From Owenia fusiformis (taxonomy: Eukaryota), in NCBI GenBank assembly GCA_903813345.2, contig CAIIXF020000001.1:3968001-4032000 (forward strand): 64,000 bases of DNA, given 5' to 3'. Below, in pieces: positions 1-64,000 of the stretch. Position 1 is the first letter of the stretch; each line of letters starts with the position of its first letter. The translations under genes and the position numbers were made by a program. The notes under the pieces were generated by a model that worked only from the letters and a program-made list of their open reading frames with translations, had not been told where the DNA came from and did no database searches.

Positions 1-3000
1 ACAATTCTGTGACTTGAGTCTGCCATGGTAGAGTTTGTTATTATGTAAATATCTCATTCCTCCTGCTATATCACTGGCAAAAGAGAACCTGAAATTAATA
101 GAAGACATAATCAACACACCAATCAAATTAAGTAACTGACTAATTTAAATGAAGAGAATAGAGGTTATTTACTGGGAAGAACTGACTATTGAAGTGTTCA
201 GTCATTCTGATTCTCATAGCATCTCATGAGCTGGAATGAAAGATCTCAAAAATCCTCAATTTTGGGCTCTCCTGGATCACCAAATCAAGCTCATTATATC
301 ATGGCATCTCAATGCTGAGAAGAAATGAGATGTCATGGTTTATCATGATGGTGTTCAGTACTTAGAGCAATACTATCAAACAGCAACTCTTGATGGATTA
401 TAAATTAATCTATATCATTCACACTCTTACCTAAAAGCCCAGTTTAAAGGGACATCTTCATTCATGAGTACATCATTCAAGCTTCCTTTTGGACAGTATT
501 CAGTTAGTAAATTTACTCTGTCTGGTTCTAGTGTAGCTCCTATAAATCTTGTCAGGTTGGGATTATCGAAGGTTCTGGAATGTATCAATTCTTATAATCA
601 TGGAATTTTGATATAAGGCTTCTACGTAGTTGTCAATGTTTTAATATCTTTTCAAATTAAAAGTAACCCATAGCTTTAAAAGCTGTTTAGATCAAGAACT
701 AACTGAATATGTATTCTAACCGAATGGGATTGATTTTAGATATGCTCAGTTACGTATCCCATAGACCAAAATTATTCTAAATAAACATACAAAATCTTTT
801 CTATCTTAGCCAATCATTGATTTTATTTGTATCTTGTCTGTATCTGATGTTTTTCAATTATGTTTTTTCTTTGGTACCACTGACATAACACATTATCATC
901 ATGGGGATATCATGAAATCTTTATCATCTCTCTCAGTTAATCGAGTCTTGACCAGTCTTGGTTGGAATAGGGGTTCTTTAAAAACAGGAGGTTTTAACCT
1001 AACTGATGCCTTTCTGGTTGCCTATAGACAATAGAGAGCTTTCGATATAAGTTATTTGGAATATGTATACGCAAACTTGTACAAGTCAGGTATAGCACTT
1101 GGGTGGAACTCTGAAAACAAAGATAGGGTGCTTTCATCCTTCAAATTCATTCCTTCAAATCACATCAAAATATTTGGGAAGTAAGTAGTTCGTGAGTTCC
1201 AGTTTCAAAGTATGATAACAACTTAGAAACCTCCCCAGTGGTGTTTACGTTATTTAAAAGTTAAAGTTGCAGTATAGAAAACCTGTTTCTGAACAAGTGT
1301 TATGTTTTTGAACATATATTATGTACAGGAGATTTAGTTTTTTATTTTGTTACTTTTACTGACCTGCTATTTTTCATATTTTTAAATCAATGATGAATCA
1401 TTTTCTTACCTAACTTGTTTGACCTCTTTTCGGATTGACTTGGAGAGAGCAAAATTTCTCTTTTGTATCGCTTTGACTGCAATTGTTCGGCCATCACTGA
1501 AATATTGTTATTGGAAATATAAGCTGTTTTTACATTAACTTCTGAAAATTAAACTTATGACACTGTCAGGCTATATTTCAAAATGACTACATACATGTAT
1601 TTTGCATTTTGTCTTTTGGTGTGTAAGATTCAGAGCCAAAATATAACATTTTGGCCCTTGGGATGACATACTTAGTTTATTTTTGAAAATCTAACTGCAC
1701 AATGTATTGCAAACAGGGATCAATTTGATATTCAATGACATGACCATGAAACTAGCAGACAAGCACTTGATTGTGGGACGCATTTAGTGTCTTATAGGCT
1801 GTAGAAGACACAATAAGCTTTCCAATGGTGTGCTGTATGTGTGGTTAGTTATTATCATAACAAAAATAGATAATAGATAACAAAATATTTTTTGCAGCCT
1901 TACATCATAATGTTAAGATAAGCTTTCCAATGGTGTGTTGTATATGTGGCTAGTTATTTCTAAGCATAACAAAAATGGATAATAGATGACAAAATATTTT
2001 TGCAGCCTCTTTCTGTGAGTACACGCAAATTTTGTGATAGGTTTCGGAGTAATGGGTTTCAGAGAAATGGCATGGTTTTTCAGCATTTTGAGCACTTCCA
2101 ACTGTTTTTGGGCCATAATTGTCAAATTTGAACACTTTGGATTTTTTAGAGAAGTGAACCCCCTTGGTAAGTAAAAACTGACTATTGGCCTTTATGTACA
2201 CTTACTAGATTCCAGTCTCTGTGAAAATCTGTTTTCTAGCAGCATTGAGGGCTAAAGAGTTTCCAGTTAAATTCTTATTTGCAGTTACCCCAGAGGTCAT
2301 ACTGGCCATGCTTTGATTGATGCTAATTACGCTTCCCATAAAGCCACGTACCCCAGTGTCTGAAACAAAAAGTTGATATTGTTTGAGTATTAATTAAGGC
2401 TAGATGGGGTAATAACATTCTGATACTCTGACCACCTTTGCCTTGCTAAGAATACTTCTAGAAAGGTGCTGATAGAAGGTTGTGACCTCTCACACTGTCA
2501 ATATGATAGCCAGTTGATATGCGATTCTGGAAGGGGCATAGGTGAAAAATGGTAAGGTAAATTTTTATAGTTGGCCTTAGTGTTGTCGGGATGTGCCATA
2601 ATCGTACATCGGCAATTTTCAGTAGTAAACATCGATGCACATCGCGATGTACATCGAGAAAAAGTTCGAGAAATGTGCACTGAAATACCGAACGCTAATG
2701 CACTAAAATACCGAACAGAACAAATTAATAAGAGTAGGCTGCTACATCCGGGAATTCTAGTAACGGTGAAATGAAAGTAAAGTCTATTTTTTTAGATTAA
2801 TGGTTCATTTCGTCTAGCTAAAACAGTTTTAAAGCGAAAGAATATCAGAAAACACTGGGAAATGAAATAAGACATGAAAAAAGGAAAACAATTTGCGTCA
2901 AAATAAGGTAAGAAAGGGCGATTTTTAGCAAATTAAATTTTTTTAAAAACATCGATGTTTTGTTTCAGACATCGATGCATCGCCAAAACCAGCTTTGGCG

Positions 3001-6000
3001 ATGTATATCGCGATGTATCGATTAATCGCGACAACACTAGTTGGCCTTAGTATGACTGTGTGAGTCTACAATAATTGCATTGGGAAATCCCTTTTAATGC
3101 TCCAATTTCAAGAGATGTGCAGTAGATAGATGATGTACCTGGAGTGATCTTGTCATATGAAACAATCCAGCTCTCATCCCATAATAACTTCTGCTGTTTC
3201 CATACAAAATACTGAAAATAAATAATCAAAAATCATCAGAAAATATTTATCATATGAAGCCATTATTCACCACAGAATATAGATCATTGCCAAGCAGAGA
3301 CACGTGTATGTCATATTTGCTTTCCTCTATATGGAATTATATACACTCTGTAAAGAAAAAACAAGGCATTAACTTGCCTAATGTCACCACCTGCCATTTT
3401 TTACAGATGCTGTAAGAATTCTTTACAAACACCAAATGCCGAACACCAACCACTGTCCCCAAAAAGTTGGGAGACTATAACAATACATGTATGTCACCAC
3501 TTCTGGTGGTGACATAATAATGCAATACCTAATATATTACCACAACAGTAAAGTTTAGCACATACCCCAACTATTGCACCAAGGACAATGAATACAATCA
3601 GGATGGCAACCACTATTAAAGCAATCTCCCATGTCTGCAGGGGACACCTCCCACAGTCTTTGGGGCAGGTCTCACAGTCTTCGCCTTCTATTGTTTCACA
3701 GTTCTCATCTCCACATACTATAAGGAAATAATATGAAATTTAACCATTAAAATCTATAACTCATTATTACACTTCTAGGCACACTCATGGTTTTTAAGGC
3801 AGCCATTTTTCCTCCTCAAATCTTAATTGCAAAGACTAATCTACATATTTCAGCCAAAACATTCAACTTTTGGTTTCAACATGGAGCTTGGCTGCTGCAA
3901 CAGATCAGGGAAGAAGGGAAATACATTTTGCCCCAAGATGTGACCATGTCCCATATAACATCTAGTACATTTGTTCAGCAATTTGTACATAGATTATTTT
4001 GAAAAAATCTTTAGATCAATAATGGACAAAAAATCTCAAATGCTCATTTTTTATTTTAAGTAAGATTTTGTGACATTATGAATGAAGTTAAAAAGTGTCC
4101 ACAAGATGAATTGTGGCGTTTATTTCACCTAGCAATTACACATGCGTGTTTTCAATCTTTTATGAGATATTTGTGCTTATAATTATAGCTTTTTAACATC
4201 TGTGGTCTTATATAAGGCAATGTGAAAGCCTCAGATTCACTACATCATTTACGTCAACAGCTTCTAAAATGCTTCAAGGTATAATCTATAATAATACATT
4301 CCATTACAAGGTTTCTAGTTAGCCCTGATCTTGGTTTGTAGCAATTGGAGTCATTTACCTTAAGGTTTATTGACAGAATGATTTCATGGTTAGTGGATTA
4401 TATTCAATATTAATGAAAGACCAACACTTCCATGTGTTTTTCTTCCGTAAATCCTTGCGAAACAAATCAGTTCTTTGTGTCTAATAATTGAATTCATATT
4501 AGAAACAATCAAGAAAGTCATGATATAATTTTACTATTATCTATTAAGCAAACATTAGAAAACTTAACACTGTAGGTGTTGGTTTTTTTGCTGAAAAATT
4601 GGTCAAAAGTATCCAATCATTTTTATTATGGTCATGGTCCGGCATGTCTCAACATTAGAATGACTAAGTAGATTGTAATTAAAGGCGTGATACTTCAATT
4701 GTCTTGAGCAATTACTACTTGAGGTGAACATCCACATAGTTGGTGGTGTCCACTATGTAAATTGAAAGACATGACATTTTTTCAATGCCAGACACTAAAA
4801 TGAAAGTCTGATCAATACTCGGGAATTATTAACTTGGGTTTAATTTACACACTTCAGCATCTCACATCCAAATTACAAATTATCAAATAACATTAAAAGG
4901 GTTGTATTAACATTAACAATTTGTAAATTGAATTTAACTGAAATAACATCAATAATGTATGTAAAATAGAATTAATCACATTTAAAACAAATCACATTTT
5001 TGAGTATCATATATAGAATTCTCAGTTTTGCTGAATTAGTATTATCCTGTGTACTGAGCAACATCTTATATTAGCTTTACAAGATCTGAAGTTTTTAGGA
5101 ATCAGTGCCTGATATTCTTGCAAAAATCTAATGCTTGTAATACATGATAAGTGCCTCTGATTAAAAAGAATTAGAAATTACATTCTGGCAGCCATTTTGA
5201 ATTCAGAGCCATCTTGAAAATTATTTCTAAAGCAGAGGTTCTAACTCGAACTGAATCTGTCAACCAGTATTTCATTTATCAAAGACTACATCTTCAAGAA
5301 AAAATATGGTGGCCATTTGAATTTATTGATCATATTGGAAATTATTTCTTGAGCAGAGGTCTTTTATTCATAAGGCATTAGCCTATAAAATTTAACAAAA
5401 GCTGTCGACTAGTATTTGAGATATTGCCAACCCAGACAAACAGACAAATGGGTGAGTGGACCGACAAATGGATGGCTTCTCTATATTGCTCCAAAACTTG
5501 TCCAGTGGGATGATAATTGTTGTATAATGCCAATGGCCTTCATCAATAAATTCATTGCTCTTTGGTAGCAAATTCATAACATTGACAAATCGCTGGAAAG
5601 GGAATGCAGCTCAATGGAGATGATGTCGATTAATTTGTTATCACAATTATGCCTCTATTGTTATACTGAGCACTCTAGTAATTTACTAAGTACCTGATGT
5701 TATTGCCCTACCCATCATAGCCACTGGCCATTATAGTGCCCAAGGACAAAAGATATTTCCGGAAATAATATTTATATCTAATCCTTGTGTTGATTCCCAT
5801 TGATCTATGTATATGCTGAATATTCCATGGATGGGTCAAAATATAATGAGGATATCCTATGATTTTTGAGGGATACCATTTTTATCCATGAGTGGAGATC
5901 ACCCATCTCTACTAGTGAGCTAAGCGAATGAGTAGAGATGGGCGATATCCAAGATTGGATAAAAATGATAGCCTGAGAAAGTCATAGGATATCATTTTTA

Positions 6001-9000
6001 TCCTATGATTGCTACTTTTGTATGGACTTAAATAATTTGACCTAAAAGTTGTTTTCTAATTCTTTTCTAATTTTTTCATTTTATTTTCTTTGAACTTATT
6101 TTTACAAAATGATTGCATGAAAATATTTAACCTATTTTAGTGAGCACATAATCTTGGAACTATATTGTTGCAGACAAGTGATTATTTGGCGCCAAATTCA
6201 AAAGTGATGAAAATATTGTATCCGATGGATACTATTTCTAAGATCCCATATGAGTCACTAGATACGATTTTAGTGGCTGGTGCATACCAAAATTATCTTG
6301 TGGTGTTATCCCCATATATATTGAAGGATGCACTAGAATCTCCAGTATATTGAAGAAAACAGTTATAAGTACATACATTAACTAATATAGCTAGACAAGG
6401 CATTAACATGAAGAGACTATAACAATATGTTACCACTTATGGTGGTGACACAGGGCCATCCGAAGGATTTCCCAAGAGGGGACGACTTTTGCATACGGAT
6501 GAATTGCACCACCGACACACCCATGCAAGGCATCTACGGTGATCTATAAGATAAGGGGGTCTGGGAGCATGCTCCCCTCAGAAAAAATTTGAGATTTAGA
6601 CCCTCTCCAGTCCAGTACATTCTGAGCATATCTGAGAGCCAAACTAAAATCTCTTTTTTTGAAAGGGGGGGTCTCCTCTCTTTTGGACGGGCTTGGTGAC
6701 ATTAAAAAAACTGTACACCAACAGAGTCGAAAATCATATAGCCAAAATGTAATTCTTATCCTAAATAACTTTTAAATATCTTTTAATTCATAATGACATA
6801 TAATTTTCACAATCAATATCCTTGGAAAAAACCTTTTCTGAAAAATATCAGGACAACAGACAGAATATCAACTGTCAGTGTAAGTCGCAAACAAGGCATT
6901 AGGATACAAAATGTCACCACCCGCCATTTGTAACAGATGATGTAATTCTTTACAGATGTCGTGTTACAGATTCCAAACCCAGAATACCAACACCATCCAC
7001 AAAAAGTTGGAAACTATAACAATATGTCACCACATTTTGTGCTTACATAAAAATGGTGGCCTTGACAATACATCACCACTTATTTGTGGTGACATGAAAC
7101 TACAAATATAATTGTTTTGTTCTGAGTTGTATCATATGAAGGATAAAGTTATTTCAAAAGCATGGGATTAATTACGAGAAAGTAAATAAAGAAGTTTATC
7201 AGTTATTATATTGTAAAGGCATCAATTAAACTTTCTTTTATGAGCTATTTTTAAGAATAATGGAAGCCAAGATGAAAGGCAACAAGTATCTTGGTTATTA
7301 AGTCATCTTGACCCTTATTAAACTTGCCTTTTGTAAAGTGGAGGAAAACATTCACTCCAAAATCTAGGATTTCAATAGCTGGTTTGAAAATCCCATTAAT
7401 TTGACTCATATTACAACATATTCTAAAAAATAATTATTTTGGATCTTCGGAAATCAATGTCTACCTTTCACCTCAGCTATCCCAGATACTTGCTCAATAT
7501 TTACTTTGAAACAAGACACAATGTCGTAAAAAACGTTGAGCCAATTGTTAAATACGTTTTGAAACTGTTTCAATTTCAGGAGACAAAACCTAATCAATAG
7601 AAATCCGATCTTTCATCAAACAATCACGAAATCTAGAAAATTACTTATATAAGATATTTATATTGAGATCAATATTATCAATTTGGTTGAAGTATCGTAT
7701 AATGAGCAAAGAGGCAATGTGCAAATGGTCCTCGTCCAATTATCTGTCACAGTAATCCTTATGATGGTAAGAGCATCACCTACGAAGATGAAATGAATCT
7801 TAAAGGGTCTCAGATAAGAGTGGATCAAGAATATATGGAGGAGGTTGTGAAGAAGGAAGCGCAAAGAGCTAATACCCGTCATGGTAACAGGACAACTCAA
7901 CACGGGCAACTCAACCCCTGGACAACTCAACCCCTAGACACCACAAACTCTAGATAACTCATCCCTGGGCAACTCAACCCCTAGATAAGTCATCCCTGGA
8001 CAACTCAACCCCTGGATAACTCAATCCCTAGACAGCTCAACCTTAAAGTCATGCTTAACTACATAATGCTCAAAGAGAGATTTTATTCTCAGAAGATTCG
8101 CGTTATGTGTTAATGGTGATACCCCCAATGATTGCTAAATATTGCATACAAATAGTCCTTAAAAGACTTGAGTCTGATTGTGGATTGCAAGATCATGTTT
8201 CATGTTCATCATATATGGTTATGTCACTGCACTCACCTGTTCTTGGGTTCACTGTGACTGTCTTCTCTATGGCCACGTGCATCTTGGCAATCTTGAAGTG
8301 GGCAATCAACGAATTCTCACCCTCTGTGTATAAACCTGGAATGACACTTGTCCAATTCCCACGATCTCTAGGCCCTGCCATGACTTGTGAATGTGTGTAT
8401 ATAGTTCCATTTGGACTGATCCAGGGACCACAGAGATCATTCTGCAGCTTATCATTCTTGTGGCAGGAGTGGACATTCACATGATAGATGCAGCAGTTCT
8501 CTTTGTTGGCTGCAGACACTGAGCTGGGACATACAGTGTTGTCACAGAAATCTTGGGCCCCACTAGCTGTGCTGTATCAAATACAAAATTCCATGTTTTT
8601 TCCATGAAATACCTGAAATTTCCATGAAATACATGGTGTTCCATGGTAATTTCCATGAAATACCAGCATTTTCCAAGGAATAATTCCCATGGAAATCCAT
8701 GGAAAGCATCAATTAGTTAACCAAAATAAATGAGCAATGGAAGCTGATTTAAGTCATTGAACTTAATTTCAACTTAAATTGAACTCTAAAGGGATACACT
8801 ATATGTAACAAGATTTCGCTATGCCTGTCCATCCCATACTCGTTTCCCAGTTTGATTTTCATCATACCTTGGAAATCCAAGATGTGTCCATCCGCCCACC
8901 TACCAATCCATCCGGCAAACTGATACAATATATCCCCTAGGCTAAGGGTGCTATAATGATGATAAACAGTTCATAGGATACATACGTGATATTGTTGAAG

Positions 9001-10566
9001 TTGAAGATATTGTTAGTAACTGCCCATGGCCAAAATGCAGACCCAAGAATTAGCTCATACGTAACATTAAACGATTCTTGTGCTTTCACAGGTGACTTTG
9101 GAGGCACAATCCATCTGATATTGATACCTGAAACACAAAAAAAAAATTTAATAATGTCTGAGCAAATCAAACAAAAATAGAACAAGGCACAGACGTGAAC
9201 AATATCGTACCTAAAACACAGCAGTGTGACAGTGAAGAATTTAGGACGGAAAATCCAAAATGGCCACCTTAAAATTTACCCAGAATGCCAAAAAACTAAT
9301 CAGTTCTTAACTTTGATACGTAGAAACATCCCTGAAAATTTCAGATGAATCTATCAAATGGTTTGGCTGGAAACCTGTAGACAAGTCTTGAAAGTGAAGA
9401 TTTTAGGACGGAAAATCCAAAATGGCCACCTTAAAATTAACCCAGAATGCCAAAAAACTAATCAGTTGTTAACTTTGATATGTAGAAACATCCCTGTAAA
9501 TTTCAAATGAATCCGTCAAATGGTTTGGCTGGAAACCTGTAGACAAGTCTTGAAAGTGAAGATTTTAGGACGGAAAATCCAAAATGGCCACCTTAAATTT
9601 TACCCAGAATGCCAAAAAACTAATCAGTTCTTAACTTTGATACATAGAAACATCCCTGAAAATTTCAGATGAATCCGTCAAATGGTTTGGCTGGAAACCT
9701 GTAGACAAGTCTTAAAAGTGAAGATTTTAGGACGGAAAATCCAAAATGGCCACCTTAAAATTTACCCAGAATGCCCAAAAACTAATCAGTTCTTAACTTT
9801 GATACGTAGAAATATTCCTGAAAATTTCAGATGAATCTGTCCAATGGTTTGGCTGGAAACCTGTAGACAAGATGAAAAGTGAGACGCCGCCCACCCACCA
9901 GCCGCCCGTCAAGCTGACGACAATATCGTACCTTTATTAGGTACGATAATAAAAATAAAAACAGCAACCCTGAGATGTAGAAATCGCACCAAACAAAAGC
10001 AAAAACTTCAAGATATTATTTTAAAATTGAAACAAAATTATGGAGCACTTTTGGGGTTATGACTAAAAACACCTGAAAACACAATTTTCAGTTATAAAAC
10101 TGGCAATCATTTTGCAAATGGGCCATTTTTTGAATCAGTCGAGTCTTAGGAACCTTTTTATATACTGAGAATTATTGAAGAATTATATCAACATATTAAT
10201 TAATGGAATTGTATCAACAGTGATTCTAAGACTGATGGACAAGGGAGTGATTACAATTGCTCACCGTGTGAATTATAATTAACTAACGGTTTGACAGTTA
10301 ATAATAGAAAAAATTGATACGCACCAGGACAAGAAGAATATGGCGTGGGGTTGTTAGCATTGGCTGTTATATACCAGCAGTGAAAGTTTGAATTATCCAA
10401 GCTGTGCCATCCTTCTGTGCAACTTATTAACTGCAAACAGAAAAAGCTCTATAAATATTAATAAATACATTTAAAATTGGAATTCCTGAAATGAAAATGC
10501 AATTACCTCACAGTCATAGATGTTTGCCAATAAAATCAAAAGAGTGAACAAACTGAAAAACAGCAT
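1..10566 (-). CDS. Single-pass receptor with kinase-homology (pseudokinase) domain, receptor guanylyl cyclase-like; 3' part runs off the window start
   Basis: GT-AG exons in consistent phase: 10507-10566 (MLFFSLFTLLILLANIYDCE, signal-peptide-like), 10325-10430, 8986-9127, 8237-8571, 3566-3717 (CGDENCETIEGEDCETCPKDCGRC + TM IALIVVAILIVFIVLGAIVG), 3139-3211 (YFVWKQQKLLWDESWIV), 2206-2359, 1410-1496 (DGRTIAVKAI), 431-574 (NPNLTRFIGA...TEYCPKGSLNDVL), <1-88 (DIAGGMRYLHNNKLYHGRLKSQNC). HGRLKSxNC without the catalytic Asp is typical of receptor guanylyl cyclase kinase-homology domains. The cyclase domain itself is not in the window. The start codon is uncertain because an acceptor-like ttttcag lies within exon 1. 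Confidence 0.85.
431..574 (-). CDS. Kinase-homology domain exon of the receptor GC-like gene
   Basis: TFDNPNLTRFIGATLEPDRVNLLTEYCPKGSLNDVLMNEDVPLNWAFR; ttccag acceptor, gtaag donor. Confidence 0.9.
2578..3039. mobile_element. hAT-type MITE
   Basis: TIR tagtgttgtcg/cgacaacacta; exact 8-bp TSD gttggcct at 2570-2577 and 3040-3047; internal catcg/cgatg subterminal repeats. Confidence 0.9.
3359..3518 (+). mobile_element. Short Helentron-associated (HINE/DINE-like) element, multicopy family
   Basis: aacaaggcattaac...tgtcaccacc...aaaaagttggagactataac...tgtcaccact-ggtggtgaca 3' hairpin; related copies near 6394-6703, 6890-7095, 24578-24705 and 43250-43345. Confidence 0.6.
3566..3717 (-). CDS. Cys-rich juxtamembrane repeat plus transmembrane exon of the receptor GC-like gene
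   Basis: CGDxxC...ExCxTCPxDC motif followed by a ~20-aa hydrophobic helix; tatag acceptor, gtatgt donor. Confidence 0.85.
6451..6695. mobile_element. hAT-like MITE with apparent 6-bp TSD, inserted in the 3' hairpin of a HINE-like copy
   Basis: Imperfect TIR cagggccatccgaagg / cttttggacgggcttg; gtgaca duplicated at 6445-6450 and 6696-6701. Confidence 0.6.
7890..8043. repeat. Minisatellite, ~16-17 bp unit ggacaactcaacccct, about 9 copies
   Basis: Directly visible tandem repeats in an intron. Confidence 0.85.
8237..8571 (-). CDS. Ectodomain exon of the receptor GC-like gene
   Basis: ttgatacag acceptor and gtgagt donor; encodes TASGAQDFCDNTVCPSS...CCIYHVNVHSC...CGPWISP...LIAHFKIAKMHVAIEKTVTVNPRT; in phase with neighbouring exons. 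Confidence 0.85.
9181..9950 (+). mobile_element. Helentron-type non-autonomous element with 4 x 162-bp internal tandem repeat
   Basis: Units start at 9231, 9393, 9555, 9717; subterminal IR tatcgtacct (9203) / aggtacgata (9939); 3' hairpin tatcgtacct-ttatt-aggtacgata; short gccc/accc microsatellite before the hairpin. Confidence 0.75.
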
Positions 10567-11873
10567 CAAGACAAGGGGGAATAACCTCTAACTATACCTA
10601 GACCCTATCTTCACATAAAGATTAACTTCTTTTTACTGATATATGATTGACGTCAATCATGTCATATCATTATCACTGACAGGGTGACAGGATTATGAAA
10701 TTGTTGAGAGTACATATGTATATCTTTTGAAAGAAATAGTTCAGATTATAGTTCATACTTTGTCAAATACATATTGATGACAATCTCTCCAGAGTATGTC
10801 ATTCCCCAATTAACCTATTTAGCCTAATAAATAGGGGATGACTGACTCGCTATGGCATAATTAATCAACATTAAAGGATTCTTTTCTCTTCTATGAAATA
10901 GTCCAAATATAGTCAAATTCATCATCATTATGTGGAGTGAAACACATATGTGCCAACTTAACAATTTTGGTTAAAAAACAGCTGCAGACAAAAAGTTTTA
11001 ACAATAAATTCAACAACTTCTCCACCAACATGCTTCAGTCAACCAGCATTTGAGTTCTCATCCAGAAGGATGAATGGACAGATGGTTTTTTTATATTCCA
11101 TATTTGAACTTGATTTACTGGGATATGTTAAGTGTAGGTAATTGTATTTTTCATAATGCAATCAAAGGTTGTGTGTTATTGGAATACAAGCAGCCAATTA
11201 TACCATAGGATGTTAAAGCAAGCTTTACTAAGTGCATCAATTAGGTTTAATAAAGCAGTTCAAAGTGATTCAAATGTTAAATCAAGAATAAGCAATAACA
11301 CATATTGATGAGGAACCATGTAGCTAAGGTTAATGAATAATACTAGATATAGTACTGTAATTATATTGGCAAAAAAGAGCATTCATTATTATGTACATAA
11401 TAAGACCATTGATTGAATGTTTAGGCCTCTCCATTGTAATTGTCTGTATAGCGGGATCATTTTTGAAAAATATGCTGCCCAGGTTTTTTTAAATCAAAAA
11501 TTGAAAGAAAAAAATGATTTATTCAAATGCAGGAAAATTTTAATAATGCCAATTAATTCTGGAAGACAGTATAAGTGGTCCAAGCAAAATTATATAAATT
11601 ATCAAACAATTATAATGAGAGGATGGAGTATTTTATCACAATTTATGTTTCTTACAAGTATAGCTGACCACTCATCAGATCATTGTTCCTATGATTTAGC
11701 AACATAAATAGCAAATGATAAGGGTAATTTAAATGCCAAATAAGTACTTATGTATTCTTTTTTTATCATTTATAACCACAATGGTAAAAGTACTGATCAA
11801 AACTGAAGGATAAGATTTTAATTTTTTTTATAATTTTCAATTTCAAATATTTTTAATTGAAATTTGTCAATAA

Positions 11874-12295
11874 CCCAGATGCGAGTAGAAATAATCTTGA
11901 TTACGTCATTCAAAATTCAGTCAAAGTAATATCATATTTGAAATCTACATGTAAAATTACATCTAGAAATGTGGTTTTAAAAAGTGTTTATCAACTTTGA
12001 AAAATTAATTTTCTTCGAAAATGTGACTTCCAGCTCGGGGAGATTCCCCATAGACCCCATGCTATAAAATCACAAAAAATGAAATATCTTTTCTTTTAGT
12101 GGACAGATAATATTTTGCTTTACTGGACATATTTTCATAAGTATAAGTATCAGACACATAAGGGTTATATGAAAATTGAGCTGCTTAAATTGATAATATT
12201 CAAGTTTAAGGGAACTTTCTTATATACCTGCCATGTTAATTGACCCGAATCAGCCACCTGGTGGTGAAACTGGTAACTACCTACTCGCATTTGGG
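11874..12295. mobile_element. MITE with CCC...GGG termini and TAA on both flanks (superfamily uncertain)
   Basis: TIR cccagatgcgagtag / ctactcgcatttggg; taa immediately outside both ends. Confidence 0.65.
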
Positions 12296-13964
12296 TAATT
12301 GTGTGGCATCATATTCTGATGTTCTTAACATCTTTCTCACTAAGGACAGAAATGGAGAAGGTAATGGAGTATGCAATGCTTAAAACAGTGGTGTACTTCT
12401 GATGATATTGATATGTTCCTTTTAATTACTTAGACTTTATTGTTCAGACTTGTCATAATTGTAATCATATTGGAATTGTTTGAATAGCTTTGTTGGTGTT
12501 TCCTATAAATAAAACCACCGGGCAGAGCACTTGACATTAATTAGGGTAAATAATGGTCAGATGATATAACAGATTAACAAAACAATGAAAATCCAATTTA
12601 ATTGTCAATATTTCCTAATTATATGTCCTATAACAGCTAGGTACTTTGTTTGATACCAAATAGAAATTATTTACAATATAATATTGAATTAATATTGGTT
12701 GTATAAATGTAATCAACTGCACATGTCTTGCCATGCATTGGAGGATGACAGAAATTGAAATTATAAATCATTCTCTTGCTATGAAATTCATGCAGTCTTC
12801 TTAAAATCACTTGAGTGACTTTATGTTATAAAATAAAAATATAGAATGATAAAATATAAAGTGCAATATAGTTCCTAGGGTGGTCCAAAATAACACTTTT
12901 TGAAAAAAATTAAGCTCCCTCTAGGTGAAACGGTGTTCCTTTTGGAGCAAAAAGTCCCAGAATATTTTTTCAAAATTTTTGACCTAGTTTTGACCCTGCC
13001 CCACATCCCCTAAAGTTAACAATTTGGCGTAAATGGCAAAAACGTTCATTTTCTAGGTTCAAATAAAAAGCTAAGAAGGATACACCATTAAATAGTACAT
13101 AACATACAACTACTACCAATGTGTTAGATTTTCTACTTATAAGAATTAACAGGATTGTTAATTCGATTGTTAATTTCTGTTTCTTGAAAACTTTTCAAAT
13201 GACATCAATGATTTTAATGATTAGTTCATTATTCATACCTGATATTATAAGAGGTCAATGGATATTTTAGTTTCAATAAGAATATAGAGTCAAACAAACT
13301 GTCATTCATAGTTAATGAAAACAAACCTGATCAAGGCAGACGTCTAACAAAAGAAATAATAACAAATCAATAAATGGGGCCAAGTTTCAGATGCTCAAGG
13401 AAATCAATAAAAACACCTTCGTAACTTTTCGCAGGATGAAAAAGCACCCCAGTCTCAATGACAGCATTTAATTCTCCCATTCATGATTTGCTCTTCAATC
13501 AAGGAGACACAGAAGTTTTTCCTCATATGGATAAAATATTACCCATGATGCAATTCGCGGGGGAACAAATTCTCCCTTGTTTTTCCCTCATTGGTTTAGC
13601 ATGTGGATCAAATCGATGTTTGATCAAATCTCTGTCCGATTGGACAAAAAAAGTATCATAAACAATTGGTCTTTTCATAACCTTTATATGAATTTCGAGT
13701 TACAGCAAAAATCGTAAAATAATGAGTAAAGGCAGCCATTTTTCAAAACTGAACAGTATACACTTCATTGGGAAACAACAGAAAACTTGCATGAATATCA
13801 TAGGCGAAAAAGGGGGTAATAAGCTAAATGGGACATTTGGTAAAAAAGGACACTCAATTTTCTCTATGTATAAAAAGTCTGTGTTGGTTCAATGAAATAT
13901 TCAGTCATTCATTGTGAGAGATCGCAATCTTTGGAGTGCAAAGTACAAAGTACAATTTTTTACA

Positions 13965-14143
13965 TACAAGCAAAACCTGTCTAAGTGAACACCTCTCTCT
14001 AGTGAACACCTGAGTCTTGTGAACACTTCTCAGCAAATGCTCCAATGACTTCTTTATAAAATCCCCTCTGAAGTGAACACCTACCTAAAATGAACATATT
14101 TTTGTGGCTCCATAGGTGTTCACTCTACACAGGTTTTACTGTA
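13965..14143. mobile_element. Tc1/pogo-like MITE (TA target)
   Basis: ta-caagcaaaacctgt ... acaggttttactg-ta with internal gtgaacacc repeats; related copies at 14640-14816 and from 39203. Confidence 0.7.
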
Positions 14144-14639
14144 CACCAGTCTCAAATTAATAGATAGTAATACAATTTTTCACTCAAACACCAAAAAATC
14201 ATTTCAGTTTCAGGAATTTATATTTTATGTATATGCAAGTAAGAAGCATGTTATGTCTCAAAGGCCAAAAACTACATAAACAAAATACAGAGTCAAAAAT
14301 ATCACACTTGGAAGAGCAAAAACACCTTGCCCAACAATAACTCGTAATCAGGAATTACATACCAATTAAGACACGTGAGATTTGAAATTTGAGAGATCTG
14401 ATGATAGCAAGAAGTCATTAGCCGTCTTTTAACTTCAAGATCGTAGCACAAAACTTGATCAGTTCTAGTAATTGATTCCCTGTAACATCTGTATAAATAT
14501 GAAGTAAATTATATCAGAGCTTTAAGTATCTGTAAATTGGCTTGCATATTATGAAAAAACGACTATGGTGGTGCATACAATAATACAATAATTATATGAA
14601 TAGATAATAAAACCAGTATAAAAATACATACAAACAATA

Positions 14640-14816
14640 TACAGTGAAACATGTAAGTGGAACACCTCTAGAAGTGGAACGCCTATGCTAGTGGAACACT
14701 TTCAAAGTTCCAAGACTAAATGACTTAATGTTAAATGAACCTCTATTAGTGGAACACCTCCAAGTGGAACACTTCAGAGGTACCAAAGATGCTACACTTA
14801 GACAGGCTTTACTATA
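14640..14816. mobile_element. Tc1/pogo-like MITE (TA target)
   Basis: ta-cagtgaaacatgt ... acaggctttacta-ta with internal gtggaacac repeats. Confidence 0.6.
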
Positions 14817-16429
14817 CACATAAAAATAATCAATTATTACAAGGATTATACTGTTTGCATCTAAGCAATTTCACCATATATTGTCATTAAAGCTATATTT
14901 CACCAAAGCATCTTTTAATTTACACTTTAACCATTTCTCTTTTCAAATATATATGCAATGTTCATAGGGGCATCAGCATATGGTAAAACAAATAGCAAAA
15001 ATATTTCTAGCGTTATTTAATTATTTTGTGACATCATTTGGTTGCTCTGGGTTCATCACCAAATTTTGACAGATAAAGTATATATAAATACATAATTTAA
15101 ACAGAAGTTTGATAAAATCATAAGACAATTTTAATTGCCATTACTATTTAGTTTAAAAATATTTAAGCAACTCTAGAGGAAATATCTATTTATTTGCTTT
15201 AGGCATTCAAAAAACTTGAAACTACAAAGTTATTTCCTTTGCCTTTACTCTAAAAATTATGATTGGATTCTAGGTGTACATTGAATCTGTACATTGAATC
15301 TTTTAAGTAGTTTGAGTCTTATCCACTGAAATCACAATCTCAGTATATCATTAATACCATGTTGTTTTTTAATCAGTATTTACCAAGAATATATTTACAA
15401 GATGTGTCACCAAACTGTAGTAATGAGACGAATGGCTCAAACAATCATTCAAAGTAAAAAAAAATCAGATGTGAAGTTTGTAAAAATTCATGTTTATCCA
15501 GAGAATGTATGTTATGCAACACAACCAATTAAACCTATTATAAATTCCAATTGTAATGAAAGCAAAAATATTGCAAAAATTCAAAATTGTAACTTACCAA
15601 GATTATAAAAGCCAAGTGACAGCTTATATGTATGTACATGTCTATCAAGTATATCCTATTGTAATAATAGTCAATTTATGGCAAATGCTCCCAAGCTTAT
15701 TAAAGCAAATATGCTCACATGCTACAGCTTATTTCTAACTGTACTAAAATCTATTGCACAAATATATAACTGTCGTGAAATCTATTCCACCGTAGGCAGT
15801 TATTTCGAGAATCACTTCTCTTTCATTATATTCATTAATATTCAATTACTAATGACTGAATTCGCCAGCATAAGTCATCTAAAAGCAGATGCCTACACCT
15901 AAGGGAGCTATATAATGGTGATGTCTAGTAGCAAATCCCATCAAGCTTTTAATAAGTACCAGATTAGCACACAAGACATATTGCCACAAGATATTTTGTC
16001 ATTCTTGCACATATTTACATAAAAAATATTGACAAAATCATTCGATCACTTTTCAAACTACAACGTAAAATGTAAAATAATTATTAACACATATAAAAAA
16101 TGGCCTCCATTTTTCAAAATAGCCAACATATTGAGCAATATGAAACAATGTCTCACACTTTTAATGTAAAATGAAGGGATGCTATTTTTCAAAAAGGAAG
16201 TTTTCAAAAGAAAATGTATTCACACATTTATTTACAAGCAAAATTGTCATAAGACAGTGTGATCCTGCACAATGTCAACAAATTCCCTAAAACTACATGT
16301 ATGTCTTTCAAGTAACAGCAAAAAATGTATAGATGTATAGACCACGGTGTATAACCCAAACGCTCCTACATGCACGACGGAGCGTTTCATAACTGAAATT
16401 AAACAAAGAAACGCTCCGGAGTAGGAAAA

Positions 16430-16976
16430 CTGGCTGGCGGGAATGATGAGCCGTCTGACGATTTCCCCAATAATGGGAATAAGAGGTATGAGTTACATAT
16501 TTTCGAGTATACCATTCGATGGATGTGATATTCATGTTGTACTTGGCTGGCTGTTGACGTTTGAAGCAATTAGGAAGAGCTGTACGAAGCAGTATAGATA
16601 TCAAAATCCAAAAACGTATTTGTCATTCTACTGGTCAAAACCCATTTTGTCGTTACATGTGATTAGTTGAGCCAAGATTAGAGCACCAACGTATATTTTA
16701 GTCAAATTCCAATGCTTCAACGCACCATACATTATCGTAATAGTGATATGATGACCGAAAATCCAGTCTTAAAAATGATGACATTCTCATATTCAAGAAA
16801 CGCTCCAATCTGGTTAACAAAGTGAACTGGAAACGCTCCGGTAGTCTAGATCTGTTTAGGAAATATATAGCTTGACTTTCCTTTTCAGGAAGAGAAAGAA
16901 ATTAAGATCTATTAAACCCCTTGGCATCAAAAGAAGAAAGATTCATTCACATATTAATTTTCGTTTTTTTCTATAG
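16430..16976 (+). pseudogene. Left-end spliced ORF remnant of the Transib/RAG-like element (basic, NLS-like N-terminus)
   Basis: Exon 16430-16485 (CTG in aaaaCTGGC context; AGGNDEPSDDFPNNGNK), AG|gtatga donor, ttccttttcag acceptor at 16888, exon 16889-16976 continuing in frame RKRKKLRSIKPLGIKRRKIHSH... to a stop. Confidence 0.45.
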
Positions 16977-17028
16977 TTTTATGATCTAGCACACATGTAG
17001 GCATGACATCATCTAATGTAGGCTTAAA

Positions 17029-17509
17029 TCAGCTAGTTGCACGTTTAGCACCACCAGGTTCAGATGTCTTAATTTGCCTAACAAGTACAACACGTGTATG
17101 AGAGATAGATTCGATTCGGAACTCTTCTCTAATAATCTGAAAATGATATAAAAAAGTAACAAACAAGCGATTTCTTGAGAATAAGTAATGGATTTGGACT
17201 GGGAATTTAAGAAATGAGAATATACGAGTTTGTGATCTACTACTTTAAGAGAAATATTAACGTTTTCATAGAAATACTAGTTTAATTCGTAATTTGTGGT
17301 CAATTCGTCATCTTCAGATTCCTTCGATCTACACTACGGAGCTTTGATCAAGCAAATAACAGTTTACCACCAGAAGTTGAATAAATAAGATCTTTGCTCA
17401 CCGTATTGTTCATCGAATGGTACATAATATTTCACCAAAACATATGATATGTAAGAGAAACGAGAGAAACAATACTTACGGTCATAGTGGAGTCTTCATT
17501 AGCCGCCAT
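17029..17509 (-). pseudogene. Right-end spliced ORF remnant of the Transib/RAG-like element
   Basis: aaaATGGCG start, exon 17480-17509 (MAANEDSTMT), gtaagt donor, ttttcag acceptor ending at 17137, exon from 17136 in frame IIREEFRIESISHTRVVLVRQIKTSEPGGAKRATS*; frame stays open for FKPTLDDVMPTCVLDH after the TGA. Confidence 0.55.
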
Positions 17510-19400
17510 TTTATTTCGCTCCGGAGCGTTTCCGCGTAAATGAAACGCTCCGTCGTGCATGTAGGAGCGTTTGGGTTATACACCGTGTAGACAGACCAAT
17601 GATGGATCAATTTAGGATCAATTTATCAATGGGATAATTATTTTTCTTACTAGAAGTGCACTAAATGTATAATATATAATATCATTGAAAATTTAATTTA
17701 ATGTCAAATAGTTCGATTTAGCAGGAAATCAACAAGCAAAGTTTATCATCATGAAATTGGGTTTCCGGTGTTTATTGTGGCGATATCCTCCTGTTATTCA
17801 TTTTGCCAATATATATCAAATTTATTTTTTAATGTTATTATTATACATTTAGTACACTAAGTGTAGGATAACTCTTTAGTCCAAGAACAGGTAGTTATTA
17901 AAAGTGAATTACTGAAGAGGACTAATCAGTTCCATTTTCATAATACTCATAACTTAAGAGACACACTAATGGGAGGAATCTCCCAATACACACCACTCAT
18001 CTACTGATTACTATTGAATTCCTGAGTACATTAAGCTCACCAAATTAGAAGTATTGTCCCACTTATTCCCCGAGGTGTATTGATCAGTTTTTCTCTGTTT
18101 GTTTACAAATATAAAATGCTATCATTTTCCTGTTTTGATGTTTCCCCTTACCAATTGCACTTAACCAGAAAATTGTCTCTAGCTAAAACCATGGCAACAG
18201 TTAAATTCAATTATAATACAAATTCAAATAGATATAGGAAAGACCAAAAAACACAATGCATAATCTAAAAGAGTGGCCCCTCTGGGAATAGAACATGTGA
18301 CAGTTAACGACAAGGTGTCATATTTGTTTTCACAAATCTACCAAAAAGTGGTATAAGCCACCCAAAGGGGCTTCTTAAAAACCATTCTTTATCCATATAA
18401 TTCTAGAATGCATATAATTCCATATATTCTAGAATGCAATAAATGTGAGTATTGGTACTTTTTAATGATTAGATTAAATGGAAGAACTGTGATAAAATAA
18501 AACATCTTTTATCTCATGCTGTTTTCATCCTATGATTCCAATAACTATAGACAAGAAGAGATTATTTAAGAATGTTTAATGGAAAATCGTGATTCCTAGT
18601 GTCCATTAAGTTTTGCTAAGTAAATAGTAAGCAATTACTAGATTCTGCAAGTAGAAAATGGAATATCCATAAAACATCATAAATGAAATCCTTAGAATGT
18701 AGTGGGTGATGATAGCCTTGACACAAAAATTGCACACCTTGTCTAAGTGATAAAAACAAAGATTTTCATTCGCTCAAGGATTTATGAAATCGAGTTCATC
18801 CTGTTCATACATATGGAAACATATCCTTGTTGTTGTTATGGTTACAAGATATGAGTTATAAAAAAATAGGGCACACTTATATTGATCTATCAAGACAATT
18901 TTTGGTAGTATGAGTCATTATACACAATGAAATAATAATATTTTCCCACTGATTCATGATATTCAAAGTTATTAATATTTTTATCAAGATTACCTGATGA
19001 GATAACTAATAAAATGATTAAACATAGTGCCTCTTCTCTTTATCTTCCTGTCAGTCAATTGCTTAATAGGATTTTAGATGAGAATATTTTCCCAGACATC
19101 TGGAAAGAAGGCACTGTCATTCCAATATCTAAGAAAGGGGAAAGAGGTACAATATGTAATTATAGACCACTGACCCTCTTATGTAGTTTTTCTAAAATAT
19201 TGGAAAGGATCATTCATAAAAGACTTCTTCTCCACTTGCTAGAAAATAATTGATTATACAAATTTCAAAGTGGCTTTTTACCAAAACATAATACAGTGAA
19301 TCAACTTATACATATTGTTTATGACCTTCATACGAACATCAATAATGGGAAAAATGTGCGTTCCATATTTCTTGATCTCATGTCAGCGTTTGACCTAGTT

Positions 19401-21554
19401 TGACCTAGACCTGGACATTCATAAAGCTACTGGCCCCGACCTTATTTCTAATCACATGTTAAAACTCACAGCTCATACTCTAGCCCAACCACTATCCACA
19501 CTCTTCAACATCATGTTATCCAAAGGTGTATTCCCATCTACGTGGAAACTAGCAAATGTATGTCCTATATTCAAGAAAAACGATAAATGTAACATTAACA
19601 ACTATAGACCAATAGCCCTCTTGAGTACTATTTCTAAATTACTTGAAAAGATCATTGCAAATCGAATAACAAAACATCTCCTTTCTAATGACCTCCTTTT
19701 CAAATACCAATCTGGCTTCCTCCCTGGCCACAGCACTCAATCTCAACTAGCAGCAATTGAACATTACCTACAAGACAATATAAATAACAAGAAATCTGTA
19801 AAAACTATCTTTTTAGACATTGCTTCTGCATTTGACCGTGTCCCCCACACTTTACTATTACACAAACTAAAAGCTTATGGCATAAGGGGCATGCTACTCA
19901 AACTACTCAAAAATTACTTACTAGATCGCAGAATAAAGGTTAACATATCTGGCATATCCTCTAACATATCCGACCCACACTTTATCAACTGTGGCGTTCC
20001 CCAAGGCTCAATCATTGGTCCCATATTGTTCCTAGTATATATAAATGACTTACCTGATAACCTAGACTCCAAATGTTTCATATATGCTGACGACACCTCA
20101 ATATATTTCCCCTTTGACCCAAATAGCCCTAGTGATATTGATCAGACTGTTGCTCGTAATCTCCTTGCTATTGAAAATTGGTCACTTACTTGGAAATTAA
20201 CATTTAAACCTGAAAAAAGCTTTGAACTTATTTTCCACAGTTCCAGAACCAATAATGTAAATATAAATCACTCAAACCTTTTCAACCAAGTTATTCAGAG
20301 AGTACCAAGTCACAAACATCTGGGATATGTCTTTGACCAACTCCTATCAAATAAAGACCACATCTTAGGTCTTCGAAATAAAATTACCAAACTCACAAAT
20401 CCCCTTAAAGCCCTCAAATCTAAACTGACATCTTCTCACTTGGAAACACTTTTTAAGTCCTACATTCTCCCACACTTTGACAATGGATCACTTCTTTTTG
20501 ACTCATCTTCCAAGTATTTACTTGGATATCTAAATAGTGCCTACTATCAATGTGCTCTTATCTGTTCAGGTTGTCTACCAGGAACCAGCACAACTAAAGT
20601 TCTTAACATATTAAATTGGCCAAGCCTAGAAACTAGACGAAAACTCCAAATTAACAACTTCATGTTCAATGTTAGTAAAGGTACATCTCCACCATACATA
20701 AACGATATTTTTGATAAGTTTCGATGTGATACTCAAAGAGAACTACGACATACTCGCCCCTTTAGGCTACCCAACCATGCCACTACTAAATACCTGAACT
20801 CCTGCATACCAAATGCAATCTCCCATTGGCTATCTGTACCAAAGAATATTCAAACAAGTAAAACCCTCATTGCCTTTAAGAACAACAATCGCAAGCACCT
20901 TCTCAACCTTGACATAAACATAATCCCTACCTCAATGCTAAATATTTCTAGAAATGAAGAAACACTTATTAATAGGTTTAGGGTAGACCTGCTCTTCAGG
21001 GCTCAACTCTTTGCCCACAATTACACCTTCATCAGCTCTCCTAATTGTTCTTGTGGTCTACCCGAAACTCCAAAACACTTCTTTTTTCACTGCCCTCTGA
21101 ATGAAAATGCAAGAACCATCTTTTTCAATACTCTCTATACTGAAACTCCTTTGATCCCCACTAACCAATCCACACTTTTAGAATACCTAGCCTTTGGCAA
21201 TCATAATTTTAGCAAGGATGAAAACACAAAAATCTTTACTCTGACTTCTACCTTTATTAAGAGATGGCTTACCCCATATTGAACAAGACTGAAGAAGACT
21301 ATCTTAGAACCTATTGTACCCTGCCTTGTCATGCAAATATAAATTACATTGTCCCTCTGCCCTGTATTTCCCCCAGTCCCAGCCCAGCTCAGACCCCCCC
21401 CCCCCCTTCCACCCCTCTTCATCTTTTTCCCCGCTTGGCTAGAGTGCTTATAATGCCAAAATGGTGATTAGCACTTGAATATGCTCTCTTGTATTTACTA
21501 TATTACCCCATGTACATCTATTTTTTTATAAATAAATAAAAAAAAAAAAAAAAA
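19401..21554 (+). mobile_element. 5'-truncated CR1/L2-like non-LTR retrotransposon with uninterrupted RT ORF and poly(A) tail
   Basis: ORF 19456-21282; poly(A) to ~21554; TSD acctagtt at 19393-19400 and 21555-21562. Confidence 0.92.
19456..21282 (+). CDS. LINE ORF2 reverse transcriptase (5'-truncated, no endonuclease domain)
   Basis: NYRPIALL, QSGF, FLDIASAFDRV, GVPQGSIIGP, YADD motifs; C-terminal CSCG...ETPKHFFFHC zinc-knuckle-like motif. Confidence 0.9.
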   Translation: MLKLTAHTLAQPLSTLFNIMLSKGVFPSTWKLANVCPIFKKNDKCNINNYRPIALLSTISKLLEKIIANRITKHLLSNDLLFKYQSGFLPGHSTQSQLAAIEHYLQDNINNKKSVKTIFLDIASAFDRVPHTLLLHKLKAYGIRGMLLKLLKNYLLDRRIKVNISGISSNISDPHFINCGVPQGSIIGPILFLVYINDLPDNLDSKCFIYADDTSIYFPFDPNSPSDIDQTVARNLLAIENWSLTWKLTFKPEKSFELIFHSSRTNNVNINHSNLFNQVIQRVPSHKHLGYVFDQLLSNKDHILGLRNKITKLTNPLKALKSKLTSSHLETLFKSYILPHFDNGSLLFDSSSKYLLGYLNSAYYQCALICSGCLPGTSTTKVLNILNWPSLETRRKLQINNFMFNVSKGTSPPYINDIFDKFRCDTQRELRHTRPFRLPNHATTKYLNSCIPNAISHWLSVPKNIQTSKTLIAFKNNNRKHLLNLDINIIPTSMLNISRNEETLINRFRVDLLFRAQLFAHNYTFISSPNCSCGLPETPKHFFFHCPLNENARTIFFNTLYTETPLIPTNQSTLLEYLAFGNHNFSKDENTKIFTLTSTFIKRWLTPY

Positions 21555-24500
21555 ACCTAGTTCCACACCATCTACTTATAAAAAAAACTTTAAGCCTACG
21601 GATGTAATGACAATTTTATCTCCTTAATGACATATTATCTTTCAAACAGGAGAACGCAAGTACGGGTAAACAAAAGTTTGGTCAACCCATTTCAAGGTTT
21701 AAAAGGTCAGTGAGAGAGCACACGAGCCTTGTCTCTGTATCAACTACGAAAATGACTAGGTGTATGGCAAGGCAAATAGAAATCAAATTCAATAGACTTA
21801 GAGCTGGTCTACTTTTGAACAGTCACTTTTATTCTCATAATTTTGTTTCGGTAACAGATCCCAAATGTCAATGTGGTGAAAATTTCAAACCACTGAACAC
21901 TTTTTAATCAAGTGTCCACTGCTACTTAATGGATGTGAAGTTCTTCTTGCAGGACTATTAGACTTGAACTGTTTACGCGAGTTTGAACCTTATTCAATTC
22001 AAAGGAAAGCATATTTTCTATTGAATGGAGATAAAAATTTGGACATTGAAACAAATAAAAAACTGATTGAAATCACTGCTCACTATACTTTTCAAGCTAT
22101 ACAAAGACATGGTAATTTTCAATGTTAGATTTTGATACCATAACTTGGGACTGGGGAACAAGCAAACCAAACAACAACAAAAAAGAAAAAATCTTCTCTG
22201 AACATTTCTAAATATCAAATTTTTATTTATCAACATTGTTTCAATTGTCGATAATGTTGTCCTGTCAACAATGGCAATTTGTACATATGTAATCTATTGA
22301 TTTATAGAAATAAATGTATATAAAAAAAAATCAAGAAGGTGAATTTTCATAAATATATTTTTTCAAATAATTGTGGTTTCCTACAGAATAATCACAATTT
22401 CTTTAAAGAGAATCTGATTTTTTTAAAAATTTAAAATATACATTTTCTCATTGAAACCTATGTTAAATTAAAATCTTTTTCTTGAAATAACCAAACGGTC
22501 AATCGTTTTAATTTTTACATGTTTTGTTAAACATCAGTATATTTTTCACCTAGATTTTTTCAAGAAAATCTGAATTGTAGAAAAAAGTTGATCTAAAAGG
22601 ACAAATGCATTTATCTGGGATAAAGTGGAAGACAACATTTCCAATGTTATTTTCCCATATGAAAAACTCACGCAATCCATTGTTTTCAGCTTAATATTGG
22701 TCACCCATAATTGATATCTTTAAAACCTTTGAATAAATGCATTTTCCCTTTTTCCTGATATATGCCATCATGTTTTCAAGTATATCGAGGGGTTTCACTA
22801 GAAATTCTCACAACAGGCTAAATAAATGAAACCAACAGGCAAAATTAATGGAAATCAAAAATTTAACATGGAAAAGTTGAAAAGCCACTAAAAGTCACTA
22901 GGCGATTTTGTGAAAACAACCGGTGAAAATCGCCTGTTGCCTGCTGCTAATGAAACCTCTGATATCTATCATCTGATCGTTCTACAATTTTTCCATAATT
23001 ATTTTGTTTTGAGAATTTCCAATCATGTAAAAACAGATGCAGGTTGTCTGTTATAACTGCATTGGCTTCACAATTAATATCAACATGGATTGCAATTTAT
23101 ACTACAAAATAGTACATATTTTGTTATAACATTTTATTACATGATAAATGAAGATATTTAATTCATGTAAATGTTCAGTCAAAAAAATCAAGAGGACTTA
23201 GAAATGGCGGTGACAGGTGAAATAGATACTATATATAAGCATAAAATGAATGTAGATACCATATATAGACATAAAATGAATGTAGATACTACCTAAAAGG
23301 AATGCCTGGAGCAGTTTTAATTTGAACCACCCGACAAATTTGACAGACAAATGAATAGACAGACAAATGCCTAGTTGATCCTACAGGCTTGCTGTGTGAG
23401 CCAACAAAATAAACTAATAAAAAATATTTAAGGAGGTATAACTCAGACAGAACCATTTAGGATGACCAATTTGATCAACTGCTTCTGTGATTGATCACCA
23501 TATGAGCCTATTAATAGTCTCAGAAGACTGTATTCATATTATACATTTATTCACTATAAAGTTTACAAACAACAATTTATGGTTACTTAGTGAAAATATC
23601 AATATATGGATGTGCACCTATGGATGTTAAAAATACATAACATAATGATATTATCATTGTCCATCAACTATAAATGCAACTTTTAATTAAAGCTAGATCA
23701 GGCATACACAAAATACACCACCAAGTAGCCACTCCAATGTTAATGGACTGCAGAACTTGTAATCCTCCTTGGTATGTGTGCATATTAAAGAAAACCCAAC
23801 AAATGTTTTTTTCTTGAATCACCATGACAGAGAGCAGGATGCTATAATAATGATGAAAACCACAATAACAATCATTCCACCATCTTGACGACTATATCCC
23901 ACTGGTGGGCTGATAAAAATTCAATAAATGCATAATTACATTTTTGAGCGGAAAGGTGTCGACTCAATGATTGAAAAAATGTAATTACGTATTAGGCCAC
24001 TTAAGATACCATTTACAGATATTAAGTTGCTATTAATAATGTAAAAGACAAACAATAGTTTTTCCAATGTGTAACTCGATCACATTGAATCTGGAATACC
24101 ATGTATAATGTATAACATTTAAAGCCACTTGTAAACAAAACCCCACAGAAGATTGATTGAGGGGGTACATACTGGGATTCCCCAAATAATGTTACGCTAT
24201 ATTTTTTTACTCCCAAAGTGTAAATAATGATGGAATCCTCTTGATATTCTTGTGTAAAATAAAATATTTTGCATATTAGGGGATGCTTTGAAGGTTATTC
24301 TGTGGAATTTCATAAAACATTATGGGAAATTGAAAAGTTATCAGGAAAATGAGAGATTAATGACTTGTTCTGTCCCTGCTACAAATGCTTTTGTTTTGTA
24401 GCTATGACAATCTTTTCATATTACAATGTAATCGAGAGGTTTTAAATAAACATAATAAAAACATCATTGGAGAGAATATAGAAGGATTGTGTTGATATTA

Positions 24501-25819
24501 CTATATATAGAAATAAAATATAATTTCATAACAAGCAATTACTGTATATTTGAAGTGTGAAGACACAAAAACAAATAAAAAGGCATTAACATGCAAAATG
24601 TCACAACCTGTCATTTGTTACAGATGCCAACTTCTGAACACTAACTAAGATCCACAAAAAGGTTGGAGACTATAAAAATAGGTCACCGCTTGTGGTGGTG
24701 ACATTAAAATTGGGATTTGGATGTTTGCTGATGATTGATTGTATAATATTGTTCTGTCTATCCTACATTTATCTATTATAAGTGCAATTCAAACAATGAT
24801 TTGACAAATTATATTTGAAATTAAACATGAAAAAGTATAAGTTGGCAATCAGTAGATTTCGAATGAGTTCTCATTGATTGGCAATTGAGACTGGTATATA
24901 TTTTTGTACTTTCAGTTTAGTTAGTATTTGTAGTTAAGATACTTATTTATCATGTTGTAACTAATGTGATCATGTTACAATACAGTTATATGCATTTGAT
25001 GATTTTTATTGCTATTTACTGTTGTTTTAGATATTTCTCATGCTTAGATTTGTTTTATTGATGTTCATCCAATATGTCATTATTAAAAATGGCACAGAAA
25101 ATTTGTGAAGAAAAACATATCGTTCAGCGATAGAGATATTGGTTCGAATCTTTTGGACTGTTGATTATGAATTTATAGTCAGTTATAAGGTCAGAAAATA
25201 ATGACATTCTGACATCTTCATTGTTGGAAAATATTGAGTTGTGTCCCTTGTGGTCAATTATCCTTGCTTTAAATCAGTGAACATGGAGCGATTCAATACC
25301 TGGCTATATATTGTACTGTTGAGGATCAGTCACTGAAGATGGTATTCCACCAGCCCTTCCAAAAGATACACAGGTATTCACCTCAGAAGAGTTGAATTTT
25401 CCAACCTCCTAGAGTAGTAATAAAATGTCCCATGTGCCATATACATAGTACTATGTACCTCAAGATCGTTACATATTAATAAGTCAATTTTGGTAATAAC
25501 CTATATGAGTAATAAAACCCTTGCATTACTCGATAGATAAAATACCATCTAAAAGATGTTTAAATGCATACAACTATTGTCAGAACCTTTTCAAATCCAA
25601 ATTGTTTCTATTTCCAAAAGCTTTATAATATGATACAATACACAATAATATTAACATAATCTGCAAATTATTAATGGAAATCTTTTTTAAGAGATTTTAA
25701 ATGGCAAAAATATTAAAATATTACCACATTAAATATTAGTCTTACAAGCGTATTAGTCTTAAACTATAATTAACAATTTTAGAACATTTTTAGCCGATGA
25801 AATATCACGAAAAAATCAT

Positions 25820-26245
25820 ATGGATAATTATAGGATATCCTATGATTTTGAGGAATATCATTTTTATCTTTGAGGTGATATTGATATCTGCACGAGAGAG
25901 CGAAGCGAACGAGTGCATATATCAATATCACCGAGTAGATTAAAATGATATTCTGAAAAAAATCATAGGATGTTCTTATTATCCTACACTTACAAGGAGT
26001 GTACTAAATGTATAATATCATTGCAAAATGAATTTCATGCCAAATAGAGTCAATTTGGCGGGAAATCAACAAGCGGAGTATATCGTCACAATATCCTCCG
26101 CATATTGGGTTTTCCGGAGTATATCGTCACGATATCCTCCGCCCGGAGTATATCGTTACGATATCCTCCGGATATTCATTTTGCCAATAAATATCAAATT
26201 TATTTTTTAATGTTATTATACATTTAGTACACTTAGTGTAGGATA
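25820..26245. mobile_element. Palindromic (foldback) non-autonomous element, multicopy
   Basis: Two nested inverted-repeat arms: one around a gcgaagcg loop, the other ttatcctacact...agtgtaggataa; partial homologues at 17630-17871 and ~5835-6010. Confidence 0.6.
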
Positions 26246-26401
26246 ATGCATATTATTGCTTTGTATAAAGTTCATCTTGTTGTTCTAGTGTTTTGCTGGC
26301 ATCTTGTTGTCATTCCAGCATTTTAGTTAAAAGCCATTGGGGTTATCACTGTTCTGATTATGAGCGTCTATATAACCTTTCCTCGTATCTTCTACTTCTG
26401 G

Positions 26402-29400
26402 TCACTTGTCATCCCCATGTTCCCTCTTATTAATAACATCATGTTCAAACTGACTTCCAGTATCAAGTTCACCATTAAGCTCTTCATGATGACGCCCAAG
26501 GCTCTCCAAATCATCCTGGCTTCCCAGATCTTGTTGACTGCCTATAATTCTCTCACTTGCAAAGTCGCTCTGGCTCCCAATATATTGGTCAATGCCAAGG
26601 TGGGTCTGACTGGCAATCATTGCCATGGATTGTTTAGGGCTATCATCAAGGTATGGATGACTCTCTTCATCTTCCATGTGCATGTCATCATTGTCAGGTA
26701 CAATCTCTTGTTGGGAGTTCTCACTATTTGGCTCAACATCTTTACTAGGACTGAAATTATTAACTAAAGCTTAACTACTTAACTAATAATTAGAGACAAT
26801 ACAGTTAGTTCAGTTAGTTTATTATGATTGTAATTGAAAGCTGAGTCAACTCACCTCTTCATCATGTACCAGACAGCAATCCCTAAAAGTCCAAGCCCAA
26901 CCAGGGAACATGCAACAGCTATGGCTATAGTGACAGGGGATGGTCCATTTGTAGAGACAGCACCATTGTTGTCTTTTTTATCTTCTTGGACGCCTGGAGA
27001 CAATGTGTAGGATGTTATCTGGGATGATAGCTCATCTTCTCCAATGTTCTCAAGGTTCTAAATAACAGAAAAGGGTTAACTGAACATTACAAGGCATAAC
27101 ATGATAGACATCAATGACTTAAATAAATAGTACCATGGGTACACGGCTCACATGGTGTACTTTCTTTTGAGAGATATTTATATTAATTTATTTATTTAAA
27201 GACAGCTGTTGAACCTATGAAAGCCATGTTTAGACTTAGGATTGAATGACCAGCCTTTAAAATGAGGTACATCTATAATTTGGAGCACATTGACGGAACA
27301 TTTTTTAGACTTAACCAAAAACATGATTGTTTGGCACGAAAAGTGATATTTTGTCAATCAATATTAACTTCTTTAAATCTATGTGATCTATCTTATCAAA
27401 ACTTGTAGATATTATTGTTAACTTATAAATTAAGGTGCGTACAATTTCAAGCAAATCATTGAATCCATTGGGAGTTATGACCAAAGAAATGAAAACATGA
27501 TATTTCAACAATAAAAGCAATGTCCATTATTAATTTCATTGCGTATCACCAAAAATTCCCTACACAATTGTTAACCTATACACTATGCTACACGTACCTG
27601 TATGATTTCATTCAAATCAATGCAATACTTTTTGATTTATAACATACAGAAAGTGATATTTTGATAATAAATGTGGCAGCCATTTCAAATCTGAGCAAGA
27701 TAGATGTATTTTCTCGAAACTTGCGTTAGCCTATACAATAAAGGATCGTAGCTGTACAATTTCAAGAAAATTAATAGAATACATTTTGAGTTATGACCAA
27801 AAGGATCTGAAAACATGTTTTTTCAGCATTAAAGTCATGCCTGGTAATCATTTCAAGTAGAAACAATTGAAATATAATAAAAAATGAGATATTGGAGAAA
27901 TATGATATAGTTTTAACAGTTCACACCAAATTTATGATAAATGTAGCTACCCTGACCTTTGGAGATATCAGGCTGTTGTGTCGATCCAATTGATTATTAC
28001 ATTACTTGTTTTATAAATGCAGACACATTAATCAAAAAGATTATTAAATTGAGGGATGGGGTCAGTTGTTTAAAACTGGAATAAACTGCAAAAGAAAAAT
28101 AATTAAATATATTGTCAAAACAAAAAATTGGAAGAACTGTCAGGGCAAAGATATATTGTCAAGACTGTAAAGACAAAATGATGGAATAAACTCTCAAAAA
28201 AAGAATTGAATAAACTGTCAAGACAAAGAAGAAGAATAGAGAGTTGAGGTAAAAATGGAAGAAAATAAAAATCAGGACAACAAGAATGGCTTCAAAATGA
28301 GCAGAATAGAACCGAGAGTTTCTATTTGTATCTGTATATCCTTACTATTCCTATGTGGATTTATTTTCATGACATATCAAAATCAAACCTTCCAAAATTC
28401 ATTTGAAAATTTAAATGAAAATGGACAGTATTTTGATCTGAAGCCTTTAATGAAACCAATGAATAAAGAACAATCTAAAACACTGATAGGTCTCAGTGTA
28501 AAACAAAAAAAGCCTGTAGTGAATCAGGAAAAGTCCAACAAGCCTCAAAAGCATCAAAACATCGCAACAAATGAATATTTAACAAAACGACCTAAATATA
28601 TGGAGGGAGATGTACCTGTTGGGAAAGTGGAGAAGCTACCAGGGGTTATCCTTATTGGCATTCAGAAGTGTGGAACAGCAGCCCTTAAATCTTACTTAAG
28701 AATTCATCCAAGCATGATAAGTGGCAAAAAACATGAGACTCATTTCTTTGACAGACAAATCAATCACAATCAGCCATTTGAAGAAGAAATGAAAATATAT
28801 ATGGAAGAGTTTCCCAAAGTGTTACCAAATAAAACTGTCTTTGAGAAAACCCCTGCATACTTTGACTTAGCGGACCCCTATGACCTCTACAGAATGAACT
28901 CTACATTGAAGCTGATCTTACTGGTTTGTGACCCTGTAAGGAGAGTGATATCAGCTTATATGCACAATAAAGCACATGGAAGGTATGCAAAAGATAAATC
29001 ATATGAAGATTACATATTTGACAAAGATGGACGAGTTAATACAACAGCGCAGGTTATCATCAGAAGTAGGTATGACAAATCACTAGAAAGATACTTAAAA
29101 TATTTCCCTATAAATCAATTTTTAATAATTGATAACAAATTCTTACTGAATCAGCCTACTTTAGCCATGCAAGACATTGAGAAGTTCCTAGGTTTAAATA
29201 AATTTTATACCAAAGAGACATTTTATTTCAATGAGACTATTGGCTTCCATTGTATTAACCCTTCCATTCAGCCAGTTAATGGGGGATGTATGAAGGGTAA
29301 TAAACACAGAGTTCATCCTAATGTTAGTGAAGAAAATGTATTAAAACTCCAACAGTTCTTTCAACCAATCAATGACAAGTTTATGAAACTCGCAGGTACA

Positions 29401-32400
29401 AGTATGCCATCATTAAAGTATTTCAAATAAAGCACAAAAATCTATCAGGTGTAAAATGGAGTATGGAAAAAATTAGATTCAAAGATTGTTCATCAGCTCT
29501 GGCATTCAATATAGGGCCTAATGATAAAATCTGGCCCAATAAATGGAGTTTTGATGATTTTTCCTCATAAAACATGTTGTAGTGTCATAGTATCACTCCA
29601 TTATGTTGGATCTACAAGAGGTATGAGGCCACATACATAATGAACATCAGTTTGGAATCTAAACACTGAACCAACCTGACATGGCCCATTTCTAGGCCAT
29701 TTAGAATATGAAGTCAAAGGACACTTAGAATAATCACTTCAAGTATGATGTCAAAGGACACTTCCATTGCCTCTCAAAAGCGATGTCAAAGAACACTTGG
29801 AATCCCTCTGAAATATGGTGTTGAAGTTGAAATACCACACTTGAAAGTGTGCAAGTGCTTTCAAAAGATCGCTGTTGAACCTCGAAGGCCATGTTTAGAC
29901 TGAAGATTGAAAGTTTAACCTTAAAATGAGGTACATACTGTATACATAATTTCAAGCATGCTGATTGAACATTTTAGACCTATAACCAATATGGGCCAAA
30001 ATGTGATTTTTTGACAGGAAAAGTGATGGCAATCATTTGCCAAAACTTTTAGACATTATTGGTTACCTGCAACCAATTGATGCAATACTTAAAGATTCAT
30101 AAAGCAAAAAGTGGATATTTCGAAAATAAAGTGTTGGCCACATTAAATCTTCGCTATCTATTTTGTTGAAACTTGTAGGCATTATTGTTAACCTATCAAA
30201 TATATGCCTGTACTATTTTAAGAGAATTAGAATTCTCATGGACTAATGACCAAAAAGCTGAATTTTCGGGATATTTCAAAAATAAATGATGGCCATGTTG
30301 AATCTTTGCAACATATTTTGCCAAAAATTGTAGGCAGAAATCAGCGTACTAACTGTGGTAAAAAATGGTTTGACAAGAATTGCGTATCCTTGAAAAAAGA
30401 CGTACGACGTCTTGGTTCGCGTTTAGTTAAAATGCCAAATAATTGCGAAATTAGAACTCAGTATTTTATGACACTAAAGAAATATAGAAAACTTTGCAAG
30501 AAAAAAACAATGTGAACAAAAAATCAAATTTTAACAAAACTGGATGAGTATTCAAACACTGATTCAAAAGCATACTGGTCGTTACTTGAACAGCTTAGAA
30601 ATGAGTCCAGTTCTACAGATTCTAATAATCAGAATAGTAATATAACACCTGATACTTGGTACAATCATTTCCCTAAGCTATTTCAAAGGGTGGAGTCTGA
30701 TGATCTAGATCATGAACATCTTTTAAGAATATTGGAAGCTGAGCCAGAATTCAATGAGTTAAATTATACAATAAAAGAAAATGAAATATTTGAAGCGGTT
30801 AAAATGTTAAAAAACAACAAAAGTCCTGGTTTAAATGGTATATCCTATGAAATACTAAAGGCTTCTTATTTTGCGATAGGGAACTTACTATGCACATTAT
30901 TCAATAAAATATTCATCAGCGATTCCTACCCAGATAGATGGAATTTGTTGGTGGTAATTCCAATATTCAAAAAAGGTGATAGATCTGATCCTAGCAACAA
31001 TAGGGGTATATTTATATCTGATTCAATATCTAAATTACTTTCAATAGTACTGTATAGACGATTGTATAAATTTGTTGAAGATAGGAAAATCCTCAGCGAC
31101 AACCAAGGCGGTTTTGTTAAGAAAGCACGTACCACTGATCATAAGTTTATCCTCAAATCGTTAATGGACAAGTTTAAATCCGATGACAAAAATAAAAGTT
31201 TATATTTATGCTTCGTTGATCTGCGCAAAGCATTTGATAGTATATGGCACAATGGTCTATTTCATAAGTTACAAACATATGGAATCAAGGGTTACTTCTA
31301 CAATATTATAAAATCGATGTTTACGGATCAACACGCGTGCATTAGACTTAATAATTGTGGTGATTACTCACCTACGTTTAAATGTGAAAAAGGTGTGAAA
31401 CAAGGCGACCCTTTAAGTCCCTTACTTTTTAATCTATACATTGATCATATTGTTAACGAGCTTAGTCTGAAAACTGATCCATTACTATATTCAGAAAAGA
31501 TAGGTTCATTACTTTTTGCTGATGACCTAGTTATAATTGCTTCCTCGAAAGAAGACATGCAAGTCAAGTTAGACAAACTCAAGAAATACTGCGAACGGTG
31601 GTATCTCTCTATTAACATTAAGAAAACAAAAATCATGAAGATAACTAAAACAGGGAAAATAAGTAATGAATCTTTTCATATTGGAAATATACTATTTGAA
31701 AATGGTAGTAGATACATTTCTCTGGGAATGGAAATCAGTTCCAACGGGTCTTTAATACCAGCGGCCCAGTTTATAAAACAAAAGGCGTACAAAGCAAAGT
31801 TTAAATTGTTCTCTTTACTGTCTAATGCTGATATAATGCCAAAATTGGCAATTAAAATATTTGACCAAACTGTCAAACCAATATGTATGTATGGAGCAGA
31901 AATATGGGGAACCGGCTATCTTAATAATAGAATTATCAAAACTGATCCTAAATGGGCACTAGAAAATTCGTATGACAAGATCAAAATTGAGTCAACCCAT
32001 ATGTCGTTCCTAAGATTTGTGTTGGGTGTACATAAGAAAGCTAGTAACTTGGGAAATAAAGGCGAATTGGTGAGACTACCTTTATTCGTTGATATTATCC
32101 CCCAACAAGTTAAATTTGTCAATCACTTAGAAAATCACTCTTCAAAGTTTATAAGAGATACACTAAAACTAAGTAAATCTTTGGCCAATAGTAATCAGCC
32201 TTCTTGGTATAATGACTTGCTAAAAGTACTCAAATTTATAGGTTTTCATGATTATCATAATGTCAACACTAAGAAATTAAAATCTAGGCTTAAAGAAGAT
32301 ACAAACAATACTTTGAAAACATGCTTAAAGATACCAATGGCAAATTAAGGTTTTATAGACAAATCAAATTTTCATTTCATTATGAAAATTATCTTGACCA

Positions 32401-35400
32401 TATTAAGAATAAAGATGCCCGCCGCAATTTAACATCACTTAGAATTAGCAGTCACAAGCTTGAAGTCGAGGTGGGTAAATATAAAAGACCACATCTTCCA
32501 CCCGAACTCAGAATTTGTAAACTATGTAAAAAGGCACAGGAGACCGAAGAACACTTTTTGCTCAAGTGTAATGAGCTCAAACATATCACAAATAAATATT
32601 TAGACTTGCTTTATACCAAATATGCCCTAATATCGGCTCGCTATCAGATATGGATTTACTAACTTTCTTAATTAATGCTGAGGAGCAATATTGCAGCATC
32701 TTTTCAAACATGGTAAATGAATTATTCTCTATAAGGAGTACTTTGTTCAGTAGGTAGATTTCTACAAGACAGACTCACCCAGTAATGACGTGATCCAGTT
32801 ACATATATATACAGTATATACATCTGTATTTATGTACTTTTCTACTTGTACGTTATTATGTCTATGTAAGTTTTTCTTTCTCTTCTTTTGTATATTTGCC
32901 CTTAAAGGGATTATTCAGTGGTACAATAAATAAATGATATGCCATAATAGTTAAACTATAAAATACTTGTACAAATCCAAGCTCAAATACTTATGCGGTT
33001 ATTACGAAAAAGCTGAAAACCTCATTTTTCGACAATAAAAATGGTCACCTGAACTACATGTTGGCAAATAAATAGCCTACTAAAGGATAACATCTTACCT
33101 GAGTTATCTGTTGCCTGGTTGATGCAGACTGTAGGATAAGCATCAGTGTATCTTGAGGAACCATATAGTCTCCATTGGTCAGCTCACGTTTTGCCCTTGT
33201 CTTTAATGACCCACACAGTGGATTTAGACTGGACACACGCATGGTCACTATCGCTCTATAAATACACAAATCTGGAAATTACTGTTTATACTAGATATAG
33301 TATTTTGGAGGGAGGTACAACATAGAGTTGATTTCTTTTAGATATACAGTTATAACAGTAACAGTGTACTTTGAGTGGATTTGAAAATTGAATGGGGAAA
33401 CAATTACACGATGATCTCTCATTTTATAGCTCTTTATATTACCAATCTTATTATTAATCCAGTAGAAGAAAACAGACCCGTAGCCAGGATTTGCCAAGGG
33501 GAGGGGTTCACTTTTTAAAAATTTCCAGGGGGGTTCACTTTTGACAACTTTGGCCCAAAAATGGCCAAAATCACTTGAAAAGTGCTCAGAATTTTGAAAA
33601 ATTGCATGATTTTGAAATAATTTCGAACCCTCCCCCTGGCTACAGGCCTGGAAAAGGGTAGACTCCTAATTCCCACAATCAATAAACCAAGGCTCTGTTT
33701 CCAAAACAAAAGGCTTCAGTTTTTTGTTTGTTTTTTTATCATGATAACTTCTTATACATGTATAATGAATAACATTAATATCCGTTACATCATAATATTT
33801 ATCCACACAACAAATTAGGTAATCTACAAATTGGAATTGTAGAAGAGCCTGATTAATTGCTACTTTTAATCTAAAAATAACATTAAAATAAATATACCTA
33901 ATTGATTTGAGAAAGCATAATACATTAATTATATGGTGATGACCAGAAATTAGATAGTATAATATATTATTTCTTAATATACACCAAATTAGGTAAATCT
34001 ACAAATTGAAATTGTAGGAGAGCCTGATTAATTGCTACTTTTAATCTAGCTGATGACATGAATGTGAGACAATCATGATGTAACAAGAAACATATTAACA
34101 ATAAGAAGTTATGAAATTTCCAGGGCCTCTAATAAGGGAGCTGGTAGCACACTATAGAGCACTGATGTATGACCTAATATTTATCAGCGAATTATTTATT
34201 TATCTGAATAAGTGGTGCAATTAATTTAATTATGACCCAGACAAATATACTCCTGGGTTAAAGGGACTAGAAGACACAAGTTAAAAGTAAGTTTCAAAAT
34301 AATTTCACAATTTTACAAAAGTTATTGACCCACTTTAGAACTTTGTATCTAACATGTACAGTACATGAATTTGAGAAAAATCCAACGAGTGTTTTTCCAG
34401 GAACCATTACAACAAAATTCATTGAAAATATTATTGTGATATTAAACTCTGATTCCGGGTTATAAAATCAAGAGGGAGATTTGTTTGAGAATGATGAATA
34501 TGGGTGAAGTGACATTCTGATACTCGTGGCATCTCTCTCTGTTGCATCACATCCTAAAGGATAGAGATGGAGAGGGCGTGGATTACCACGATGGTGAATT
34601 GAAACTAAAGAGGTCATGTCCCAATCATTATATGAAAGGAATTACACTACAAATTCAATGCAAAACATCAACTCAGTGTCATACCTTATGCCACTTGTTT
34701 GGTTAGTGTCCCTGGGGTATCCTCTAGCCAGTTCCACATCCCCGCTACTACAATATGGCTCCTGGGGCATTATTCCACTAGAAATAAACAATTAATGAAA
34801 TCACACCGTAGAGTACCTCTGAGTAGGGAGTTAATATTAAGAAAAGTGATGAGCCGATTTTCTTGAAATCTCAAAAAAAACAACTAAAATGACTGCTAAA
34901 AACAAGGTCACCCAAAAATCAATGTACTGAAGAACTTAGTACTCTCTAACATGTGTACAAATTAAAAAAAATCTAACAGGTGATTTTACTGGAATCATGA
35001 TGACAAGATTTATCAACCAGAACAACGGCAACGCCAAAGCGTAGCGAATCCCATCGAACATTTTTCAAAAGGGGCACCTTCTACCAAAAGTGTCATTAGA
35101 CAGTGTGCCATGGTTATAATATTCACATACCAAATATGAACAAAATCGCTCTGCTACTTTTCGAGTTATAGTAAAATACGTTAAAATGGTGGCCATTTTG
35201 AAAAATGGCCGCTTTCTACTAAAAGTCTCATTAGACAGTGTGCCATGCTTATAGTATTCACATACCAAATATGAACAAAATCGCTCCGCTACTTTTCGAG
35301 TTATAGTAAAATACGTTAAAATGGTGGCCATTTTGAAAAATGGCCGCCTTTTACCAAAAGTGTCATTAGACAGTGTGCCATGCTTATACGTATTCACGTA

Positions 35401-38400
35401 CCAAATATGAACAAAATCGCTCCACTACTTTTCGAGTTATAGTAAAATAAGTTAAAATGGCAGCCATTTTTCAAAATGTCCACCATTTTTCAAAATGGCC
35501 GCCTTCTACCAAAAGTGTCATTAGACAGTGTGCCATGCTTACAGTATTCACATACAGAATATGAACAAAATCGCTCCACTACTTTTCGAGTTAAAGTAAA
35601 ATACGTTAAAATGGCGGCCATTTTGAAAAATGACCGCCCTCTACCAAGAGTGTCATTAGACAGTGTGCCATGCTTATACGTATTCACATACCAAATATGA
35701 ACAAAATCGCTCCACTACTTTTCGAGTTTTAGTAAAATAACTTAAAATGGCGGCCATTTTTCAAAATGTCCGCCATTTTTCAAAATGGCCACCTTCTACC
35801 AAAAGTGTCATTAGACAGTGTGCCATGCTTATAGTATTCACATACCAAATATGAACAAAATCGCTCCACTACTTTTCGAGTTACAGCAAAAATCGTAAAA
35901 TAATGAGAAAAGGGCGCCATTTTTCAAGATGGCTGCCATGTGCTTTTATAATATCTACATTTCTAGCTTTATTAATGTCCTATATAATTTTTTTTACATT
36001 TAAAACATATTGCTATTACAGTTTTACATATTGCACCTAAATTACTGTAAAATCGGCACTAAAATGGCCGCCATTTTTAAATGAGCGGCCATTTTGAAAA
36101 TCGACTTTCGAGCAGAACTTCTACCCCCATAGGGTATATGTATACAAAATATGAATAAAATCGGGCCAACGGTATTTGAGTTATTGCCCGGACGGACGGA
36201 CGGACGGACGTACGTACGGACGGACAGACGTACGTACGGACGGACAGACGTACGTACGGACGGACGTACGTACGGACGGACGGACGGACGGACGGAGGCG
36301 TTCCCTATATCCTTCCGAACTTCGTTCGATGGGATAAAAAACTTCTAAAATTACTCCTGGAAAACAAGATGGCCACCTAATCAGCTGTAGGATTTCGTTC
36401 TCTCTAACATGTGTACGAATTTGAAGTGAATCCAACAAGTGGTTTTGCTGGGATCACAATTACAAACAGCAATGCCACCACCATCAAGATCCATTACCAC
36501 TATAACCAAATCAATGCCATTACCATTATGACTAAATCCAGTGGTGTGTGTAATGAAAACTAGTTGTCTCATGAAATCATATTCATATTCTCAATGTAGC
36601 AAGTTCATTGTATGTATTCTGATCCAATATACCTTTATCAGTTCTTTTAGAAAAAAATATGTTGTAGCTAGCACTAAAATAACAAGATCATTGATATTCA
36701 ATTTCAACATTAATAAGACTATATTTATGACAACATTTTACTTGAACATGAGAAGTGTTTAATGACAATATGCCTGAAAAGTGGAAATCTAAAAATATTG
36801 ATTCCCATGTTCAAGATCATAAATTACTTTCTGAAATATTTTCCTATTTGGGGCTGTGCTCAATGCTTCTGGAGCCACCCTTTATGGTTCAAACTAAACT
36901 GAGATACATGTACTTAAAACCTAAAGGAACTACATATTCTTGCCCACCTCATACATTTATGATTGAAACTCACCTAAAAGGCTTCCCACAGCACTTGGCA
37001 TAGTTGTTAGCATTCTTGCTACAAAACATATTAGCTCCATTGCAGATACCATTGAATATGCTTGCTTCTACACCTTCCCACTGTAGAAAAAATTAATGAT
37101 ACAAGTGGGGACACATGTGTATAGTATTTACATATATAACAAAATTATTCTTTAACTTTTCGAGTTCCCTTATCTGCTTCCATTTTTCAAAAACAGCAAG
37201 ATTTTACAATAGTAGGACAATAGCAATCTTTAGCAATCTTAATAAACAATTCTATCTTTGTGTAATGCAGTATTTTAAGAGCTAACTTTGGTAAATTAAG
37301 AACAAAAATTAGTAACTTACTTTTCTTATATCTAGAAAATTGGGCAAGGTCATCATTACACCATTATCAACTTCTTCTGGTAAACCTAAACAAGGCAAAA
37401 TAACATTTGAAAACAAAAAATATTTATGGAAAATCCGAAAATAATTTTCACAAAAACAATATCCAGTTTTGAAATGGAAAGATATTCAGGACTATTATTA
37501 GGGTTATCAAAATTTGAAACTTTGCAAAATAATTAACACAACCCAAAAATCATATATTTTGACAACAAATTTTTCTTGGTAAATCTCAGTAACTTTCAAT
37601 TAGTAAACATGACTAGCCGGCCCTTAAGATGATTATCCGGCCCTTAAGATGATTACAGTTTTTATTTTTATTTTTTGAACATCCTCATTCTTAATACATC
37701 ATCATTGTTGTAGAACACATCTTAACACAGTATTTGAACTTTTCATATTGATTTGTTCTGTAAAAGATTCTATAAATAGTTAAAGCTAGCTCTAGAATTG
37801 CTGTACTTACTAGAACAGGAGTCCCTCAAGTAGTTACACATGATATGCTGCTCTGTAGCGGCAGAGGTGCAAGTTCTCCCAAGGGTGGGGTAAGGACTAG
37901 AGCAGGTGCGAGTGCGGGTCCTACGTCCATGGCAAACACGAGAACATGATCCCCAAATACTCCAAGTTCCCCAGTTACCATTGGATTCTGAAACAACAAC
38001 ACAATTACATGTGAATTCTGGAGATTATAAAGTACAGAGCAATTTGATGCAGAAATATCTCCTTTGAATCACTTGTAGCATTTACATTGGTAGCATTTCA
38101 TTTTGGTTTACCTGTACATGCTAGTCCATCCAAGTCAGGGAGGTAATACTTGTAGCATTTACTTTGGTAGCATTTCATTTTGGTTTACCTGTACATGCTA
38201 GTCAATCCAAGTCAGGGAGGTAATACTTGTAGCATTTACATTGGTAGCATTTCATTTTGGTTTACCTGTACATGCTAGTCAATCCAAGTCAGGGAGGTAA
38301 TACTTGTAGCATTTACATTGGTAGCATTTCATTTTGGTTTACCTGTACATGCTAGTCAATCCAAGTCAGGGAGGTAATACTTGTAGCATTTACATTGGTA

Positions 38401-41400
38401 GCATTTCATTTTGGTTTACCTGTACATGCTAGTCAATCCAAGTCAGGGAGGTAATACTTGTAGCATTTAATTGGTAGCATTTCATTTTGGTTTACCTGTA
38501 CATGCTAGTCAATCCAAGTCAGGGAGGTAATACTTGTAGCATTTAGATTGGTAGCATTTCATTTTGGATTACCTGTACATGCAAGTCCATCCAAGTCAGG
38601 GAGGTAATACTGGTAGCATTTACATTGGTAGCATTTCATTTTGGTTTACCTGTACATGCTAGTCAATCCAAGTCAGGGAGGTAATACTTGTAGCATTTAC
38701 ATTGGTAGCATTTCATTTTGGTTTACCTGTACATGCTAGTCAATCCAAGTCAGGGAGGTAATACTTGTAGCATTTACATTGGTAGCATTTCATTTTGGTT
38801 TACCTGTACATGCTAGTCAATCCAAGTCAGGGAGGTAATACTTGTAGCATTTACATTGGTAGCATTTCATTTTGGTTTACCTGTACATGCTAGTCAATCC
38901 AAGTCAGGGAGGTAATACTTGTAGCATTTAATTGGTAGCATTTCATTTTGGTTTACCTGTACATGCTAGTCAATCCAAGTCAGGGAGGTAATACTTGTAG
39001 CATTTAGATTGGTAGCATTTCATTTTGGATTACCTGTACATGCAAGTCCATCCAAGTCAGGGAGGTAATACTGGTAGCATTTACATTGGTAGCTTTGGTA
39101 TGAGTTGACACAGTAACTGTTCACACCACATGGCTCTCCAACACTGCACTCATCTTCATCTATAATACATATAATAGGTGTATATACATACAGGTAGTTG
39201 AAATACAGTAAAACCTGTCTAATCAGATCCCCAATTGGATCGACCAAAGTGTGTTCGAATTGGCAGGTGTTCATATTTCAAAGTTTTTAACAATACTTGT
39301 TTAGAATAACAATATCAGCAGTGCATATTAAAATTAAAAATGGGGCTGTAAAGGTGTTCACATTGAGAGGTGTTCCGATTGGAGAGATGTTTGGAGAGAG
39401 GCGTTTTTAATGTGCATTACTTAGCAATTAGTCAATATGCATGACAACTATGTCTCTACTTAAGATAGCTCACAAACTTGTTACTCTTCCACTTTCATAT
39501 AGTTGTTCCTTTTTTACTGTATACATTTTTAAAACTCAAAACAGAACAAATATTGTTTTTATGCATATTGATGTATTTTCACAATTATAATGAAGCAACA
39601 TGGCGAGGATTATTCTCAGTTCAATTATCAATTAGTATTGCAACGTTTTAATGGATTGTTAACTTGATTCTTCAATCAATTTAACCAATTGATGCACTCA
39701 CCAATGCATGATGTCCTTGATTCATCTAGAACCAATCCTTTTGGACAGACACATGTATCTACTTCTTCACTGCCTACTAAGCTTCTAACACATGATGCAG
39801 GGGCCTCACAGCGCTCTGGGCGGAAACAATCACTGGCCACTAGAAAGCATATAATTCATGTATGATGAACAGTCATGGCTTAGTTTATTAAATATAACAA
39901 AATCAAATTCAACAAAAATTAATCAAACCAATCTTTTTCTCCACATTTAGTCTGCTAAGGTTGATTAAAGAAAATATTCAAATTCTGAACAATTTCTTTG
40001 TAATATTCTCAAAATTAATGAGATGAGAATATGCAAATATCCCTTGTCTGTTAAATCCAATACACAAATAAAACAGGAGTGTAGTGATTGAAAGGAATGG
40101 CCTGATACAATAATACATGTACCGTTTATGCCATATTCAATATACTTACTCTGGCATGTTCGTCCATTCGTAACATTCAGTGCAAATCCTAGTGGGCAAT
40201 CACACCTAAATGTACCAGGCATGTTAATACACTTCAATTCACAGCTGTTTAATTTGGGACTAACACACTCATCAACATCTGCAATGAATAATCAACAGCA
40301 GTCATTATTATCCAATTTGCCAGTTTTATGGCTTAAATTAAGATTGTACTGTAGCATGACATTTTATACACATTTGTTCATAAACATTATTTGGTAAAAA
40401 AGACATAGCCTATAATGTCAATAAGGTTGACAAGCTATCTAAATCAATTATGAAATAAACTGATTATCTGTAAAAAAGAGAGAAGATTTCTCCTGAATCG
40501 CATTAACTCAAGGTGATCAGTTATGATAGGTGTTTGGGTTGTAATTGGGTTGACAAATATGCAATAAATAAAGTATTTCATTGACATGTAAACTCAGACC
40601 TACCGTCACATTCGAGTGAAACCAGGTTCCTTTTGAATCCAGGTTTACATATGCACTCGTATGATCCCTGTTTGTTACGACATATCTCTACGTCCCCACA
40701 CGTATTCCATTCACTCTTAAGGCACTCATTGACATCTAAAAATTGAATATTACATGACATGCTTTTCTTGATTTATTCGCTTGATCTCTATTCTCTATCA
40801 CATTCAAGTTTACGATTGTAACTCGTCCTTTATTTTTAGGCAACCTTCTAAGAACAAATCATATTCTGAGTCACTTTGTTGTTAATTTGAAAACTTCAGT
40901 TTTGTCAAAGTCAGGAATTCATTTGGGTAAAGAGCGATAGAAGCCATACACACCATTGTTTTTTTTAAACAAGTCAGCATTCTAACAAAGTGAAAAGTGA
41001 TACCTAAACATGTGAATCCATCGCCAGTGTAACCTGCAGGACAACTGCAAAGGTATCCTCCAGGCAGATTGCTGCAAACAGCCTTGCTGTGACAGCTGGC
41101 AATGTTCTCATCCACAACTGAACACTCATCAACATCTGAATATAATGAATAACATGGTTGCACCAAAAACCATTGTTTATTACACCATACCATAAGAATT
41201 TGCCATTTTACGATCGGATTGGTGATAATCCTTAAAGCAACAATCTCAACATAGAATGTGAAGCCAAATATGAATTCAAATATTAGATCAATATCTTGCA
41301 ATTTGAAAATGACCACAACATGATTTCTATAAAGGTCCTAAATAAATTCAGAGGTTTTTAACAAAATGTGTTGATTTTCATTCTAAAAACATCCCAGAAT

Positions 41401-44400
41401 ATTTCACACCAATCATCAATCTCAAATGCTAAGACAAGAAATGTCACCACCCGCCCTTCTTAACAAACAAAAGTACAACAAGAAAATGCAGCAAATTTCT
41501 TGTAGTAGAGCTATCCAAGTCAAAAAGTTGCCTACCCCAGGCCCTGATACATCAGTTGATTATCCCAATTGTTTTATGTCAACTGATTCATTGTGCATCA
41601 AAAACCAAAAAGCAAGGCACAATAAAAACAGATAGAGAAATTATACTACAGTCACATTGAATGTTACTGCAGATACATACCTTTACATTTTCCAATCTCT
41701 GTATCAAGGTAAAAGCCATTTGCACAGTTGCATTTGAAAGAACCATGTGTATTCTCACAAAGGGAAATGCCAGGCTCACAGTCATCTAGACCAAGCAGAC
41801 ACTCATCAATATCTACAAATACAGCGAGTGTGCATATCACATTCATTTTATTGAAATGAGTTTTTCCACAGAGTTTAGAGTTAGCTCATGGAGAGATGCT
41901 CTAATCAAGTATAGGATAACTTTTTAAAAATCTTGAACATATACAAAAACCGTTAATTCCTTACCAGAACATGAGATTCCATCTGCATTCTGCCCAAAGC
42001 CGTCTGCACATTTACACATGTAACCGCCATTGGTGTTGAGACATGTGTTGCCATCTATTGTGTGGCAGTTATGTACATAGTTGATGACAGTGGTCTTTGT
42101 GATGTTGCCATTGTTTTCTTCTGCTTCTATTGTTTGTATACTGGTGGATTCTGTACACTCATCAATATCTGCAATGTCAACATTACTCTGTTAATGTACG
42201 AGGGTTGATCAAAACGTTCAGCACCACTTGATTTAAATTTTAAAATTCTATGAATATCTTGCCTATATTTGACCTCAACCATAGTGGTGTGAAAATAGTG
42301 AATAAATTCAACTGTTAACATTGACATCTGGGTACCACAGCAAATTGACAACACTATGCGTAGCAAGAAACACACGGTAGAGCTGGATAAGATGGTGTCC
42401 GATTATCTACAGTTTGGAATAACAAAGTTGATTTTGTTATGTTTTGCCCCTTCCCTCTCCCCTCATAAATTTTTAAAAAATTGATTTGTCTTTCGCTTTA
42501 ATATTCAAACAAGTAACAAGGCATTAAAGTGTCTCACATATTCGATCAAAACTTGCCATGCAAACATGTTTAAGTCTACTTTACTGGCCCCCTTGCTGTA
42601 ACAAGGAACACAAAACACATTAAAACGTAAACATAAACCAATTAGTCACTTCACTATGAAAGTGAGGGGTGTTAGCAAATGTGTATTAGCAGAATACGCT
42701 GTGTGCATGGACTAACTGGTCATTTGCTGTGTCAACTTAGTAACCCTTGCATATCGTGCTCACTCAAGTATTGAATAATTTTTTTATGATCTAAATGTTT
42801 GTGGTTTATAAAAAAATGTGATATATTTTAGTTTGAAATACATTAATAAATATATTCATTCAAATAGCACTAGAATGTGGGAAGAAAGAGCAATGGTGAC
42901 AAAATGCGGACAGAATTTCCCGTAAGGGTTTCAAACATTTCTGGACACAATCATACATGTACTTCATGTGCACTGTTATTTTAAGTGCTGTATTTATAGA
43001 TATAATTTCATGTATTAAAATCATATTTTCCAGCAATGACTTCAAATTCGGAACCACCCCCATATCACATTTTCTTCAATAACTCCAAACATGTGTAAAC
43101 ATTGACCATGTGCTTGTAAATTCAGATTTCACGAGCTCTTTCCGATTCGAGTACCTCATACACCCCTGCATGGATTTGGAGTTGGATTCGCCTTTTATAT
43201 GTGAGCCGATACACATCGCAAACGCTGATTGGATAAAGATTGCGCGACTCTTTAACATGCAAAATGTCATCACCTGCCATTTGTTACTATACAGACCTGA
43301 CTGGCAAATGCCGAACAACATCCACAAAAAAGTTGGAGACTATGACTTTGTAACAAGATAAAAATGAACAGTCATCACTGAAAATGTCAACTTTGTTCTA
43401 ACGTAACTTTTGATAATTGAGTTACATTATCACTAAAAAACAACATGACAATTTTAATTTTGATTCTTGGACACACAGGTACTTTGACTTACCAACACAG
43501 AGCATGTTCTGGAGGTCCATCTTATACCCTTTAGTACATTCACAGTAATCCTGGTCCCCTCTTGACACACAAACTGCATGGGAACCACAATTCAAGGCAA
43601 CATCATCGCACTGGGAACTTACTGTGAAAAGTAACAAATGAACATTTCAGTTGTCCATGTAGGTAACTACAACTTAACAGGTAAGTAAAACACACTACTG
43701 TATATTTCATATATAGGTTAGCTTGGAAGTATCTTTGTACATTGAAAGTCTGTTAATTCTACTGCCTTCTCTATTGTAAGCTTTTTCTAAGCCTGTATTA
43801 TATCTTCAACTAAGATTATTCTTTTTCACTTCTATCAGATACTTGCAAGTTCTGGTACTATTTTCCAACAACTATATTTCTCTTATTTCTTGGGCAGGAA
43901 TCTAGAAATAGGAACAGTAATGAAGACAAACTAAAAGATAGAGTCTTAATACACAGGACTCTGCATAACAGTATCATATCAGTAAAACCGAAATCCACTG
44001 GGAATGATGAAAATTGTACAGATTAGCAGGTGTTCACATTTCAAGGCTTTCTTAATATGTGAATCAATGGGAGATAACAAAATTGGACTAAGAAAAGTGT
44101 TCACATTGAGAGGTATTTGGATATAAAGGTTACAATTAACATGCATTTAAAAACTACCCTACCAGCACATGAGACTTCATCTGTCCTAAGTACATAGCTG
44201 TCTTTACAGGAACATGTATATGAACCAGCTGTATTATCACACAGCTGCTCACAAGGGCTATTCGGCATCTGACACTCATCAACATCTGCAGAAAACATGA
44301 ACACTCATCAATATATTTAGTAAATGTGAACACTTATCAACATCTGCAGAAAACATGAACACGCATCAATATATGTAGAAAACATGAACACTCATCAAAT

Positions 44401-47400
44401 CTGTAGACAACATGAACATGGCCTTTTAACTTAATGTGTTGCTATGAGGCTGGCACAGAATGGAAATTTAGTTCAAACAAATACAAAAAATGTGATTTTA
44501 CAAAACATTTCTAAAACATTTTGAGTGACATGTTTCAATACTAACCCTTTTTCATTTAATCCTATGAACACAAATAACATACATGTACCATACTTTAACA
44601 TAACAAACCTATGCAAGAATTTGGATTTTCAGGATCTGACATGTATCCATGTAAGCAGTTACACCAATAAGACCCATATGTATTCATACACTGGTCAGCA
44701 CAGTTACCATTGTCTGTTGCACACTCATCTAAGTCTGAAACACAAAAAAACTTTTCATAATATCATCAATATGTTTAGATTTTTGGGAAATTAGGATACA
44801 AATTGCAAAATATTTTGTCACTTTTGGAAGCGATGGATGTACAGATTTGTTTCACTTTACAATCTACTTTTTCTTTTCCAATGGATGCAGATACAAACAT
44901 ACCTCTACATACGTAGCCATCTCCATGGAAACCTGGATTGCATGTACACTGGTATGAACCACGGATGTTGCTACATGTTGCCTCTGTGGCACAGTCATTC
45001 TCCTGGCCTGGGGCACACTCATTAATATCTACAAATGAAGTGAAATATATTGCAGCTTTTTGGTTGAAATATTATATCTTATGTATGTGGCTTATTAAAG
45101 CAGATATGAAATGGTATTTTTAACCCAAAGGAATCAATATAATTTTTTGATAGATGTATTTGGACATGTTTTCTAATCAGTAGTGTGAAAACTATTTCAC
45201 TCTAACGATCGTTATAGCTGCTTAATAAGCAATATTCGAATTGGTTGTGACGTTATTGGCCCCCACGTGATCTCTCACTGGCCCCCACGTGGACTGTTTT
45301 GGTCCATTAGATCATGACGTCATAATGCCAAAATGTTTTGTTATTTGTTTACACAACAATCCTATGGTTGCCGTGACGTTGTGATTACTATGGAACCAAT
45401 AAACCAAAGCTATAATTTGTATATGACGTTACTAATCACGTGGGGGCCAATTTGATTGATCAGTTAGTTTTATTTCGTTATCTATGACCGTTAGCAGTTA
45501 TCTAACATTTATTTTATAATGGCTATCGCAAGAACTCTACGGTGGGCTTACAATAGAGAAAACCGCATTTTTGTAGCTGCAAGTTGAGAAAAGCTATTTC
45601 AGTTTTTTAGGAAAAATGGTGGCCATTTTGAATTGAGTGGTCATATTGAAAAATTCTTCTCAAGCAGAGGTGTTACACCCAAATGGCATAAGCCTCTAGA
45701 ATCCTATTTTCGATATTAGTGAAAAATGGCAACCATTATGAATTCAGCAGCCATCTTGAAAATTTATTTCTTGAGCAGAGTCCTATGTCCCTTTAGCATC
45801 AGCATGTAAAATTTGAACCAAATCTGTCAACTGGTATTTGATGAAATCAAAGATTACATTTCTATTAAAAATGGTGGCAACTTTGAAATGAGAGGCCATA
45901 AAGTGCCTCCTTAAACAGAGACCATTAGCCTATAAAATTTGTACCAAAATCCCTAAATGGTATAAGTTATTATAAATAAGCTAACTACAATCATTTTTTG
46001 AAAAATGTCCGCCATTCTGAAAATCAGTGCCCATCTTGAAAATTTATTCCTACGCAGAGCTTCTATGTCCATAAGTCACCGGCATATCTTAAACCTAATA
46101 CACCAACTGGCATTTGAGTTATCAAAGATAACATTTTTGCAAAAATAGCAGCCATTTTAAATTGAGCGGCCATATCAAAAATTCATTTTCAAGCAGAGGT
46201 CCCTATATTGAGGATAAGGCATAACCTATAAAATTTGAACTAAATCTATCAACCAGTATTTGAATTATGACCCGGACACAAAAATAAACAAAATGATGAA
46301 TTACCTAGAATCACAGCGAATGATGAAATAAAATTATAAATTCATCCTGATCAATTAACACCATATGCTTGAGTGAAAATGAATAACATTCCTTGCCTGA
46401 TACATGTATATCCCTTGGACCCAAAGGAAATTATAATACTGCTTCGTATAATAAACAGTGTATATATCATTGGTATACTGCAGGCTTACAGTACCTTTAC
46501 ATGACCTTCCATTGGATGAGAGGTAGTATCCATCCTCACAACTGCACAGGTAACCACCAGGTGTATTAACACACAGCTGCCCACATCTATGGTTCAACAG
46601 GCACTCATCAATATCTGTAGTGAAACAGTAGTTTATGAGTGTGTACACACAATATTCCTGGTCTGATTCTTGTAATTATTGAAATGCGATGTTTTGCAAC
46701 ACAACCAATAAACAGGGTAATTATGTAAATAAGTGAAACTTATGACACAAAAGTAGAGTGAATCTTAACAAATAATGTATTTTAATACCTATGCACTCTC
46801 TTTTACTAAATGGTTTCAAAGTGTAGCCTCTCTGGCAGTCACAAGCATAGTCCCCCTCAGTGTTCCTGCACTGTGCATTGGGACCACATTGGTGAATCCC
46901 CATTATGCACTCATCATGGTCTGTGCAGTTGAAGGTCACTGGGTCAACCTGGTAGCCATTTGGACAGAAACATCTCTCCAAGAAATTGATCAGGGCGCAT
47001 GAACCTAGCACTGGGTCACACTCATTCAACAAACATTTGTCCTCAGCTGAATAACACAAGATGATAAACATCATCTAATTAACAAGATAATTAGATATAT
47101 ATTTGTGATATGATTGAGTCTTACTGCTGTGATAGATTTAGCAATTATCTTTCTGGTTTTATCTACCTTATCTTTTTCACCAACCTGAGCATGTTCTTGC
47201 ATTTTCATCCAATACAAAACCATCCCTACAATTACAAGTATAGTTGTGACCTGGCTGGTTGCTACATTGGTCGGCCTGTTGACACTCTGGCTCTAGTTGG
47301 CATTGGTCAATTTGTATACAATCTCCAGGGGTGGCAGGGTCTAACATATACCCAGGCCCACAATCGCAGTAATAGCTTCCGACAGTGTTCACACATTTAC

Positions 47401-50400
47401 GTTTACAGCCACCATTGGAGGACACACACTCGTCTGTGTCTGAAATATAGTATGTATAATACTATATATAAAATATACATGTTTGTACAAAATAATCTTG
47501 CTGTAAATTAAATTGAAGCCAGCTGCTCAATATATTCAAACCTTCAAGATTTGATTCAATAGTGCAGTTAACTGATAGTGCAGATATTATTTTCATACAC
47601 TAGGGGTCACCACTACAACCCCCTAGCTAACAACTCCCAAAGATTGTATTCAAAAGTGAACTCACCAATACATGTATTGTCTTCAAGCATAGAGTATCCA
47701 GGATCACAGAAACAAGTGTAGCTGCCATCAGGCTTGTCTTGACATGAACCATGTTGCTTGTCACATGTGTTTAACTCATCATTCATACACTCTGGGGAAT
47801 CTAGAGTTACAAGAAAGTCATTGTGACACAACAGAACTAGATGTGACACAAGAAACAAGCTAGATGTGACACAAGAAACTAGATGTGACACATAAAAGAT
47901 TGGTGTCACACAAGAAAACTAGAGGTGACACTAAGAACCTAGATGTGACACATAAAAGCTTGATATCACACTAGAGTGCAGATGTGACACAAGAAACCTA
48001 CACATGTAGATGTGACACTGTGACACATAGCTGTGATAATAGGAAGCAATGATTATACATACATATACAATAAGTACAGATATTTAATAAATATATTATA
48101 ATATTATTTACATCCAAAACGTATTGTTATTTGTCTATTGATTCATAACAAGCAGATCTAGGGAGTATCACATATACATGTACGAGGGAAGATCCAAAAG
48201 TTTGCAGCCTAACATAGTTCCCGATGTCTGAGAGCAACCATTCTTTTCAGTTCAAATGTTGCTTATGTATGAACATAATTTATGCATATGATTAACCTCT
48301 AGGGGTCACAGCCTCATTTTGAGAATATTCATAATGAGGTCAGGTCACAGTGGCTGCACATCAGTGATCACAATGGAGAAAACTGGAGTTTTGCATTAAC
48401 AGGACAATGCACCTTTCACACAAGCCAAGTTGCTCGTGATGCAGCGGAAGAATGCCATCTGGAATTATTACCGCACGCATCCTATTCTCCAGATCAAGCA
48501 CCCAGTGACTATTACCTATTTGGGAAACTCAAAAAATCTCTACGAGGGCAACACTTTGATGATGATGATGAGGTCAAGATAGCTGTTAACCAGTGGTTGG
48601 AGGGTCATGCTCCTGATTTCTTCAGAACTGGACTTGAGATGCTGCCAAGAAGATGGGCCAAGTGCATCGAAGTACAGGGAGACTACATTGAAAAATGACA
48701 CTATCATTTTGAAAATCCATCAACTAGAACTATGTTAGGCCGGAAACTTTTGGATCTTCCCTGGTACCTATACATTTATTATACATAATGCTTCAATAAT
48801 TACACATATACCAAGTACCTATACAATAATTTTATGAATGTACCTTTACAATAATTACACATACATGTACCTTTACAATAATAACTAACATATACATGTA
48901 CCTATACAAGATATGCCATCATAATCCAACTGCCAGCCAGGCTTGCAGCTACATGCATAACTACCAGGCATATTAACACATTCCTGGTCACATTTGTTCC
49001 TTTGCACATGGCTTGCTGGTAGAACACATTCATTTAAGTCTGAAATACAAAACAAATTGAAATGAGTATTAGTTTTTACAAGTCCTTTATCTGAAATTTG
49101 ATTTATACATTTTTAATTGAAAGCTGTCAATTACCATGGCTAGGCTATGTATACTACTGTAAGTCAATTAAATACCAGTAGGTTTTACCAGTAAGCTTCA
49201 GCCAAAGTTCGATAATTTGAGCCAGATAACATGACAGACCATGTCACAACATAGAAATGAGAAATTTTACAAGTAAATTTTCTATTAATTACAATACAAA
49301 CCTATTCCATGACATATGCTAATACCCCTAATTTGGAAAAATGGGCAAGTCCAAAAACAACAGGATAACCTGAATCCCTCTAGGTCAACTGACCTAACAC
49401 CCCTTTATATGCTATATCTTCATAATTGTACGCAGTAAAACTTAAAAATACTGCGGGGAGGCCGGGTGGGCCTATGGTCATGGAATAGGTTTGTATTGTA
49501 ATTAATAGAAAATTTACTTGTAAAATTTCTCAATTACATACAATCCAACCTATTCCATGACATATGCTGAATCAAAAGTAAAGGAGGTGGGACCCCGATT
49601 AAGCCAAAAGTATAATAAATATATATACACCAGTACTTATAATTCATATTACCAAAAAGTACTCTGATCTCACAAACCATAGTGATCGCTAGTAGAACAG
49701 CCACCGTCATCCATTGTAAGGCAGAGGCTGTGACACATCTGTATAACTGTTATTGTCCTATCATAGTGAGCAGTCTTAGCCATCTAAGGGTAATGACCAA
49801 CTCCTATGAATAGAGACTGGTTAACCAAGGATGGGCCGTTTAACCAAACGAGGCAACCTTGCAGTTCTTCAAGGGTCCAGGTCTCAAGCTAGTTGAGTTG
49901 AACCCTTCTGCAAAACAGTTCAGCTACACATCTGGGAGACTGTATGTCCTTTTACAGTGAGTATCCTTACCCATCTAAGGGTTGCAAATAACTCCTATGA
50001 ATAGAACTGGTTAGCCACGGATGGGCGGTTTAACCAAACGAGGCAACCTTGTAGTTCTTCAAAGGTCCAGGTCACAAGCTGGTTGAGTTGAACCCTTCTG
50101 CAAAACAGTTCCACTTACACAAGAACTGGATAGACAAGGAATGGCTGTGTACAAGATAAAGACAAACCAAGTCCACCCAGTGCTACTTCCAATCACCAGA
50201 CTACAGTGCAATACTGAGTTGGTAACAAGTTGCAGAGTACTTAAAGTTGTATATAGTTCTTGAAGTTGTAGACCCACCTGGAGCTTGGATGAGATATACA
50301 TGAGTTAATCCAAGCCATTGTTGTAGTTCTTGTCAGTGTAGACAAAGGCATCATCCTTTCATCCATTGGAATTCTAGGAAACTGCCGATAAATCAACTAC

Positions 50401-53400
50401 CATGAGTCACAGCACAGGGTCCTAAAGGAACCAGTCTTGCATACAAAGTGAGGTGGTACACACTACATCTTGTCTTGTCTCTGCTCTCAGAGTTGGATGT
50501 TAGTTGAATAAACATCAGGTCTGGACCAGCGATGATCATAAAGCCGTTTCAGCCAACTTGTAGAATGGTTTAACGACATAGAACAATACCACTACACATC
50601 TGCTAAGTGCTTCTTGTCTTTTGGATCCATAACAAAGTTACATGGAGCAAGACACCTCCGTAGACCGAGCCAGTCGAGGTTGGTACAGTCACCAGATAAC
50701 TACAAGGATAAGTCAAACCATCTTCTTTGTAGTACCAATTAGTATTCATCATAGAACAGATCAACCATTACTGCTGACCTGGGCAAGAAGAGACATCTTC
50801 CATCTGGCCAAAACAAGTTGTTCAAAGGACAAACTAGTGCATCTAGACAGTCTATCCATCTGTATAAAACTGGTCTATCCATCTGTATAAAACTGTAACA
50901 CAGCTACCCTAGTAGACACAGTGGCACATCAAGCACAAAGTAGAACAGCATACAGGTCCATACTCATCTATAAAGGATTAGTATGGAGATGAATCTAAAG
51001 GTGGTTGGAATCAAGCTAGCATTTGTTGGTAAACTTGTTAGACATCTTTAAGAAGATGAGGATATCACTGTTATGATTGTCTATAGTGGCCATAGCATAA
51101 CAGAAAGTATTCTACTGCCATCAAAGCACTGCTAAGTGTTGTTCCCACAAAGACCTTGGCTTGGAATGCAACCTTCAATTGTTGTATTCTGCATTGTAGT
51201 TGAAAACTATTGGATTGTGGTTAGAACATCCATCTGTCCAGGTTGTAAACAGCAAACATCATAGCTAGTGCTGCATATTGACAGAATACTCCAGAAGAAT
51301 TCAGAAACTCACTGGATCAACAAAATTCTTGGCCTGGAACTCAAAACTTTTAAATGTTCTTCGCAGGCTTGCAAAAGACAGACTAGTGGTATCTTCAATG
51401 GATAGTACATCTATCTGTCAGCATTGAACAGCATTGAACGTAGATACTGCTACAAAAGGAAGCACTACTAGTATAGTATGAGAGTATAGTAGTGCTAGAT
51501 CCACCAAAATCTGTGTCCAAAAACGTTACCTTAAATTCATCCAGGTTTGTAGTTGGCAGCACTGGTTGACAAGAATAGTCAGCTTTTCTCCCGGGTCTGT
51601 CTAAAGCTACCAAAGGCATACATCATGGATGTAGGTGTATTGGAACACTACAGTATGTAGTTATGTAGTAATGTAGTGCTGGATCCACACAGTTCTTGAC
51701 TTGGAGCATAACCTTTGTAGATCAAACTTGGCTTGGAGTTGAAACTCTAGTATCAACAGCATAGACATCAGGCCCGCATGGTCATCGAAGTACTACTGCA
51801 TGTGTCTACCAGTCAATTGTTGGATCCATACAACGCTTGGTCCAAGAACATTACTTTTCAGTAGTCTTAAGCCAAACTTGCAGTTGCTCAAGGGAAAAAA
51901 CTATATCATAAAAACATGATAAGTTTATCCAATTAGTAAAAACTTCCAGCCTTTTACTAGTTAAATAGTAGTATAAGTACTATGAACTAGTAATAATATA
52001 AAACCAAATGAAGTCTGGACTGGAGTGAAACCTTAAGGCAATCCAGGCCCAAAAAGCCCAAGATTAATTTCACAAATAAAGTGACTTGTAGTTTCTCAAT
52101 GGAAAAAACGATATTATAAAACATGATTAGTTTATCCAATTGGTTAAATCTACCAGCCTGTTCTAGTTAAAGTAGTAGTAGTATACATACTATGAACATG
52201 AACTAGTAATAAAATAAGACCAAAAGGAGTCTGGAACTGGAGTGATACCTGAAGGCAATCCAGGCCCAAACACCACAAAGATGAATTCCACAATAAAAGT
52301 GACTCGCATTTTCTCAGGGTAAAAAACTATATAAAAAAACATGGTAGTTTATCCAAGTGGTTAAAACTACCAGCCTTTTACTAGTTAAATAGTAGTATTA
52401 GTACTATGAACATGAACTAGTAAACATATAAGACCAAATGAAGTCTGGAACTGGAGTAATACCTTAAAGCAATCCAGGCCCGAAAACCACAAAGGCAACT
52501 TTCACAATCAAAGGGATGTGTTTTCAATATGAGATGAAAACCACCTTGTTTGAAAATAATAACCAATCCACGAATGAATAAGTACTATAGTTATGAATAA
52601 GAACGAAAATGAAAGAAAACAGGCTCCAGATTATAAAAATGAGAGCCCATCACTTAGATACATGTTTAAAACACAAGATTCATAGTATAAAGAACCTGAA
52701 GCGATGTGTAGAATCCTCTCTTCTACTGTTGATTGAATAATATAAAATTATATTTCAATCAATTGACTCATGATCTTATAAATTTAAGACAAAATTCAAA
52801 CATGTGTGAAGGTACACCGCTTATAAAGAAACATATAGTTACTTAGAAAATATGCATGAAGCCAATCAATACCAGAAAAGGAGTGATTGATAAGTAGCTG
52901 TTCAAAAGTATGAAGCATATTTTAAGGTGAGCCACTCCATAAAAAAACTGTGGTTAGGGTAAAACTAACCAAAAGATTCTAAGACATAGAGTGGACCTGA
53001 GATATGTAGATAAACAATAATGTAGATCTCCATAAAGAGACACAAAAGTACAAACAAACAAAAAAAACTTAGTAAAAATTATCCTTGTAAAATTAAAAAT
53101 AATGAAACAAGATTTGAAAACCAAGATATCCAAAATGATTGCAGAACAAACATCCTATGCCCTGGTATAAATAAAGAATGAATATGTTGTGACCAGAAGG
53201 CATTAATGAGCCATTCAATGTATCTTAAAGTAAGGCTTCTGTAAACTAACTAATTTTACACGAATGATTGTAAAATTAGACCTAAAAATAGTTGATGAAT
53301 AAGAAAAAACGAAAGTAAAAGCTGAGTGTATCTGTAAGCAGAAAACAAACAGAACATAGAAAACAAGTGATGTGAAGAGTAGCAAGTGAATGAAACGTTC

Positions 53401-56400
53401 ACATCTCTTAAAATGTCAAAAAACTAATATTTTAAATTAATTGACTGTTAAACCACACAATTCCATAAAGTGCTGGAACCAAGAACCCTACAAAAGGGTG
53501 TAAAGTGATTGTGAATAAAGATGAGAATTAACTACATCTAGGAACAATGCAGATTCAATCCAACTGAAAAATATGTTATCTAGTCAAGCTAGTTACTAAA
53601 CTAGGAACAAAGTTGAGACCAATTCCCGACTAATAAAAAGTAAGAAAAAGAAACAAGAAAGATCAGCAAAAAGATCTTTCAATACAAGTAAAGTGTAATA
53701 ATAATTTACACTCATCAATCAGGAGAGTTCTTAGAAAAACTCCACCTATTCATAATCCCTGAACACAACATTTCAAAAAAGAAAACACTGTTCAGTGGAT
53801 AAGCACAGCTTGAATGTAATGATTACTGAGTGAAAAACTAAGGAATAGTCATTCAAAGCAATGAACTCCAACAAAGCTACTGTAGGTGCATGAATAAGGG
53901 GAATAACCTTTTGAACCTAGAAGGCCATCATTACATAATATACTACACTAAAGTATAGTCATGAACTCAAAGGATTAGAACCCTAAGGTTAGTAAAAGTA
54001 TACTAGACTTTTCATGGTAAAATAGAGAAAATTAGGCCTCGGTATATCTGACTTCATAACTTAGTCATTATTTCCGATGGAACCATGTATGATACATCGT
54101 TGGAAAGCTAAAATGATTATCTTGATGAATAAATTATTCAAATATGCAAATTAGATATGACGTCATCAATATGGCCGCCATTTTACTTATTAGAAAAATA
54201 ACGCTGTAAAATACAATTCATAGGTAATCATGAATTAATCCATTTGCCCCTACATCACATCGAATCAAATATAAATTATAAAATAGGACAAAAAACTAGA
54301 CAAAAATATAATTGCCCATGAATTTGTCATTTGCAGATGATATCTGGAACAATACATAGCACCGTCGGCCGACCATAACATTTATAATCTTATCAAAGCT
54401 CATTTTCTACTAAAATCCTTGATTTTTTACCAAAATATTGATGGTATTACAAAAACAATTAATTATTACATTTGTATCTTATTTTGTCTACTGATATCAA
54501 TACATAATATAAAAATATGAAGTTAATTAAATCATTCTGGATCAATACATGTATAGAAGATAAGAGAATTTCACACATACATATATCAATATCTGTTACC
54601 ATGACAACGGGTAAGTGGATGTAACATTTTGTAAGAATTTGCAATTTACAGTACAATTAATTCACTAGCGTCCAGATTGATTTCAATTCTATCCTCAAAA
54701 AAAAATCTGCTCAAAGTTTTAACTTATTGTTGGCATTATGGCAATGAATATATGTTACCATGGCAACAGATTATGGTTTAACTTGACAAGTCATGCTTAG
54801 TTTGTTTGTTTGTTTTATTCATTATTTATATTGAAAAGTTACAGTCGTATAAATTGGACATTTAGATTGATTGATTTATGCCCCTTGTATTTTCCTTTAA
54901 TTTTTTCCCATCGTTTTTACATTTCAACCTACAGATTGTTGGTTGAAGAAGGTATTGAATGAGATATATTCTGTGCTATAGTATTACTATATATTCATGT
55001 TCAATGTGTCTGCCAGCAGGAGTTGCCCAAATTCATATCCTCTCCTCTTGCTGTTGAGAAGAAACATTTCAAATGAAACCCTTTCCACATTCTGTCCTGG
55101 AATGGTGACAGGTCCCTAGCTGGCTACACAGAACATACTGCTTTTCTTGTTGTCAGGTAATATTCCTGGCCAATGGCTTAGTGCATTAACTAAAGTGCAG
55201 GACAGGAGGCAGTTGCAAGGCCCTCAATCAGGTCAATCATAAATGAGTATCTGAAAACAAACATCAGTAATATTATTTATAAATGTTCACTTACATTGAA
55301 ATCGATATACATGTATATATTGTGATGTATATTAAAAATTGTAATTGATATTAAAAGAAAATTAAAGAAAATATCATTTTATATCAGTTTCTTTAAAAAA
55401 GATACAATACATTTGTTACATGATTACACTGCCATATGAGGGTTATGGAAATTCATAATCAAACTTGACAGTCAAGGGGCTAGCTAATGATATGAGCAGC
55501 TGTTGAGAACAGTTGCAAACTCGACACCTACTGTAGTGAAAAGATTAGCTAGTATATGTACATGTATGTACCAAAAGTACCCTCTCAATGATCAGTTTCA
55601 TTGTTTCACTGTAGCTCATGCTGACATGAGTTTTCTTAAACTACATACCTTTGCATTGTCTTTTCTGTATCTGTGTGCTCCATATACAATGTTAGAGTTA
55701 AGCAGCATTCAACTGAGTATTGCAACGCCCACTTTATGCCAGTATTGGAGTTAATCCATCACTGTGTGATCATTTGATCTGTGCTATCCACTGTCCCCAT
55801 CGGTTGTTATCCTGCAATATGTAAATGATTAGGCTATCTGATTATCATTTGTATAACAAATATTAGTTTTACTTATCATATGAACGAATTTCAGAAAATG
55901 CGCTATATGTTCAATAAATATTTTGTACAAATCTATGTACCACGATTCCTTTCTTGAGACATGTATTTCACTGAGTCTGTTCAATGTGTTCTTTCTACTG
56001 TTTAGTAGTTACAATATACACCAGTCAGAAATAACATACAAATATTTATTTCTATTGAGGTTGAATACCTGTGCATCTTTCACTAGTGATATTTCACGAA
56101 GCCCGAAGTGCAAGTGGAATATCTTGTGAAAGCGTCAAGTGTCAAGCATTCACCAAAAATAGAATTAAATATTTATTTTATTATTCACTGTTATATTCCT
56201 CACTCACATATATGGAATGACAAACTATTGATGTCTAATTAATCATAACAATGTACCCCCGAATATATACAATCAAAATTACACTGAACTAAGTTGTGAC
56301 AGATGAATATTGCTTGTTATTTTTGTTGATTTAATTTCAGTAGTACCATTCTTCTGTTTTCAGGGTAAACTAAATCAAATGTCTGAGAGGAACAAAGAAA

Positions 56401-59400
56401 AAAAAATAAAATAAAGTTATTTCATGTGACTTGTCTAAAGATATATGGCATTAACCAGGAAAGTTATGCACTGTTCCTGTGGTGTGAATATGTTTTAAAT
56501 GTGAAAGCAAAATATAAAAGTGTAAAAATAGGGTCTTGTATTACATATTTTCACTGAAAGTTATCAAGGTAAAAATTTTACCTCTTGCTCATAGAGACCA
56601 GTCCCGCAAACAGAGCAATGTTTTCATGGAGAGTATTATGGCAGAATTCCCGTTGAACGCAGAAATCAAGCACCTGACCTTGATATAGGGGTTGCAGCCA
56701 GGCTTGTCTTCAACTAATGCAACCTCATTATTGTTCATGTGCCAGAACCGCAAAAGTAGCTGAAATCGGTCTCTCGTAAAGTTTTTTCCTAACTGGGGGT
56801 TGCCTGATTCCATCTATAATGAGAAAATGCATAGAGGTTATTTACTTGGAGGGATTGAACGTGGGGTTTATTTCCCTAGGATCATGATTTCTCATTTTTC
56901 GAATTTTCTTTTCTAAAATTAAATTCTTTTTCCTTCAAAAATCTTCATTTTGGGCCAAATTTTTCATTTTAGGCCGAATTTTCATTTTTTCATACACAGT
57001 ACTTTATATCATTTTACTTCATGATTTGAATTCATACATTACAAAATGATATTATTTTTTTTATCTAGTGACCTGTTTCTGTACATGACCTATAAAATAC
57101 TCTATAATCAGTCTTCTGATTAGTCTAATTAATCTTATGAAAAGGTTATAGTGTCACAATAATGGCAATACACATATGTTCAGGGTTGGCTCTGGAAATT
57201 GACTTGCGGGACTTGAATTTAAATAAATGAGCTTTGGGTCCACTTTTTTCAAAAATGCCAAAGAAAAGTACAAAGAAACTGCCTCTCAGCCTTTAGGCCG
57301 AGAATGACACCTGCCTTTCCCCTTGACCATCAGTGATAAAACAAACATTACCTTGTTTTTGTCCAATATGACTCCAGTGTTGCTTTCTGAATCAAACACA
57401 TATTTAGCAGCATCTCAATGAAGGCTTTCATTCAGAGATGGATGTACTGTATTTTCCCACTGTATAGCCTACTGCAATCTTTGAGAAACTCCTCTTCTCT
57501 TTGTGCTGTAAAGGAAAGATCATTGTATATAAATATTTATTCTATAATTATAATAGCATGTTTTCCCTGGGAAATAAATAAGATTTCGCATCAGGCAAAA
57601 TCCTGTATCAGATCCCGTATTGGATCCGATATCAGAAGAATTCAATTGTATCATTTTATATCACACCATCATTGGGTGATGACATTCAAAACTTATAAAT
57701 AAGTTTCAGTTGTGTTGGAGTATTAATATTTTCCCTGAGAAAATATGATATTGATCTCGAAGAATATCACTTTGACACTTGGGCTATTGCCCTCGGTCAA
57801 TATGATATTTTCCTTGGCCAATATTATATTTTCCCACAGAATAAAATTCATATACCATCTCTCCCATTAAATAATCTCTATATAACATAACATTTGCTAT
57901 ATACAAGGAAGTAGCCATAATGGAAATGAGGGAAATTTCAAAAAAAATATTTATACTGAAGCTGAAGTAGAGTGTTTACCTAAATTTAAATCTGCCTCTT
58001 CCAGAGATCAAATTGATTTTATTGGGGCAATACTAGAATAATGTGCTTTCCTTTATCTTCACAGACTTAATATACACATATTGTCCAAATAAATGTTTTC
58101 CTGAAAAATGGTGGTGAGGCAAAAGCCTCACCTGTCTCAAGTTTGGCTTCACCCATGTTACGGGTACAGGTACTGTATAACTACCTGTATGAATACAGTA
58201 GATAAAAAATTATTGGTACATCCCTTTTGATATACAAATATGACCTTCATGCTGAACACATACTGTTAAACACTTTTGTACATGTTGTAATGTATTGTAA
58301 AACAGTACATTGTACTGTACTATACTACATTAATTATAATCAATATCATAAACCTTGTACATGAATTGCAATTATGTACTATACTCTAGTAATATTGGTA
58401 AACACTGAAACACTGTTTAATTGCCTACCTGTACATTGCAGTTGTTCAGCATGACATTACACTGTACTTTCAGCAGTCATATGATCCCAAACTCCATCCA
58501 TGTATTAATCAAAGTAAATATCATTGATGCGGCATTTGGTATTGTTTGCTTTGTCTGGTTCCTAAAACATATATTGTCAGCTATACATGAAGTTCACAAC
58601 AGTATAGCTCTTCACTTTATTCAGTGACTGACTATGTTGTAGTCAAAGCAGGGATTAAAAAAATAAATTGAGGTGGGACAACTAAGGCAAAACTGGACTG
58701 AAATACAACATTACTGTAATTCAATTAAAAAACATCTGACACAGATTGGAACATAAATAAATAAATGACAGGTGGATTTGCTGAAGTGAGGATTTCCAAT
58801 GTTAAAAATGTTGGAAAGTATGGGCTTTCAGATGGCCATGGTTGGTGATAGAAAATCCACCTGTCCACTCGAGTCTCAAGCCAATTCTCACGATATAATG
58901 TACATGTAGTGGCCTTAGAAGAAGGTAATTCCCAACTGTATTTGTCTTTGAAAAAGTTTGCTATCAGCTCTAGATGCATGGATATTGTACATAGCCACAC
59001 ACGTCAATGTAAAGGAGTATTCGGTATACTAGTATATGTATTGGATTGTCCATGGCAATGAAACAGTGCAATGAAATAGTACAATGAAATGATAAAGAAA
59101 CAATAAGAAAATCAAAAATAAAATTGAAAAAAAATTCATGAATTCTGCAGTTCATTAGTGGTTTAGACACTATAGAGCCATAAATATCGTAAAATCAATA
59201 AATATTTGTTATCAGATATAATACATACAGTACCTTTCTCTGTGTCATTACATTGCAAAAAGACAATGATCCCTCAAGAATATGCGATATATTGAAGAGC
59301 AAATTTGTTCATTTTTAACCTGGATGGCGCCATTTTGAATGTCACATGATCACCATGATCAAGTCATGTGACTTAGTTTTCCAAGTATGTTATTTGCTCT

Positions 59401-62400
59401 ATTTACACTCTAAATAAAATATGTTCGATAATAGTATTCATCTAATAGTTAGATGAAAATAATTCAGTTCAAATAATTCAGCTGATAACTTACAATGTCG
59501 ATTATAATTGACACAACTCAAAAAAAATCTTGACTGGAATTTTTCTGGTCCTCCCGGGCTATTTACCTTATCAAATTGTAATCTTTCCTTTGATTGCTGA
59601 GGTCCAGGGACACATCTTCACTGATTACAAGGTATGGGAATATTCCCATCATCATCTGACTTGCTTCGGACACCAGAGAGATCAAAATCACTATCAAATA
59701 GGCTCTCAATAAAAATCACTGCCATCGTCATTTAGTGCCGCCATTTTTCCCGCCAAATATTTGTTTGAAAATTTGTTTTTATTTTTCCTGTTTTTAAAAA
59801 CTCGATCAAGTTGAGAAAAATGAACAAACAAGCACAGTGTTTCGAAATATTTATTGTTTTAGACATATAATATCATGTTTATTTGTGAAGATCTGCATGT
59901 CTTACATAATTACTGAGGGGAATCCCCTTTTACATGGGAATGACGTAAAGCCGATCTCATCGGCTTTAGCACTGAAGCAAAGGTTTTTCAGAGCCGATTT
60001 AATCGGCTCTCGCAAACACAAATGTGACGTCAGAGCCGATTAAATCGGCTCTCGCATTGACGGGGTTAAAGAGTAAAGGTCCCTTATAGGAAGGTACAAA
60101 GTATGAATGAAAAACCTTTACAAAAAAAGATAATACAAGCCAGTAGGGGTCAAATAAAGTTCAACTGGGTCTGAACTTATTGTCCCAAAGACAAACTAGG
60201 CTAACCTAGATTTGACTGTTAGCTAAACGTGTTGCTTGAAAATAAAATCCATGGAAGGATTTCCTAAAAACTGACCTGTTTCTAGTGTTAGAAGTACACT
60301 AAAATACAACCACAAATGAGCTCACTGCACTGAAGAATGACTTGTGACTCTGTCCAAGTACCTTCTGCTGCTGAAGAGGCCCTGCTGAGGTATAGTCTTG
60401 AAGATCTACCATGGGATGGTGGGCACCAACTCCAGGCCTGTCAACTTGGGAACACCTAACATGAGTGACTTGGAAATGTTGAACACCTCCCCTCAAAATG
60501 TGGACACCTTGGTCCAAATCTGAACACCTTGATCCAAATTTTGAACACCTTGGTTTAAATTTTATTACATCTTGCCAAATTTTGAACACCTCAAATTTTT
60601 CGCGCTCGCTACGCTCGCGTTTCAAATATCCATCAACGGGGGGGGGGGGGGGGGTAGGTACGAAAATTTTCGGACGGAATGCGTGACATATCCATAATTC
60701 GCGTGAAAAGTCCGAACGAAATGCGTACGTTTTTTTCCCGTCGTTCGTATTTTTGCTGTGTAGACGATCTTTTTTAGAAAATTTTCTCCAGAAATATTTT
60801 TGCTTGACAATTACCAGGTAAAATGCGTATTTGCGTGACATTTTCTGTCACGCAAAAATAACTGGCGTGACTTCAAATTCTTCAGCAAATGCGTGACAAA
60901 TACGCAAATTGCGGGACAGTTGACAGGCCTGCAACTCCCTCAGTAAACTGCTACTCAAGTTGTGCATGCTTCTAATATGCACCTTGCTGTCCCAAAGATC
61001 GGCTACTTGGTCATCTGTGCCAGTTCAGATTGTAGATTTTCCGACTTCTGTAGACTATCACATTGACAAGGTTCCCGTAACAATCTGGTAACCCCTAGTC
61101 CTGCATATATCTGCCATCAATTTACCAATTATCTAAGAAACTTCTAGCAGATAGAGTAAAAAACTGGACTCTAAAATTTTTCCACTTTTCCATACATAGG
61201 CAAGTACAATTATGAAGATATAGCATATAAAGGGGTGTTAGGTCAGTTGACCTAGAGGGATTCAGGTTATCCTGTTGTTTTTGGACTTGCCCATTTTTCC
61301 AAATTAGGGGTATTAGCATATGTCATGGAATAGGTTGGATTGTATGTAATAGGTTCCTTTTAACTTGAACAATAAAAATATTGGAATATCTAATAATGAA
61401 AATCAAGATCTAGCCTATTAAAGGACTGCCATGTGTTATAAAAAGAAAACAAAAATTAGTTGATTATTTTCCAACAGGTTACTTTTAGTTAGTTCAGGTT
61501 TGCACTGAGACTCACCTGTGCATGTTTGTCCATCCCCAGTGTAGCCATCGGGGCAAGGATCACAAAGGAATTCTAAACCATCGGCACTGTCGCTCACTTC
61601 CTTTGGTGTACGGTCCTTACAACCTTCAAACAATTATCACTCTAGTTTTAAGAAGATTCAAATTAACTTCTCAACATTTCAGTTCAACCTATATGAAATG
61701 ATTGTAGGAATTGTTAAAGTACAGGTATGTGATGTGCAGTAAAAAGTAACTGTAAAATCAAAATCCCCTTTGACCCCTTTGCCATCCTCTGTAATGCGAA
61801 GGTAATATCATGTTTTTTATCTTTTAGTTCTATTGTTGGACAACTTATTATTTCAATGTTTCCAAGCTTGAAAGAAGAGGTGGAATTGAATTAAATGATT
61901 CTCTAGTGATTCACTTGTAAATCACGAAATTTTTCTATTCCACTTTCTATGTCTCTTTTTCACTAACGACTGATGAGTTGGAGACACAAATTTCACAATA
62001 TTTACCTCCAAAGCATGGAGATGTCGCACAGCCATCCAAGTCATCAGAGCATGACTCCCCAGACCAACCATTGTAGCACTGACAGGAGGCATATCTAAAT
62101 GTACCCTCACCACCCTAAATGGGAAAAGATGTAGAATATTACGTAATACATGCAGATTGGTCTTTCAAAAGTCAATTTACATTTAATACAACATTATAGA
62201 AAATTCTGGAAATTGTATTATCCCCTATTCATTACCTATATCATTACCTTTGGTAGATCATAGTGACAAAGGCCTTCATGGTTGCACGCACACAGTATTA
62301 GAGTAGGACGCATGACATCATACAGGCCACTAGAATCTGTTGCTATGATCTCTAGCTGCACAATATCTGAGCCAGGTAGCCACTGAAAGGTCGCTTCATA

Positions 62401-63612
62401 TGCACCAGGTGATGATGGGCTCTCATTAGTTATTAACTCTCTCCTGTCCACTTCACCAGTGTTACTTGTCAGAGATACAGTGATTGAAACCTAGAATCAA
62501 TATTTTTAATCTATATGGTGGAAATGGTGGAAATAAAATTAATTGTAGGGCAGAGTTTCACATTATCAATATCAGGGCTCAAAAATTCTCAATTAAGTAA
62601 TAATATTTTTAAGAATAATCACTCAAGTCTTTATACAACAAGAATATTCGAAAATAATTAAATGAATCCTAATTGGTTTAAAACAATGGCTACCTGTTGG
62701 CTATAACGATCATAGGCAGCTAGTGGAATAAACATCAATTGGTTTGCCTTGGCCTCAATTCTCTCAAGGACTGTTAGAAAGATGGGTGGTCCATCACCTA
62801 AACAAATACAAAGTTACACAAAAATGTGTCTTGTTAGTGGAATATATCATTTCCTATTTAAGTTATTAGAAATAAATTCAAATGATTAAGTAAAATACAA
62901 GCAAAATAGTAGCATGGGCGACTGAAACAGATTTTTTCATGTAAAATATTCAAAGATAAAGCATTTAATAAAGATTTTATTCAGTGATATCTAATGCATG
63001 ATATTTAATACATAGTAACATGTGTCACTGCAAAATTTGGTGTATATAGGTTGGGAAATAATAAAAAAGTGGCGAATTTTGGCCCACCATGTATTTGGTA
63101 CCCTCTCTTTCCATACCATTTTTATTATTCGAACATAAAACTGATGTGCAGAGTTTGATGTGGGTTCTGTATGCAACAGAGTGAAAATACATACATATTC
63201 ATCACATACATAAACTTCATAAAATTAAAAATTCCTAAAGTCAATTGTTATGTTACTATGACATCATTCTCTATCCATGGTATTACTATAACATCTCTTT
63301 TAAAATAGAAAATAACCCACTTACTTAATCTTTCATTGATAGAATCAAATGCCTCATTCTGGCTACTGATCCTTGATGCTGCCAATGGGTCTTCATACAT
63401 GATCATATCAAATAAACATGCATTGGACACTGGTGTGTTGTTATATAAAACGCAGTGTGCCAACTCTGAAGCACTCAATGTTATTGGGTCAACGATGTAT
63501 GGGTTGAAGTCAGGTCTGAAGTAGCTGTTAGCATTGTCAGGCTCCTGAGGATATATGCTGAATAAAGTGCCCTTTGCAGCATTTGTAGGCCCAAACACAA
63601 ATCTTAGGGACC
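26402..63612 (-). CDS. Mucin-like/fibrillin-like EGF-repeat transmembrane protein (~20 EGF/cbEGF, TSP1, furin-type site, TM, acidic tail); 5' end outside the window
   Basis: 28 GT-AG exons in continuous phase (4406 nt, ~1467 aa): 63325-63612, 62694-62797, 62248-62490, 62006-62114, 61516-61623, 48902-49039, 47666-47800, 47185-47439, 46789-47046, 46495-46614, 44903-45028, 44609-44734, 44163-44285, 43493-43621, 41965-42168, 41681-41812, 41004-41135, 40604-40735, 40150-40278, 39702-39839, 39034-39159, 37811-37987 (TSP1), 37321-37385, 36974-37080, 34685-34777, 33099-33255, 26855-27057 (TM), 26402-26750 (stop). The CLFD...PPIF...F.W...LCAC region upstream of the EGFs resembles the post-VWD part of MUC4-like invertebrate mucin-like proteins (recognition, not a search result). 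Confidence 0.88.
26855..27057 (-). CDS. Transmembrane exon of the mucin-like gene
   Basis: ...[30 protein letters not shown]; ttatttag acceptor, gtgagt donor; in phase with 33099-33255 and 26402-26750. Confidence 0.85.
27255..27850 (+). repeat. Degenerate interspersed repeat family with ~160-bp internal repeats; second copy at 29920-30336 continuing at 32940-33050
   Basis: Shared aaaatgaggtacat...gaacatttt(t)agac...aaaagtgat...ttgttaacctat blocks. Confidence 0.55.
28255..29430 (+). CDS. HS3ST: Heparan sulfate glucosamine 3-O-sulfotransferase-like type II membrane sulfotransferase, intronless, nested antisense in an intron
   Basis: 391-aa ORF; N-terminal TM ([18 protein letters not shown]); PAPS 5'-[27 protein letters not shown]; 3'-[13 protein letters not shown]-terminal C...[17 protein letters not shown] overlapping the stop. 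Exact orthologue not assignable. Confidence 0.9.
   Translation: MEENKNQDNKNGFKMSRIEPRVSICICISLLFLCGFIFMTYQNQTFQNSFENLNENGQYFDLKPLMKPMNKEQSKTLIGLSVKQKKPVVNQEKSNKPQKHQNIATNEYLTKRPKYMEGDVPVGKVEKLPGVILIGIQKCGTAALKSYLRIHPSMISGKKHETHFFDRQINHNQPFEEEMKIYMEEFPKVLPNKTVFEKTPAYFDLADPYDLYRMNSTLKLILLVCDPVRRVISAYMHNKAHGRYAKDKSYEDYIFDKDGRVNTTAQVIIRSRYDKSLERYLKYFPINQFLIIDNKFLLNQPTLAMQDIEKFLGLNKFYTKETFYFNETIGFHCINPSIQPVNGGCMKGNKHRVHPNVSEENVLKLQQFFQPINDKFMKLAGTSMPSLKYFK
30337..32936 (+). mobile_element. 5'-truncated LINE (RT) with stop and frameshift lesions
   Basis: WFDKNC; ORF 30690-32348 with [33 protein letters not shown]; frameshifted C-terminus 32321-32662 (LRISSHKL...RICKLC...[10 protein letters not shown]); aataaataaa tail. 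Confidence 0.9.
33473..33650. mobile_element. hAT-like MITE with apparent 5-bp TSD
   Basis: TIR cagacccgtagccagg / cctggctacaggcctg; gaaaa at 33468-33472 and 33651-33655. Confidence 0.65.
35021..36340 (+). mobile_element. Helentron-type (HINE/DINE-1-like) element with 135/155-bp tandem repeats and a (GGAC)n microsatellite
   Basis: Units at 35081, 35216, 35351, 35506, 35641, 35796; microsatellite 36190-36298; subterminal IR atcccatcgaac (35048-35059) / gttcgatgggat (36324-36335) with 3' hairpin. Confidence 0.8.
37811..37987 (-). CDS. Thrombospondin type-1 repeat exon of the mucin-like gene
   Basis: [32 protein letters not shown]...C; WxxWxxW and RxRxR motifs. Confidence 0.92.
38074..39090. 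repeat. 77-bp tandem array (~13 units) made of an exon 3' end plus its splice donor
   Basis: acctgtacatgc core at 38110, 38187, 38264, 38341, 38418, 38494, 38571, 38648, 38725, 38802, 38879, 38955, 39032; the last unit is the true exon end. Confidence 0.95.
39034..49039 (-). CDS. Block of 16 phase-1 EGF/calcium-binding EGF exons of the mucin-like gene
   Basis: Repeated D(I/V)(D/N)EC...C.N..G(S/G)Y.C.C..G(Y/F) modules, each exon symmetric phase 1 with canonical splice sites. Confidence 0.92.
44272..44418. repeat. 29-bp tandem repeat (~5 units) spanning a splice acceptor
   Basis: acactcatcaacatctgcagaaaacatga repeated; on the minus strand tcatgttttctgcag|ATGTTGATGAG. Confidence 0.8.
45550..46290 (+). 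repeat. Degenerate interspersed repeat with internal tandem units; homologous copy at ~5165-5510
   Basis: Repeated aaaatgg(t/c)ggccattttgaatt...gcagaggt...gcctataaaattt blocks. Confidence 0.55.
48183..48764 (+). mobile_element. Internally deleted mariner element (transposase C-terminal remnant)
   Basis: TIR cgagggaagatccaaaagttt...gcctaacatagttc with matching right end; TA at 48181-48182 and 48765-48766; remnant QDNAP and [33 protein letters not shown]...[14 protein letters not shown]. Confidence 0.92.
51880..52510. repeat. ~210-220 bp tandem repeat (3 units) inside the DIRS-like element
   Basis: aaaacatg...tttatccaa...ccagcc...ctagttaaa...actggagt...caatccaggccc repeated three times. Confidence 0.8.
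54030..60069 (-). mobile_element. Decayed piggyBac-like element with intron-containing transposase remnant; left end not found
   Basis: Right end ...cgggg|TTAA at 60061-60069 with three palindromic gagccgat(t)taatcggctc boxes; minus-strand remnants [10 protein letters not shown] (~59745), [23 protein letters not shown] (~57351-57506, flanked by ag/gt), [21 protein letters not shown]...[10 protein letters not shown] (56589-56813), Cys-containing C-terminal remnant ~55050-55250; left boundary approximate. Confidence 0.75.
60433..60931. mobile_element. hAT-like MITE with 6-bp TSD and asymmetric subterminal repeats
   Basis: TIR caggcctgtcaact / agttgacaggcctg; caactc at 60427-60432 and 60932-60937; left half tgaacacct repeats, right half gcgtgac repeats. 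Confidence 0.8.
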
Positions 63613-64000
63613 CTATAAATACATGTTTACTGTATAAACCATACACAAATAATTGTATGAACTAATATATATGTAGAAGCATAATCCATGTTTTTTTAAA
63701 CAAGAAATATAATACACAAATGTAAAATACAGAAATGGTTGTATTTGTTTTATATCTGAATGTTGTGAGCATTTTTCATCTTTTTTTGCCTTTTCTCCAA
63801 TTCCTAATGAAACCCAGCAGTCCAAACTCTTTCGAACACCAGTAAGTCGCAAGTTGAAGGTTGAGAGTGAGGGTCACAGGTTAATCGGTTTTTATAGCAT
63901 TCCATTATTAATGACCATGTTTCAATTATGGGAGCAAAATCATTCAACAATCCAAATGACCAGATTTGACTGATTGATGGATTGAAAGCCCATGATATGA

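What the first reader, a model, noticed from the sequence alone, without database searches (positions are those of the whole stretch)
16338..17592. Candidate RAG-like/Transib two-gene transposon: RSS-heptamer-like termini, 5-bp TSD and two convergent spliced gene stubs
Seen: a 1245-bp element with perfect 48-bp TIRs beginning CACGGTG (one mismatch from the RSS heptamer CACAGTG) and an exact 5-bp duplication TAGAC; 3- and 4-bp TSDs do not fit. Each end carries an inward-reading short exon, a canonical intron and an in-frame second exon. Left (+): 16430-16485/16889-16976, (M)AGGNDEPSDDFPNNGNKRKRKKLRSIKPLGIKRRK. Right (-): 17509-17480/17136-17029, MAANEDSTMTIIREEFRIESISHTRVVLVRQIKTSEPGGAKRATS*FKPTLDDVMP. 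The two stubs collide near 16960-16980, as expected after a large internal deletion. Established: CAC...GTG termini with 5-bp TSD characterise the Transib/RAG superfamily; Transib has one gene, whereas ProtoRAG/RAGL elements have RAG1L and RAG2L tail-to-tail with introns. Inference: this is a young deletion derivative of a two-gene element, either RAG1L-RAG2L or a Transib carrying an undescribed partner gene. No RAG1 core or kelch motif is visible, so the gene identities are not established.
Basis: partly seen in the sequence, partly recalled or inferred. Interest (0 to 1): 0.88.

Follow-up and report, generated by a model that had tools for sequence, protein, structure and literature searches.

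The report
Non-autonomous Transib-type transposon in an annelid
This is a 1.2-kb gene-less DNA transposon copy with RAG/Transib-style ends and a proven 5-base target duplication, from a very abundant and recently mobile family in a marine worm; the proposed pair of RAG-like gene remnants is not supported.

Summary
The physical observation holds. The element at 16343-17587 has perfect 48-nt inverted ends starting CACGGTG. It is flanked by TAGAC on both sides. A public DNA contig of the same species joins 16337 directly to 17588 with one TAGAC. That is an empty allele, so the 5-bp duplication is proven and the insertion is polymorphic.

The element belongs to a very abundant family. In one DNA run 5419 contig pieces were laid, and reads from other copies leave the sequence exactly at 16343 and 17587.

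The "two spliced gene stubs" are not supported:
- The left one has no ATG, and the right one stops after 45 codons.
- Such GT..AG in-frame models arise in 204 of 300 random sequences.
- RNA depth is flat across the proposed introns.
- No protein, Pfam family or PDB chain matches the frames.
- The ends match the protostome RAGL end consensus in only 5 of 17 positions.

Best reading: a non-autonomous cut-and-paste element, most likely of the Transib superfamily, moved in trans by an unseen transposase. That enzyme would recognise the heptamer and eight copies of AAACGCTCC. The host is most likely the annelid Owenia fusiformis. The autonomous parent could not be reached, because no genome is held.

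The parts
16338..16342 (.). left copy of the 5-bp target site duplication, TAGAC
   Evidence: Sequence. The empty-site contig in X1 joins 16337 to 17588, with 5 letters that fit either side.
16343..17587 (.). whole non-autonomous element, 1245 bp, 37% G+C
   Evidence: RNA reads of other copies leave the sequence exactly at 16343 (61 reads) and 17587 (48 reads), with low-agreement flanks.
16343..16390 (+). left terminal inverted repeat, 48 nt. It holds the heptamer CACGGTG (16343-16349) and a 9-mer pair, AAACGCTCC and GGAGCGTTT, 12 nt apart.
   Evidence: The single strand of 16343-16425 folds at -13.5 kcal/mol, z = -3.67.
17540..17587 (-). right terminal inverted repeat, 48 nt, a perfect complement of the left one
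16409..16417 (+). third left-end 9-mer, AAACGCTCC, 21 nt inside the TIR 9-mer pair
17523..17531 (-). third right-end 9-mer, 11 nt inside the TIR 9-mer pair. This gives a 10-bp asymmetry between the two ends.
   Evidence: No insertion or deletion at 10% of reads or more is listed in either spacer (table 4).
16798..16839 (+). two internal copies of the 9-mer (16798-16806 and 16831-16839)
   Evidence: The 9-mer occurs 8 times in the element and 0 times elsewhere in the 64 kb.
16908..17267 (.). variable central segment, nearly absent from the diverged relatives in run X24
   Evidence: X24 depth is 1.7-7.8 here, against 20-78 in all but one bin of the arms (the bin 16404-16475 has 4.6).
17155..17160 (.). 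breakpoint against a longer family variant. About half of the reads carry other sequence between 17154 and 17161.
   Evidence: Loose ends lie behind 17154 (71 X21 reads, agreement 0.97) and before 17161 (66 reads, 0.95), and are also seen in X1 and X4. Both loose consensus ends contain GAGCGTTTC.
17588..17592 (.). right copy of the 5-bp target site duplication, TAGAC
It has an ATG in good context and a GTAAGT donor, but only 45 codons. Judged not a gene.
   Evidence: RNA depth is flat over the 'intron'.
It has no ATG. Judged not a gene.
   Evidence: A 1-bp deletion at 16964 is seen in 39 of 160 RNA reads.

Best explanation
The element is a non-autonomous (MITE-like, 1245 bp) cut-and-paste DNA transposon of a very abundant, recently mobile family. 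The host genome is most likely that of the annelid Owenia fusiformis. The element encodes nothing.

It is moved in trans by a DDE transposase made elsewhere in the genome, most likely of the Transib superfamily. Inferred steps:
1. The enzyme cuts at the CAC of the terminal heptamer CACGGTG.
2. It is positioned by the AAACGCTCC 9-mers, three at each end. The first two form an inverted pair inside the 48-bp TIR. The third lies 21 nt inside on the left and 11 nt inside on the right.
3. It integrates with a 5-bp stagger.

Shown here: the ends, the exact 5-bp duplication, the empty allele, the multiplicity of copies, the internal deletion variants, and the lack of coding signal.

Inferred: the superfamily of the transposase, the binding role of the 9-mers, and any role of the 10-bp asymmetry.
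For: - Ends: perfect 48-nt TIRs, unique in the window.
- Heptamer: matches the RSS heptamer in 6 of 7 positions and the Transib consensus heptamer in 5 of 7.
- TSD: exactly 5 bp, with an empty-site contig in X1. Its depth of 62.3 equals the depth of the flank. In X4, a contig of 1109 letters runs from the flank into the element, 15900-16370.
- Literature passages read: Transib was described as the only eukaryotic superfamily with 5-bp TSDs, with CAC invariant at the ends (PMC1131882). CMC elements make 2-4 bp TSDs (bioRxiv 10.64898/2026.08.26.747230).
- Family size: in X1, 5419 contig pieces were laid. Summed word depth is about 1e5 to 3e5 over the element, against 62-88 on the unique flanks. 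The tool warns that this is not a copy number.
- Exact ends across copies: loose ends at exactly 16343 and 17587 have flank agreement of only 0.48 and 0.44.
- Deletion variants: 12 of the 15 joints shown are internal skips within the element. Six of them are larger than 200 bp, each seen in one X1 contig, as expected from abortive gap repair.
- Binding-site candidates: the 9-mer occurs 8 times in the element and 0 times elsewhere in the window.
- No coding signal.
- Host context: the Owenia genome paper reports 43% repeats, largely DNA transposons (passages).
Against: - No transposase was seen, so the superfamily rests on end features only. A 2026 preprint shows that TSD length and end sequence vary even within Transib and should not override transposase homology.
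- There is no A-rich nonamer at 12, 22 or 23 bp from the heptamer: 1 to 3 matches of 9.
- The TSD has 2 of 5 G+C, and the consensus flanks of other copies are AT-rich. Transib and RAG targets are described as GC-rich.
- Multiple subterminal repeats are, from my recall, also typical of CACTA-type elements.
- Only one TSD could be measured.
- Raw DNA reads of run X24, which carries the same species label, give far lower depth: 20-78 on the arms against about 1-4 on the flanks. Of the 1295 reads laid, 1275 fit only in part. Abundance and sequence therefore differ between samples.
Confidence: 0.65

Rival explanations
1. One reading: a deletion derivative of a two-gene element (RAG1L-RAG2L, or a Transib with a partner gene). 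On this view the two ends still carry the first exons of two convergent genes.
For: - CAC...GTG ends and a 5-bp TSD are shared with RAGL transposons (passages of PMC7204232).
- The right stub has an ATG in good context 79 nt from the end and a GTAAGT donor.
- A longer variant with unknown content exists at 17154/17161.
- Non-autonomous RAGL elements are reported in a pearl oyster and in several deuterostomes.
Against: - The left stub has no ATG, and the right one has a stop after 45 codons.
- Models of this kind arise by chance in 204 of 300 random sequences.
- The right frame has 0 hits among 1.84 billion representative proteins and no hit among longer proteins for either stub frame.
- Nine of the 10 frames tested have no Pfam family. 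The tenth has only DUF4820 at E 0.13.
- No RAG1, RAG2 or Transib chain appears in the PDB searches.
- RNA depth is 115-160 in every full bin, exons and introns alike. No RNA joint at 16485/16889 or 17480/17136 is among the 15 joints shown; 27 were not shown.
- The TIR fits the protostome RAGL consensus at 5 of 17 positions. Of 100000 random 17-mers starting with CAC, 99676 do as well or better.
- RAGL non-autonomous copies are described as few, whereas this family is very abundant.
Confidence: 0.04
2. A non-autonomous element of another superfamily whose transposase happens to make 5-bp duplications. Candidates are a CACTA/Mirage/Chapaev relative or a lineage not yet described.
For: - CAC termini and several subterminal repeats are also CMC-like (recalled).
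- CMC and Transib transposases are related.
- TSD length and end sequence are evolutionarily labile.
- There is no Transib-type nonamer.
- The target is AT-rich.
Against: - The CMC range of TSDs is given as 2-4 bp, and here the TSD is exactly 5 bp, proven by the empty site.
- The end reads CACGG, not CACTA.
Confidence: 0.25
3. The right stub alone is genuine. On this view it is the first exon, intron and start of the second exon of the single transposase gene of the parent, retained in the deletion derivative. This is compatible with a one-gene Transib parent.
For: - The ATG lies in good context, followed by a consensus donor, just inside the last 9-mer.
- Deletion derivatives usually keep the parent's subterminal parts.
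- The breakpoint at 17154/17161 lies 18-25 nt from the proposed acceptor.
Against: - No homologue in any search.
- Bulk RNA is unspliced, and the stronger strand signal is first mate on the minus strand. In most stranded libraries that means plus-strand RNA, which is antisense to this stub.
- 'Exon 2' lies in the segment that is least conserved in the X24 relatives.
- Chance expectation is high.
Confidence: 0.1

Closest known systems
Non-autonomous Transib elements (Transib-N families of insects and sea urchin; Hopper/Kodama of Drosophila)
   Same: 5'-CAC...GTG-3' ends with an RSS-like heptamer, a 5-bp TSD, no transposase gene, internal-deletion variants, and far more copies than any autonomous partner.
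   Different: - No A-rich nonamer at 12 or 23 bp.
- A long 48-bp perfect TIR built round a GC-rich 9-mer repeated three times per end.
- An AT-rich target.
- An annelid host. No paper in the searched library joins the words annelid, RAG1-like and Transib. The 13 papers that hold Transib and annelid were seen as a listing only.
- The parent is unknown.
RAGL / ProtoRAG transposons and their non-autonomous derivatives
   Same: CAC ends and a 5-bp TSD. A sequence next to the heptamer matters for recognition there too (TR2).
   Different: - The end matches the protostome consensus CACTWMCAAACKTYKBB at 5 of 17 positions, which is chance level.
- There is no trace of RAG1L or RAG2L sequence.
- The family is very abundant, whereas RAGL derivatives are few.
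CACTA/Mirage/Chapaev (CMC) elements
   Same: CAC at the very end and several subterminal repeats (recalled). Their transposases are the nearest relatives of Transib.
   Different: TSD of 2-4 bp against exactly 5 bp here. CACTA against CACGG.
V(D)J recombination signal sequences
   Same: Heptamer identical in 6 of 7 positions. The third 9-mer lies 10 bp further in at one end than at the other, which recalls 12/23 asymmetry.
   Different: No nonamer. The two ends are identical for 48 bp. This is a mobile element, not a recombination signal. Any role for the asymmetry is untested.

Membership tests
Transib superfamily | Transposase with a RAG1-core-like DDE domain (the decisive criterion) | not testable with these tools
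   No genome is held for the window. No copy was found in the other collections. The element itself has no matching frame.
Transib superfamily | 5-bp target site duplication | tested here: met
   TAGAC on both sides, exactly 5 bp, plus an empty-site contig. Only one insertion was measured.
Transib superfamily | Ends 5'-CAC...GTG-3' with a CACAATG-like heptamer | tested here: met
   CACGGTG matches the Transib consensus in 5 of 7 positions and the RSS in 6 of 7. CAC is present.
Transib superfamily | A-rich nonamer about 23 (or 12) bp from the heptamer | tested here: not met
   1-3 matches of 9 at spacers of 12, 22 and 23. Passages on HzTransib say its TIRs also have little or no nonamer similarity, so this feature is not universal.
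Transib superfamily | GC-rich target preference | tested here: inconclusive
   The TSD has 2 of 5 G+C. Consensus flanks of other copies are AT-rich, but agreement is only 0.44-0.48.
RAGL (RAG-like) transposons | Convergent RAG1L and RAG2L genes between the TIRs | tested here: not met
   This copy has no frame with any RAG1, RAG2 or kelch/PHD similarity. The stubs are within chance. The parent could not be examined.
RAGL (RAG-like) transposons | TIR fitting the protostome RAGL consensus (CACTWMC, then AAA at positions 8-10) | tested here: not met
   5 of 17 positions, chance level. Positions 8-10 read TAT (consensus from passages of PMC7204232).
RAGL (RAG-like) transposons | 5-bp TSD | tested here: met
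CMC (CACTA/Mirage/Chapaev) | 2-4 bp TSD | tested here: not met
   Exactly 5 bp; 3 and 4 bp do not fit. The range comes from passages read.
Non-autonomous / MITE-like DNA transposon | TIRs and TSD, no transposase gene, many copies with exact shared ends | tested here: met
   At 1245 bp it is longer than classical MITEs (from recall, usually under about 800 bp).

The most novel reading that the evidence does not exclude
The family is driven by a still active Transib/RAG1-type transposase in an annelid. On this reading, its end recognition uses a heptamer plus a GC-rich 9-mer in place of the A-rich nonamer. The 11 against 21 nt spacing of the third 9-mer at the two ends would then act as a 12/23-like pairing rule. 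A parent with a second, RAG2L-like gene is not excluded, but I put it at 0.05 or less.
Probability: 0.12. Interest if true: 0.7.

Novelty: new member of a known kind. Interest (0 to 1): 0.3.

Why it matters
As it stands, this is an ordinary non-autonomous DNA transposon and says nothing new about the origin of RAG1-RAG2.

Its value is practical:
- It has perfect ends and a proven 5-bp duplication.
- An empty allele is still segregating.
- The family is very large.

Together these mark a family that moved recently in a slowly evolving annelid genome. The 48-bp end is a precise bait for finding the transposase in the chromosome-level assembly.

If that enzyme is Transib-like, it would give a natural heptamer-plus-9-mer substrate with asymmetric ends to compare with HzTransib, ProtoRAG and RAG.

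Tried and rejected
- Own genome: not held.
A second request sent in the same turn returned a form error.
- Sequencing-run search: no RNA holder listed among the indexed runs. RNA was examined instead by laying raw-read run X21.
- Other copies elsewhere:
  - The 24-nt end probe gave 0 matches in metagenome contigs and genome contigs.
  - A heptamer plus 9-mer pattern with free spacers gave 0 in metagenome contigs and viral contigs.
  - blastn of the element against the window found only itself and its own TIRs.
  - A scan for other CAC-ended inverted repeats with a 5-bp TSD found none in the window.
- Protein searches:
  - The right frame of 35 aa was too short. It was resent as the 71-aa stop-to-stop frame. 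92 word-sharing candidates were found, none at E of 1 or below.
  - The exhaustive HMMER search gave 0 hits.
  - The left 41-aa frame had no candidate.
  - Pfam on 10 frames gave only DUF4820 at E 0.13.
  - PDB gave only an E 1.8 match to a yeast splicing factor for the right frame and nothing for the 81-aa left frame 16425-16667.
  - These blanks are weak evidence. The Owenia annotation removed 5,779 models overlapping repeats and 2,450 TE-like models.
- Papers:
  - CACGGTG with Transib: 0 papers.
  - CACGGTG alone: 4,214 papers, with no transposon paper among the 25 listed.
  - Owenia fusiformis with Transib: 1 paper, on Kolobok, seen as listing and abstract start only.
  - annelid with RAG1-like and Transib: 0 papers.
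  - PMC11292947 passages gave nothing on TE families.
- Recall not verified: I recall that the HzTransib TIR starts with the same heptamer, but I could not check it.
- Material not seen that could bear on family assignment: the TIR lists of PMC7204232 (Additional files 8, 9), the figures of PMC1131882, and the Owenia repeat tables.
- Hypotheses rejected: hAT, because a supplementary-figure legend in PMC1131882 says the third base of hAT ends is always G. From recalled TSD lengths and end sequences only: PIF/Harbinger, Tc1/mariner, piggyBac, Kolobok, P, Mutator and Polinton.
Full report
**Observation**

The window between 16343 and 17587 holds a 1245-bp element. Its 48-nt ends, 16343-16390 and 17540-17587, are perfectly complementary. 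A 24-nt probe of the end occurs only at these two places in the 64 kb, against 0.00 expected from shuffles. blastn of the element against the window finds only itself.

The ends read CACGGTG...CACCGTG. The five bases TAGAC stand at 16338-16342 and at 17588-17592. The next bases outward and inward differ, so the repeat is exactly 5 bp, and 3 or 4 bp cannot be fitted.

**Independent proof of the duplication and of mobility**

No genome is held for the window. I therefore laid four public runs of the same species label on 15900-18050, at 90% likeness or more.

- In DNA run X1, a contig of 1068 letters lies on 15900-16337 with its letters 31-467. The tool reports a joint from 16337 to 17588 that skips 1250 bases, with 30 letters on the far side and 5 letters that fit either side. 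This is the unoccupied site with one TAGAC.
- The depth of that contig (62.3) equals the depth of the X1 flank.
- In run X4, a contig of 1109 letters runs from 15900 to 16370, into the element.
- The insertion is therefore polymorphic between samples, and the 5-bp TSD is real.

**The family**

- In X1, 5419 contig pieces were laid: 1724 at 99% or more, 1933 at 95-99% and 1762 at 90-95%.
- Summed word depth is about 1e5 to 3.2e5 over the whole element, against 62-88 on the unique flanks. The tool warns that this is not a copy number.
- In RNA run X21, 61 reads leave the sequence just before 16343 and 48 just behind 17587. Flank agreement is only 0.48 and 0.44. Many copies in different places therefore share exactly these ends.
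- Depth is similar over arms and interior, so the 1.2-kb form is the standard form of the family, not a unique deletion product.
- Twelve of the 15 joints shown are internal skips within the element. Six of them are larger than 200 bp, each seen in one X1 contig. A further 27 joints were not shown.
- A longer variant also exists. Behind 17154 (71 X21 reads, agreement 0.97) and before 17161 (66 reads, 0.95), about half of the reads continue into other sequence that again contains GAGCGTTTC. X1 and X4 show the same.
- The raw DNA reads of X24 behave differently. 1295 reads were laid, and 1275 fit only in part. Depth is 20-78 on all but one bin of the arms (4.6 in bin 16404-16475), but 1.7-7.8 over 16908-17267. 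That sample carries diverged relatives that share the arms and not the centre.

**End architecture**

The 9-mer AAACGCTCC occurs 8 times in the element and nowhere else in the window.

- At each end it lies at positions 16-24 and, inverted, at 37-45. Both are inside the TIR.
- A third copy lies at 67-75 from the left end and 57-65 from the right end.
- Two more copies lie inside, at 16798 and 16831.
- The spacer before the third copy is 21 nt on the left and 11 nt on the right.
- No insertion or deletion at 10% of reads or more is listed in either spacer (table 4).
- The left 83 nt fold well as a single strand (z = -3.67).

I take the 9-mers to be transposase binding sites. That is inference.

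**The gene stubs**

- The left model begins at CTG, and the right model ends at TGA after 45 codons.
- In 300 random sequences of the same first-order composition, 204 had at least one ATG-started, GT..AG, in-frame two-exon model at a given end. All 300 had one when no ATG was required.
- The 71-aa frame holding the right 'exon 2' has no hit among longer proteins and none at E of 0.001 or below among 1.84 billion representatives.
- The left 41-aa frame has no candidate.
- Of ten frames of the element, nine give no Pfam family. The tenth gives only DUF4820 at E 0.13.
- The right frame gives only an E 1.8 match to a yeast splicing factor in the PDB. The 81-aa left frame 16425-16667 gives none.
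- RNA depth in X21 is 115-160 in every full bin of the element, 'introns' and 'exons' alike.
- No place where many molecules begin or end is reported.
- None of the 15 joints shown is an RNA joint at 16485/16889 or 17480/17136. 27 joints were not shown, and only about 6% of the run was read, so a rare spliced transcript cannot be excluded.
- In the X24 relatives, left exon 1, left exon 2 and right exon 2 fall in the least conserved bins, and the 'introns' fall in the best conserved ones. That is the reverse of what coding exons would show.

**Host**

A sulfotransferase ORF of the window (28255-29430) has its only named relatives in Owenia fusiformis, at 51-59% identity. The window's own protein sits on a contig of 62,201,769 bases, the same length as the contig of one of those proteins. 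The window is therefore most likely from that annelid.

Passages of its genome paper state the following:
- The assembly is 505.8 Mb with 43% repeats, largely DNA transposons.
- Gene models overlapping repeats (5,779) or resembling TEs (2,450) were removed.

The absence of a transposase among named proteins is therefore uninformative.

**Comparison with known families**

- Passages of PMC1131882 describe Transib as the only eukaryotic superfamily with 5-bp TSDs. Its invariant end is CAC, and its consensus is CACAATG, a 23-bp spacer, then AAAAAAATC.
- Passages of PMC7204232 give the protostome RAGL TIR consensus CACTWMCAAACKTYKBB, invariably 5-bp TSDs, and only a small number of non-autonomous derivatives.
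- Passages of a 2026 preprint give 2-4 bp for CMC elements. They warn that TSD and TIR features vary within Transib and should not override transposase homology.
- The present end matches the RSS heptamer in 6 of 7 positions and the Transib heptamer in 5 of 7. It has no nonamer (1-3 of 9).
- It matches the RAGL consensus in 5 of 17 positions. Of 100000 random 17-mers beginning with CAC, 99676 do as well or better.

**Verdict**

This is a non-autonomous, recently mobile, very abundant DNA transposon. I assign it to the Transib superfamily with about 0.65 confidence, on end features alone. The RAG-like two-gene reading is unsupported (about 0.04).

The parent transposase is the missing piece, and it can be found with a simple search of the assembly.

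Noticed in passing
window 17782-17871 (within 17630-17883): A short, very abundant repeat lies next to the element. Depth is about 320 in X24 and 170 in X21. Sharp loose ends lie before 17781/17782 and behind 17871. It sits inside an imperfect 45-nt inverted repeat, 17630-17674 and 17839-17883, 73% complementary. It is probably part of another small transposon.
   Followed up: partly
window 16044-16187: A moderately repeated segment lies upstream of the insertion site. X1 summed depth is about 1e4 to 2e4, against 62-88 on unique sequence. Two X1 contigs skip 106-113 bases at 16120-16234.
   Followed up: no
window 19456-21282 and 30690-32348: Two long ORFs on the plus strand (608 and 552 aa) carry reverse transcriptase domains: RVT_1 at E 1e-35 and 1e-33. 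They are retroelement copies a few kb from the transposon.
   Followed up: no
window 28255-29430: An intronless 391-aa sulfotransferase ORF has several Owenia fusiformis paralogues at 51-59% identity on three different chromosome-sized contigs. This is an expanded family.
   Followed up: partly
window 16343-17587, runs X1/X21 against X24: Runs under the same species label differ strongly in this family. X1 and X21 have abundant near-identical copies. X24 has only partial matches at 90-95% likeness that lack the centre. This may reflect population or cryptic-species differences.
   Followed up: no
window 16620-17555: RNA reads over the element show a strand bias of about 3 to 1 (first mate on the minus strand 100-127, on the plus strand 16-52). 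The left 280 bases are less biased, roughly 1:1 to 2:3. The cause is unknown. An internal promoter or preferred orientation in host transcripts was not tested.
   Followed up: no
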